From contig CAYXWT010000002.1 in NCBI GenBank assembly GCA_964468895.1, positions 1 to 41,232 of the forward strand: DNA of 41,232 bases, written 5' to 3'. The stretch is from an uncultured archaeon (GTDB lineage: Archaea > Iainarchaeota > Iainarchaeia > Iainarchaeales > CSSED10-239). Positions 1 through 41,232 of this stretch are shown here, piece after piece (position 1 is the stretch's first letter; every line of letters begins with the position of its first letter). The position numbers and the translations under genes are program-made. The notes under the pieces are model-generated. The model saw nothing but the letters and a program-made list of their open reading frames with translations, was not told where the DNA came from and searched no databases.

Positions 1-268
1 AAGTTAATTTAGCATTTGGAAAACTAAAATCTAAAGGTACTAAAAAATAAAATTTTATTTATTTTTACCTTTATTAATTTTATTCCAAATATTATAAAAA
101 AAATCATAATATTTTTTTGCTATTCTTTCTGAAATTATTTCAAAAGCAATTGGATCTTCCCCCCATTGTGTCATTATAATTCTGTCTTTTCCAATAGTTA
201 AAAAAGCTGTTGCTAGCGGTTTAATTTCCGGCAGAGGACCTACAGGTGTTGCTGCAGCTGCTGCTTTA

Positions 269-529
269 ATGGAAGGTGAACGTAGAACTCAAAAAGAAGT
301 TGCTAATGTTGCTGGTGTTCATACTAATATCAGAAATAAGATTATGACAATTTTAAAATATTTAAAAAAACAAGGTGAAACAATTCTTTTAATAGAACAT
401 GATATATATTTTACTTTTAATGTTTGTGATTATATAGTTGTTATGGATGAAGGAAAAATAATTGCAAATGGAAAACCAAAAGATATTAAAAATAATAAAA
501 AAGTATTAGATGCATATCTTGGTAACTAA
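269..529 (+). pseudogene. C-terminal fragment of a LivG-like branched-chain amino acid ABC transporter ATP-binding protein (remnant)
   Basis: The 86-aa ORF ends ...ETILLIEHD...DEGKIIANGKPKDIKNNKKVLDAYLGN. This resembles the LivG C-terminus (LLIEHDM ... AYLG). There is no Walker A or ABC signature upstream. The upstream frame runs into a stop, and an unrelated minus-strand fragment covers 62–290. Confidence 0.4.
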
Positions 530-552
530 AATTATTTAATTGTGGATATATT

Positions 553-1258
553 ATGTTAGAATTAAAAAATATTAATTCCGGATATAGAAAATCTAAGATA
601 TTAAAAGATGTGAATTTTTTTTATAGATTGTGGGCAAATTGTTTCTATTATTGGTCCAAACGGAGCTGGAAAATCTACTTTATTAAAATCTATATTTAAT
701 TTATGTGATATATATTCTGGAAAAGTAATTTATAAATCTAGGGATATAACTAGTTATCCAACTTCTGATTTAATAGATGAAGGAATTTGTTTTTCTATGC
801 AAGGTAGACCCATTTTTTCTAATTTAACAGTTTTAGAAAATCTTGAACTTGGATTATTTAATATAAATGATCTGAAAATAATAAATCAGAAACTAAAAGA
901 TGTATTTAATAGATTTCCATTATTAGAAAAAAAGAAAAATGAACTTGCTTTTACTCTTTCTGGTGGTCAACAACAAATACTTTCTATTGCAAGATCTCTT
1001 TTACAAGATCCTGAAGTTCTACTTTTAGACGAACCATCTTTAGGCCTTGACCCTAAAACTCAAAAACAAATTTTTAATATAATTAAAGATATTAATAAAA
1101 GTGGTGTTACTATTATTATGGTTGAACAGAATGCAAAACAAGCAGTAGAGATATCTTATTTAGTTTATATTTTAGAAAATGGAAAAGTTATTTTAAAAGG
1201 AAACAAAGATATTTTAAAAAATAAAAAAATTAAAGAAATCTATTTTGGTGGTAGATAG
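553..1258 (+). pseudogene. livF: LivF-like ABC transporter ATP-binding protein, frameshifted in a T8 homopolymer at about 615–622
   Basis: The N-terminal piece (frame of ATG 553) reads MLELKNINSGYRKSKILKDVNFF and then terminates. Removing one T from the T8 run gives ...DCGQIVSIIGPNGAGKSTLLKSIFN... (Walker A), continuous with ORF 797–1258. That ORF carries the ABC signature LSGGQQQ, Walker B LLLDEPSLGLD and the H-loop region. Confidence 0.6.
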
Positions 1259-1408
1259 TCATTTTTAATATGGTTTAAATAAGTTTTTATATCTGAAATA
1301 TACTCTATATTTTTCATTAAAATAAAATTTATTAAAAACAACTTATTTTATTAATTTTGTATTTATATATTATATATATTTTATAATTTATTTTAAATAT
1401 GATTAGTT

Positions 1409-2347
1409 ATGAGTGATGATAATACTAAAAATGAGAGTAATATTTATGATGTTGCAATTATTGGTGGAGGACCTGCTGGTCTTACTAGTTCTATATATGC
1501 AGCTAGATATAAACTAAATACAGTTGTTTTTACAAATGGATTTGGAGGAGTTATGTCTAGTGCACATAAAGTTTGTAATTATCCTGGTTTTATTGATATT
1601 ACTGGAATGGATCTTGCAAACAAAATGATGTCTCAAGCTAAAAGTTTAGGTGTTAATATTGTTTTTGAAGGAATTGTAAATATAATTAAAAATGATTCTG
1701 AAAATATATTTGTAGTTGAAAGTGAATCTCAAAGTATAAGATCTAAAAAAGTAATTGTTGCTATTGGTCAAAAAAGAAGAGAATTAAATATTCCTAGAGA
1801 AAAAGAATTGGTTGGAAAAGGAATTAGTTATTGTGCTACTTGTGATGGTAATTTTTACAAAGAAAAAGTTGTAAGTGTTATTGGTGGTTCTGATGCAGCA
1901 GTTACTGCAGCATTATTACTTTCTGATGTTGCTAGTAAGGTATATTTAATTTATAGAAAAGATAAACTTAGAGCAGTTCCTAGTTGGATTGAATTAGTAG
2001 AAAATAATAATAAAATAGATATATTATATAATAGTGAAGTTGTTGAACTTATTGGAAATGAAAAACTGGAAAAAATTAAATTAAATACAAATAAAGAAAT
2101 AAAATTAGATGGTTTATTTATTGAAATTGGTTCAGTACCTAATAATGAGTTTACAAATAAATTAAATCTAAGTTGTGATGATAAAGGTCTTATTAAAGTA
2201 GATAGAGAATATAAAACAAATATTTTTGGTTTATTTGCAGCTGGGGATTGTACTAATTCTACTGCTCTAAAACAAATTATTACTGCTTGTTCACAAGGAT
2301 CTATTGCAGCATATACTGCTTATAAGGAAATTATAGAAAATAAATAA
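1409..2347 (+). CDS. trxB: thioredoxin-disulfide reductase-like FAD/NAD(P)-dependent oxidoreductase
   Basis: N-terminal FAD Rossmann motif DVAIIGGGPAGLTSSIYAAR. Redox-active CATCDG motif. Second dinucleotide motif VSVIGGSDAAV. C-terminal GLFAAGDC. Length 312 aa. Confidence 0.8.
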   Translation: MSDDNTKNESNIYDVAIIGGGPAGLTSSIYAARYKLNTVVFTNGFGGVMSSAHKVCNYPGFIDITGMDLANKMMSQAKSLGVNIVFEGIVNIIKNDSENIFVVESESQSIRSKKVIVAIGQKRRELNIPREKELVGKGISYCATCDGNFYKEKVVSVIGGSDAAVTAALLLSDVASKVYLIYRKDKLRAVPSWIELVENNNKIDILYNSEVVELIGNEKLEKIKLNTNKEIKLDGLFIEIGSVPNNEFTNKLNLSCDDKGLIKVDREYKTNIFGLFAAGDCTNSTALKQIITACSQGSIAAYTAYKEIIENK

Positions 2348-2394
2348 CTTTTTGTTAAAACATATATTTATATATATTTTTAATAATAATTATT

Positions 2395-2416
2395 TTGTAA
2401 ACACATGTGTTTACAA
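2395..2416. promoter_or_regulatory. perfect 22-bp palindrome (TTGTAAACACA|TGTGTTTACAA) between a TATA-like element and the RBS of the RHH antitoxin gene; putative TA operator
   Basis: The sequence is exactly self-complementary. It lies about 14 nt upstream of ATG 2430 and immediately 5' of a GGAGGT Shine-Dalgarno. This is the typical position for autoregulatory operators of RHH antitoxins. Confidence 0.5.
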
Positions 2417-2429
2417 TGGAGGTTTTATT

Positions 2430-2645
2430 ATGCTTCAAGTTCAATTAAGATTATCTCAAAATATTGTTGATAATTTAGATGGTATGATTTCTAAAGGTCT
2501 TTTTAAAAGTAGAAGTGATGCAATAAGATCTATTTTGCTTAAATATGAAGAAATTGAAAAAACTAGACATTTTTATACAGAATTAATTTGTAGAAGTAAA
2601 GAATCAAAAAATAAAAATAATTTGGTTGATTTTGAGGATTTATAG
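2430..2645 (+). CDS. ribbon-helix-helix (CopG/RHH) family antitoxin
   Basis: MLQVQLRLSQNIVDNLDGMISKGLFKSRSDAIRSIL is a classic RHH beta-strand plus two helices. GGAGGT RBS lies 6 nt upstream. The stop is 2 nt before the RelE-like gene start. The listed ORF at 2352 (TTG) is probably an over-extension. Confidence 0.6.
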   Translation: MLQVQLRLSQNIVDNLDGMISKGLFKSRSDAIRSILLKYEEIEKTRHFYTELICRSKESKNKNNLVDFEDL

Positions 2646-2647
2646 TT

Positions 2648-2914
2648 ATGAATTATATTGTTAAACTAAATAAAAAAGCATATAAAGAATATAATAAATT
2701 ATCATCTACTATTAAATTACAAATTAAAAATAAAATTTTAGAATTAAAAAATTCTAATTGTACAGGTAAGCATTTAAAATATTGTTCTTTTTGGTCTCTT
2801 AGAGTTGGAGATTATAGACTTATTTATGAAATTGAAAGTGATCATAAAACTATTCTAATTTTATTTATAGGTCATAGAAAAAAGGTTTATACAGATTTTT
2901 CAAAATTAATTTGA
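2648..2914 (+). CDS. relE: RelE/ParE-family type II toxin
   Basis: 88 aa. C-terminal LRVGDYRLIYEIESDHKTILILFIGHRKKVY matches the RelE/StbE core (vGdYRiiY ... il.IgHRkdvY). Gene is tightly coupled to the upstream RHH gene. Confidence 0.65.
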   Translation: MNYIVKLNKKAYKEYNKLSSTIKLQIKNKILELKNSNCTGKHLKYCSFWSLRVGDYRLIYEIESDHKTILILFIGHRKKVYTDFSKLI

Positions 2915-2999
2915 ATAATATACATAACAACAATATATTTTTATTAGGTAACCTTATTTAATATATATAATAATTCTAGTAAAAAGAGGATGTGATTAT

Positions 3000-3683
3000 A
3001 TGAATGAGCCAAATCCTAAATTAATTAAATTATTTGAAAATTTAAATAAAAATCTTTATAGATCAAATAAAATAATTGAATTATATACACCACTAAGTGA
3101 AATATTAAATTCACTAAACACAGATTTAGAACAATTAGATTTAGTAAATAAAAAAGAAGAATATCTTCATGATCAAGTTGAAAAAGAAATTAAAAAAAGA
3201 GAATTAATTTCTTTGTATAGAAAAATGCAAGATGTTGTTTGTAATATTAAAGAGGAAGTAGATTATTTTTATGATCAAATTCATAAAGGTGAAGAGCTTT
3301 TTGAAAAATTTAGAAGTTATAGAACTTATATATTTGAAAATCCAAAAAAATCATTAGAATATTTAAAAAAATTAACTGAAAAGTTTAATATTATAGAATT
3401 TGTTTTAAAATTTAATGTAGTAGGAACTGTTGACTTAAATGAAGTTGCCGAACATATTAAAGGTAAAAAGTTTGGTATTGATATTGTTTTTCCTAAAGAT
3501 AATTTATATTTAATTTATGAAGAAATATTAAAATCTAAAAGTACTAAATTTAGATTAATTGCAGACCAAATAGTTATCTATTTTGAAAAAGATAATATTT
3601 TAAGAATAGAAGGTCCAAGTAAAAAAGTTAAACTTTGTGATATTATTTCAAAAGAATTTGATGTTAAATTATTAGATAATTAA
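3000..3683 (+). CDS. hypothetical protein (227 aa), no recognisable motif
   Basis: Clean ORF, convergent with the ATPase gene. GGATG context upstream. Confidence 0.45.
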   Translation: MNEPNPKLIKLFENLNKNLYRSNKIIELYTPLSEILNSLNTDLEQLDLVNKKEEYLHDQVEKEIKKRELISLYRKMQDVVCNIKEEVDYFYDQIHKGEELFEKFRSYRTYIFENPKKSLEYLKKLTEKFNIIEFVLKFNVVGTVDLNEVAEHIKGKKFGIDIVFPKDNLYLIYEEILKSKSTKFRLIADQIVIYFEKDNILRIEGPSKKVKLCDIISKEFDVKLLDN

Positions 3684-3710
3684 ATATTATCTAATAATTA
3701 GTTTTTTATT

Positions 3711-6278
3711 TTAATCTAAGAAAACATTAGCTGTTTTTCCTCCATCCCAAGTTAGTCTTGGTCTGATTTTTAATAACATTACTTTTTCAGAATTATCATC
3801 TATAAGTATAGCAAAACCTTTTGCTTTTGGCATTTGTGCATAAAATTTATCCATTGGTACATTAAGATAGCTTGGTCTTATTGAAGAAACAGCTGCTATA
3901 TCATCTTGAGCAGTCATTCTCATACTTAAAAAGAAATCACATTGACTTATTGCTTCTGAATGTAATTTGTTTGGTCTTTGTGTTGCTAGTAATAAAGAAA
4001 GACCTGGTTGCCTACCAACTCTAATCCAATTTAATAAAACATCTTGAGCTATACTTTGTCTATCTCTTGGCATAAACATGTGTGCTTCATCAATCATCAT
4101 CCAAATTATTGGCATTTCACTTGCTTTTTCTTTACCATTAAGTAAGTTTATTTCTTCTTCTTTTCTATAAAGCATTCTTTCTTCATATAATTTTTTACCT
4201 AATAAACCAACTATTAGTTCTTGAATAGATTCCATTCCGATACTAGTTTTGTATGTACTTACATCAATAACAGTAATTGTTGCTGGTCTTGCAAATTCTT
4301 TTGTAGTTGTACCTTGTTTAGAAAATAAGCCCCATGATTTTGCAACACCAAGTCTATTATTTAATGCATTAATTGTATCTTTTGTGTGTTCTGTGTTTTT
4401 TTTTGCAACATTTATTATATCTTCAATATCAAATATATTTCCAACTTTAGATCTTATAATTTCTAAAGTATTTGAAAGAAGTGCACTTTCAGGATCTTTC
4501 CAATTTAATTTAAATGTTGCAAGCCAATCTTCTATTTCCATTTGTGATGTTTTTATAGAAAAATATCCATCGTGAGGTAAATTTTTTTCAACATAAAATT
4601 CTTTTTTTCCAAATGGTACAAGATTTCTAATTTCTACACCTTCTGGTTTTAAACCCCATTTTTCAAGTAGCTTTTCATCTTCTTTGTTTGCATATTTCAT
4701 AGACCAAAATATACCAACAGTATCTATTACTATAACTGATAATCTTTCTTTTATTTCAAAAGGTTGTTTACAAAATTCTTCTATTAAAACAGACATTGTG
4801 TAACTATTATGTATTATTATATTATTTGCTATAAAATTATGTGTTTTTGGTATAGTTAAATCATAAACAGTGAAATTGCCTTTAATTTCTTTTATATCTA
4901 TAATTTCATCCCAAAATATATCAGATCTTGCAATCTTTAAAATCTCTTTATCTTTTAATATATTTCCTATTTTTTCTAATTTTTGTCTACTAGGAGAATA
5001 TTTAGTACTTGCTTTAAAAAGATTAGGAACTTTATAATTAAATCCATGTCCTAGTTTCTTCCAATCATTTATTTTTAAAATTGCCCATATTTCTTTTGGT
5101 ATAGTATCTACATTTGGATTTCTATTTTTAGAGTCTTTTATATTTTTAAGTTTGTTCTTTTTTGCTCCATATAGACCAATTTCTTTTTTGAATATATAAT
5201 TAAATTTGCGTAAAATTTTCAATTCATAATTGTCATGTTTTAGGGTTTTCTTTTTCCTAAAGATAGATATTATTCCAAATCTTAGAAGTAAACTTTGAAC
5301 TTGTTTTATCATAATTTTTGAAGAAGATGAATATGTAATAGAACCTCTATTTTTGTCAAAATATATAGATCCATCACAACTAAATAATCTGTTTAAAAAG
5401 ATAGCAATATTTTCTTTTTTTTGTTTAAATATTAATTCAGGGATTTCCCTTTCAATTGCATATTTATTATATAATTCTAGCTTTTCTAAAAATTTTCTTA
5501 ATTTATTTTTTTTATCAAATTCTATATTTTTAGAGAACTTACCATTATTTCTAATATTTTTGGTAATTGTTCTTTTGATATTATCATCAACTACTCTAAA
5601 AGTATATTTGGAATGATTTTTTAAGGAAAGATTAGAATCAAATTTTTTAATACATTTTTTAAATTCACTTTGTATTTTTTCATCTTTGTTTGTAAACAAT
5701 ATAAAAGAATTTCTAAGATGACCTTCAGCTAGTAAATATGCTAATATTTTTATAATTTCTTTTTTATCATTTGATTTTCCAAATAGATTTAAGGATCTAG
5801 GTGTTGCAATACGACTATTTACATTTAAATCTTTTATTGGAATCCACCCATTTATTGTAAGTAATGGGTGCTCTGGAGTTAGTTCTAATTCTTTACCTGT
5901 TCTTAATTTTATTTTTAATATCTTTCTACATTTTCTAGAATAAAATTTATCAATGTTTTTAGTTATTATTTTTAGATTATTAGTTAACGTTGCAATTTTT
6001 TTAGTACTATTTTTTAATTCTTTAATTGTTTTTTCAGTTCCATCTGCAAGTGTTATTAGTGTGTTTTCGCATATACATTTTCCCCCACCACGTTTTCCAC
6101 AAACAATTGCAACATGTGAACGTGATAGATCCATTAATACTTTTTTACCTAATACAGGATCATCTCCACCACTAACAACAACTTTACCAATATACCCAGT
6201 TGCCTTTTCTCCATATCTTTTAAGTTGTGAAGATGTTCTTCCAACAACTATTGTTTTTTCACCTAAGTCTAATGGCAT
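3711..6278 (-). CDS. HerA/FtsK-superfamily (DUF87-like) P-loop ATPase precursor containing an intein in the Walker A motif
   Basis: N-extein ...HVAIVCGKRGGGK is followed by the intein; the C-extein resumes S..., giving GKRGGGKS (GxxxxGKS) after splicing. Walker B IIWMMIDEAHMF. ATQRP motif characteristic of HerA/FtsK/VirB4-type ATPases. Extein is about 431 aa. Confidence 0.75.
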   Translation of the reverse strand: MPLDLGEKTIVVGRTSSQLKRYGEKATGYIGKVVVSGGDDPVLGKKVLMDLSRSHVAIVCGKRGGGKCICENTLITLADGTEKTIKELKNSTKKIATLTNNLKIITKNIDKFYSRKCRKILKIKLRTGKELELTPEHPLLTINGWIPIKDLNVNSRIATPRSLNLFGKSNDKKEIIKILAYLLAEGHLRNSFILFTNKDEKIQSEFKKCIKKFDSNLSLKNHSKYTFRVVDDNIKRTITKNIRNNGKFSKNIEFDKKNKLRKFLEKLELYNKYAIEREIPELIFKQKKENIAIFLNRLFSCDGSIYFDKNRGSITYSSSSKIMIKQVQSLLLRFGIISIFRKKKTLKHDNYELKILRKFNYIFKKEIGLYGAKKNKLKNIKDSKNRNPNVDTIPKEIWAILKINDWKKLGHGFNYKVPNLFKASTKYSPSRQKLEKIGNILKDKEILKIARSDIFWDEIIDIKEIKGNFTVYDLTIPKTHNFIANNIIIHNSYTMSVLIEEFCKQPFEIKERLSVIVIDTVGIFWSMKYANKEDEKLLEKWGLKPEGVEIRNLVPFGKKEFYVEKNLPHDGYFSIKTSQMEIEDWLATFKLNWKDPESALLSNTLEIIRSKVGNIFDIEDIINVAKKNTEHTKDTINALNNRLGVAKSWGLFSKQGTTTKEFARPATITVIDVSTYKTSIGMESIQELIVGLLGKKLYEERMLYRKEEEINLLNGKEKASEMPIIWMMIDEAHMFMPRDRQSIAQDVLLNWIRVGRQPGLSLLLATQRPNKLHSEAISQCDFFLSMRMTAQDDIAAVSSIRPSYLNVPMDKFYAQMPKAKGFAILIDDNSEKVMLLKIRPRLTWDGGKTANVFLD
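4806..6077 (-). mobile_element. intein (424 aa) with LAGLIDADG homing endonuclease domain inside the ATPase gene
   Basis: Begins CICENTLITLADG (block A, Cys1). Ends NNIIIHN followed by Ser+1 (block G). Internal LAGLIDADG-type motifs ILAYLLAEGH and FLNRLFSCDGS. Junctions are in frame with the extein. Confidence 0.8.
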
Positions 6279-6293
6279 AAATATTCCTTCTAT

Positions 6294-6983
6294 TTATTTG
6301 TAAATAATTTTTTTTTGAATTTTGTTAAGATTATCTAATAAAGATATGATTGTTTTGTAGATCACATATAAACACATAATAATTAGTAATAAATAAAGTA
6401 CAATTATAAAAACATAACTAATAATTTGGAAATTTATTAAAAATATAAAAAATATTTTGGCAAGATAAACTTCTATTAGTACACCTATAAATAAAGATGA
6501 TAATGACACATAAAATAATAATATGTCTGTTTTATTAAATATATTTATTTTTATAATTAAATTCTTTTTATTAATATTAAGTAATATGTTTACTATTTTT
6601 AAAATGATAAATAATAATATTTTTATTCCAATAGTTGCAAATATAATAAAAAATATAAAATAAAATACTTCTGGTATCAATTGTACTAATAATTTAATTT
6701 GTCCTAAAAAACTAGATGTTAATAAATAAGAATGTCCTATTCCATATTTTATAGAATCTATTAAATATGAAAATGGAATAAATATTTTTTCAAAACCTAT
6801 ATTTATATTATTAATAAATACTTCTTTAAAATTTATTGAATTTGAAAGTAAAAATAATTTTGTATTTATAAGATTTTGGTTTATAGTACCAGTAATAGAA
6901 TAAATTATACCTATTATTAAACCTACAAAATAAGCTAATCCAAAAGTTGAAGCAATAAATTTATAGAAATTATCTATTTTCAT
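6294..6983 (-). CDS. polytopic integral membrane protein (about 6 predicted TM helices), immediately upstream of and co-directional with the ATPase
   Basis: 229 aa, strongly hydrophobic segments throughout. Stop is 16 nt before the ATPase start, so probably an operon. Confidence 0.55.
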   Translation of the reverse strand: MKIDNFYKFIASTFGLAYFVGLIIGIIYSITGTINQNLINTKLFLLSNSINFKEVFINNINIGFEKIFIPFSYLIDSIKYGIGHSYLLTSSFLGQIKLLVQLIPEVFYFIFFIIFATIGIKILLFIILKIVNILLNINKKNLIIKINIFNKTDILLFYVSLSSLFIGVLIEVYLAKIFFIFLINFQIISYVFIIVLYLLLIIMCLYVIYKTIISLLDNLNKIQKKIIYK

Positions 6984-7096
6984 AGTAAGATATATTATAG
7001 AAGTATTTTAAAATATAAGTTTTTAAAATTATATGTTGTAAACTTTTTAAATAAGAGGTTTTAAAAAATATTTTATTATTATTAGTATTTAATTAA

Positions 7097-8470
7097 ATGA
7101 TTATTATGTTAAGAAAAAAATTAAATTTATATAATAATGCTATTAGTTCTTTAATTGCTACTATCTTGTTAGTTGTGGTTTCTGTAGTTGTTGTAATAAT
7201 AATTTTAAATTTTAGTAAAACTTTTACTAATTCATCTATAAGCAAAGTTAGTAATATTAATAATAGTACTCTTGCAGATGTTAAAATGTATTTGCATGGT
7301 GAAGAAAGTAAAAATGGAAGACTTTTTTTTAAATATAATCCTTCTGAAAAATTAAAAAATAGAATTATAAGTGTTTATGGTTATAGTTTATTTGATTATC
7401 CCAGAATAGATTTTAATACTCCAATTGTTTTAATAGAAGGTCTTAATACTTTAGATGTAGGTATAATTTCTGAAACTTACAATTTGGTTTTATATTTAGA
7501 TAATGATTATGAAGTGTTTTTATCTAATATTAAAAACACAAATAAATATCCTAATAGTTGTCCTGATGGCTATATTTCAGTACCTGGTAATGCGCTTTAT
7601 AATACAAATTATCCTAGTACAGGTGGTTTTTGCATTATGCAATATGAAGCTAAAGTTGATGAAAATAATGATGGTATTGGAGATAGTAATCTAGATTGTA
7701 AATATGCTGTAGGTGATGCTTGGCAAACACAAAATTCTGGTGGTCTTATTAATGAAGGTTGTGAAATAGATTATGGTAATAGAAATCTTGTAAGTAGTGC
7801 AGAAGGATATCCTATTAATTATATTGCAAGTGATTATAATGTAGATTATAATTCCGATTATATAGATGCAAAAGATCTTTGTTCTGGTTTAGGTAGTAAT
7901 TATCATTTAACTACAAATGAAGAATGGATGACTATTGCAAGAAATATAGAATTGCAATCAGAAAATTGGAGCGGTGGAGAAGTTGGCTCTGGAAAAATAA
8001 AAAAAGGAAATATAGGTTATAATGAAACTGATGTTTCTTATAAAAATGGTACTTTAGAAATAGTATATACTCCTAAAACTGTAAGTGATGTTACTGCTAA
8101 ATTAATTTTAAGTAATAATTCAGAAATTTGGGATTTTAGTGGTAATCTTAATGAATGGGTAGATAAAAAAACTCAAAGACAAAATTTACCTCAATCTAAT
8201 GAATCTCCTTTTGCAGAATATCCTGAAATTACAGATTATAGTTCTTTAAATTATGAAGATTTATTTTCTCTTAATAGTGATTGGGATAATGATCAAGGAT
8301 TAGGTGAAGTTTATATTTATTATGATGCTGAAAATACAGATTTCAGATCTTGGCTAAGAGGTGGTTGTTATGCGGCTATGACTCATGCTGGAGTTTATTT
8401 GATTGATTGGCAATATAGTACTGCACAACAAATATATAGCACTGGTTTTCGTTGTGTTTATGTTCCTTAA
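7097..8470 (+). CDS. pilin-like / signal-anchored surface protein with C-terminal FGE-sulfatase (SUMF1)/DUF1566-type C-lectin-fold domain
   Basis: N-terminus MLRKKLNLYNNAISSLIATILLVVVSVVVVIIIL is a basic stretch plus a single hydrophobic helix (class III/pilin-like or type II signal anchor). C-terminal domain motifs: HLTTNEEWMTIAR, NLNEWVDKK, LRGGCYAAMTHAGVY, terminal GFRCVYVP. These are characteristic of the FGE-sulfatase/DUF1566 fold. Confidence 0.65.
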   Translation: MIIMLRKKLNLYNNAISSLIATILLVVVSVVVVIIILNFSKTFTNSSISKVSNINNSTLADVKMYLHGEESKNGRLFFKYNPSEKLKNRIISVYGYSLFDYPRIDFNTPIVLIEGLNTLDVGIISETYNLVLYLDNDYEVFLSNIKNTNKYPNSCPDGYISVPGNALYNTNYPSTGGFCIMQYEAKVDENNDGIGDSNLDCKYAVGDAWQTQNSGGLINEGCEIDYGNRNLVSSAEGYPINYIASDYNVDYNSDYIDAKDLCSGLGSNYHLTTNEEWMTIARNIELQSENWSGGEVGSGKIKKGNIGYNETDVSYKNGTLEIVYTPKTVSDVTAKLILSNNSEIWDFSGNLNEWVDKKTQRQNLPQSNESPFAEYPEITDYSSLNYEDLFSLNSDWDNDQGLGEVYIYYDAENTDFRSWLRGGCYAAMTHAGVYLIDWQYSTAQQIYSTGFRCVYVP

Positions 8471-8541
8471 TCTATTTTTAATTTTAAAGAATTAGTTTTT
8501 ATAAAAAGCAAAAAAGAAGAAATAGAAAAAAATTTATTAAT

Positions 8542-8826
8542 CTATTGTGTTTTAAAGTCTACTTTCTTCATTCTTTTTGGTATTACAAAATATGTCTTTT
8601 GTTTACAAATTTGACATTCTGCAACCCATACTGGTTTTTTATTTTGTTTTTTAACACCTTTAATATGTTTAGCCATACCACCGTAACCACTTTTGTGTTT
8701 AGCTTTATTTTTTCTTGTACCTTTAGCATTTGTTCTTGCTTTCTTTGCTTTATATGCTTTAAGTTTATGTTCTTGGTGTGCGTTACATTTTTTACAGTAA
8801 ATTTTAATAATTTTTGGTATTTCCAT
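8542..8826 (-). CDS. rpl44e: 50S ribosomal protein L44e (eL42)
   Basis: IYCKKCNAHQEHK...KHKSGYGGMAKHI...CQICKQK is the L44e zinc-ribbon signature (YCxKC ... QSGYGGQ ... CxxC). 94 aa. Confidence 0.85.
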   Translation of the reverse strand: MEIPKIIKIYCKKCNAHQEHKLKAYKAKKARTNAKGTRKNKAKHKSGYGGMAKHIKGVKKQNKKPVWVAECQICKQKTYFVIPKRMKKVDFKTQ

Positions 8827-9127
8827 ATATCTTCACATTTAATAATTTATAAATTAATTTTTTTAAAAACTTCTAAAAAAAGAGGTGTTCAAACTATCTG
8901 CTTTTAAATAGAATTTAATTGTATTATATAATATTTAAGTACTGTATATATTTAAAAATATTACCTTGTAGGTGATTTTTAAAAATATCTTATAAATATA
9001 ATTATTATTGCTTTTTATTAGTAAATTTAAGTGATTTTAAGTTATTATTTAATAATTTTTATTTTAGTTTATTTTATTAATATTTTGGATATTAGATAAT
9101 ATATTTAAAATTAAAATTTGAGAATTT

Positions 9128-10351
9128 ATGTTAGATACTTTAAATGTCAGAAAAGATTTTCCAATATTAAATAGAACCTTAGAAAATAATAAAAAATTAA
9201 TCTATTTTGATAATGCAGCGACTTCTCTTAAACCAAAATTAGTAATAGAAGCTATAAATAATTACTATTTAAATTGTCCAGCTAATGTTCATAGAGGTAA
9301 TCATAAATTATCTCAAAAAGCTTCTATTATTTATGAAGAAACTCATGATAAAGTTGCGAATTTTGTTAATTGTAAAAATAATGAAGTTATTTTTACTTTA
9401 AATAGTACAGATGCAATAAATGAAGTGATGTATAGTTTATATAATTCTAATTATTTTAAAAAAGATGATGAAATTATAGTTAGTTTAGCTGAACATCATG
9501 CAAATCTAGTTCCTTGGCAATATTTATCTAAAAAACTAGGCTTAATTTTAAAATTTATAAATATTAAAGATGATTTTACTTTAGATTTAGAAGATTTTAA
9601 AAATAAAATTACAAATAAAACAAAATTAGTTTGTATAAGTCATATATCTAATACTTTAGGAACTATTAATCCAATTAAAGATATAGGTAAAATTACTCAC
9701 AATTACAATTCTTTAATACTGGTTGATTGTTCTCAATCAGCACCACATCTAAAACTTGATTTTAAAGATTTAGATGCTGATTTTATAGTCTTTACAGCTC
9801 ATAAAATGTTAGGTCCAACAGGTATTGGATGTTTGATTGCTAAAGAAGAATTATTAAATAAATTAGAACCATTTAGATTTGGTGGAGGTATGATTAGTAA
9901 TGTTACAACTACTAATTCTGTTTGGAATAAACTACCTTTAAAATTTGAAGCTGGAACTCCAAATATTGCTGGTGCTTTTGGACTTAGTGCAGCTATTGAT
10001 TACTTAAGTAATATTGGTTTAGATAATATTTATAATAAAGATAAAGAATTATTAAAATACGCTATTGAAAAACTAGATCCTATTGATAATTTAAGTATTT
10101 ATAATATAAAAGATTATAATAAACAAGCACCAATTCTTCTTTTAGATTTGAAAGGTATTGATTGTAGAATATTTTCTACAATTCTTGATGATGAAGCAAA
10201 TATTGCAACTAGAGCTGGAGTTCATTGTGCTCAACCTATAATAAACAAATATACAAAAGATGGTTTTACAAGAGTATCTTTTTATTTTTATAATACTTTT
10301 GAAGAAATAGATGTTCTTGAAAAAACTATTAAAAAAATTAGTAATCTATAA
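9128..10351 (+). CDS. sufS: cysteine desulfurase / SufS-like class V aminotransferase
   Basis: YFDNAATSLKP, HHANLVPWQ, the PLP-lysine region FTAHKMLGPTGIGCL, and RAGVHCAQP (SufS active-site Cys loop). 407 aa. Confidence 0.85.
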   Translation: MLDTLNVRKDFPILNRTLENNKKLIYFDNAATSLKPKLVIEAINNYYLNCPANVHRGNHKLSQKASIIYEETHDKVANFVNCKNNEVIFTLNSTDAINEVMYSLYNSNYFKKDDEIIVSLAEHHANLVPWQYLSKKLGLILKFINIKDDFTLDLEDFKNKITNKTKLVCISHISNTLGTINPIKDIGKITHNYNSLILVDCSQSAPHLKLDFKDLDADFIVFTAHKMLGPTGIGCLIAKEELLNKLEPFRFGGGMISNVTTTNSVWNKLPLKFEAGTPNIAGAFGLSAAIDYLSNIGLDNIYNKDKELLKYAIEKLDPIDNLSIYNIKDYNKQAPILLLDLKGIDCRIFSTILDDEANIATRAGVHCAQPIINKYTKDGFTRVSFYFYNTFEEIDVLEKTIKKISNL

Positions 10352-10369
10352 TTACTTATTTTTTAAATT

Positions 10370-10837
10370 ATGATGTTTATGAATCTATTTATAATTTTTT
10401 TAATACTGTCACTAATAGATGTAATGATAATAATTTTTGTTTTTATTAAGTATCTTAAAGTTTTAAAGAAATATAATTTATTTAAAAAAATAAAATTATT
10501 TAAAATTAATGAAATTGTTTTAGGTATAGTTAGAGTTTCTGGAACTGCAAAAGTGATAAAGCTAATAAAAACACCTTTTTCTAAAACTAATTGTGTTTTT
10601 TATAGATATGTCGAAGCAAAATTTAATGTTCATAAAAAGTATGGTCATTCAGAAATTATAAAAGATGTTGTTAGTAAACAAAATTTTATGATAGAGGATG
10701 ATACTGGGAAGTTAGAAATAAATCCTATAAAAATATTTCCTGGTTTAGATCTTGAAAATTTTTTATACAATTTAATGATGATGGTAACAATAAAAATTAC
10801 TTTAATAAAAAAACATTTGAAAATATTAAAGAAATGA
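10370..10837 (+). CDS. hypothetical membrane protein, N-terminal part of a probably frameshifted gene
   Basis: N-terminal TM helix. The reading frame ends shortly after a T6 run at about 10759–10764. Adding one T joins it to ORF 10834–11145. Confidence 0.4.
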   Translation: MMFMNLFIIFLILSLIDVMIIIFVFIKYLKVLKKYNLFKKIKLFKINEIVLGIVRVSGTAKVIKLIKTPFSKTNCVFYRYVEAKFNVHKKYGHSEIIKDVVSKQNFMIEDDTGKLEINPIKIFPGLDLENFLYNLMMMVTIKITLIKKHLKILKK

Positions 10838-11145
10838 ACTCATCTAGTTGTTTTGTTTTTAAAGATGGAGATAAATTGTTATCGGAATATTTTATTTTGC
10901 CTGGTGAGAATGTAAGTGTTATTGGTAATATTAATAAAAAGAATAGTTTTTCAAATTATATTCTTGAATTTTTAAATAAAGATGATTTATTTGTTATTTG
11001 GCAAGGTAGTTTCAAAAAGTTAAAAAAAAAATATTGTGTAGTCCCAGGAATTCACCTTTTTATTTTTATTTTATTAATTTTATTTTCGATAGTTTTTTTT
11101 ATAGTGGGTTTATTTATGTTTATATTTTATTTTCTGTTTTTATAA
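10834..11145 (+). CDS. hypothetical protein with C-terminal TM helix, probably the 3' part of the same gene as 10370–10837
   Basis: Upstream sequence in this frame (FNDDGNNKNYFNKKTFENIKE) is open back to the T6 tract. C-terminal hydrophobic segment. Confidence 0.35.
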   Translation: MNSSSCFVFKDGDKLLSEYFILPGENVSVIGNINKKNSFSNYILEFLNKDDLFVIWQGSFKKLKKKYCVVPGIHLFIFILLILFSIVFFIVGLFMFIFYFLFL

Positions 11146-11273
11146 TGTTAAAATAGGGGCTTTTTTAATTAAAAACACATTATATAAATATTTTGGATAT
11201 TTAATATTTTATCTTTATATAAAAAGAGAGTGATATATAAATAAAAATATGAATTTTACTGGAGGTTTTAACA

Positions 11274-11549
11274 ATGGAAGAAGAAACAAACACTATTTTT
11301 ATTGGAAAAAAAAACACCATGGCTTATGTACTTGCTGTGATAACTCAGTTTAATCAAGGTGCCGAAGAAGTAGTTATTAAAGCTAGAGGTAAAACAATTT
11401 CAAAAGCAGTAGATGTATCAGAAATTGTAAAAAACAAATTTGTAAACACTCTTAAAGTTAAAAACATAATTATATCTACAGAAGAAATAATTACTGGAAA
11501 CGATACACCTATGAAAGTTTCAGCAATAGAGATTCAACTTCTTAAATAA
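11274..11549 (+). CDS. albA: Alba DNA/RNA-binding chromatin protein
   Basis: IFIGKKNTMAYVLAVITQFNQGAEEVVIKARGKTISKAVDVSEIVKNKF matches the Alba core (IfIGkKpvMnYVlAvlTql ... eVviKARGraIsrAVDvaEIvrnrf). GGAGGT RBS. Confidence 0.85.
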   Translation: MEEETNTIFIGKKNTMAYVLAVITQFNQGAEEVVIKARGKTISKAVDVSEIVKNKFVNTLKVKNIIISTEEIITGNDTPMKVSAIEIQLLK

Positions 11550-11590
11550 CATTTAAAATAAATTTTTACTTTATTTCTTTTTTTTAATTT

Positions 11591-12643
11591 TTAGTTATTT
11601 ATTATTTTAGGTATTGGTAAATTTAATTCTAAAAAGTAATGTTGTATTTTAGACGAGAACTTATGTTTGTTTACTTTGTCTATAGTTTTATTATTTGTAT
11701 TCAAAGGCCTTTTATTTAAATTTAAATATGTTTGCTTGGTTTTTAATTCTATTTTCTTATTATAAAATTTAGTATTTGTATTTTCTAGAAATAATGGTAT
11801 TTCTTTAATTAAATTATTAAGTAGAGCATATTCTGTTAAATATTGAATAAATTGTATATTCTCTTGTAAGTTTTTGTTTTTAATATTATTTATCATATTT
11901 TTATTAGAATGTATTTTTTTAGTTATATCTATTGATTTTTTTAAATCTTCTAGTTTCCTATTAATGTTAGTGGTAATTTCATAATCCAAATTATTTTTAT
12001 TATGTGCTAAAGATTTATTACTTATAATTAAATCTTTTTTAAAGAAATCATTTTCTAGAAGTGTATTAATTATTTGTGAATTTTTTATGTTTTTTTGAGG
12101 TTTAGTTTTTAATAGGTTGCTTATTATTAGTTTTTTAGTAATTGGTTCAATTAATTTCTTTTGAATATTTAAATTGGTATTTTCTAGATATTTTTTTACA
12201 CCTAAATGAATTAAATCTTTACTATCTACTTTTCTAATTTTGTTTTTTAAAATTAAAGAAAATGAATCATAATACGACCAATTATTATTTATTAAAAACT
12301 GTCTTTCAGGTTCAATTTCTAATATCTCTTTATTTAAAGAATACTTTAGTATATTTTGACATTTTCTAAGAATAATATTATTTACAGATATGATTTTTAT
12401 TTTGTTTTTTTCAATTTTTTTTATTTTTATTAACCCTTTAAATTCAGAAAGTAAATTAGATATCATTTCTTTAGAATTATTAATTATAAAATAGGGGTAG
12501 TATTTTTCTTTATGAATATATTCAAAATTATTAGATAAAGGATTTCTAGAAAAATATAGCTTGATTCTGCTTTTATTATTTTCATATTCAGCATTTAAAA
12601 GAAAATATTTTTCTTTATCTTTATTTGTATTTTTTAATTCCAT
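11591..12643 (-). CDS. hypothetical Lys/Asn-rich protein (350 aa)
   Basis: Long clean ORF. The N-terminal 130 aa show a weak PolB-N-terminal-domain-like pattern (see findings). No catalytic motifs. Confidence 0.45.
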   Translation of the reverse strand: MELKNTNKDKEKYFLLNAEYENNKSRIKLYFSRNPLSNNFEYIHKEKYYPYFIINNSKEMISNLLSEFKGLIKIKKIEKNKIKIISVNNIILRKCQNILKYSLNKEILEIEPERQFLINNNWSYYDSFSLILKNKIRKVDSKDLIHLGVKKYLENTNLNIQKKLIEPITKKLIISNLLKTKPQKNIKNSQIINTLLENDFFKKDLIISNKSLAHNKNNLDYEITTNINRKLEDLKKSIDITKKIHSNKNMINNIKNKNLQENIQFIQYLTEYALLNNLIKEIPLFLENTNTKFYNKKIELKTKQTYLNLNKRPLNTNNKTIDKVNKHKFSSKIQHYFLELNLPIPKIINN

Positions 12644-12778
12644 AATTTTTAAACCATTTTCAATTAATTTTTAGATTAATATATATTTAACCTTTAAAGC
12701 AGGTAATGTTTTTGAAAGAGGGTAGTTGGCCGTAGCAAATAAATATATATATAAAGAAAATGTTCTTTATTTTATTAT

Positions 12779-14485
12779 ATGTTTTTAAATAATACTTCTA
12801 AAAATCAATATTATTACGAATTTAAATTAATTTTGTTTTCAATATTTTTATTATTTATATTTAAGTTAGTGGTGATTAAAGATCCTGGGCTTATAATAAC
12901 TACATTTATATTTGAGAGTTTAATTTTTTTATTAATATTTCTTTTATTTTATAAATTTAGAAATCGTACCGCAGATTTTATCTTTTATATATTTTATTTT
13001 GTACATTTTATAACATCTATTTTGAACACATATTATATTCAAGACATATTATTTAGAAAATTATCTTTATTATCTTTAGATTGGGGGTCAATTTTATTTT
13101 TTATAAAAAACATACTTCCTTTAAATTTAATGATAGTTTTTGTTTTTGCAATAATAATTTTATTAACAGTTCCTAGATTTGTAAAAATTAATTTTAAATT
13201 TAATAAATATCTTTGTAATAAAAATTATATTTTAAGTATAATTTTAATTATCTTTTTTCTTGTAATTATTCCTTTAATTTCTGGAGATCATTTTACAAGT
13301 CCTTATGTTAATAGTTTTAGAAGTATTAATTTTACAAAACAAGAGGTTAATGTTTATGATTATCAAGTTTTAGAAGATATTAATTATGATTCTGATTTTA
13401 ATTATCTTTTTAGTGAAATTGAATATCCTGATTCTAATATGATTTTAGATTATAATAGAGTATTAGTTTTTGTGGCTGAGTCTTTACCTACTAATAAATT
13501 TGAATTAGAATTAAAACTAGGTGATGAAGATAATTTTTTTAATAAGGTAAAAGATAAATCTATATTTTTTGATAATTATTCTACTAATAATCAAGATAGT
13601 AGAACTGCAGTAATGAGTATGCTTTCAGGTATATTTATACCTTATGAATCTTATAGACATGCTGATTGGTATGGTCTTTATGCTAAAAAGGTTCTTAATA
13701 AAAATAATCTTGTAGATTATTTTAATAGTAAAGGTTATTCTACAGAATTTATGATTTCTTCTATAGAAACCCCTATTGTAGGTGCTTATTATAATTGGCA
13801 AGTTAATCATAATATAGATGATAAAGAAGAATATAATAAATTTAATAATAATAATATCTGTATGCATGTTTTAGAATACCAATATGGTTGTGAGGATATG
13901 GATCTTCTTGATGATCTTAAAGATCTGTTAAAAAATAAAGATAAATTGTTTTTTATGCAAGAATTTATATTTGGCCACAATCAGGACTATCTTAGTTTAT
14001 CTGGTATGAATAGAACTCAATATTATAGTTCTTATCTCAATAAAGTTTATACTTTTTTAGAATATGAAGATTTATTAGATGGTACTTTAATAGTATTTGT
14101 TGGAGATCATGGATCTAAAGAGTATAATACTATAAGATTAGATACAGGTTATAAAGTACCTTTAGTCTTAGTTTCTAATAATTTTGAGTCTAAGATTATT
14201 TCAAAACCTTATTCTCATATTAATTTCCCAGAAATTTTATATTCAGTGGTTTTAGATAATAATAAATCTAATTTGGAATTTCCAAAAATAGATGTTAATT
14301 ATGTTTTATTTTATGGATCTACTAGTAGTAATTTATTTGGATTTTCTAAAGATAGAAGTTATGCTATATATAATATAACTTTAAATCCTATAGTTGAAAC
14401 TTATGCCAATATTTCTGAAAATGATGCTGATTATATGTATAATCTAATTTATAATTATAAAAAATATTTTGATATTCAAAAGTAA
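12779..14485 (+). CDS. sulfatase/alkaline-phosphatase-superfamily membrane protein (LtaS / phosphoglycerol- or phosphoethanolamine-transferase-like)
   Basis: About 5 N-terminal TM helices followed by a soluble domain with VFVAESLP, NYSTNNQDSRTAVMSMLSG, IVFVGDHG. This is the LtaS/MdoB/EptA-like architecture. Confidence 0.55.
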   Translation: MFLNNTSKNQYYYEFKLILFSIFLLFIFKLVVIKDPGLIITTFIFESLIFLLIFLLFYKFRNRTADFIFYIFYFVHFITSILNTYYIQDILFRKLSLLSLDWGSILFFIKNILPLNLMIVFVFAIIILLTVPRFVKINFKFNKYLCNKNYILSIILIIFFLVIIPLISGDHFTSPYVNSFRSINFTKQEVNVYDYQVLEDINYDSDFNYLFSEIEYPDSNMILDYNRVLVFVAESLPTNKFELELKLGDEDNFFNKVKDKSIFFDNYSTNNQDSRTAVMSMLSGIFIPYESYRHADWYGLYAKKVLNKNNLVDYFNSKGYSTEFMISSIETPIVGAYYNWQVNHNIDDKEEYNKFNNNNICMHVLEYQYGCEDMDLLDDLKDLLKNKDKLFFMQEFIFGHNQDYLSLSGMNRTQYYSSYLNKVYTFLEYEDLLDGTLIVFVGDHGSKEYNTIRLDTGYKVPLVLVSNNFESKIISKPYSHINFPEILYSVVLDNNKSNLEFPKIDVNYVLFYGSTSSNLFGFSKDRSYAIYNITLNPIVETYANISENDADYMYNLIYNYKKYFDIQK

Positions 14486-14497
14486 ATAGGTGATAAA

Positions 14498-15397
14498 ATG
14501 ATTTATGTGGTAGGGCATGAATACCCTAAAAGTGATATAGATTCTGTGTTTTCTTCAATTTTACTTTCTAACTTTTTAGAGAATAATTCTAAATGTAAAA
14601 CTAAGCCTATAAGATTTAATAAAAAAGTAAAAAATATTGATCTAATTCTACAGAAACTAAAATTTGACTATCCTAAAAAGTATAAAGTTAAAGATAATGA
14701 TTTGTTTGTACTAGTAGATCATAATGATTTAGATCAATCTCTTAATCATTATAATCTCTCTAATAAAGTTTGGGGTATTATAGATCATCATTCTGATTTA
14801 CATACTGTAAAACCTATTGAATTTAATATTAATAAAAAAATAGGTGCTACTGCAACAATTATTTATCAACTATATAAAGAAAAGAATATTAAAATTACTA
14901 AAAAAATTGCTCAATTGTTTGTATATGCTATAATTTCGGACACCAAAAATCTACTTTTAGAGACAACTACTAAAAAAGATATTATCGCACTTGATGAATT
15001 GTATTCTAAATTTAAATTAAAAGATAAATCTAAAATATTTGCAGAAATTTATAATTTTAAAGATTTAAATAATGTGTCTTGTTCTAAGTTATTAGATAAT
15101 AGTTATAAGTTTTATAATTTTAATAATTCTAAAATACGTATTAGTAATATAAATGTAGACTCTAGTTTTAATAAACAAGAATTGGTTATAGATTATTTAA
15201 AAAATAATATCTCTAAAACATATTCTGAATTTGATTTAGTTGTTCTTTCATTTAAGGATTTTGATATTTTTAAGACAAAAGTATTTTACTTTGGAAAACT
15301 AAAGTGTTATTTTAAAAATTACACTTATAATTTTTTAAGAACTAGAAAGATATTAGCCTTTAAAATTAAAACTAAGTTAGATTCTTTAAAATATTGA
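14498..15397 (+). CDS. ppaC: DHH-family phosphoesterase, family II inorganic pyrophosphatase-like
   Basis: MIYVVGHEYPKSDIDS, LVDHND, IIDHHSD and GATATIIYQL match the DHH motifs I–IV of PpaC/NrnA-type enzymes. 299 aa. Confidence 0.6.
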   Translation: MIYVVGHEYPKSDIDSVFSSILLSNFLENNSKCKTKPIRFNKKVKNIDLILQKLKFDYPKKYKVKDNDLFVLVDHNDLDQSLNHYNLSNKVWGIIDHHSDLHTVKPIEFNINKKIGATATIIYQLYKEKNIKITKKIAQLFVYAIISDTKNLLLETTTKKDIIALDELYSKFKLKDKSKIFAEIYNFKDLNNVSCSKLLDNSYKFYNFNNSKIRISNINVDSSFNKQELVIDYLKNNISKTYSEFDLVVLSFKDFDIFKTKVFYFGKLKCYFKNYTYNFLRTRKILAFKIKTKLDSLKY

Positions 15398-15470
15398 CAT
15401 TTTTTTAAATATAAATTATATTTATATAGACTTTGATAGTATTATATATTATTAGAATATAGGTTTTCAT

Positions 15471-16805
15471 ATGAATTTTAAATCATTATTTAATAAAAAT
15501 AAAATTTCAAATAAATTGTTCTTACTTTTTATTTTTATAGTTATAGCAATGTTTGTGCATTATTCATTTAAGTTAAACTGGTTTTTATTTATTACTCTTT
15601 CAGCAATATTCTTATATATGACAATTATATTTATATTTACTTATTTTTTATATCCTGAAATTTCAAAAACTAAAAAATTACCAGCAAAATTACCACAAGT
15701 TGTAGCAGTGACTTATGCTTTTAATGATTGGACTGCTGTAAGATATACTGTTGAAAAACTAAAAAAATTAAAATATCCAAAAAAAGTTCCTATATATGTT
15801 ATAACAGATGGTACTTGTAAATTTTTAGATTCTGATAAAGATATAACCCAGATAGTTTTACCTAAAAAATATTTTACTGGAAATCAAATAAATGTAAAAG
15901 CTACAATTATGAATCTAGGTCTTAAAAAAATAAAAACAGATTATTTATTTTGTGTAGATGGGGATACTCTTCCTAATGCTGATGCACTAATAAATATGGT
16001 TGGATTTATGACTAAAAATGTAGCTGTTGTTAATGGAATATTATTACCAAGTAATAATAAAAATTTTTTAGAAAAATTACAAACTTTAGAATATAATTTT
16101 AGTTGGGGTATAAGTCTAAGAGTTTTATCTGCATTAAATTCTATAAGTGTTGCTGTTGGAGGTATGTGCTTAATTAAAAAAGCTGCTTTTGATAAGGTAG
16201 GTGGCTATGATGAAACTAATGTTACCGAGGATAGAGAACTTGCTTATAGACTTATGGAAGAAGGCTATGTTATAAGATGTGCTGAAAGTTCAAGAGGTTA
16301 TACTGAAGTTCCAAATACTATTAAATCTTTTTTTAATCAAAGATTTAGATGGTACACAGGAGAAATCGCTACAATCTGCAAACATAAAAAGTTTCTATTT
16401 AATCATAATCAAGATGTTTTTGGTTTAATTGTTTTACCTTATACTTTTATTATGCAAATAGTGGGTGTTGCATTAGTTATTAAAATGTTATTTTTTAATT
16501 TTAAAAATTGGTTGATTTTCAATTATTATTATTTGTTAGAATCTTTGAAGTATGGTGTTTTAAGTTTACAATTTTCTAAGTTTGTTTATTTGCCTTCAAC
16601 AACAATTATGGGAGGTATGATAATTTGTATATTTATTATCTTTGCTTTATTATCTTTTTCATTTAGTGATTTTGAATTAAAACCAAAATATTATTTTCCA
16701 TTTTTTATATTTTCCTCACTTTATGGTGCAGGATTATTAGGTATATATATTTATTCTATGATTAGAGAATTTTTAGGAAGTGATTACAGATGGGTAAAAA
16801 GTTAG
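15471..16805 (+). CDS. membrane-embedded processive family-2 glycosyltransferase
   Basis: N-terminal TM helices, GT-A domain with D.D-like CVDGDTL, and the QRFRW motif typical of processive GT2 synthases (cellulose/chitin/hyaluronan synthase-like). C-terminal multi-TM region. Confidence 0.75.
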   Translation: MNFKSLFNKNKISNKLFLLFIFIVIAMFVHYSFKLNWFLFITLSAIFLYMTIIFIFTYFLYPEISKTKKLPAKLPQVVAVTYAFNDWTAVRYTVEKLKKLKYPKKVPIYVITDGTCKFLDSDKDITQIVLPKKYFTGNQINVKATIMNLGLKKIKTDYLFCVDGDTLPNADALINMVGFMTKNVAVVNGILLPSNNKNFLEKLQTLEYNFSWGISLRVLSALNSISVAVGGMCLIKKAAFDKVGGYDETNVTEDRELAYRLMEEGYVIRCAESSRGYTEVPNTIKSFFNQRFRWYTGEIATICKHKKFLFNHNQDVFGLIVLPYTFIMQIVGVALVIKMLFFNFKNWLIFNYYYLLESLKYGVLSLQFSKFVYLPSTTIMGGMIICIFIIFALLSFSFSDFELKPKYYFPFFIFSSLYGAGLLGIYIYSMIREFLGSDYRWVKS

Positions 16806-17497
16806 AAAGTGACCATAAGGTCAATAAAAATATATTTTTAGCTGCATTATTATTTTTATTAATATTTATAGTGGCAGGTTATTCAGGAATTATGTTATAT
16901 GATTCATATAAAAAAGATACTTTAGAATATGATTATTCTTTATTAAACCAACAAGTATTATTGGATGACTTATATGATAATTATTTAGAAGATGTGAATT
17001 CACAAGATGAAAAATGTGCCATTTTAGTTAATCAATTAGATTCTCAATTAGAAGTAAATAAAGAGCTATTTGAAAGATTAACATTAATTAATAAAAATGC
17101 AATTGTAGATACTGATAATAAATTAAAATACACTTATGTTTTGACAAATATTAAACTTTGGTTACATTATAATAAAATAACTAAAGAATGTAAAGATTTA
17201 AATCTTACAAGTGGACTTTATTTTTATCCAGAAGTTAAGAGTGATAATAGTAAACGTGAAATGTTATATGCTAAAACTATAGTTTTTCAAAAAAAATTAC
17301 AAGAATTTGATAAGGCTTGTAATTATGATTCTTTTGCTTTGCCATATCTTTCTTATATACCTATATTAAATCAAATAATATCTGATTATAATGTCACACA
17401 AAGTCCAGCAGCTGTTGTTAATGGTAAAGTTATTTATGAATTTCCAAAAGATATGAATGCTGAATTTTATGCTAGTTATGGATGTACTTTGAAATAA
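16790..17497 (+). CDS. hypothetical membrane-anchored protein (235 aa)
   Basis: N-terminal TM helix. Overlaps the GT2 3' end by 16 nt, suggesting co-transcription. Confidence 0.4.
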   Translation: MGKKLESDHKVNKNIFLAALLFLLIFIVAGYSGIMLYDSYKKDTLEYDYSLLNQQVLLDDLYDNYLEDVNSQDEKCAILVNQLDSQLEVNKELFERLTLINKNAIVDTDNKLKYTYVLTNIKLWLHYNKITKECKDLNLTSGLYFYPEVKSDNSKREMLYAKTIVFQKKLQEFDKACNYDSFALPYLSYIPILNQIISDYNVTQSPAAVVNGKVIYEFPKDMNAEFYASYGCTLK

Positions 17498-17514
17498 AAA
17501 AAAAGATCTTTAAA

Positions 17515-18177
17515 TTATTCTTTTAAATTTTTATTTTCATATTGACAAAATTTTGTGATAGGACAATTAAAACAATTTGGTTTTCTAGGATAACATATAT
17601 TTTGTCCTAATATTACAAATAAATAATTTGTTTTACTCCAGTATTTTTTAGGAAGATTTTGTCTAAGATAAAATTCAGTTTCTAAATTTGTTTTGGTATT
17701 AATTAATCTTATTCTATTTAGTATTCTATGTACATGTACATCTACACAAATTGCAGGTGTTGAATAAGCAACACTTAAAACTAGATTTGCAGTTTTTCTA
17801 CCAACACCAGGTAATTGAATTAACTCTTCAATAGTATTTGGTATTTTATTATTAAATTTAGTTTCTATTATTTTTGGCAGTTTTTTAAGATGTATGGTTT
17901 TTTTTTTATAAAAGCCAACACCATATAGAATTTCTTCTAATTCTTTTGGATCTATTTTTTTAAGATCAGAAAAAGATTTGATTTTTTTAAATAATTTATT
18001 GCAAACTCTGGCTGTTGTTGTATCTTTAGTTCTACTAGAAAGAATAGTTCCAATTAAAACAAAAAAAGGATCTTTGGTTTTAATATGTATTTGTTCAGCT
18101 AAAGGTATTTTATAATCAATTAAACTTTTGGATAATATATCATATATTTTTATAGTTTTATTAATATCTAGTTTCAT
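17515..18177 (-). CDS. nth: endonuclease III (HhH-GPD DNA glycosylase, 4Fe-4S)
   Basis: LIGTILSSRTKD, helix-hairpin-helix LPGVGRKTANLVL, and the C-terminal Cys cluster CYPRKPNCFNCPITKFC. Confidence 0.85.
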   Translation of the reverse strand: MKLDINKTIKIYDILSKSLIDYKIPLAEQIHIKTKDPFFVLIGTILSSRTKDTTTARVCNKLFKKIKSFSDLKKIDPKELEEILYGVGFYKKKTIHLKKLPKIIETKFNNKIPNTIEELIQLPGVGRKTANLVLSVAYSTPAICVDVHVHRILNRIRLINTKTNLETEFYLRQNLPKKYWSKTNYLFVILGQNICYPRKPNCFNCPITKFCQYENKNLKE

Positions 18178-18222
18178 GATTTTTCAAAAAAGTATTTTAA
18201 ATTTAACTGTACTATTTATATT

Positions 18223-18717
18223 ATGGATAATAGAATTTATAAATATAAAATATTGTTTGTGTGTACTGGTAATGTTTTTAGAAGTTTGTCTGCAAAATAT
18301 TTGTTAGATGAATTTTTAAAAGAAAAAGGTATTAACAATGTTTTTGTAGATTCTGCAGGAATAATTGCAAAACCTCAAAATTTAATCTTTAGTGTTGTTT
18401 CAGAATTAGGTCTATTAGGTGTTGACATAAAAGATCATAAACAAAAAAAATTAACCCAGGAAATGATTTGTAATTATGATTTAGTTGTGGCAATTAGTAA
18501 AAATCATCAAAAATTTATAAAGGATAATTTTAATCTTAATGTTCCTCTATTTTTAGAAATTGTTAAAAATAAAAAAGAAGATATTAAAGATAACCGTGAA
18601 GTTTTAGATAATTTAAATGGGTGGGCAGAAGATATGTATAATAAATCTATAGTTAGAAAAATTTATAGGTATATTCCTGAGTTTTATAATAACTTTGAAA
18701 AATTCATAAAAAAATAA
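18223..18717 (+). CDS. low-molecular-weight protein-tyrosine phosphatase / ArsC-like
   Basis: ILFVCTGNVFRS is the CX5R(S) P-loop of LMW-PTPs. Also DSAG motif. 164 aa. Confidence 0.6.
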   Translation: MDNRIYKYKILFVCTGNVFRSLSAKYLLDEFLKEKGINNVFVDSAGIIAKPQNLIFSVVSELGLLGVDIKDHKQKKLTQEMICNYDLVVAISKNHQKFIKDNFNLNVPLFLEIVKNKKEDIKDNREVLDNLNGWAEDMYNKSIVRKIYRYIPEFYNNFEKFIKK

Positions 18718-18720
18718 CTT

Positions 18721-19161
18721 TTAAATATTTCCAGAAGATCCAAATCCTTTTTCTCCTCTAATTGTTTCATCAAGGCTTTCTACTTCTATTATTTTGTCTT
18801 TAAATATAATAGTTGGAATTAATTGAGCAATTTTGTGCCCTTTTTCAATTTTTATATCTTTATCACTACTATTAAATAAACAAATTTTTATTTCTCCAGT
18901 ATATTCTCTATCAATAACACCTGCAAAAACATCAAGTCCCATTTTAACTGAAAGTCCACTTTTAGGAGCGATTCTTCCATAAACATCTTCATAATGATTG
19001 CCAATTTTAGGTAATTGTATAGCAATTCCAGTAGAAACTGTTTCTCTAGATTTTGCTTTTATTGTTATTTCTTGATCAGAAAATAAATCATAACCGGCAT
19101 CATTTTCATGAGCTTTAATTGGTAATTTTGCAGTTTCTGTTAATTTTTTTACTTTAATCAT
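18721..19161 (-). CDS. dut: dUTP diphosphatase
   Basis: AGYDL, RIAPKSGL, GVIDREYTGEI and the C-terminal GEKGFGSSG are the dUTPase motifs 1–5. Confidence 0.85.
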   Translation of the reverse strand: MIKVKKLTETAKLPIKAHENDAGYDLFSDQEITIKAKSRETVSTGIAIQLPKIGNHYEDVYGRIAPKSGLSVKMGLDVFAGVIDREYTGEIKICLFNSSDKDIKIEKGHKIAQLIPTIIFKDKIIEVESLDETIRGEKGFGSSGNI

Positions 19162-19198
19162 TTTTAGACCTCTTTTTTATAGTGATATTTTTAGAATA

Positions 19199-20497
19199 TT
19201 AAATTAATTTAATGTTTTCAAGTATACCAAATGAATATAAACTATCTCCAAAAAACATTTGTTCTTTAGAAAATTGAATATTTTTAAAACTATCTTTACA
19301 ATTACCTGTAAAATTTAAATTAGTAATGGTATTTTCAAATTTTCCATTAATAATTTCTTTACCTTGATTTATAGTTAAAGAAAATTCTCCATTTGTCAGA
19401 TTACTAGTATGAAAACCCATCATACTATATACTAAAATACCTTTTTTAGTTTTTGCAATTAAATTTTCAATTTTATTTTTTCCATTTTCTAAAATTAAAT
19501 TTGTATGCTCAGAACTTATTGATCCATATGCTGAACTTCTAAATCCATTTCCTGAAGATTTTTTATTAGCTAAAGTGGAACCATATACATCATAAATTGC
19601 AGTTTTAAATTTACCTTTGTTTATAATGTTTTTATTAGTGGTTTTATAACCCTCATCATCAACACTTTGAGATCCTAAAAAATAATCAAGATGTGGTTTT
19701 TCAACTAAATTTATATTTTTTGAAAAAACTTCTTTATTTTTAAGATTATATAAGTAACTTTCTTTTTTAAAAATAGTTTCTCCAATAGTTGCAGGAACAA
19801 TTAATTCATCAAATATTTCTTCTATTAACTCTGGAATAAATATTAGTGTGTATTTATCTTTTACACCTTGTTTTGGATTTAGAAGATTATTAGCATTTAT
19901 TTTTGCTTGTGTTATATTATTATTAATATCAATATCTTTTGTTTTTGTAAATATACTTGAAAAGCCACCGCTACTAGGTTTTTTAAATTTTGTATTTATG
20001 TGTGTACCTATATTAACACAAGTATTTTTATTTTCCTTTTCAAAATAAGGGTTGATATAGAAATTGTAGTGATTAACTTTACTTATTGAGCCTTCATAAG
20101 ATTTTATATATTTGTCTTTAGTAAGTTCCTTTTTTGTATCTTCTATTAATTTTTCAAAGCATATATTTTCAATATTTTTATCGAATTTAATTTTAGTTTT
20201 ACTTTTACTAGATCCAAAACTTTTTATTTTTAAATTATTTTTTAATTTAGCTACATTTTTTGCTTTTTTAATACCTGCAAGAATGTTTTCTATATTAAAT
20301 TTATTTAGTGTGTATTCTCCAATTTGCCCATTTATTAAAACTTTTATAAGCAATGCAGAATTTTCTTTATAACTATTTTTACCTATAGAAAACTTTTCAA
20401 TATTACTTTTTTCTAAATTGTTTTCTTGATAATAAAATTCAATATTTTCTTTTTTAGATAATTTTGAACAATAATCTAATAATTCATTTTTATTCAT
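19199..20497 (-). CDS. pmbA: TldD/PmbA-family (peptidase U62) protein, PmbA/TldE-like partner
   Basis: Lies directly downstream of tldD. The start ATG (MNKNELL) overlaps the tldD stop (CATGAATAA). The listed ORF start at 20590 (TTG) is an over-extension into tldD. Confidence 0.65.
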   Translation of the reverse strand: MNKNELLDYCSKLSKKENIEFYYQENNLEKSNIEKFSIGKNSYKENSALLIKVLINGQIGEYTLNKFNIENILAGIKKAKNVAKLKNNLKIKSFGSSKSKTKIKFDKNIENICFEKLIEDTKKELTKDKYIKSYEGSISKVNHYNFYINPYFEKENKNTCVNIGTHINTKFKKPSSGGFSSIFTKTKDIDINNNITQAKINANNLLNPKQGVKDKYTLIFIPELIEEIFDELIVPATIGETIFKKESYLYNLKNKEVFSKNINLVEKPHLDYFLGSQSVDDEGYKTTNKNIINKGKFKTAIYDVYGSTLANKKSSGNGFRSSAYGSISSEHTNLILENGKNKIENLIAKTKKGILVYSMMGFHTSNLTNGEFSLTINQGKEIINGKFENTITNLNFTGNCKDSFKNIQFSKEQMFFGDSLYSFGILENIKLI

Positions 20498-21908
20498 GCT
20501 TAGTTCCACCAATAATTGTATTTTTAATTTTAATATATGGTCCACTACCACTAACAAATGCGCTTTGACCACCTTTACCACAAAACCCAAAGCTAAAATC
20601 TCCTACTTTATTACCTAAAGAATCTATATTTTTCAAATAATTAAGTATATTTCCAGAAATGCTTGCTTGTTTAAATTTAGAAATTATTTTTCCATTTTTC
20701 ATTTTATAAGCATTTTTTATACCAAACATAAATGTACCTACTGAAGGATCTACTTGACCTCCAGCAAAGCCATCTAATAAAAAGCCATCAAAATTATTTA
20801 AAAGATCTTTATATTTATCTTTGCCTTCTTTAAAATAAGTATTACTCATTCTAACTATTGGAATTTTACTATAACTTTCACTTCTTGCAGCACCGTTAGA
20901 TTTCAAATTTAATTCACTAGCAGATTCAATATCCATTAAATATTCATTAACAATTCCGTTTTTGATAATAGTTCTAGGTTTTGCAAGTATTCCTTCATCA
21001 TCATATTTATAATATCCAAATTCTTTTTTAGTTGGATCATCAATAATGGTAATGTTTTTATTACAAATAACTTGTCCTAATTTTAATATTGATGAATTAT
21101 TTATAACTGCATCAGCTTCAGCAGCATGACCTATTGCTTCATGTGCTAATAAATCACTTAATTCTGGAGTTATAATTATATCAGATTTTGTTGCAGGACA
21201 TGGTTTAGAATTTAATAATTCTATGATTTTATTATTATTATCTATTAATATTTTTTCTTTTTGTTTAAAACTTATTTTTTCTAAACCTCCAAGATGTCCT
21301 ATTCTATGTACACTTTGTTCTATAATATCATCTTTTTTAGAAACTAATGAAGAGTACATTATTATATGTGGGTCTTCTTGATAAATGTAAGAATATGGAT
21401 TTACAAAATATTTTTTTCTTAAAATTTCCATATAAGTTAAATTAGAATTTAATATTTCATAAAATTTATCTTTCTTTTGCTTTTTAATAAAATTTGCATT
21501 TATTTTTTGTAATTCTTTAGTTTTATTACTAATATTAATATCTTTAAAATTTGTATATTTAATTTTACATTTAGCTTTAGTAGTTGAAAATTCATTTAGT
21601 TTTGTTTTTTTATTAGTTTTAAGAGTATTACTAATGCACTTATCAATAATAAATTTATAATTATCTATATTATTAGTACTACAAAACCCTAATTTTTGAT
21701 TTTTGTAAACTCTAATACCTATTCCAGAGGTATTATTTTCTTTAATATTTTTAATATCTTTATTTTGTATGCTTATAGAATTTGTATAATTATCTTCATA
21801 TCTAATATCATAATAATCTAAATTTTTAGATTCTAAATATGATTTGATATTGTCTATTTTGTTTAGGAATTCATTTTTATTTTTAGAAGTTGTTTTTATT
21901 TTGTTCAT
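20490..21908 (-). CDS. tldD: TldD metalloprotease (peptidase U62)
   Basis: HEAIGHAAEAD zinc-binding motif. Gly-rich C-terminus GGQVDP...GFCGKGGQ. 472 aa. Confidence 0.8.
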   Translation of the reverse strand: MNKIKTTSKNKNEFLNKIDNIKSYLESKNLDYYDIRYEDNYTNSISIQNKDIKNIKENNTSGIGIRVYKNQKLGFCSTNNIDNYKFIIDKCISNTLKTNKKTKLNEFSTTKAKCKIKYTNFKDINISNKTKELQKINANFIKKQKKDKFYEILNSNLTYMEILRKKYFVNPYSYIYQEDPHIIMYSSLVSKKDDIIEQSVHRIGHLGGLEKISFKQKEKILIDNNNKIIELLNSKPCPATKSDIIITPELSDLLAHEAIGHAAEADAVINNSSILKLGQVICNKNITIIDDPTKKEFGYYKYDDEGILAKPRTIIKNGIVNEYLMDIESASELNLKSNGAARSESYSKIPIVRMSNTYFKEGKDKYKDLLNNFDGFLLDGFAGGQVDPSVGTFMFGIKNAYKMKNGKIISKFKQASISGNILNYLKNIDSLGNKVGDFSFGFCGKGGQSAFVSGSGPYIKIKNTIIGGTKHE

Positions 21909-22080
21909 AATATTATAATTTTAAGTAAAAACATTTAAATAATATTACTTTAGTGTTTTTAATTTTCAAAACAATATGTTTTTATTAATATTTCATATAA
22001 ATTATATACTTTTTGATAATCTAAGAATAATAATCTAATATTTAGATGATAATTAATTAAATTAAAAGAGGTGTTAAACT

Positions 22081-22863
22081 ATGGTGATTGTTTGGTTGAT
22101 AGTAATTGTGTTTTTACTGTTAATTAGTTTAAGAGTAGTAAAAGAGTATGAAAGAGGAATTAAATTTGTTTTTGGTAGATTTGATTCAGTTATGAGTCCT
22201 GGATTAAATTTAGTAATACCTATTTTTCATACTTATCAAATAGTAGATATAAGAACTAAAGCTGTTGATGTACCTGATCAAGAGGCAATAACTAAAGATA
22301 ATATTGCAGCAGGAATTAATGCTGTTATTTACTATAAAATTTCAGATGCAAAAAAAGCTATTATAGAAGTTCAAAACTATTATTATGCTGTAAGTCAATT
22401 AGCTCAAACAACTATGAGAAATATAGTTGGAGAAGTTGAATTAGATGAACTTTTAAGTAATAGAGATGGTATTGCTGCAAAAATTAGAGATATAATAGAT
22501 AAAGCTACAGATCCTTGGGGTATTAAAGTTGAAGGTGTTGAATTAAAAGATGTTGTTTTACCTCCAGATATGAAAAGAGTTATAGCTAAACAAGCTGAAG
22601 CTGAAAGAGAAAAAAGAGCTGTAATAATAAAAGCTCAAGGAGAAGTTATTGCTTCAACTAATTTAGCAAAAGCTGCACATACTTTAGCAACTTCTGCAGG
22701 TGCTCTTCATTTAAGAACACTTCAGACATTAAATGATCTCTCTTCAGATCAAAGCAATACAGTTATATTTGCAATACCTCTTGAACTGTTAAGAGCTTTT
22801 GAAAGAGTTGGTTTAGATAGGAATGTAATTAATAAAATTACAACTTTAAAAAAGAAAAAATAA
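22081..22863 (+). CDS. SPFH/band-7 (stomatin/prohibitin-like) membrane protein
   Basis: N-terminal TM helix, then VKEYERGIKFVFGRFDSVMSPGLNLVIPIF (SPFH core), and a C-terminal coiled-coil AKQAEAEREKRAVIIKAQGE. Confidence 0.8.
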   Translation: MVIVWLIVIVFLLLISLRVVKEYERGIKFVFGRFDSVMSPGLNLVIPIFHTYQIVDIRTKAVDVPDQEAITKDNIAAGINAVIYYKISDAKKAIIEVQNYYYAVSQLAQTTMRNIVGEVELDELLSNRDGIAAKIRDIIDKATDPWGIKVEGVELKDVVLPPDMKRVIAKQAEAEREKRAVIIKAQGEVIASTNLAKAAHTLATSAGALHLRTLQTLNDLSSDQSNTVIFAIPLELLRAFERVGLDRNVINKITTLKKKK

Positions 22864-22916
22864 TCTTTTTTTCTTTTTTCTTTTTTTTTAAATTATAATG
22901 ATATTTTTGATTTTAT

Positions 22917-23426
22917 ATGCAAGATGGTCTAAAAAACACAAAACAGAAAAAAATAGATGATTTTAATAAAACCTTATTAAGTAAGAAAAAAGAGGATTTT
23001 TTTCATAAAATTTACTATTTCATTATAAGTTTTCCTAATTTATATAAATATAAAAATGTAATTAAGTATTTAAGTATAGGTTTGTTTGGAACTGTAGTTG
23101 ATTACATTGTCTTATTATTTTTAACAGAAATAATTGGTGTTTTTTATTTAATTTCAGCATCTATATCTTATTGCCTAGGAATTATAAGTAATTTTTTATT
23201 AAACAAAAAATTTACTTTCAAGTTTGAAAATAATAAATTTAATTATGTGATGAGAGCTTTTTTATCTTATTTTTTAGTTTCTATTTTTAGTTTAATTATC
23301 ACTTTATTATTTATGAGTTTTTTTGTAGAAGTTGTTCATATAAATTATATAATTGCAAAAATCACAATTTCTTTAGTAATGATATTTTATAGATATTTTG
23401 CACATTCTAGATGCTTCAAAAAATAA
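22917..23426 (+). CDS. GtrA-family small polytopic membrane protein (glycan biosynthesis-associated)
   Basis: KYLSIGLFGTVVDYIVLLFL ... ISYCLGIISNFLLNKKFTF resembles the GtrA family (4 TM helices). Confidence 0.55.
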   Translation: MQDGLKNTKQKKIDDFNKTLLSKKKEDFFHKIYYFIISFPNLYKYKNVIKYLSIGLFGTVVDYIVLLFLTEIIGVFYLISASISYCLGIISNFLLNKKFTFKFENNKFNYVMRAFLSYFLVSIFSLIITLLFMSFFVEVVHINYIIAKITISLVMIFYRYFAHSRCFKK

Positions 23427-23502
23427 ATCTTCGCATTTAGTTATATTTTTATATTCTTTCTATCTTTATTCTATATTATATTTTAGAAAATTAAAATAAA
23501 AA

Positions 23503-24873
23503 ATGGGATTAATTATGAACTTAACTAAAGATAATGTTGGACAATTAGTTGAAATTATTAAATTAAAAGATAATAAAGAAATTAAATATGAAGGTTATAT
23601 TATTAAAATTTCTGAAAGTTCAGTTGATTTAAAATTATTAGATAATTCTTATAATATTTCTGTAAATATAAATGAAAATACTAAAATTTCTTTAAAAGAT
23701 GAAAAAATAGAAATTGGTAAACCACCATTTTCGAAAATTATAAATAATAAAGATTTACCAAATATAACTTATATTGGAACTGGTGGAACTATTGGAACCC
23801 ATATAGATTACAAAACTGGTGGAGTTTCAATGACTAGAAAACCAGAAGAAATAGTTGTAACTACTCCTGAATTATTAAAAATTGTAAATTTAAAAAAAGT
23901 AAGCTCTCCAGTTATGAGAGGTAGTGAAGATTTAACTTATATTGATTGGCAAAAAATATCTGCAGAAGTTTATGATTCACTAATAGATGATGATATAAAT
24001 GGAATTATTATTAGTCATGGAACAGATACACTTTGTTGGACTGGAAGTGCAATTTCTTTTATGATTGAAAACATAAATAAACCTGTTCTTTTAGTAGGTG
24101 CTCAGAGATCTCCTGATAGAGCTAGTTTTGATGGATCTATGAATTTAATATGTGCTGCATATTTTATTAAAGAGAAAGTTCCTGGAGTATATTTAGTTAT
24201 GCATGCAAGTATAAATGATGATTTTTGTTATGTTACTAGAGCAGTAAAATCTAAAAAATTACATACTTCTAGAAGAGATGCTTTTAAATCAGTAAATGAT
24301 TTACCAATTGCTAAAGTTTATTTAGATGGTAAAATTGAATATTTACAAAATAAAAAAGATGTTTATGATTATTATAAAAATAATTTAAAACCAGTTTTAA
24401 ATAATGATTTTGAAGAAAAAACAGGTGTTCTTCAAATTTGTCCAAACTCAAATCCAAAAATAATGGATTGGTATATTCAAGAAGGCTATAAAGGTCTTAT
24501 TTTAGAAGGAACTGCTTTAGGTCATATTCCTACGGGTTCAGGTGGAGAAGATAAAACTTTTCCTAATCAATTGAACTGGTTACCATATTTAGAAAAAGCA
24601 AATAAAAAAGGAATAATATTAATTATGACTAGTCAATCTTTATTTGGAAGAGTTAATAATAAAGTTTATTCCAATTTAAGATCAATTTCTAAAAGTGGTG
24701 TAGAATATTTAGAACAACATGATATGTTATATTCAGTAGCTTATATTAAGTTAGCAATAGCTCTTAAAAAGTTTAAAACTAAAGAAGAAGTTATTAATTT
24801 TATGAAAACAAATATTTGTGGAGAAATAAGCTCTAAAGAGATATCTAATAGTTTTGAAAACTCTTTAAAATAA
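23503..24873 (+). CDS. gatD: Glu-tRNA(Gln) amidotransferase subunit D (archaeal GatD, asparaginase-like)
   Basis: Asparaginase-fold motifs YIGTGGTIG and IISHGTDTL. Length 456 aa with an N-terminal extra domain. Followed by gatE. Confidence 0.8.
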   Translation: MGLIMNLTKDNVGQLVEIIKLKDNKEIKYEGYIIKISESSVDLKLLDNSYNISVNINENTKISLKDEKIEIGKPPFSKIINNKDLPNITYIGTGGTIGTHIDYKTGGVSMTRKPEEIVVTTPELLKIVNLKKVSSPVMRGSEDLTYIDWQKISAEVYDSLIDDDINGIIISHGTDTLCWTGSAISFMIENINKPVLLVGAQRSPDRASFDGSMNLICAAYFIKEKVPGVYLVMHASINDDFCYVTRAVKSKKLHTSRRDAFKSVNDLPIAKVYLDGKIEYLQNKKDVYDYYKNNLKPVLNNDFEEKTGVLQICPNSNPKIMDWYIQEGYKGLILEGTALGHIPTGSGGEDKTFPNQLNWLPYLEKANKKGIILIMTSQSLFGRVNNKVYSNLRSISKSGVEYLEQHDMLYSVAYIKLAIALKKFKTKEEVINFMKTNICGEISSKEISNSFENSLK

Positions 24874-24889
24874 TTTGGAGGTGTTTTAA

Positions 24890-25543
24890 TTGAATTATTC
24901 TAGAATTGATTCTTTAAAAGAAAATCCAATATTAAAAAAATATTTTATAAAACCTAAATTTATAGATTCTAAAAATCTAAATATTTATGTTGAGCTTTTA
25001 AAGAAGGGTTATTTTGATGTTTTTATTAAAAAATTTAATTTATTTTTAAAAAAACATACATTTGGTACTAACCAAATTAAGTTTTTATTTATTTATTTGG
25101 AGTATTTACTAGAAAAGGAAGATATATTTAATAAAAAAATTATAGCCAAAATATGTGTATATTTTTTTAGTATGAGTAGATGTATTTATTTAGGAGTATA
25201 TAATAAAGAAATAATTAATTATATTAAACAAAATAGTAATATATTAAGTAAACATAAATCATTGAACATTAGATTTTGGGATAAAGACTATTACAAATTA
25301 ATTGAGTTAGAAGATAAAATTACCACTATAAATAAAAATACGGGATTTTATATTAAAGAACATTTTAAAATATTAAATAAGAAGTTTAAGAAAAAAGAAT
25401 TTACAAAGAAGATTTATTTAAAAACAGTAGATGATCTTAGAAATAGTGTTAAAATAAGTATAGATGATTATTTGGCAGAAAAAAATAATTGTTTAATAGT
25501 TTCTATAAATAAAGCTCTTTCTAAATATGATAATAATAAATAG
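24890..25543 (+). CDS. hypothetical protein (217 aa) inserted between gatD and gatE; TTG start with strong GGAGGTG RBS
   Basis: Clean ORF. No motifs recognised. Confidence 0.4.
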   Translation: MNYSRIDSLKENPILKKYFIKPKFIDSKNLNIYVELLKKGYFDVFIKKFNLFLKKHTFGTNQIKFLFIYLEYLLEKEDIFNKKIIAKICVYFFSMSRCIYLGVYNKEIINYIKQNSNILSKHKSLNIRFWDKDYYKLIELEDKITTINKNTGFYIKEHFKILNKKFKKKEFTKKIYLKTVDDLRNSVKISIDDYLAEKNNCLIVSINKALSKYDNNK

Positions 25544-25567
25544 AATTGGTTGAACTTGTGAATAATT

Positions 25568-27496
25568 ATGAAACAAATAAAAATAACAGATGATTTAGAT
25601 TATAAAGAATTAGGATTTGCTTGTGGATTAGAATTACATCAACAATTAGATACACATAAATTGTTTTGTAATTGTCCTTCAATAATAATTACTGATAATT
25701 CTAAACCAGATAAAATTATTACTAGAAAATTAAGAGCAGTTAATTCTGAAAGTGGAGAGGTTGATTTAACTGCATTTTATGAACAACAAAAAAATATAAA
25801 TTATATTTATAAGGTTTATAATTCTTGTAATTGTTTAGTAGAAACAGATTCACAACCTCCTTTTCCTATAAATAAAGAAGCTCTTGAAATTGCTGTGATT
25901 GTATCTAAACTAACACATTCGACATTAGTAGATAAATCTTTTGTTATGAGAAAACAGGTTATAGATGGTAGCAATGTTAGTGGATTTCAAAGAACAGCAA
26001 TGATTTCTACAGATGGTTATTTAAATTTTGATTTTGGAAATGTTAGAATTAACAAGCTACTTCTTGAAGAAGATTCTGCTAGACCAATAGAACGAAATGA
26101 AAAAGAAGCTATTTTTTCTTTAGATCGTTTAGGAGTTCCATTAATTGAGCTTGTTGTTTGGCATGATATACATACACCTGAAGATGTTCAAAAAGTAGCA
26201 TTAAAATGTGGGCAAATATTTAGACTAACTAGTAGAGTAAAAAGAGGTCTTGGAACAATTAGGCAAGACATTAATATTTCTATTAATAATGGTGCCAGAG
26301 TAGAAATAAAAGGTACTCAAAATTTAGATTTAATCCCAGAAATAGTAAAGCGAGAAATTATTAGGCAATTAAATTTAATAGAAGTTAAAGCTGAACTTAA
26401 AAGAAGAAATATTTCTAAATTTAATATTAATTCTAAATTAATTTCAGAGATATTTTCTAAATCTGAAAGTAAAATTATAAATTCTGCTTTTAAAAATAAA
26501 AAAGAGGTTTTTATTTTTAAACTAGAAAATATGAAAGGAATATTAGGTTTTGAAATTCAGCCTGATAAAAGAGTTGGGAGTGAAATATCTTCTTATCTTA
26601 AAAAAAGATCTAAACTTAATGGTTTATTTCATTATGATGAATTACCTAATTACGGGATTACTGAAGATGATCTTTTAATTATAAAAAACAAACTAAATCT
26701 TCAAGAAAATGATTCTTTTATAATTACAATTTGTTCTAATTCTGAAATTGAATTAGTAAAACAAATTATTGAAGATAGATTAAACAAATTAACTAATGGT
26801 GTTTTAGAAGAAACTAGAATTATAACTCCTGAAGGTAGCACGATATTTCAAAGAGTTCTTTCCGGTGGTGCTAGAATGTATCCAGAAACTGATTTAAATG
26901 ATATCACTTTTGATAAAGAATTATTAAGTAGTGCTTGTAGTAATTTGCCTTTAAATATTAAAGAAAGAAGAGAATTATATTTAAATAAATTTCATTTAAA
27001 TAAACAATTAGTAGATAAAATGGTTCTTAGTAATTATGCTTTGGTTTTTAAAAATATTATTTATAATTTAGATGTTGATGCAACTAGAGTAGCAGTATTT
27101 TTATTAGAAGATTTAACTAAGCTTTCTAGAGATCATTTAATTAATGAATATAATTTAGATAAAAAACGTATTTATGAGTTTTTTAGTTATAAAGATTTTA
27201 ATAAAATTCCAAGCTCTAAATTACTAGATGTTTTTGTAAATTTTATTAAAAATGAAACTTCAGTTTATAAAACTATTAAAGATTTAAAAATCTTTGAAGA
27301 ATTGGACTCTATTAAACCTTTAGATATAATACAAGAAATAATCCTTGAAAATAAAAATAAAATTATTCAACTAAGAGAAAGATCTAGAAGCTTGCTTATG
27401 GGTGCTTTTATGGCTAAAACAAAAGGGTTAATTGATGGTAAAAAAGCTGCTCAAATCATATCTTTTGAGCTAGATAAGTTTCTAAAAACATTATAA
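25568..27496 (+). CDS. gatE: Glu-tRNA(Gln) amidotransferase subunit E (archaeal GatE)
   Basis: N-terminus GFACGLELHQQLDTHKLFCNCPS is the GatB/GatE signature. 642 aa with the GatE-specific insertion and a C-terminal YqeY/GatB-like tail. Confidence 0.85.
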   Translation: MKQIKITDDLDYKELGFACGLELHQQLDTHKLFCNCPSIIITDNSKPDKIITRKLRAVNSESGEVDLTAFYEQQKNINYIYKVYNSCNCLVETDSQPPFPINKEALEIAVIVSKLTHSTLVDKSFVMRKQVIDGSNVSGFQRTAMISTDGYLNFDFGNVRINKLLLEEDSARPIERNEKEAIFSLDRLGVPLIELVVWHDIHTPEDVQKVALKCGQIFRLTSRVKRGLGTIRQDINISINNGARVEIKGTQNLDLIPEIVKREIIRQLNLIEVKAELKRRNISKFNINSKLISEIFSKSESKIINSAFKNKKEVFIFKLENMKGILGFEIQPDKRVGSEISSYLKKRSKLNGLFHYDELPNYGITEDDLLIIKNKLNLQENDSFIITICSNSEIELVKQIIEDRLNKLTNGVLEETRIITPEGSTIFQRVLSGGARMYPETDLNDITFDKELLSSACSNLPLNIKERRELYLNKFHLNKQLVDKMVLSNYALVFKNIIYNLDVDATRVAVFLLEDLTKLSRDHLINEYNLDKKRIYEFFSYKDFNKIPSSKLLDVFVNFIKNETSVYKTIKDLKIFEELDSIKPLDIIQEIILENKNKIIQLRERSRSLLMGAFMAKTKGLIDGKKAAQIISFELDKFLKTL

Positions 27497-27517
27497 TTAA
27501 TTTTAATTTAAAAACAT

Positions 27518-28339
27518 ATGTTTTTAAATATTTTAACTAATATATTTTTGATTAACATGGTGAATAAACTTAAAAATTCAAAGAAAAAGATTTCTAAGAA
27601 ATCAAAATTAGATAAATCTAAAAAGCCTAAATATAAAAGTCCTAACAAATCTTTATCTAAGACCAAAAAAGTGGCTCTAATTAAAACTAAAAAAAGGTTA
27701 CAATCTAAAAAAGTTTCTAGAAAGCCTAAATTAAATAAAACTATTAAGAAAAAGTTTCCTGATCATAATAATCCTACTGAAGTTAAAAAGTACTTAGAAA
27801 GAACTTCATCAGACCATCATCTTAAAAGATGTAATTCAAATTGTTTTTTAAAATCTATTTTTTCTAAAACTGGATTTTACAAATTTGCATGGTTTCCATT
27901 TGTAATATTATTTTTTGTTTTAATAATGAATTTTGTGTTTGAATTTATTTTATATACAAATGTTGCTTTAATGCAAATACAAATTGCAAAAAATGCATTG
28001 TTATTTTCAGTATTAATTTCTACTTTGTTTATAGTTAATCTTGCTTGTTATTTTTATATGGGTTCTACTGGTTCAGCAAAGAATTTTAGATTTAAAAGAA
28101 TTTTACCTATAGTTTTAAAATTAATTTTAACTTTGTTTTTTATTGAAGTTGTGTTAGCTTTAATATCTTATTTTACATTTATACAGCCATATTTATTATT
28201 GGTCTTTAAAGATTCGGTATTGAAACAATCTTATATTTTGTATTCTGTATTTGTTGTGTTAGTAAAATCTATATTTTACTTATTAACTTTTTGTATGTCA
28301 TATATATTATATAGTCTTACAAAATTCAGGAAATTATAA
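27518..28339 (+). CDS. hypothetical protein with Lys-rich (KSPKK-like) N-terminal region and C-terminal TM helices
   Basis: KKKISKKSKLDKSKKPKYKSPNKSLSKTKK low-complexity basic region. About 4 hydrophobic helices at the C-terminus. Confidence 0.4.
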   Translation: MFLNILTNIFLINMVNKLKNSKKKISKKSKLDKSKKPKYKSPNKSLSKTKKVALIKTKKRLQSKKVSRKPKLNKTIKKKFPDHNNPTEVKKYLERTSSDHHLKRCNSNCFLKSIFSKTGFYKFAWFPFVILFFVLIMNFVFEFILYTNVALMQIQIAKNALLFSVLISTLFIVNLACYFYMGSTGSAKNFRFKRILPIVLKLILTLFFIEVVLALISYFTFIQPYLLLVFKDSVLKQSYILYSVFVVLVKSIFYLLTFCMSYILYSLTKFRKL

Positions 28340-28358
28340 AATTAATTTGGTAGATTTT

Positions 28359-28877
28359 ATGGATAATAAAATATATTATGCACCTTGGAGAAAAGAATGT
28401 ATTAATGATTCTTCTCAAAAGGAAAGTTGTGATTCTAAAACTTGTGTTTTTTGTAATATAAAAAAAAGAGATTCTAAATTATTATTATTGGATACAAAAC
28501 ATTCTTTTATTCAAGCTAATAAATTTCCTTATGGTGGAGGTCACTTATTAGTAATTCCAAAAAGGCATATTAATACAATTACTGATTTAACTAGTGAAGA
28601 AAGAAAAGATATATTTAATTTATTAGATTTAGCAACCTATGTTTTAGACTTATATTTCAAACCAGAAGGTTATAATATTGGTTGTTCTGTAGGTCAGGTT
28701 GCCGGAGAAAGCATACATCATTTACATTTCCATGTACTACCTAGATTTCTAGGAGATGTAGGTTGGAATAGGCTATGTAATTTTAACGTAATATCTCTTT
28801 CTCCAGAAGAATTAATTAAAAACCTAAAAAAGTTAGTACGAACTAAAAAACTTAAGAAAAAATTTGATATTTTATAA
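28359..28877 (+). CDS. HIT-family nucleotide hydrolase/transferase
   Basis: GGGHLLVIPKRHI and the histidine triad HHLHFHVLPR. N-terminal Cys cluster (C..C....CVFC). ATG at 28359; the listed ORF starts at an upstream TTG. Confidence 0.7.
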   Translation: MDNKIYYAPWRKECINDSSQKESCDSKTCVFCNIKKRDSKLLLLDTKHSFIQANKFPYGGGHLLVIPKRHINTITDLTSEERKDIFNLLDLATYVLDLYFKPEGYNIGCSVGQVAGESIHHLHFHVLPRFLGDVGWNRLCNFNVISLSPEELIKNLKKLVRTKKLKKKFDIL

Positions 28878-28977
28878 AATTTTGATTAATAAAGTTTTTA
28901 AGTAAAATTAGAAACTATTTTAAATATAATTCAACAAATATATATAATGTAAATATGTTTTTTATGGGGATGAATTT

Positions 28978-29478
28978 ATGAAATCTATTTTTAGTAGAGC
29001 TTTTAAGAAAAAGACAGATGATTTTGAAATTGAAATTGATGAACAAATTATAAAAGAAAGCAAGATTCAAAAAAAAAGAGTAATTAAAGAATATAGGGAT
29101 TATAAGGATAAGGATTTTGAATGGTTAATAAATCACTTACATAAAATAGATGATGTTGTTAATAAAAATTCATTTGGAAATAGAAATAAATCTTCTTTTA
29201 TTCTTGATGGTCATAAATTTTATAAAAATGATGAAACTAGAGAATTATTTAATAAAATGTATGATAATTATACTGCCTATTTTTATGCACTAAAAAGATA
29301 CATTTTAGTTAGAAAAGAATCAACTAAATATGATGATCTTGGAGAGGATGCTTATCTAGCTGCTGGTCAAATTAAAGAATTAGATAGAGAAGCAGGAGAT
29401 ATAGAAAAAAAATTAAATTTATATCTTGATAATATTAATAAAATAAAAACTATAATTAGAGAGTGTGTGGGATTATAA
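28978..29478 (+). CDS. hypothetical protein (166 aa)
   Basis: Clean ORF. No motifs recognised. Confidence 0.4.
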   Translation: MKSIFSRAFKKKTDDFEIEIDEQIIKESKIQKKRVIKEYRDYKDKDFEWLINHLHKIDDVVNKNSFGNRNKSSFILDGHKFYKNDETRELFNKMYDNYTAYFYALKRYILVRKESTKYDDLGEDAYLAAGQIKELDREAGDIEKKLNLYLDNINKIKTIIRECVGL

Positions 29479-29532
29479 TTTTCCAACACACTTAAATCTT
29501 TTTCTTTGTAAATTTTAATTATTTAATTAGTT

Positions 29533-29754
29533 TTACATCATTCCTTTTGCCATTCCTTTTGCTGTTCTTAAACATTTTTTATGCCAGTATTGTCCACCCC
29601 ATTTTTTATCACAACCAGGCTGGTTACATAATGCACATGTTTCAGTAGGATATTTAGCTTTTGAAAGATCAATTTGTTGTACTTTGATTTCTTTCTTTTT
29701 TTCATCTTTGTTTTCTTTTTTTTTACCAAACCATTTTTCAAATACCATTGTCAT
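29533..29754 (-). CDS. small hypothetical basic protein with a Cys/His cluster (possible zinc ribbon)
   Basis: CALCNQPGCDKKWGGQYWHKKC. Start trimmed to an internal Met so that it does not overlap the tRNA gene. Confidence 0.3.
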   Translation of the reverse strand: MTMVFEKWFGKKKENKDEKKKEIKVQQIDLSKAKYPTETCALCNQPGCDKKWGGQYWHKKCLRTAKGMAKGMM

Positions 29755-29781
29755 AATCACCTTTTTAAAATATTTTGTAAA

Positions 29782-29854
29782 TAGCCTGAAGGAGATTTGA
29801 ACTCCTGTCACAAGATCCAGGGTCTTGTATGCTTGGCCACTACACTATCAGGCT
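29782..29854 (-). tRNA. tRNA-Gln (anticodon CUG)
   Basis: Minus strand: AGCCTGA-TA-GTGTAGTGGCCAAGCATA-CAAGA-CCCTGGA-TCTTG-TGAC-AGGAG-TTCAAAT-CTCCT-TCAGGCT-A. Perfect 7-bp acceptor and 5-bp anticodon and T stems. T-loop TTCAAAT. A1:U72 and discriminator A as in archaeal tRNA-Gln. No encoded CCA. Position 33 is C rather than U. Confidence 0.75.
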
Positions 29855-29863
29855 AGAATATTA

Positions 29864-30466
29864 TTAAAATATATTGTATTTTTCATTAAGTATTTTATAT
29901 ACTTCAATCCAATTTTTAACTCTAGTTATGTTCTTAGGTAGTTTAAAGTCATATTTATTCCAATGATATTCTCCATTTAAATCGAATAATATTACTGGAA
30001 TACCTACTTTAGAACATTTTAATGCATTACTTAAATTGTCGTCAATTAAAATATCTATGTTAAGTTCTTTACAAATTTCATCTTTATCTTTTACAATTCC
30101 TAAAAGGTCTTTATATTCTATATGTTTAATATCTTCAAAAAAGATATTTTCAAAATATTTTTCAACCCATAGTTTAGTTCTTTTAGCAAGATTTATGTGT
30201 CTAGCAGTAATAAGATAAATTTGATTATTTAAATCTATTTTTTCAATAATTTTTTTTGCATCCTGTATTGGATCAACAAATTTTAAATCTTCTTTAAGTA
30301 TAATTTTATGAAATATATTAATTCTTTTTTTAATTTCTTCTTCATCTTTAGTTTCATATAAAGGATTAGAATTAATGCTAGAATCTATATGTTTTTGATA
30401 GTATTTTATCATTGCTTTACTTGTATAACATATTGTTTCATCAATATCTATTGCTATTTTAGCCAT
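29864..30466 (-). CDS. HAD-superfamily hydrolase, 5'(3')-deoxyribonucleotidase-like
   Basis: N-terminal MAKIAIDIDETI matches HAD motif I DxDxT. Size about 200 aa. Confidence 0.4.
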   Translation of the reverse strand: MAKIAIDIDETICYTSKAMIKYYQKHIDSSINSNPLYETKDEEEIKKRINIFHKIILKEDLKFVDPIQDAKKIIEKIDLNNQIYLITARHINLAKRTKLWVEKYFENIFFEDIKHIEYKDLLGIVKDKDEICKELNIDILIDDNLSNALKCSKVGIPVILFDLNGEYHWNKYDFKLPKNITRVKNWIEVYKILNEKYNIF

Positions 30467-30477
30467 TTTTATCACAA

Positions 30478-31566
30478 TTATTTATTTATAATTTCTAAAG
30501 CAGTTTGTTTAAATTTTTCTTTTTTATTTTGATGTTCTTTTAGAAATTTATTTAAGAAAGAAACACAATTTTTTTTACATTCCCCGCAAAGTAATTCTCC
30601 ATTTTTACATTTATTAAAAGTTTGATTTAAAAATTCATCATCAGCATTGTGAAATTTAAAAATTTCATAAATTTTACAGATTTGTGGTTGTCCACCTTTT
30701 TCTTTTTGTTCTTCAAGAGTAATTCTACCACCTGTAAATGATTTATTTATTTTTCTTTTAACTTCATCGCTAGTATCATTTAAAAATATAGCAGTATCAG
30801 GTTCTGAAGATGACATTTTTTTACCTTCTTTAAGACCTGATTGGTGTTGAAAATAGAAAAAAGATGGTGTTTCAAAATCATAATTACATCTTTTTGAAAT
30901 ATCTCTTGTAATTCTAGCATGTGGATCTTGTTCAATTCCAATTCCTGTAATTGTTGGTGATTTTCCAAATTCATTTGGTAGTTGTATATGTAATATATCT
31001 GCAATTTGTAATAATACAGATCCAAGTTTCCCATAATCAGAATGTCCATAAATTGCTCTAAACATATTTTCTGTAATTTTTTTAGAAATTTCATAACTTA
31101 AAGTATAATATTGTGGTTTCTGATTAGATTGTAAATAAATATCATCTTTATCAACACCTAATGCTAGTAAATCCATAAGATTATCTAAAGCATATTCTTT
31201 AGATTTATCTAAGTTTGGAACTTTATAATCTTCTCTACTTATATATGCATCAATATCAGAAATTACAAATTTACTTTTTGCACCTAGTTTTTTAAAAATT
31301 AAATAAAAATCTATATCTAATTTGTGACCTAAATGATATGACCCTGAAGAAGCAATACCTGTAAGTTGTGAAAATGGTTTTTTATTTTGTATGCATTGTT
31401 CAATTTTATCAAAATCCCTTTGTGCAATAATAATTTTTCTATTAAATAAATAATTGTTTATTATATTGTAAGATTCAAATTCTTTAAGTCCAAATTTACT
31501 AAATACATGTTTATAATTTTCAATTTTTGATGATCCCCAAGGATCTATAATTTTAGTTTCACTCAT
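30478..31566 (-). CDS. trpS: tryptophanyl-tRNA synthetase (archaeal/eukaryotic type, class I)
   Basis: N-terminal IDPWGSS (compare DPWTV of eukaryotic TrpRS), HIGH-variant SYHLGH, KMSKS-variant KMSSSEP, FTGGR (compare FSGGR), TGIGIEQDPHARITRD. Confidence 0.8.
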   Translation of the reverse strand: MSETKIIDPWGSSKIENYKHVFSKFGLKEFESYNIINNYLFNRKIIIAQRDFDKIEQCIQNKKPFSQLTGIASSGSYHLGHKLDIDFYLIFKKLGAKSKFVISDIDAYISREDYKVPNLDKSKEYALDNLMDLLALGVDKDDIYLQSNQKPQYYTLSYEISKKITENMFRAIYGHSDYGKLGSVLLQIADILHIQLPNEFGKSPTITGIGIEQDPHARITRDISKRCNYDFETPSFFYFQHQSGLKEGKKMSSSEPDTAIFLNDTSDEVKRKINKSFTGGRITLEEQKEKGGQPQICKIYEIFKFHNADDEFLNQTFNKCKNGELLCGECKKNCVSFLNKFLKEHQNKKEKFKQTALEIINK

Positions 31567-31702
31567 AATTATTTATACCTTTATTTTTAGAATGCTTTTT
31601 TTATATAATATTTATATATACAATATATTAAAATATTTACTAAAGTAAAAATAATCGTTATATCTTTAAAAATAAATTTAATTGTCAAGAAATAGCATAT
31701 AT

Positions 31703-32674
31703 TTAATAAAAATACTTCTGTTCATAAAATATAGTTATGACTTCTAGATTATCTATATTTTTATAAAACTTATTTTTAATTTCAGTAATATTATATAGAA
31801 ATTCCGTTTTAGATTTTACTTCAAAACTTATTTCTAAATCAAAACAGCCTATAACTTTAGAGATATCTATAACATTAAGATTATTTTTAAGATATAATAT
31901 GATGTTTCTACTGTTTTCTATACTCAAATCTTTAAATTTAATAAGTAATTTATATTTTTCTATATTTAATTTATTAAAATCTAAAAACATACTTTGTTTT
32001 AATATTATTCCATTATTTTTAAATTTATTAATGGATTTAACAAAATATACAGTATCAATATTTAGTTCATTACAAATGTCTACAGTACTAATTCTACTAT
32101 TGTTTGTTAGTATTTCTAAAATTTTTATATCTTTATTTTTTAATATTAATCTTTTAGAATCTAAAAATGTACTTTTTTCTAAATTTAAATTTCTAAACTT
32201 ATTATTTAAATAATCTTTGTAATAATAGTATTTTTCAAAAGTTTCTAAAATTAAGTAGTTTTTAAAATTTTTATAAAACAAGTTTCTAAAAGCTGTAAAT
32301 TTATTATTAAAATCATATGTGTTTTTAGAAATAAATTCTATTATTAAATCATAATTGTTACAGCATTCGCATATATAGTTAATATATTTTTTATCTTTTA
32401 AGTAAGAAATTATTTTTTCTAGATTTTCAGAATTTGTATTAAGTTTTAAATATATTTTATGATTTTTAAAACCTAGTTTATAATAATCAATAATAGTAAT
32501 GAAATTTAGAATGATTTTTTCTTCAATTAGTTTATTTAATCTATAACTTACCAATTGTTGGGAATTTTTTATTTTTTTAGAAATTTTAGATAGGCTCTGT
32601 CTAGAATTTTTTTCTAGCTCTAAGATAAGTTTTAAATCTAACTTATCGATTTTCACAATAAATTTATAGTACAA
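31703..32674 (-). CDS. putative transcriptional regulator with two Lrp/AsnC-type winged-helix HTH domains
   Basis: Two segments LKLILELEKNSRQSLSKISKKIKNSQQLVSYRLNKL and IKILEILTNNSRISTVDICNELNIDTVYFVKSINKF resemble HTH_AsnC. Confidence 0.4.
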   Translation of the reverse strand: MYYKFIVKIDKLDLKLILELEKNSRQSLSKISKKIKNSQQLVSYRLNKLIEEKIILNFITIIDYYKLGFKNHKIYLKLNTNSENLEKIISYLKDKKYINYICECCNNYDLIIEFISKNTYDFNNKFTAFRNLFYKNFKNYLILETFEKYYYYKDYLNNKFRNLNLEKSTFLDSKRLILKNKDIKILEILTNNSRISTVDICNELNIDTVYFVKSINKFKNNGIILKQSMFLDFNKLNIEKYKLLIKFKDLSIENSRNIILYLKNNLNVIDISKVIGCFDLEISFEVKSKTEFLYNITEIKNKFYKNIDNLEVITIFYEQKYFY

Positions 32675-32745
32675 TTGCTTATTTAAAATGAGATTATAAT
32701 GCTAAAGAAACTAATCTATAATTAAGATTTAACTAAGATGTAATT

Positions 32746-34656
32746 TCATTTGATTTCAAAGAAAGAAGAAATTTCTTTTTCTAAGTTTTTAGTAAGTTTT
32801 ATTTTTTCAGATTTTGGTAAGCATCTTCTATAACTTTCCCATAAATATCTTTTATCCATATATATAATTGTACCTTTATCACTTTCTGTTCTAATTACTC
32901 TTCCAGCACTTTGTATTACTTTTTGAATAGCTGGTTGAATATAAGCATATAAAAGTCCATTATTATATTTATCTTGATAATATCCAATTTTAGATTTTAT
33001 TTCAAGATTCATTCTAGCAAGAGGTATTCCAATAATGATTGCAGCTTTAAGATAATTTCCTGGTAAATCAATACCTTCTGAAGCTTTACCACCCATAACT
33101 GCAAATAAATTGGATCCAAATCTTAAAGAATGTTCTTTAAATTCATTAATCATTTTTTCAAAATCTAAGGGATCTTGATTTTCTTGTTGTATTAGTTTTG
33201 GTTTATTACTTTTTACTAAATCTACAACTTGATTAAGAATTCCAAAACTTGGAAAAAAAATAATTGTGTTTCCAGGTATTTTTTTAACACATTCATCTAT
33301 ATTTTGAGCAATATTTTTATATTCTTGTATATTTCTAGATGCAAATTTTGTAGTTATATTACTAACTAATAAATTTAATCTTTTATCTTTGTCAAAAGGT
33401 GAAGTATATTCTTTTAATAATGTACTTTCATTTAAACCAAGTATTTTTTGATACATATTTAAAGGTGTTAATGTTGCTGACATTAATATATTTGAATGTG
33501 TGTTTTCAAAAATATTTTTTGTAATTAAAGATACATCTAATGCATTATATTTTATACTTATTGTGTTTTTATCATTTGTAATAAATCTAATATGTGCTTT
33601 TAAATTTTCATTCCATTCTTTTAAAAAAAGTGCAATGTTTACTAATGAAGAGCTATGTTTATTTAATTTTTCAACATATTCTAAACCACTCTCTTCTAGA
33701 TTTGTAATTATGTCATGATAATTATTTTCTAATTTTGGAAAAAATAAATCTTCTTTAGTAATAAATTCTTCTTTTTTATTTTTTAAATATTTTTCTTCTA
33801 ACTTTTCAAATTTATGTAAAAATTCTATTAATATAGATTTTAGAACTGAATTTTTTAATTCTTTACATTCTTTTATAGCTCTATTTATAATGTAAGTATT
33901 AAGAGATCTAGATTGTAATTTTAATACTCTTTCTTCTAAATTATGAGCTTCATCAACTATAACTATACAATTATTAATATCTATTCCTAATTCAGTAAGA
34001 AAATTTCCAGATACACTTGTAGAAAAAAGATGATAATAATCTGCAATAATTATTTTACAACTTTTACCATATATTTTTGCAAGTTCATAAGCGCACAAAG
34101 GTTTATTTAGTCCATTAGATTTAAAATTTTCTGCTATATCTTTTATTTCTAAATGACTAAGTATGTTTTCATTTTCTAATAATCTATTTATTTTAAATTT
34201 CATATTTTCTTTTGTAGATTTATCCTTTGGCTTTATATTTTCATAAAATGAACATTGGTGTTTCTTAGTTGCTTGACTACAAATTTCATAAAAATTAGAG
34301 TTTACATTTCTAATTACTGGATCTGTACACATTTTCTTTTTTCCAACAAATTCTATTGCTTTTATATCTAAATCATATTTATTATTAATACCTCTAATTA
34401 CTTCTAGTGCAATTTTATGTTGTGAAATTTTAGGTGTTAGAAATAAGATTTTAATATCTTTATCTTTAGCATAACTTATTGCTGCTGACAAAGCAGCATC
34501 TGTTTTACCAATACCTGTTGGTGCATGTAATAACATGCTTTTTTTAGAATTAATTGTACTATATATATCAGTAATAATTTCATTTTGTTCTTTTCTAAAA
34601 CTATTATGTCTAAAATAGATTTTTTTAGTAGTATTATTATTTTCTATATTTTGCAT
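32746..34656 (-). CDS. xpd: XPD/Rad3-like (DinG family) 5'-3' DNA helicase with Fe-S domain
   Basis: Motif I LLHAPTGIGKT, DEAH box VIVDEAHNLEE, and an Fe-S Cys cluster (CTD...C...C..C) between motifs I and II. About 636 aa, typical of archaeal XPD. Confidence 0.8.
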   Translation of the reverse strand: MQNIENNNTTKKIYFRHNSFRKEQNEIITDIYSTINSKKSMLLHAPTGIGKTDAALSAAISYAKDKDIKILFLTPKISQHKIALEVIRGINNKYDLDIKAIEFVGKKKMCTDPVIRNVNSNFYEICSQATKKHQCSFYENIKPKDKSTKENMKFKINRLLENENILSHLEIKDIAENFKSNGLNKPLCAYELAKIYGKSCKIIIADYYHLFSTSVSGNFLTELGIDINNCIVIVDEAHNLEERVLKLQSRSLNTYIINRAIKECKELKNSVLKSILIEFLHKFEKLEEKYLKNKKEEFITKEDLFFPKLENNYHDIITNLEESGLEYVEKLNKHSSSLVNIALFLKEWNENLKAHIRFITNDKNTISIKYNALDVSLITKNIFENTHSNILMSATLTPLNMYQKILGLNESTLLKEYTSPFDKDKRLNLLVSNITTKFASRNIQEYKNIAQNIDECVKKIPGNTIIFFPSFGILNQVVDLVKSNKPKLIQQENQDPLDFEKMINEFKEHSLRFGSNLFAVMGGKASEGIDLPGNYLKAAIIIGIPLARMNLEIKSKIGYYQDKYNNGLLYAYIQPAIQKVIQSAGRVIRTESDKGTIIYMDKRYLWESYRRCLPKSEKIKLTKNLEKEISSFFEIK

Positions 34657-34784
34657 ATTTTATCAAAATTAAATATATTTTTAAATTAAGCTTTGTTTTA
34701 AATAATTATATCTGTAAATTTATATATATCTTTGTAAAGGGTAAGTGGCCATTGCTTTTTAAATATTTTTAACTAATTATTGTT

Positions 34785-35936
34785 ATGACTAAAGATTTAA
34801 AGATTATTTCTTGTTATGGAAATAATTATGATTTAGGATATTTACAAGGTAAAGCTCTTAAAAATGAAATTAAATCTAATATTAATGAATTATTAGTTAA
34901 TAATAAATATTTTCCACATATGAAGTTTTTACCAACTAATAGTATTTCAGATTTAACTAGTTTATATATAGATTATAAATTTAAAGATAATTCTAATAAT
35001 ATAGTTTTATCTTTATGGATGGAAAGATTGCAAGGTATTATAGATGGTGCTAAATGTAAGAAAAATTTAATTAAAAGTATTCAAATTTTAGAAGCAATTT
35101 ATGTTCCATTAGGAACATCTTTTTGTACAAGTTTTGCATTTCATAAAAGTAAAACTAATAAATTAGGCCCAGTAATACTTAAAAATTATGATATTGCAGA
35201 TATTATAAGACCATTTAGTTTTTTAAGATATTGTGAACCTAAAAATAAATTTAAAAACTTTGATATGGCTTTAAGTGTTCAACCAGGGGCTCATACTTTA
35301 ATAAATGAAAAAGGATTTTGTATTTCTTTTAATTTTGGAGTTACTTTAATGGATCCAAAAATTGGTGTGCTTCCAACTTTTATTGCTCAGTATGGTATTG
35401 AAAATTTTTCTACAACTAAAGAATTTGTACATTGGGTAAGTGATGTTGTTGCTGCTCAAGGTTGTTTATTTACTGTGTGTGATATTAATTCTAATATTTG
35501 TGTTGTTGAAAAAATTGGAGCAATAACAAGTGTTAGGAAAGCTATTGATGGTGCAACAGTTGCTACTAATCATTATGTTAGTAATTCTTTAGCACCTTTA
35601 AATTTTGATATAAAAACAACTTATAGTAAAAGTAGTCCACCTTGTCTTAGAAATGTAAGTGTAAATAAATCTAATATTTTAAGATATAATAGAGGTAGAA
35701 AACTAATTACTAAATTTAAATCTAAAAAAATAGATTTAGAAGATATTAAAACAATTGCTAAAGATCATAACAATAAAAAAGAAGGTAGTGAAGAAAGTAT
35801 TTGTAGGCATCATCCAATACTTGGTACTGCAGGATCTGTAATTTTACAACCTAAAGAAAATAAAATTTTAGTTTGTAATGGTAAACCTTGTAAAGAAAAA
35901 TATAAAGAAATAGATTTAAATAATTATTTTAAATAA
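34785..35936 (+). CDS. Ntn-hydrolase, peptidase C45 / acyl-CoA:6-APA acyltransferase-like (choloylglycine hydrolase superfamily)
   Basis: Candidate self-processing site PLGTSF|CTSFAF with a Cys nucleophile. Size and layout match C45 proteins. Motif recognition only. Confidence 0.4.
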   Translation: MTKDLKIISCYGNNYDLGYLQGKALKNEIKSNINELLVNNKYFPHMKFLPTNSISDLTSLYIDYKFKDNSNNIVLSLWMERLQGIIDGAKCKKNLIKSIQILEAIYVPLGTSFCTSFAFHKSKTNKLGPVILKNYDIADIIRPFSFLRYCEPKNKFKNFDMALSVQPGAHTLINEKGFCISFNFGVTLMDPKIGVLPTFIAQYGIENFSTTKEFVHWVSDVVAAQGCLFTVCDINSNICVVEKIGAITSVRKAIDGATVATNHYVSNSLAPLNFDIKTTYSKSSPPCLRNVSVNKSNILRYNRGRKLITKFKSKKIDLEDIKTIAKDHNNKKEGSEESICRHHPILGTAGSVILQPKENKILVCNGKPCKEKYKEIDLNNYFK

Positions 35937-35944
35937 AATATTTT

Positions 35945-36802
35945 TTGATTAATATGAATAATAAAAGTAATATTAGTTTTTCTAATATTAAAAAAGGTGT
36001 TATATATTATTTTTCAGGTACTGGTAATACTTTGTGGGTTGTTAATAAATATTTAGAATTATTTTATAAAGAAAATATTGAAATAGATTTAATAGATATT
36101 TCTAAAACTTATAGTATTGGTAGTCAAAGTAAATATGATTTTTTGTGTTTTGCATATCCTACTTATGCTTGTAATCCACCTTATTTTATTAAACTTTTTA
36201 TAAATAATTTTCCTAAGGTTAATAATAAACCTTGTTTTTTAATTAGTACTGCTGCAAAGTTACATTGGGATGTATTAGGATTAAGTGCTAGAATTCTTAG
36301 AAATAAAGGTTATAATGTTCTTGCAACTTTTAAATATTATATGCCACATAATATTAGTTTTATGTTTGGTATTCATGTTTCTAAAAATCTTAAAATTAAT
36401 ACAATTCTAGATAAAGCTGATACAAAAATAAACCTAGATTTTGTAAATTTAATTAATAGACAAGCAAAACCTAATTTTAGTGATTTTGCTATATTATCCT
36501 CAATTGTATCTTGGTTTTTTAATAGTTTTATAATAAAAGCTAATATTAATCATTGGACTGTTGATAAAGATAAATGTACTTTATGTGGACTTTGTGAAAA
36601 TATTTGTCCTAATAATAATATTACTATTAAATATAAAAAGAAAAAAGTAATTTTTGGAAATGATTGTTTATTTTGTGGACGTTGTTATAATTTTTGTCCT
36701 CAAAGAGCAATTGATTATAAAAATAATAAATTCAAAAAAGATTTTGGAAGATATATTAAATTCAAAAATCTTTTGTGTGAAGATAATGATTTTAAAAGAT
36801 AA
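35945..36802 (+). CDS. flavodoxin-like domain fused to a 2x[4Fe-4S] ferredoxin domain
   Basis: Flavodoxin signature YYFSGTGNT near the N-terminus. Two C-terminal CxxCxxCxxxCP motifs (CTLCGLCENICP, CLFCGRCYNFCP). Confidence 0.65.
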   Translation: MINMNNKSNISFSNIKKGVIYYFSGTGNTLWVVNKYLELFYKENIEIDLIDISKTYSIGSQSKYDFLCFAYPTYACNPPYFIKLFINNFPKVNNKPCFLISTAAKLHWDVLGLSARILRNKGYNVLATFKYYMPHNISFMFGIHVSKNLKINTILDKADTKINLDFVNLINRQAKPNFSDFAILSSIVSWFFNSFIIKANINHWTVDKDKCTLCGLCENICPNNNITIKYKKKKVIFGNDCLFCGRCYNFCPQRAIDYKNNKFKKDFGRYIKFKNLLCEDNDFKR

Positions 36803-36938
36803 TTTTATAATTTATATGTTTAATGGAATATTATCTTAATCTATTTATGAAATTTATATTGTAAAATCAAATTTGTATAATTAAATTATTTTATATGATA
36901 ATAAAACATATTTAAATATTATCTCTAATTATTTTATT

Positions 36939-38881
36939 ATGATTCTAACAAATTATTTTCTAAAGCCTAAATGTAAATCTGATTCTAAAAAAGTATCAGC
37001 TCTTTAATTGCAGTTATTCTCTTAGTTTTGGTGGTTGTGGTTTTAATAACTATTATATTAAATTGGAGTAAATTATTTACTAACAAACAATTAATTCAAA
37101 CAAATAATTTTGCAACAGAAAGTATAGCTGTTCAAGATTCTACTTTAATGTTAAAAACAGAACTTGCTGCTTCATCAAACTATACATAAAGAATAATTGT
37201 TAAAAATATAACTTCTAACACTACTGGTATTTTAACTGGTTATAAAATACTAGTTACTGAAAATCCTAATGATTATAATTTTTTAAATACAAAAATAGAT
37301 TTTGATACAGAGGTAACTGTGTTACCTGGAAATATAAATAACTTTGAAGTAGTTTGTTTTCCTTCTAGAAAATTTGATTTGTTACTTTACACAAATCATA
37401 ATACTACAGAAAAAATAACAGTTAATGTAAATATTTATGATCCTTTATCTTGTGCTCAATATGATGCCAATATTAACCTACCAATAATAAGTAGTGTAGT
37501 TTCTAATAATAGTGGTATTTATAGTGATGGAGATGAAATTAATCTAACTGTTACTAGTAATGCTACTGGTCAAAACTTAACAGCTGATTTTTCAGAAATA
37601 GATTCTAATTATGATGTTGGTGAAGAAGTAGTAACTGATAATGATAATAAAACTTATAATATAGTTTATACAATATTAGTATATAATATTCGTTGTGATT
37701 CTTTTTATGATATTAATATAACAGCAACAGATGATTTTGATTTTAGTGATAGTGAAACTGAAAATGTTGAATTAGATAATGTGGCTCTAAATGTTACTGT
37801 TAATCTATTAACTACAACCGTTACTGCTCCTGATTTAAATGGGACTATTAATGATTCAATAGCAACTCTTAGTTTGGTTGTAGATGGAGAAACTTATACT
37901 CCAACTAATAATGGAGATGATACTTGGAGTCTAACAAATGTAAATGAACTTGAAGCTGGTACTTATGATGTTAATATTTGTGCAACTGATAGTATTGGAA
38001 ATGTAGTTTGTGATAATAGTGTTAATGAATTAGTTATAGAAGAAGTTATAGAAGACTTAACTTGTCCGAATGGTTACGTGTTAGTACCAAATGACCTTAC
38101 TTATAACACAGGAGACTTTTGTGTAATGCAATTTGAAGCAAAAGTTGATCAAAATAGTGATGGTATTGGAGATAGTAATAGTTTTTGTCAATATGATTCT
38201 TATCATGTTTGGGGTAATGATACTAATGGCTGTTCTTATACTGAACCTGGAAGATCAGTTATAAGTACAATAGAAGGTTATCCTTTAGCTTATATTAGTT
38301 GGATAAATGCTAAAGCTGCTTGTGAAAGTATTGGGACAGGTTATCATTTAATAACTAATGATGAATGGATGACAATTGCTAGAAATATAGAATCTCAAGG
38401 TGAAAATTGGAGTACAGGTACTGTTGGCTTAGGATATATTCCACGAGGTAATAGTGGATGTAATTGGGCTATTGATGGTACTACTGTTTTGATTGGAATA
38501 CATCAGAGAAATTTAATATTAAGTAATGGAAATGAAATTAATGATCTTGTAGGAAATGTTGCTGAGTGGGTAGATAAAACCATTACTAGAGGGAATCTGC
38601 CTCAGCCTCAACCATATAATTCAAGTTTAGAATATGATGATATATTAAGTTATGGTTCACTTAATAGAGATGCCTACGATTTTGCAATAGGTAAAGACTA
38701 TAATTCTGATAATAGTATAGGTGTCTTGAATAATAATTATCTTGCTGGTTCATTACATGTAGTGCCTTTTGTGCGTGGTGGTGATTGGTGGAAGGAGGCA
38801 GGTGCAGGTATTTTGACTTTAAGCTTATACTTTGACTGTCCGGTCATACAGTATGGTTTTCGTTGTTCTGTAGGATCATAA
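36939..38881 (+). pseudogene. disrupted paralog of the 7097–8470 pilin-like FGE/DUF1566-domain surface protein
   Basis: After ATG about 36939 the frame shifts within an A6 tract (36987–36992); adding one A gives MILTNYFLKPKCKSDSKKSISSLIAVILLVLVVVVLITIIL, homologous to the paralog N-terminus. An in-frame TAA at about 37187 follows. ORF 37319–38881 then encodes a long Thr/Asn-rich repeat region and the conserved C-terminal domain (CPNGYVLVP...FCVMQFEAKVDQNSDGIGDSN...HLITNDEWMTIARNIE...GNVAEWVDK...RGGDWW...GFRCSVGS). Confidence 0.6.
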
Positions 38882-38887
38882 ATTAAA

Positions 38888-38934
38888 AATAACAGTTTTT
38901 TTTGACCTTGAATAATGATTGGATAACTGTTATT
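38888..38934 (+). terminator. hairpin (10-bp perfect stem AATAACAGTT/AACTGTTATT) containing a T8 tract, immediately after the stop of the pilin paralog
   Basis: The inverted repeat is exactly complementary. The T8 run is at the 5' side of the loop. Archaeal termination is oligo-T dependent. Confidence 0.3.
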
Positions 38935-39127
38935 TGTTATCTATATGGGTAAATTTAAATTTAATTATTTTTAAGTCACCTATTTTGTGGTTGGCCCTTT
39001 ATTTAATTTTTTTAAAAAGTTTTGTTTTTAGATACCATTTTAAACAATACTTTTAAATACACTAACTTCTACTTTTATAATATATATTTTAAAAATTTAA
39101 ATGATAAATTAAGAAGGTTGAAAAAAT

Positions 39128-41232
39128 ATGGTTGTAAAAAAGAAAACTTCTAAAAATAGAAGTAAAGACTTTATTCTTTGGTTTAATGAAATTGGTATAG
39201 AAGATGTTCCGTTAGTTGGTGGTAAGAATGCATCTTTAGGAGAAATGTATTCTAATTTAACAAAAAAAAAAGTAAATGTGCCTAATGGCTTTGCTGTTAC
39301 TGCTTATGCTTATAGATATTTATTAGATAAAGCTGGTATTAAAGATGATATTAAAAGAATTCTAAAAGATTTAGATGTAAATAATTTAGAACAACTTGCA
39401 AAAAAAGGTAGTGAAGTTAGAAGATTAATAAGAAGTGCTAGTTTTCCAAAAGAATTAGAAGAAGAAATTATAAGTTCTTATTATAATTTAGAAAAAAAAG
39501 AAAAAATAAAAGATTTAGATGTTGCTGTTAGAAGTAGTGCAACAGCTGAAGATTTACCTAGCATATCTGAAAACGAGTTTGTTTTATTAAAAATAAATAG
39601 TAGGATAGTTTATGACACAATTAAAAATATTTATAAAACATATGTGCCTATAGGTAATCAAAAAATTGAAGTTCCTTGTATGGATAAAAATGAAATTGTA
39701 TGGTCTAAAATAAGTGATATTTATATACACCCTGCAAAAAACAAAAAATTATATATGATTACCACAGAAACTGGTAAAGAAATAATTATAACAAAAGATC
39801 ATTCTTTAATAGTTTTAGACAACAACACTTTAAAACCAAAAACAATTTCTATAGACCAATTAAAGAAAAATGAATTTTTACCTACTATTAGAAAATTACC
39901 TATTGAAAATTCAAATAAAAAATATATTTCTGTATTAGATTATGTTTTTGGAGATGATGTTGAGCTTATATCTAATAATATTTACATAAAAAATAAATCC
40001 TATAATTGGAATACTCAAAACCCACTATCAAAAGATTTAAAATTAGATGAACTTTTTTCTTATTATTTAGGTGTTTATTGTGCAGAAGGCTGTACATATA
40101 AAACTAATTGTGTTATAATTACAAATTCAGATAAAAAGATAATGTCTAAAATTATTGAATTTTATAAGATGTATAATTTGTATAAAGAAAACAAAATCAA
40201 CAAATTTTCTTTAAGAATTTATTGTAAAACTTTAGTAAGATTTTTACAAGCAACTACTGGAAAGCCATTGCCTAGAAAAGGAAAAGGAAGAGGTTGCGAA
40301 ATTAAACAAGTTCCAGAATTTTTATATACTTCTAGTGATAGTATAATTGGTTCTTTTTTGAAAGGTCTTTTTGATGGAGATGGAACTGTATCAAAATCTG
40401 GTGTTAGTTTAGTATCTAAATCAAAAAAATTAATTGCAGGAGTTTCAAATTTATTATCTATATTGGATTTTGAGTATTATATAAATAGAAAATATTCTTA
40501 TTATAATCTAACAATACCACAAAGATATGCTAAAAAATATAAAGAACAAATTTCTTTTAATAGTACTAAAAAATTTTGTGCATTAAATGAATTAATTAAA
40601 AAATATAGTTCTAAGAGTATACACCCATCTATGAAAAACAATATCTTAATCTCTAAAATACTTTCTACAAAAATAAAAGAAGTATATGATTCTAAATTAA
40701 ATAAAACAAGAGTTAGTGTTGCCTATTGTCCAATTTGTGATAAAACTTTAGATAAAACAAGTAAATATAAAGGTGAAACAAGGTTTTGTTGTAAAAGTTG
40801 TAAAAAAACATTTTATGAAAAGGATGTGGTTTATAAAGAAATTTTAAAATATGTTAATTATGATGAAAAAGGTAGGTTTTTAAAAAATAAAAGTTCTTGG
40901 AATAAAGGTATGATGTCTAAATCTATTTCTCAGGAAAATTTGATTAAATTATTAAAGGAATTTGATTTGCAGAAATATGTGCAGTTTATAGATAGTAATA
41001 TTCTTTGGGATAAAATAAAAAAAATTGAAACAATTAATTATACAGGTAATGTTTATGATTTTACTGTTCCTAATATTGAAAATTTTAATTCAGGATTTGG
41101 AAATATTATAACTCATAATAGTGCATCTTTTGCTGGACAGCAAGAAACTTATTTAAATGTAAGAGGACCTGATGAACTAATTGATGCTTGTAGAAAATGC
41201 TTTGCTTCACTTTTTACAAATAGAGCTATAAG
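39128..41232 (+). CDS. ppsA: phosphoenolpyruvate synthase (pyruvate, water dikinase) precursor, intein-containing; truncated by the window end
   Basis: N-terminus [15 protein letters not shown]...[23 protein letters not shown] is followed by the intein, and [37 protein letters not shown] resumes after it. These match the PpsA N-terminal ATP-grasp region (E. coli [25 protein letters not shown]). Confidence 0.85.
   Translation, partial: [701 protein letters not shown]
39560..41119 (+). mobile_element. intein (520 aa) with LAGLIDADG homing endonuclease in ppsA
   Basis: Begins [10 protein letters not shown] (Ser1, block A). Ends GNIITHN followed by Ser+1. LAGLIDADG-type motifs [13 protein letters not shown] and [12 protein letters not shown]. 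The flanking exteins form a contiguous conserved PpsA sequence. Confidence 0.75.

What the first reader, a model, noticed from the sequence alone, without database searches (positions are those of the whole stretch)
3711..8470. Divergent module: intein-split HerA/VirB4-like ATPase, polytopic membrane protein and pilin-like lectin-domain surface protein
The operon pair has a 229-aa multi-TM protein (6294–6983) immediately upstream of a DUF87/HerA/FtsK-type ATPase (3711–6278). The ATPase carries GKRGGGK|S, DEAH-like Walker B and ATQRP. The pair is divergently transcribed from a pilin-like protein with a large C-terminal lectin-fold domain (7097–8470). A HerA/VirB4-family ATPase plus a VirB6-like membrane protein plus a pilin is the architecture of the archaeal Ced/Ted DNA-import systems and of conjugation-like machineries. 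The surface partner here is a lectin-type adhesin rather than a VirB2-like pilin, and the ATPase has no TM segment. This could be a DNA or protein translocation or host-attachment apparatus of a reduced-genome (possibly episymbiotic) archaeon. Such a combination is not a described system as far as I know.
Basis: partly seen in the sequence, partly recalled or inferred. Interest (0 to 1): 0.75.

Follow-up and report, generated by a model that had tools for sequence, protein, structure and literature searches.

The report
Intein-split HerA-type ATPase, not a pilus machine
The three genes are not one apparatus: a conserved two-gene operon (a membrane protein and an intein-interrupted HerA-type ring ATPase that looks like a housekeeping gene in these tiny archaea) sits beside a pilin-like adhesin gene that was inserted there independently.

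Summary
All three ORFs, the intein and the ATPase motifs are present as described. The three genes are not a module.

- **Pilin-like gene (7097-8470).** It is absent from this position in all 11 close relatives, where rpl44e directly abuts the membrane-protein gene. It belongs to a multi-copy family of archaeal type IV pilin N-termini fused to an FGE-sulfatase/C-type-lectin-like head, scattered through DPANN genomes.
- **ATPase.** The spliced ATPase is 431 aa and belongs to a distinct, uncharacterised HerA-clade subfamily. It is 50-84% identical across Iainarchaeia with near-constant length. It always lies in housekeeping surroundings, never beside NurA/Mre11/Rad50. Inteins recur at its Walker A and Walker B motifs.
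- **Relatives.** They occur in other DPANN lineages, there beside RFC-L, FEN1 and PolB genes. In Asgard archaea they sit inside the ESCRT-III/Vps4 cluster. Some are fused to winged-helix DNA-binding domains.
- **Membrane protein (6294-6983).** It is a conserved operon partner only in one narrow clade and matches no known family.

Most likely the ATPase is a chromosomal ring translocase acting on DNA, possibly coupled to cell division like FtsK and membrane-tethered in this clade. Only the anatomy and synteny are shown; the function is inferred. A Ced/Ted-like DNA importer is not supported.

The parts
3711..6278 (-). Precursor of the HerA-clade ATPase (855 aa): N-extein + intein + C-extein
   Evidence: ORF. 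Pfam and NCBIfam results. More than 2000 homologues.
6078..6278 (-). N-extein (residues 1-67): short beta-rich N-terminal region and Walker A up to GKRGGGK
   Evidence: Sequence; motif position; AF2 model.
4806..6077 (-). Intein (residues 68-491, 424 aa), Cys1 ... His-Asn, +1 Ser. Contains a LAGLIDADG homing-endonuclease domain at residues 291-368 (nt 5175-5408).
   Evidence: Pfam Intein_splicing E 6.6e-30 and LAGLIDADG_3 E 1.6e-16. The same insertion site is used in 18 of 80 related loci.
3711..4805 (-). C-extein (residues 492-855) plus stop codon. Holds the RecA-like core with a helical insert, Walker B MIDEAH, ATQRP, and a conserved RPRxxWDGG tail.
6294..6983 (-). TM229: 5-6-TM protein, upstream operon partner of the ATPase (15-nt gap). 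The family is restricted to one narrow Iainarchaeial clade.
   Evidence: 12 homologues at 41-50% identity, always at -1 on the same strand. No Pfam, NCBIfam, PADLOC or PDB match.
8542..8826 (-). Ribosomal protein L44e gene. In all close relatives it directly precedes TM229 and the ATPase on the same strand.
   Evidence: Pfam Ribosomal_L44; synteny.
7097..8470 (+). Type IV pilin-like surface protein with an FGE-sulfatase/C-type-lectin-like C-terminal domain. It is an independent insertion between rpl44e and TM229 and not part of the ATPase unit.
   Evidence: 445 homologues labelled 'flagellin-like' or 'archaellin/type IV pilin N-terminal', many with PF03781. N-terminal motif. Absent at this position in 11 of 11 relatives.
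3000..3683 (+). CC227: conserved convergent downstream neighbour of the ATPase across Iainarchaeia. It has a four-helix N-terminal part and two ferredoxin-like alpha/beta units. Function unknown.
2352..2914 (+). RHH antitoxin / ParE toxin pair, a second local insertion relative to close relatives (lies between CC227 and thioredoxin reductase).
   Evidence: Pfam ParE_toxin E 7.9e-11 and RHH_1. No ParE match in the 84 related loci then held.

Best explanation
The region holds two unrelated things.

(A) A chromosomal, vertically inherited operon, TM229 -> ATPase; in relatives it reads rpl44e -> TM229 -> ATPase. The ATPase is made as an 855-aa precursor. A LAGLIDADG intein sits between the Lys and Ser of the P-loop, and splicing must remove it to give an active 431-aa enzyme. 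That enzyme belongs to a discrete archaeal subfamily of the HerA clade of the FtsK-HerA superfamily.

I infer that it forms a hexameric ring that uses ATP to pump double-stranded DNA. I infer that it acts on the cell's own chromosome in a housekeeping role. The most likely role is clearing or segregating DNA in coordination with replication and cell division, analogous to FtsK. In this particular clade the co-transcribed polytopic protein TM229 would hold the ring at the membrane.

(B) An independently inserted gene for a type IV pilin-like protein whose globular head is an FGE-sulfatase/C-type-lectin-like domain. It is one of several scattered paralogues and is plausibly a surface adhesin displayed on or as a type IV pilus.

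Shown: gene structures, the intein, HerA-clade membership by HMM and fold, conservation, and synteny patterns.

Inferred: the hexamer, DNA as substrate, the link to division, the membrane tether, and the adhesin role.
For: HerA-clade membership:
- Pfam DUF87 is above its cut-off on the spliced protein.
- The best NCBIfam, PADLOC and PDB sequence hits are all HerA.
- All of the Foldseek top 50 are HerA-type ATPases (HerA or TdpA).

Housekeeping character:
- More than 2000 homologues; the best 120 are 53-84% identical and nearly all full-length ones are 429-449 aa.
- At least 576 matching stretches in the one-genome-per-species collection.
- Neighbours are Alba, r-proteins, tRNA synthetases and cysteine desulfurase.
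- No second HerA-like gene lies within 8 kb in about 170 loci, and none of the conserved neighbour families or the larger window ORFs scanned is NurA, Mre11 or Rad50.
- No phage hit, and only one full-length plasmid hit.
- Inteins sit at Walker A in 18 of 80 loci, and at Walker B in further relatives.

Link to DNA and division:
- The 436-aa DPANN forms sit beside RFC-L (21 loci), FEN1 (17) and PolB (11).
- Longer relatives fuse the module to winged-helix domains (TrmB/MarR/ArsR), with or without an inactive-KaiC domain.
- A coiled-coil + wHTH gene lies upstream in 47 of 80 Iainarchaeial loci.
- Asgard homologues are alignable end to end: 31% identity, E 8e-70 over residues 11-426.
- Those Asgard genes lie between or beside Snf7/ESCRT-III genes, next to Vps4 and ESCRT-II, in 5 distinct loci.

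TM229 pairing: found in 12 of 12 close-clade loci, with gaps of 3-15 nt.

Pilin gene as an insertion.
Against: - No experiment or direct test of substrate exists.
- Gene order within Iainarchaeia is conserved generally (Alba, rpl44e). Adjacency of TM229 or CC227 may therefore reflect inheritance, not function.
- TM229 is absent from L013 (ATPase 70% identical) and from all of the more distant relatives examined, so a membrane tether cannot be essential to the subfamily.
- The ESCRT linkage holds for 5 of 7 Asgard-type loci only. It is not seen for the DUF835/wHTH forms, and Iainarchaeial neighbours show no similarity to Snf7.
- One haloarchaeal plasmid relative lies in a defence-like island.
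- The short N-terminal region (about 55 aa) is not a clear HAS-barrel.
Confidence: 0.5

Rival explanations
1. First reader's reading. ATPase + TM229 + pilin form a Ced/Ted- or conjugation-like envelope machine for DNA or protein transfer or host attachment. TM229 would be a VirB6/CedA-like pore and the pilin the surface filament.
For: - TM229 has 5-6 TM segments, comparable with the 6-7 of CedA (PMC9905601).
- CedA/TedA/VirB6 homology is known to be undetectable without profile-profile methods, so a negative HMM result for TM229 is not decisive.
Against: - The pilin gene is absent at this locus in 11 of 11 close relatives, and its homologues lie elsewhere.
- It is a type IV pilin, not a VirB2-like hairpin.
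- TM229 is restricted to one clade and has no VirB6, plasmid or PDB match.
- No VirB4 Pfam family was hit. NCBIfam VirB4_plasma scored 21 bits against a cut-off of 590.
- 50-84% conservation with fixed length and housekeeping synteny is unlike mobile or accessory transfer systems.
Confidence: 0.04
2. It is the lineage's DNA end-resection/repair HerA, working with a NurA-type nuclease and Mre11-Rad50 encoded elsewhere in the genome.
For: The closest solved structures are DSB-repair HerA from S. solfataricus, T. kodakarensis and D. radiodurans. The gene is a single copy in informational neighbourhoods.
Against: - It scores far below the NCBIfam HerA equivalog cut-offs (40 bits vs 970; 31 vs 800), and the matches cover only the Walker B region.
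- None of the neighbour families or window ORFs scanned against Pfam is NurA, Mre11 or Rad50, whereas canonical herA is normally in that operon.
- It is 431 aa with only about 55 residues before the P-loop, against about 500 aa with a full HAS-barrel.
- Asgard relatives sit in ESCRT clusters, not repair operons.
Confidence: 0.15
3. It is an anti-virus defence pair: a HerA-type ATPase plus an effector (TM229 as a membrane-disrupting effector, or CC227), like the SIR2-HerA or DUF4297-HerA systems.
For: - PADLOC HerA models hit at E 1.8e-21, over a partial region.
- The best NCBIfam hit is 'anti-phage-associated HerA'.
- A 31%-identical relative on a Haloplanus plasmid lies beside a BREX-type ATPase and a nuclease/helicase pair.
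Against: - Defence systems are patchy and located in variable islands. This gene is near-universal in the clade, highly conserved and syntenic with housekeeping genes.
- The hits cover only the generic C-terminal ATPase half and fall far below the cut-offs.
- TM229 and CC227 hit no PADLOC model.
- CC227 is convergent, not co-transcribed.
Confidence: 0.06
4. The ATPase-TM229 pair is a membrane motor for a non-DNA substrate, such as protein or polymer export or membrane remodelling. The informational-gene neighbourhood would be coincidental.
Against: Most members of the subfamily have no membrane partner. wHTH DNA-binding fusions and neighbours and the replication-gene neighbours point to DNA. 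The nearest structures are DNA translocases.
Confidence: 0.12

Closest known systems
HerA (archaeal/bacterial DNA translocase of the HerA-NurA complex; FtsK-HerA superfamily)
   Different: About 70-150 aa shorter, with only about 55 residues ahead of the P-loop. It scores 40 bits against the 970-bit equivalog cut-off. It is never next to NurA/Mre11/Rad50. It forms its own subfamily of 297 clusters (50% identity) at E<=1e-30.
FtsK / SpoIIIE (bacterial division-coupled DNA translocase)
   Same: Same superfamily. It is the proposed analogue in function: a membrane-associated ring pump for chromosomal DNA, encoded here next to a polytopic membrane protein and, in Asgard relatives, inside the division/ESCRT gene cluster.
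Ced/Ted DNA-import systems and VirB4/VirB6/VirB2 of type IV secretion
   Different: No VirB2-like pilin; the adjacent pilin is type IV and not syntenic. TM229 has no detectable VirB6/CedA similarity. The ATPase lacks the VirB4 N-terminal domain and VirB4 HMM hits. The inheritance pattern is chromosomal housekeeping.
Anti-phage HerA systems (SIR2-HerA, DUF4297-HerA, TdpAB)
   Same: Sequence and fold similarity of the ATPase core.
   Different: No SIR2, DUF4297 or nuclease partner. The gene is core-like and not in variable islands, apart from one haloarchaeal plasmid relative.
Archaeal type IV pilins / adhesive pilins with globular heads
   Same: A class III signal-peptide-like N-terminus and a hydrophobic helix identical in pattern to those of homologues annotated 'archaellin/type IV pilin N-terminal'.
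   Different: The C-terminal head is an FGE-sulfatase (SUMF1)/C-type-lectin-like domain. No assembly ATPase, platform protein or prepilin peptidase was found among the larger window ORFs scanned against Pfam. The same head is fused to bacterial N-methyl prepilin leaders in Patescibacteria.

Membership tests
HerA clade, FtsK-HerA superfamily | DUF87/HerA central ATPase domain detectable by profile | tested here: met
   PF01935 E 5.9e-11, 43.3 bits, above the 23.2 cut-off, on the spliced protein.
HerA clade, FtsK-HerA superfamily | Intact Walker A, Walker B and conserved Arg/Gln motifs | tested here: met
   GKRGGGKS after splicing, MIDEAH and ATQRP. K67, S68, D306, E307, T342, Q343 and R344 are invariant in 25 sequences.
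HerA clade, FtsK-HerA superfamily | HerA-like fold | tested here: met
Canonical DSB-repair HerA | Equivalog-level sequence score | tested here: not met
   NF040819 40 bits vs 970; NF040937 31 bits vs 800.
Canonical DSB-repair HerA | Operon or neighbourhood with nurA, mre11, rad50 | tested here: not met
   None of the conserved neighbour families in the Iainarchaeial or metagenome loci, nor any of the larger window ORFs scanned, hit NurA, Mre11 or Rad50 in Pfam.
Canonical DSB-repair HerA | N-terminal HAS-barrel domain | tested here: inconclusive
   Only about 55 residues with 3 short strands precede the P-loop strand, and the pLDDT there is low (47-71).
Ced/Ted (VirB4-VirB6-VirB2 derived) DNA import | VirB4/CedB-type ATPase | tested here: not met
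Ced/Ted (VirB4-VirB6-VirB2 derived) DNA import | VirB6/CedA-like 6-7-TM pore protein | tested here: inconclusive
   TM229 has 5-6 TM segments but no hit in Pfam (E<=5, all 12 members), in a PDB profile search or in plasmids. No CedA/TedA sequences or structure model were available for a profile or fold comparison.
Ced/Ted (VirB4-VirB6-VirB2 derived) DNA import | VirB2/CedA1/TedC-like two-helix pilin in the cluster | tested here: not met
   The only pilin-like gene is a 457-aa type IV pilin with a class III signal. It is not syntenic. Definition taken from PMC9905601.
FtsK/SpoIIIE | FtsK_SpoIIIE motor domain, fused N-terminal TM domain, gamma domain | tested here: not met
Intein (class 1, with homing endonuclease) | Cys1, C-terminal His-Asn, nucleophilic +1 residue, Hint fold, LAGLIDADG domain | tested here: met
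   C68 ... H490-N491 | S492. PF14890 104 bits, PF14528 60.7 bits, TIGR01445 and TIGR01443.
Archaeal type IV pilin | Class III signal peptide and hydrophobic N-terminal helix | tested here: met
   NNA|ISSLIATILLVVVSVVVV aligns with K(A/S)|ISPLIATILLVVVAVAL of homologues named archaellin/type IV pilin N-terminal. Homologue P0176 carries PF07790. The window protein itself does not reach a Pfam Pilin_N hit.
Archaeal type IV pilin | Cognate assembly ATPase, platform protein or prepilin peptidase nearby | tested here: not met
   None among the larger window ORFs scanned against Pfam. These genes may be elsewhere in the genome.
FGE-sulfatase / SUMF1 domain (C-type-lectin-like fold) | PF03781 profile match | tested here: inconclusive
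   The window protein scores 18.2 bits, below 23.3 (E 0.002). Many 35-40%-identical homologues carry a precomputed PF03781 hit. Catalytic residues were not examined.

The most novel reading that the evidence does not exclude
This 431-aa HerA-clade subfamily is the long-sought archaeal counterpart of FtsK: a division-coupled chromosomal DNA pump. It would be coupled to ESCRT-III in Asgard archaea, where its gene lies between the two Snf7 genes next to Vps4. It would be tethered to the membrane by the separate protein TM229 in this Iainarchaeial clade. I found no mention of the ATPase in two ESCRT papers whose text I searched (PMC11188069, PMC9192718).
Probability: 0.2. Interest if true: 0.8.

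Novelty: new variant of a known kind. Interest (0 to 1): 0.45.

Why it matters
The proposed new DNA-import or attachment machine is not there, which removes a false lead. What remains is an uncharacterised, strongly conserved ring ATPase of genome-reduced archaea. It is retained even at about 1 Mb genome size and is targeted by inteins at both catalytic motifs. Its Asgard relatives sit inside the ESCRT-III/Vps4 gene cluster.

How archaea, and the Asgard relatives of eukaryotes in particular, keep DNA out of the closing division site is not known; I found no archaeal FtsK equivalent described. This family is a concrete, testable candidate. The pilin with an FGE/lectin-like head is shared in design between DPANN archaea and Patescibacteria. 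It is a candidate adhesin for symbiont-host contact, independent of the ATPase.

Tried and rejected
- **TM229 annotation.** No hit in any of these searches:
  - Pfam, NCBIfam and PADLOC on TM229 alone.
  - Pfam on all 12 family members at E<=5. My impression from memory of a SpoIIM/DUF95-like motif was therefore not confirmed.
  - A PDB profile search, which gave only chance TM hits.
  - tblastn against plasmids.
- **CC227.**
  - No Pfam or PDB sequence hit.
  - The JGI label 'site-specific DNA-adenine methylase' on a few homologues has no support.
- **Iainarchaeial neighbour families.** I tested whether the families (coiled-coil+wHTH, 157-aa, CC227, TM229) recur in the fused C-terminal regions of long relatives or in Asgard loci. 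HMM searches found none, apart from one marginal cross-hit of the CC227 model to a coiled-coil+wHTH family member (E 0.003). HHalign against Asgard Snf7 and against the conserved 304-350-aa downstream protein gave probability below 1%.
- **Literature.**
  - Iyer et al. 2004 is not held.
  - The 'dark matter' paper mentions only generic HerA.
  - The two ESCRT papers searched do not mention this ATPase.
  - No paper holds DUF87+ESCRT or pilin+DPANN+formylglycine.
- The AFDB fold library was unavailable.
- **Weak Vps4 hits.** The Vps4-HMM hits next to the 436-aa forms turned out to be the RFC large subunit, not Vps4.

Full report
**1. Observation**

The window is a 19-27% GC archaeal chromosome segment.

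The 855-aa product of 3711-6278(-) contains a canonical intein.
- It starts with Cys68 immediately after GKRGGGK and ends in His490-Asn491, followed by Ser492.
- Pfam gives Intein_splicing E 6.6e-30 and LAGLIDADG_3 E 1.6e-16. NCBIfam gives the intein N- and C-terminal models.
- Removing residues 68-491 gives a 431-aa protein with an intact P-loop GKRGGGKS, Walker B MIDEAH and ATQRP. It hits Pfam DUF87 (HerA central domain) above the gathering score.

The 229-aa product of 6294-6983(-) has 5-6 hydrophobic spans and ends 15 nt before the ATPase start.

The 457-aa product of 7097-8470(+) has an archaeal class III signal-peptide/type IV pilin N-terminus. It also has a weak FGE-sulfatase hit that many homologues confirm.

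**2. The ATPase family**

The spliced protein has more than 2000 database relatives.
- The best 120 are 53-84% identical, and nearly all full-length ones are 429-449 aa. Where named, they are from Diapherotrites/Iainarchaeum MAGs.
- A scan of one genome per species found at least 576 matching stretches. The best 80 are almost all Iainarchaeia, followed by Woesearchaeota, Nanoarchaeia and a 'Methanobacteriota' MAG at about 42% identity.
- A profile search of 1.8 billion cluster representatives gave 297 clusters at E<=1e-30. These include about 430-aa forms in Aenigmarchaeota and Nanoarchaeia, and longer forms.

By sequence the protein is HerA-clade but not canonical HerA.
- NCBIfam HerA equivalogs score 31-56 bits against cut-offs of 800-970, and only over the Walker B region.
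- VirB4_plasma scores 21 bits against 590. FtsK_SpoIIIE is below its cut-off.

An AlphaFold model (pLDDT 77) gives the structural picture.
- All of the Foldseek top 50 hits are HerA-type ATPases (HerA or TdpA).

**3. Synteny test of the proposed module**

I called ORFs in 84 related loci and searched them with the window's proteins.

- **TM229.** It is found in 12 loci including the window. It is always immediately upstream on the same strand. All these loci have an ATPase 73-84% identical to the window's. In those relatives rpl44e precedes TM229 by about 60 nt (e.g. L001: 4980-5264, 5323-5997, 6001-7296).
- **Limits of TM229.** L013 (ATPase 70% identical) keeps rpl44e but has no TM229. No more distant locus has it.
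- **Pilin-like gene.** It is absent from this position in all 11 relatives. Only L010 has a 30%-identical paralogue several kb away. A homologue in another genome lies between ArgRS and proteasome/exosome genes.
- **Pilin family.** It has 445 database members, several per genome. The same C-terminal domain is fused to bacterial N-methyl prepilin leaders in Patescibacteria.
- **Conclusion.** The pilin gene is an independent insertion between rpl44e and TM229. The ParE/RHH pair at 2352-2914 is likewise an insertion, between CC227 and thioredoxin reductase. A 6.3-kb JGI contig with identical proteins shows the same local order.

**4. What is conserved around the ATPase**

Across Iainarchaeia:
- The most frequent neighbours are a convergent 210-237-aa protein (CC227, window 3000-3683), in 36 loci and at +1 in 22.
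- An upstream coiled-coil + winged-helix protein of about 160 aa occurs in 47 loci.
- A 157-aa protein sits at -1 on the opposite strand in 15 loci.
- Alba occurs in 34 loci.
- These belong to a general synteny block, so adjacency alone is weak evidence of function.

CC227 forms a family of 116 clusters, all hypothetical. Its confident model (pLDDT 90.5) has a four-helix part and two ferredoxin-like units with no informative structural match.

None of the conserved neighbour families or larger window ORFs scanned against Pfam is NurA, Mre11 or Rad50. No second HerA-like gene lies within 8 kb in about 170 loci.

In the 436-aa forms from other DPANN (metagenome loci), the neighbours are replication genes. 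These are the RFC large subunit (21 loci), FEN1 (17), PolB (11) and Trm5 (27).

**5. Fusions and the Asgard context**

Longer relatives carry the whole 430-aa module plus other domains:
- DUF835, an inactivated KaiC domain (PMC5847659), together with TrmB/MarR/ArsR-type winged helices.
- A subtilase plus a winged helix.

Asgard forms (874-925 aa, with about 265 extra N-terminal residues) align end to end with the Iainarchaeial protein. Identity is 31% and E 8e-70. Their genes lie inside the ESCRT cluster:
- Lokiarchaeota GCA_004524205.1: ubiquitin, RING, E2/Vps23, EAP30, ESCRT-II, Vps4 | Snf7 -> ATPase -> Snf7.
- Promethearchaeota: ESCRT-II, Vps4 | Snf7 -> ATPase -> 344 aa ... ubiquitin, E2, E1.
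- Heimdall/Gerdarchaeota: ATPase -> 304 aa -> Snf7.
- Two further metagenome contigs show the same linkage.

That makes 5 of the 7 distinct loci with this architecture. The DUF835/wHTH forms show no such linkage. The two ESCRT papers whose text I could search do not mention the gene.

One haloarchaeal plasmid relative (31% identity) sits near a BREX-type ATPase and a nuclease/helicase pair. There are no phage hits.

**6. Inteins**

18 of 80 loci have an intein at exactly the same P-loop site. Other relatives have one at Walker B (DE|CH), and some have both.

From general knowledge, inteins concentrate in conserved sites of essential proteins that act on DNA or nucleotides. That fits a housekeeping role but does not prove one.

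**7. Interpretation**

The best-supported reading is that the ATPase is a core, chromosomally inherited HerA-clade ring translocase acting on DNA.
- An FtsK-like, replication- or division-coupled role is the most likely specific function.
- The support comes from wHTH fusions and neighbours, replication-gene neighbours and ESCRT-cluster embedding.
- TM229 would then be a clade-specific membrane anchor.
- Only anatomy, family placement and synteny are shown. The hexamer, the substrate and the cellular role are inferred.

Rivals:
- An unlinked-NurA repair HerA.
- A defence pair.
- A non-DNA membrane motor.
This last one fails on pilin type, synteny, ATPase family and inheritance pattern, using the definition in PMC9905601.

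**8. Novelty and score**

The claimed three-part system is not a real unit. What exists is a new variant within a known superfamily:
- an undescribed HerA-clade subfamily,
- two partner families with no known relatives (TM229, CC227),
- an ordinary intein,
- a pilin-adhesin of a widespread but little-studied DPANN/CPR design.

The ESCRT-cluster association of the Asgard relatives is the most interesting lead. It lies outside the window and rests on a handful of loci. Interest is 0.45.

Noticed in passing
L093:6346-10555; L089:3257-9667; L091:7001-11876; L096; L121: Asgard homologues of the ATPase (874-925 aa) lie inside the ESCRT gene cluster, between or beside Snf7/ESCRT-III genes and next to Vps4, ESCRT-II and ubiquitin-system genes. 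This holds in 5 distinct loci. The two ESCRT papers whose text I searched do not mention this gene.
   Followed up: partly
window 3000-3683 (+): A 227-aa protein convergent with the ATPase. It belongs to a 116-cluster family restricted to Iainarchaeia-type archaea. The AF2 model is confident (pLDDT 90.5): a helical bundle plus two ferredoxin-like units. No known family or informative fold match.
   Followed up: yes
window 2352-2914 (+): A ribbon-helix-helix antitoxin plus ParE-family toxin pair. It lies between CC227 and thioredoxin reductase. No ParE match was found in the 84 related loci then held, so it is a local insertion.
   Followed up: partly
window 37319-38881 (+): A second surface-type protein carrying a Big_13 Ig-like domain and a weak FGE-sulfatase-like domain. 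It is probably a paralogue of the head domain of the pilin-like protein.
   Followed up: no
proteins P0195, P0196, P0213, P0215, P0220 versus window 7097-8470: The same FGE-sulfatase-like head domain (about 35% identity over two thirds of the query) is fused to bacterial N-methyl prepilin leaders (FTLIELLVV). 'SUMF1/EgtB/PvdO' homologues also occur in Patescibacteria. DPANN archaea and CPR bacteria therefore share a pilin-adhesin design.
   Followed up: partly
proteins P0258, P0259, P0272, P0276, P0277 (relatives of the ATPase): A second intein insertion point at the Walker B motif (DE | C-HEFLP). Some relatives carry inteins at both Walker A and Walker B.
   Followed up: partly
loci L124-L174 (metagenome contigs with 436-aa forms): In other DPANN lineages the ATPase gene sits in a block with the RFC large subunit (upstream) and Trm5, FEN1 and PolB (downstream).
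   Followed up: partly
L175 (Haloplanus sp. HW8-1 plasmid NZ_CP098519.1, 116089-117258): A 389-aa relative (31% identity, E 6e-59) overlaps by 4 nt a 380-aa hypothetical gene. It lies near a 'BREX system ATP-binding' protein and a PD-(D/E)XK nuclease + helicase pair, a defence-island-like context unlike the DPANN ones.
   Followed up: partly
window 1-1258 (+): The two branched-chain-type ABC ATPase genes at the window start look degraded. The second has its N-terminus (MLELKNINSGY...) in one frame and its Walker A onward (IIGPNGAGKSTLLK...) in another. The first keeps only its C-terminal third.
   Followed up: partly
proteins P0298, P0308, P0343, P0334, P0324, P0300: Long relatives (700-1650 aa) fuse the ATPase module to DUF835 (inactive KaiC), SAP and TrmB/MarR/ArsR winged-helix domains, or to an N-terminal subtilase. 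The source organisms are mostly unnamed.
   Followed up: partly

What the first reader, a model, noticed from the sequence alone, without database searches (positions are those of the whole stretch)
7097..8470. Surface protein combining a pilin/signal-anchor N-terminus with an FGE-sulfatase/DUF1566 C-type-lectin-fold domain; paralogous family in this genome
The C-terminal domains of 7097–8470 and 37319–38881 share long near-identical stretches, both protein (FC(I/V)MQ(Y/F)EAKVD(E/Q)N(N/S)DGIGDSN, HL(T/I)TN(E/D)EWMTIARNIE, GN(L/V)(N/A)EWVDK, GFRC) and DNA. Each ends with the GFRC motif typical of FGE/DUF1566 folds. Fusing this lectin fold to a pilin-like anchor suggests carbohydrate-binding adhesins. 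That is plausible for attachment to a host cell or S-layer in a symbiotic archaeon.
Basis: partly seen in the sequence, partly recalled or inferred. Interest (0 to 1): 0.7.

Follow-up and report, generated by a model that had tools for sequence, protein, structure and literature searches.

The report
Archaeal pilin fused to DGR-type binding domain
This gene from a tiny symbiotic (DPANN) archaeon encodes a pilus-subunit-like protein carrying the same ligand-binding domain that retroelements hypermutate in phage tail fibres; close relatives are actively hypermutated, but this copy appears frozen.

Summary
ORF 7097..8470 (457 aa) is intact, and its C-terminal ~300 aa are 40% identical (E 5e-58) to ORF 37319..38881.

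An AlphaFold model (pLDDT 89) shows an archaeal type IV pilin module: a long N-terminal helix plus a beta-sandwich. This is joined to an FGE-subtype C-type-lectin (CLec) fold.

Full-length homologues in other DPANN archaea lie directly upstream of Avd, a template repeat and a reverse transcriptase, with adenine-specific VR/TR mismatches (up to 20/20). CPR bacteria carry the same domain behind a bacterial prepilin leader, also DGR-linked.

ORF1 itself looks undiversified. The window has no TR, Avd or RT. Three population variants have identical C-termini. Only 7 of 12 template-Asn codons are NNY. GC at the 3' end is low.

The second paralogue is disrupted by a frameshift and a stop codon.

Most likely function: a surface or pilus-displayed adhesin of fixed specificity. 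The pilin-DGR link was not found in the searchable literature.

The parts
7097..8470 (+). ORF1: 457-aa modular pilin-like protein (pilin module plus CLec module)
   Evidence: The exact sequence is in the protein collection as P0122 (NCBI contig of 41,232 nt, the window's length). Cluster representative P0001 (JGI) differs at 2 residues.
7097..7141 (+). Leader MIIMLRKKLNLYNNA, with the predicted class III signal-peptidase site after A15. Atypical N at position -2.
   Evidence: among 71 archaeal-type leaders, -2 is K (60), R (9), N (1, the cluster representative of ORF1) or I (1); -1 is A, S or G. Cleavage is inferred, not shown.
7142..7261 (+). Hydrophobic N-terminal alpha-helix (ISSLIATILLVVVSVVVVIIILNF...), the alpha-1 helix of a type IV pilin
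   Evidence: The AF2 model has a helix at residues 2-55. The family profile matches the 8fk7 pilin N-terminus at E 3.1e-7. ORF1 alone gives only a weak UpsA hit.
7292..7540 (+). Beta-sandwich globular part of the pilin module (aa 66-148)
7556..8467 (+). FGE-subtype C-type-lectin (CLec) domain, TaqVP-like (aa 154-457)
8357..8455 (+). VR-equivalent segment RGGCYAAMTHAGVYLIDWQYSTAQQIYSTGFRC: the putative ligand-binding site, apparently no longer DGR-templated
   Evidence: Same 30-residue spacing as the family TR consensus. NNY at only 7/12 template-Asn positions. Invariant among 3 population variants. GC 0.38, against 0.54-0.64 in DGR-linked relatives.
36939..37189 (+). Severed leader and pilin helix of the paralogue: ATG at 36939, A6 run at 36987-36992 (-1 frameshift), in-frame TAA at 37187-37189
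   Evidence: Inserting one A restores 'SDSKK|SISSLIAVILL', which matches relatives at E 4e-12. Identical in ENA assembly L001.
37319..38881 (+). ORF2: remaining 520-aa reading frame of the disrupted paralogue (Ig-like domains plus CLec domain)
   Evidence: Big_13 at aa 166-230, 29.2 bits against a gathering score of 27. The CLec domain maps to 38060-38866.
38774..38866 (+). VR-equivalent of ORF2 (RGGDWWKEAGAGILTLSLYFDCPVIQYGFRC). Its last 120 nt are the GC-richest in the window.
   Evidence: GC 0.44; window mean 0.225, sd 0.057. No variation among 6 cluster members.

Best explanation
ORF1 is a modular archaeal type IV pilin-like protein of a DPANN (Nanoarchaeota/Woesearchaeota-like) archaeon.

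Its N-terminal module is a short charged leader, a roughly 40-residue hydrophobic alpha-helix and a small beta-sandwich. This is the module that archaeal type IV pilus machineries process and polymerise. Its C-terminal 300 residues are an FGE-subtype C-type-lectin fold of the kind DGRs use as a hypervariable ligand-binding scaffold (TaqVP, TvpA, Mtd).

Proposed mechanism:
1. The protein inserts into the membrane through its leader and helix.
2. It is then either built into a type IV pilus-like fibre (most plausibly at the tip, as for bacterial modular pilins) or held at the cell surface.
3. It binds a ligand on a host cell or surface through the C-terminal segment RGG...GFRC (aa 421-453).

In many related DPANN archaea, and in CPR bacteria carrying a bacterial prepilin leader, this exact segment is rewritten by an adjacent DGR at 12 conserved Asn-templated codons. 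In this genome both copies appear to have left DGR control. ORF1 is an intact copy of fixed specificity. ORF2 is a pseudogene.

Shown: architecture, fold, family membership, DGR linkage of homologues, absence of DGR signatures in ORF1, absence of FGE catalytic residues.
Inferred: cleavage, incorporation into a filament, adhesion, identity of the ligand.
For: - Structure: the AF2 model has pLDDT 89.3 and pTM 0.86, with a helix at 2-55, a beta-sandwich at 66-148 and a globular domain at 154-457.
- Family: there are at least 60 full-length archaeal relatives with the leader K-K-[ASG]|I-S-P-L-I-A-T-I-L-L. TIGR02537 matches 40/63, UpsA 43/63 and PF03781 39/63.
- DGR linkage: in Ca. Forterrea CP045477.1, homologue P0045 is followed by bAvd, a TR and RVT_1. 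VR and TR match at 107/121, with 12 of 14 mismatches at TR adenines. Loci L006, L008, L009 and L030 show 18/18, 18/18, 20/20 and 20/20 adenine mismatches. Eight of 13 evaluable archaeal pilin-type genes are next to a DGR or RT. Five bacterial prepilin-type members are also DGR-linked.
- Variation in relatives: within clusters at 90% identity or more, variable columns lie wholly in the last 50 aa for DGR-linked clusters (10/10 and 19/19). ORF1's closest relatives show two VR haplotypes.
- ORF1 is not diversified: no TR, RT or Avd in 41 kb; 0 of 4 variable columns fall in the VR; NNY at 7/12 positions against 11-12/12; 3'-end GC 0.38 against 0.54-0.64.
- ORF1 is not an enzyme: the positions equivalent to the FGE triad S333/C336/C341 are C/A/H in ORF1 and D/K/G in ORF2 (alignment combined with PMC6328139).
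Against: - ORF1 itself falls below every curated HMM cutoff: PF03781 at 18.2 bits against 23.3, and no TIGR02537 or PF07790 hit.
- Its signal-peptidase site has N at position -2, where 69 of 71 relatives have K or R, so cleavage and filament incorporation are uncertain.
- No pilus ATPase, platform protein or prepilin peptidase is recognisable in the window.
- No homologue locus inspected lies within a pilus operon.
- Only three near-clonal variants (99.9% nt identity) were available for the variability test.
- The rest of the genome could not be searched for a remote TR. My metagenome scan for one failed for a technical reason.
Confidence: 0.66

Rival explanations
1. ORF1 is a surface receptor that is never polymerised. 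The pilin-like N-terminus serves only as an uncleaved signal-anchor, or as a bindosome-type tether like the class III-signal sugar-binding proteins of Sulfolobus. The CLec domain is held at the membrane or S-layer, not on a fibre.
For: ORF1 is the only one of 71 archaeal-type leaders with N at position -2. No pilus assembly genes are in the window or next to the homologues examined. The bindosome precedent rests on my own knowledge of the Sulfolobus literature; it is mentioned in the TFF preprint.
Against: The whole pilin module, including the beta-sandwich that packs in filaments, is conserved across the family and matches solved archaeal pilus subunits. The same CLec domain has been fused independently to three kinds of type IV pilin leader: PF07790-like, PF04021 QxSxE and bacterial N-methyl. 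This argues that the pilin function is what is selected.
Confidence: 0.2
2. ORF1 is still an active DGR target, served in trans by a DGR cassette (TR, Avd, RT) located elsewhere in the genome.
For: Remote targets are known for DGRs (for example T. denticola; PMC5758913). ORF1's closest relatives are diversified. ORF1 keeps the exact 30-residue VR spacing. Its 3' end lies in the top 2% of 120-nt GC values in the window. The genome beyond the 41 kb is unseen.
Against: Five of the 12 template-Asn codons (GCG, TTG, CAA, CAA, ATA) cannot arise from adenine mutagenesis of AAY, and only 11 of 21 scaffold residues match the TR consensus. The C-termini are identical in three assemblies, whereas equally clonal Forterrea samples differ at 10 VR positions. 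GC is 0.38, against 0.54-0.64 for diversified members.
Confidence: 0.08
3. ORF1 is a membrane-anchored enzyme of the SUMF1/EgtB/PvdO (FGE-sulfatase) family, as NCBI names several relatives. One possibility is that it matures the 'sulfatase' encoded at 12779..14485.
For: Weak PF03781 hits. NCBI and JGI names for relatives. A PF00884 protein lies 4 kb away.
Confidence: 0.03
4. ORF1 is a decaying relic on its way to pseudogenisation, like ORF2, with no current function.
For: It is a divergent member, below every HMM cutoff. It has lost the -2 basic residue and shows a degraded VR scaffold. The genome shows other gene fragments and a disrupted paralogue.
Against: The 457-codon frame is intact in three assemblies. 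All 20 residues invariant across the 63-sequence alignment that includes ORF1 are by definition present in it, and the model is confident (pLDDT 89).
Confidence: 0.06

Closest known systems
TaqVP (Thermus aquaticus prophage DGR variable protein, PDB 5vf4)
   Different: TaqVP is a soluble single-domain prophage protein with its own TR, Avd and RT. ORF1 has an archaeal pilin module and no detectable DGR.
TvpA (Treponema denticola) and LdtA (Legionella): cellular, surface-displayed DGR variable proteins
   Different: They are anchored by lipoprotein signals on a bacterial outer membrane, not by a type IV pilin module. Both are actively diversified.
Mtd (Bordetella phage BPP-1 tropism determinant) and phage tail-fibre DGR targets
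   Different: They are trimeric phage structural proteins, not cellular pilins.
Modular type IV pilins of bacteria (S. sanguinis PilB with a vWA module, PilC with a lectin module; PMC8179133)
   Same: A pilin module joined by a short linker to a bulky functional or adhesive module, proposed to sit at the pilus tip.
   Different: They use a bacterial N-methyl leader and different modules. That survey covered proteins with the bacterial IPR012902 motif, and its main text does not mention FGE or sulfatase domains or DGRs.
DGR-diversified type V pilus tip adhesins of Bacteroides (bioRxiv 10.1101/2024.11.15.621889)
   Same: The concept is the same: a DGR rewrites the ligand-binding CLec site of a pilus adhesin.
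   Different: Type V pili are Sec- and lipoprotein-dependent and assembled by strand exchange, which is unrelated to type IV filaments. They are bacterial, from the gut.
AvpA (Nanoarchaeota DGR variable protein, PMC5006420)
   Same: An archaeal DGR target from a DPANN lineage with a CLec fold.
   Different: AvpA is not of the FGE subtype and has no described pilin, signal or membrane segment. The present family is therefore a different class of archaeal DGR target.
Human FGE (SUMF1), pFGE (SUMF2), EgtB, PvdO
   Different: They are enzymes or enzyme paralogues. ORF1 lacks the Cys pair, scores much lower against them than against TaqVP, and its 'active-site' segment is the hypervariable one in relatives.

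Membership tests
Formylglycine-generating enzyme / SUMF1-EgtB-PvdO (PF03781) | Pfam PF03781 match at or above the gathering score | tested here: not met
   ORF1 scores 18.2 bits (19.9 for the domain alone) and ORF2 scores 20.3 (22.8), against a gathering score of 23.3. 39 of 63 relatives match at E <= 1e-3.
Formylglycine-generating enzyme / SUMF1-EgtB-PvdO (PF03781) | FGE-subtype C-type-lectin fold | tested here: met
Formylglycine-generating enzyme / SUMF1-EgtB-PvdO (PF03781) | Catalytic Ser-Cys-Cys triad (hFGE S333/C336/C341) | tested here: not met
   The equivalent residues are C/A/H in ORF1 and D/K/G in ORF2. The mapping uses the TaqVP alignment and the published TaqVP-hFGE superposition (PMC6328139). 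In relatives these positions are DGR-variable.
Formylglycine-generating enzyme / SUMF1-EgtB-PvdO (PF03781) | A sulfatase substrate with a C/S-x-P-x-R motif | tested here: not met
   The only PF00884 protein in the window (12779..14485) has no such motif and is a multi-pass membrane protein. Only the window could be tested.
DUF1566 / Lcl C-terminal domain (PF07603) | HMM match to PF07603 | tested here: not met
Archaeal type IV pilin (class III signal peptide) | Short charged leader, [KR]-[GAS] cleavage site, then a hydrophobic stretch of about 20 or more residues | tested here: inconclusive
   ORF1 reads MIIMLRKKLNLYNNA|ISSLIATILLVVVS.... Positions -1 (A) and +1 to +10 fit the family consensus, but -2 is N, where 69 of 71 relatives have K or R.
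Archaeal type IV pilin (class III signal peptide) | Match to TIGR02537 / PF07790 / pilin models | tested here: inconclusive
   ORF1 alone gives only UpsA at E 0.023 (14.8 bits). The ORF2 leader fragment scores 13 bits on TIGR02537, against a cutoff of 20. Among relatives, TIGR02537 matches 40/63, UpsA 43/63 and PF07790 2/63.
Archaeal type IV pilin (class III signal peptide) | Pilin fold: long N-terminal alpha-helix packed on a beta-sandwich, as in solved archaeal pili | tested here: met
Archaeal type IV pilin (class III signal peptide) | Processing by a prepilin peptidase and assembly into a filament | not testable with these tools
   Needs biochemistry or imaging.
Archaeal type IV pilin (class III signal peptide) | Genomic linkage to an assembly ATPase, platform protein or peptidase | tested here: not met
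   No T2SSE, T2SSF or Peptidase_A24 hit among the window ORFs, including at relaxed thresholds for the unannotated ones. Stand-alone pilin genes are common, so this is weak evidence.
DGR variable (target) protein | CLec scaffold with a C-terminal VR-type segment | tested here: met
DGR variable (target) protein | Cognate template repeat with adenine-specific mismatches | tested here: not met
   No TR-like copy of either 3' end in the 41-kb window. The scan for a remote TR was uninformative. Homologues do have one.
DGR variable (target) protein | DGR reverse transcriptase and Avd nearby | tested here: not met
   No RVT_1 or bAvd in the annotated window ORFs. Both are present beside homologues in L004-L009, L030 and others.
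DGR variable (target) protein | Population hypervariability confined to the VR, with NNY codons at template-Asn positions | tested here: not met
   0 of 4 (ORF1) and 0 of 3 (ORF2) variable columns lie in the last 50 aa, against 10/10 and 19/19 in DGR-linked clusters. NNY at 7/12 positions against 11-12/12. 3'-end GC 0.38 and 0.44, against 0.54-0.64.
Modular type IV pilin (sensu Raynaud et al. 2021) | Pilin module joined by a short linker to a distinct functional module | tested here: met
   Two confidently modelled modules, aa 1-148 and 154-457. The definition is taken from PMC8179133, which was framed for bacterial pilins.

The most novel reading that the evidence does not exclude
The family to which ORF1 belongs would show that a major class of the 'uncharacterised' DGR targets of DPANN archaea and CPR bacteria are type IV pilin subunits. 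These ultra-small episymbionts would then carry pili whose adhesive module is reprogrammed by a retroelement. The fusion would have arisen on three different pilin leader types in two domains of life. Copies such as ORF1 would be specificities 'frozen' after loss of the DGR. This would answer the question left open by Roux et al. 2021: whether CPR and archaeal DGR targets are membrane- or surface-associated at all.
Probability: 0.45. Interest if true: 0.78.

Novelty: new variant of a known kind. Interest (0 to 1): 0.6.

Why it matters
DGRs are unusually abundant in DPANN archaea and CPR bacteria, but published surveys could not say what their targets do.
- Wu et al. [quoted passage not shown]
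- Roux et al. [quoted passage not shown]

The family analysed here gives a concrete, testable answer for one class of targets: they are type IV pilin-like proteins. That would place the hypervariable binding site on, or at the base of, the fibres these episymbionts are thought to use to contact hosts.

It also extends the 'modular pilin' idea from bacteria to archaea. [quoted passage not shown]

For this locus specifically, ORF1 offers a natural fixed-specificity variant. That makes it a tractable reagent for finding the ligand. It can also be compared with diversified relatives, and it corrects the 'SUMF1/EgtB/PvdO nonheme iron enzyme' annotation that propagates for this family.

Tried and rejected
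1. Remote TR search. I scanned metagenome contigs with the ORF1 VR pattern, allowing each base to be itself or A.
2. FGE/sulfatase partnership with the PF00884 protein at 12779..14485. Rejected: it has no C/S-x-P-x-R motif and has a multi-pass membrane N-terminus.
3. The 229-aa membrane protein next to ORF1 (6294..6983) as a prepilin peptidase. No Pfam hit even at E <= 10.
4. DUF1566 membership. No HMM hit, and only generic C-type-lectin-level structural similarity.
5. The afdb50 fold library was unavailable.
6. Model coordinates are not exposed to scripts, so solvent exposure of VR-equivalent residues and disulfide geometry could not be computed.
7. Paul et al. 2017 (Nat Microbiol), the key paper on CPR/DPANN DGR targets, is not held. 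A prior description of pilin-type targets there cannot be excluded.
8. Sequencing error as the cause of the ORF2 lesions. Rejected: both are identical in an independent ENA assembly, and five cluster members are all called from the same GTG.
9. dN/dS on ORF1. The assemblies are 99.9% identical (1 synonymous and 2 non-synonymous changes), so there is no statistical power.
Full report
**1. Observation**

The window is about 22% GC. ORF1 (7097..8470, +, 457 aa) and ORF2 (37319..38881, +, 520 aa) are real open frames.

At the DNA level, only two short blocks are shared: 105 nt at 77% identity and 90 nt at 72%. No third copy exists in the window.

Pfam gives FGE-sulfatase (PF03781) for both proteins, but below the gathering score (18.2-22.8 bits against 23.3). 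It gives no DUF1566 hit. ORF2 also has an Ig-like Big_13 domain.

**2. The paralogue is broken**

Upstream of ORF2 and in the same frame, 36989-37186 encodes KSISSLIAVILLVLVVVVLITIILNWSKLFTNKQ..., which is clearly homologous to ORF1's N-terminus. It is separated from ORF2 by an in-frame TAA at 37187-37189. The ATG at 36939 lies in another frame.

Inserting one A into the A6 run at 36987-36992 restores a 647-aa protein with a canonical leader, SDSKK|SISSLIAVILL. This leader matches family members at E 4e-12.

Both lesions are base-for-base identical in an independent ENA assembly (L001). All five full-length cluster members are called from the same GTG. ORF2 is therefore a genuine disrupted copy, not a sequencing artefact.

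**3. Family and N-terminus**

A search of 5.8 billion proteins found 445 relatives. About 60 cover ORF1 end to end at 33-43% identity. They come from 'archaeon' and 'Candidatus ainarchaeum' MAGs and are named variously 'flagellin-like protein' (JGI) or 'SUMF1/EgtB/PvdO family nonheme iron enzyme' (NCBI).

Their N-termini are textbook archaeal type IV pilin leaders, such as KKA|ISPLIATILLVVVAVALIAIVLTWGKGFT. Among the top 120 hits:
- 71 have this archaeal leader type.
- 11 have the QxSxE class III type (PF04021).
- 10 have the bacterial prepilin N-methyl type, GFTLIELL (PF07963).

Of 63 archaeal full-length members, 40 match TIGR02537 (archaellin/type IV pilin N-terminal domain), 43 match the UpsA pilin model and 39 match PF03781. 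The family profile hits the solved Pyrobaculum calidifontis pilus subunit 8fk7 at E 3.1e-7.

ORF1 is a divergent member. It misses all curated cutoffs. It is also the only one of the 71 archaeal-type leaders with N at position -2, where relatives have K (60) or R (9).

**4. Structure**

AlphaFold2 with a 110-sequence alignment gave pLDDT 89.3 and pTM 0.86. The model has a helix at residues 2-55, a beta-sandwich at 66-148 and a globular domain at 154-457.

Foldseek against the PDB ranks DGR variable proteins first: TaqVP 5vf4 at E 1.9e-6, Mtd at 7.5e-6 and TvpA at 2.6e-3. The N-terminal module hits the archaeal pili 8fk7, 6nav and 6w8x.

- pFGE 13.6, PvdO 13.2, TvpA 13.1, PorK 13.0, EgtB about 12, Mtd 11.7.
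- The DUF1566 structure (Lcl 8q4e): 6.9, no better than ordinary C-type lectins.

In the viral structure library, the best matches are phage tail collar and tail fibre proteins.

**5. Not an enzyme**

The TaqVP paper maps the human FGE triad S333/C336/C341 onto TaqVP D348/N351/(V354) (PMC6328139). Using the profile alignment to TaqVP, the equivalent residues are C/A/H in ORF1 and D/K/G in ORF2.

These positions are not conserved in the family. In relatives they are the hypervariable ones.

The nearby PF00884 'sulfatase' (12779..14485) is a multi-pass membrane protein with no C/S-x-P-x-R motif, so it looks like an LtaS/EptA-type transferase.

**6. The family is a DGR target**

In the closed genome of Ca. 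Forterrea multitransposorum (CP045477.1), the full-length homologue P0045 (457 aa) is followed by a small ORF, bAvd (PF22296), a gap and an RVT_1 reverse transcriptase. The last 121 nt of that gene match a repeat between Avd and the RT at 107/121, and 12 of the 14 mismatches fall at TR adenines.

A survey of 79 reference-genome loci found the following:
- The same cassette sits beside archaeal pilin-type members in L006 (18/18 adenine mismatches), L007 (17/22), L008 (18/18), L009 (20/20) and L030 (20/20).
- An RT is adjacent in L012 and L064.
- In all, 8 of 13 evaluable archaeal pilin-type genes are DGR- or RT-adjacent.
- Five bacterial (CPR) members with true prepilin leaders are also DGR-linked: L020, L031, L051, L073 and L077.

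The TR-encoded template is conserved across both domains: FLRGG-N-W-NN-GT-N-AG-VL-N-L-N-L-NN-TPG-N-R-NNN-IG[FL]RC, with 12 AAY codons at fixed positions.

Within clusters at 90% identity or more, every variable column lies in the last 50 residues for the Forterrea cluster (10/10) and for P0009's cluster (19/19). There is strong enrichment in ORF1's closest relatives (cluster 3, 11/21), which exist as two VR haplotypes differing at the template positions.

**7. ORF1 itself is not diversified**

Four independent lines of evidence agree:
- No TR-like repeat, RT or Avd occurs anywhere in the 41 kb.
- The three population variants of ORF1 have identical C-termini (0 of 4 variable columns in the last 50 aa), and so do six variants of ORF2 (0 of 3). 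The assemblies are 99.7-99.9% identical. That is the same near-clonal situation in which Forterrea copies nevertheless differ at 10 VR positions.
- At the 12 template-Asn positions, DGR-linked VRs have 11-12 NNY codons. ORF1 has 7, and five of its codons (GCG, TTG, CAA, CAA, ATA) cannot come from adenine mutagenesis of AAY. Only 11 of 21 scaffold residues match the TR consensus.
- The last 120 nt of diversified members are 54-64% GC on a 25-30% background. Members without a DGR are 32-40%. ORF1 is 38% and ORF2 is 44%.

A remote TR cannot be formally excluded, because the rest of the genome is unseen and my TR-pattern scan failed.

**8. Context and taxonomy**

ORF1 sits among housekeeping genes:
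- an intein-containing HerA/DUF87-like ATPase and an unannotated membrane protein upstream;
- L44e and a cysteine desulfurase downstream.

No pilus ATPase, platform protein or prepilin peptidase is recognisable in the window.

The window's TrpRS is 64-66% identical to sequences named Nanoarchaeota, Woesearchaeota and Nanobdellota, so the organism is a DPANN archaeon.

The C-terminal domain family is large. Among 1.84 billion representatives, 1,839 clusters at 50% identity match at E <= 1e-30. About 20 of the top 150 show the full pilin-plus-CLec architecture. The domain occurs in DPANN archaea, CPR bacteria and predatory Bdellovibrio-like bacteria.

**9. Literature**

- Bacterial 'modular pilins' are established (PMC8179133).
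- CLec DGR variable proteins are established (PMC6328139; PMC5758913).
- DGR diversification of Bacteroides type V pilus tip adhesins was reported in 2024.
- For CPR and DPANN, surveys say the targets lack recognisable membrane or other domains and remain uncharacterised (PMC8144416; PMC8867640; PMC5758913).
- One survey lists a bacterial 'GspG-type pilin' domain among rare VR-holding domains, without comment (PMC11661182).
- A 2026 preprint on archaeal type 4 filaments does not mention this fusion.
- Among the top-ranked results of a full-text search (at least 2 of 5 terms), no paper contained both 'diversity-generating' and a type IV pilin term.
- Paul et al. 2017 could not be read.

**10. 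Verdict**

ORF1 is best described as an archaeal modular type IV pilin-like protein with a TaqVP-type CLec ligand-binding module. It is a DGR-free member, probably of fixed specificity, of a family that DGRs commonly hypermutate in DPANN and CPR organisms. Adhesion to a host or surface is the most likely role, but this is inferred.

The locus itself is a new variant of known kinds. The family-level link between type IV pilins and DGRs is the more interesting result and merits a systematic follow-up.

Noticed in passing
window 36939-38881: The second paralogue is a pseudogene or N-terminally severed copy. It has a -1 frameshift in an A6 homopolymer (36987-36992) and an in-frame TAA (37187-37189), both fixed in independent assemblies. 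The homopolymer could in principle act as a phase-variation switch, but the additional stop argues for decay.
   Followed up: yes
window 38762-38881: The last 120 nt of ORF2 are the GC-richest 120-nt stretch in the whole window (0.44, against a mean of 0.225) and use codons atypical of this genome (AAG, GAG, CCG, GTC, CAG). This could be a fading footprint of a formerly TR-templated, GC-rich VR.
   Followed up: partly
window 3711-6278 (-) and 39122-41232 (+): There are two intein-containing genes. One is a HerA/DUF87-like ATPase with an intein and LAGLIDADG endonuclease inserted in its P-loop. The other is a PEP-utilising enzyme (PPDK_N) with an intein and homing endonuclease; it runs off the window end.
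   Followed up: partly
window 12779-14485 (+): This Pfam 'Sulfatase' (PF00884) protein has a multi-pass membrane N-terminus and no C/S-x-P-x-R motif. It is most likely an LtaS/EptA-type lipid or polymer transferase, not a sulfatase. It sits near a GT2 glycosyltransferase (15471-16805) and a GtrA-like protein (22917-23426).
   Followed up: partly
window 1-1258: This region holds gene fragments. A TFB-like piece (about 200-300, GRGPTGVAAAAALMEGERRTQKEVANVAGV) runs in frame into an ABC-ATPase fragment (269-529). Two further ABC-ATPase pieces follow (553-699 and 797-1258). This suggests ongoing pseudogenisation in the genome.
   Followed up: no
window 6294-6983 (-): A 229-aa polytopic membrane protein lies divergently adjacent to ORF1 and has no Pfam match even at E <= 10. 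The arrangement is conserved in the JGI contig L002. Its function is unknown, and there is no evidence that it is a prepilin peptidase.
   Followed up: partly
L010 about 9400-9560; L014 7470-10590; L012 3270-10988: Family genes often occur in tandem or in multiple copies. L010 has a second pilin-like gene directly downstream. L014 has two adjacent genes with a PF04021-type leader plus CLec domain. L012 has two identical copies. At least 4 paralogues lie on one 977,747-nt contig (P0012, P0023, P0033, P0088).
   Followed up: no
L205 (JGI 3300022890) and L022: Contigs carrying diversified family members end within about 100-240 nt of the gene's stop codon. Assemblies may be breaking at VR heterogeneity or at VR/TR repeats, which would make DGR linkage systematically under-counted in MAGs.
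   Followed up: no
loci L041, L069, L072, L075, L083: The same CLec domain occurs in predatory bacteria (Halobacteriovorax, Bdellovibrionales, Bacteriovoracaceae, Oligoflexia), mostly behind lipoprotein or Sec signals. This is another group that must attach to other cells.
   Followed up: no
L023, L025, L035, L037, L038, L040, L048, L062, L065, L067: About ten loci share a recurrent ~1,500-aa protein with the conserved N-terminus '...RFHFSRFQFNL...'. In each, a DGR Avd and RT lie immediately upstream, and the protein contains the CLec domain. No TR was found with my 3'-end-only search, so the VR may be internal. The loci come from CPR MAGs and from some MAGs labelled Pseudomonadales or Gammaproteobacteria.
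   Followed up: no
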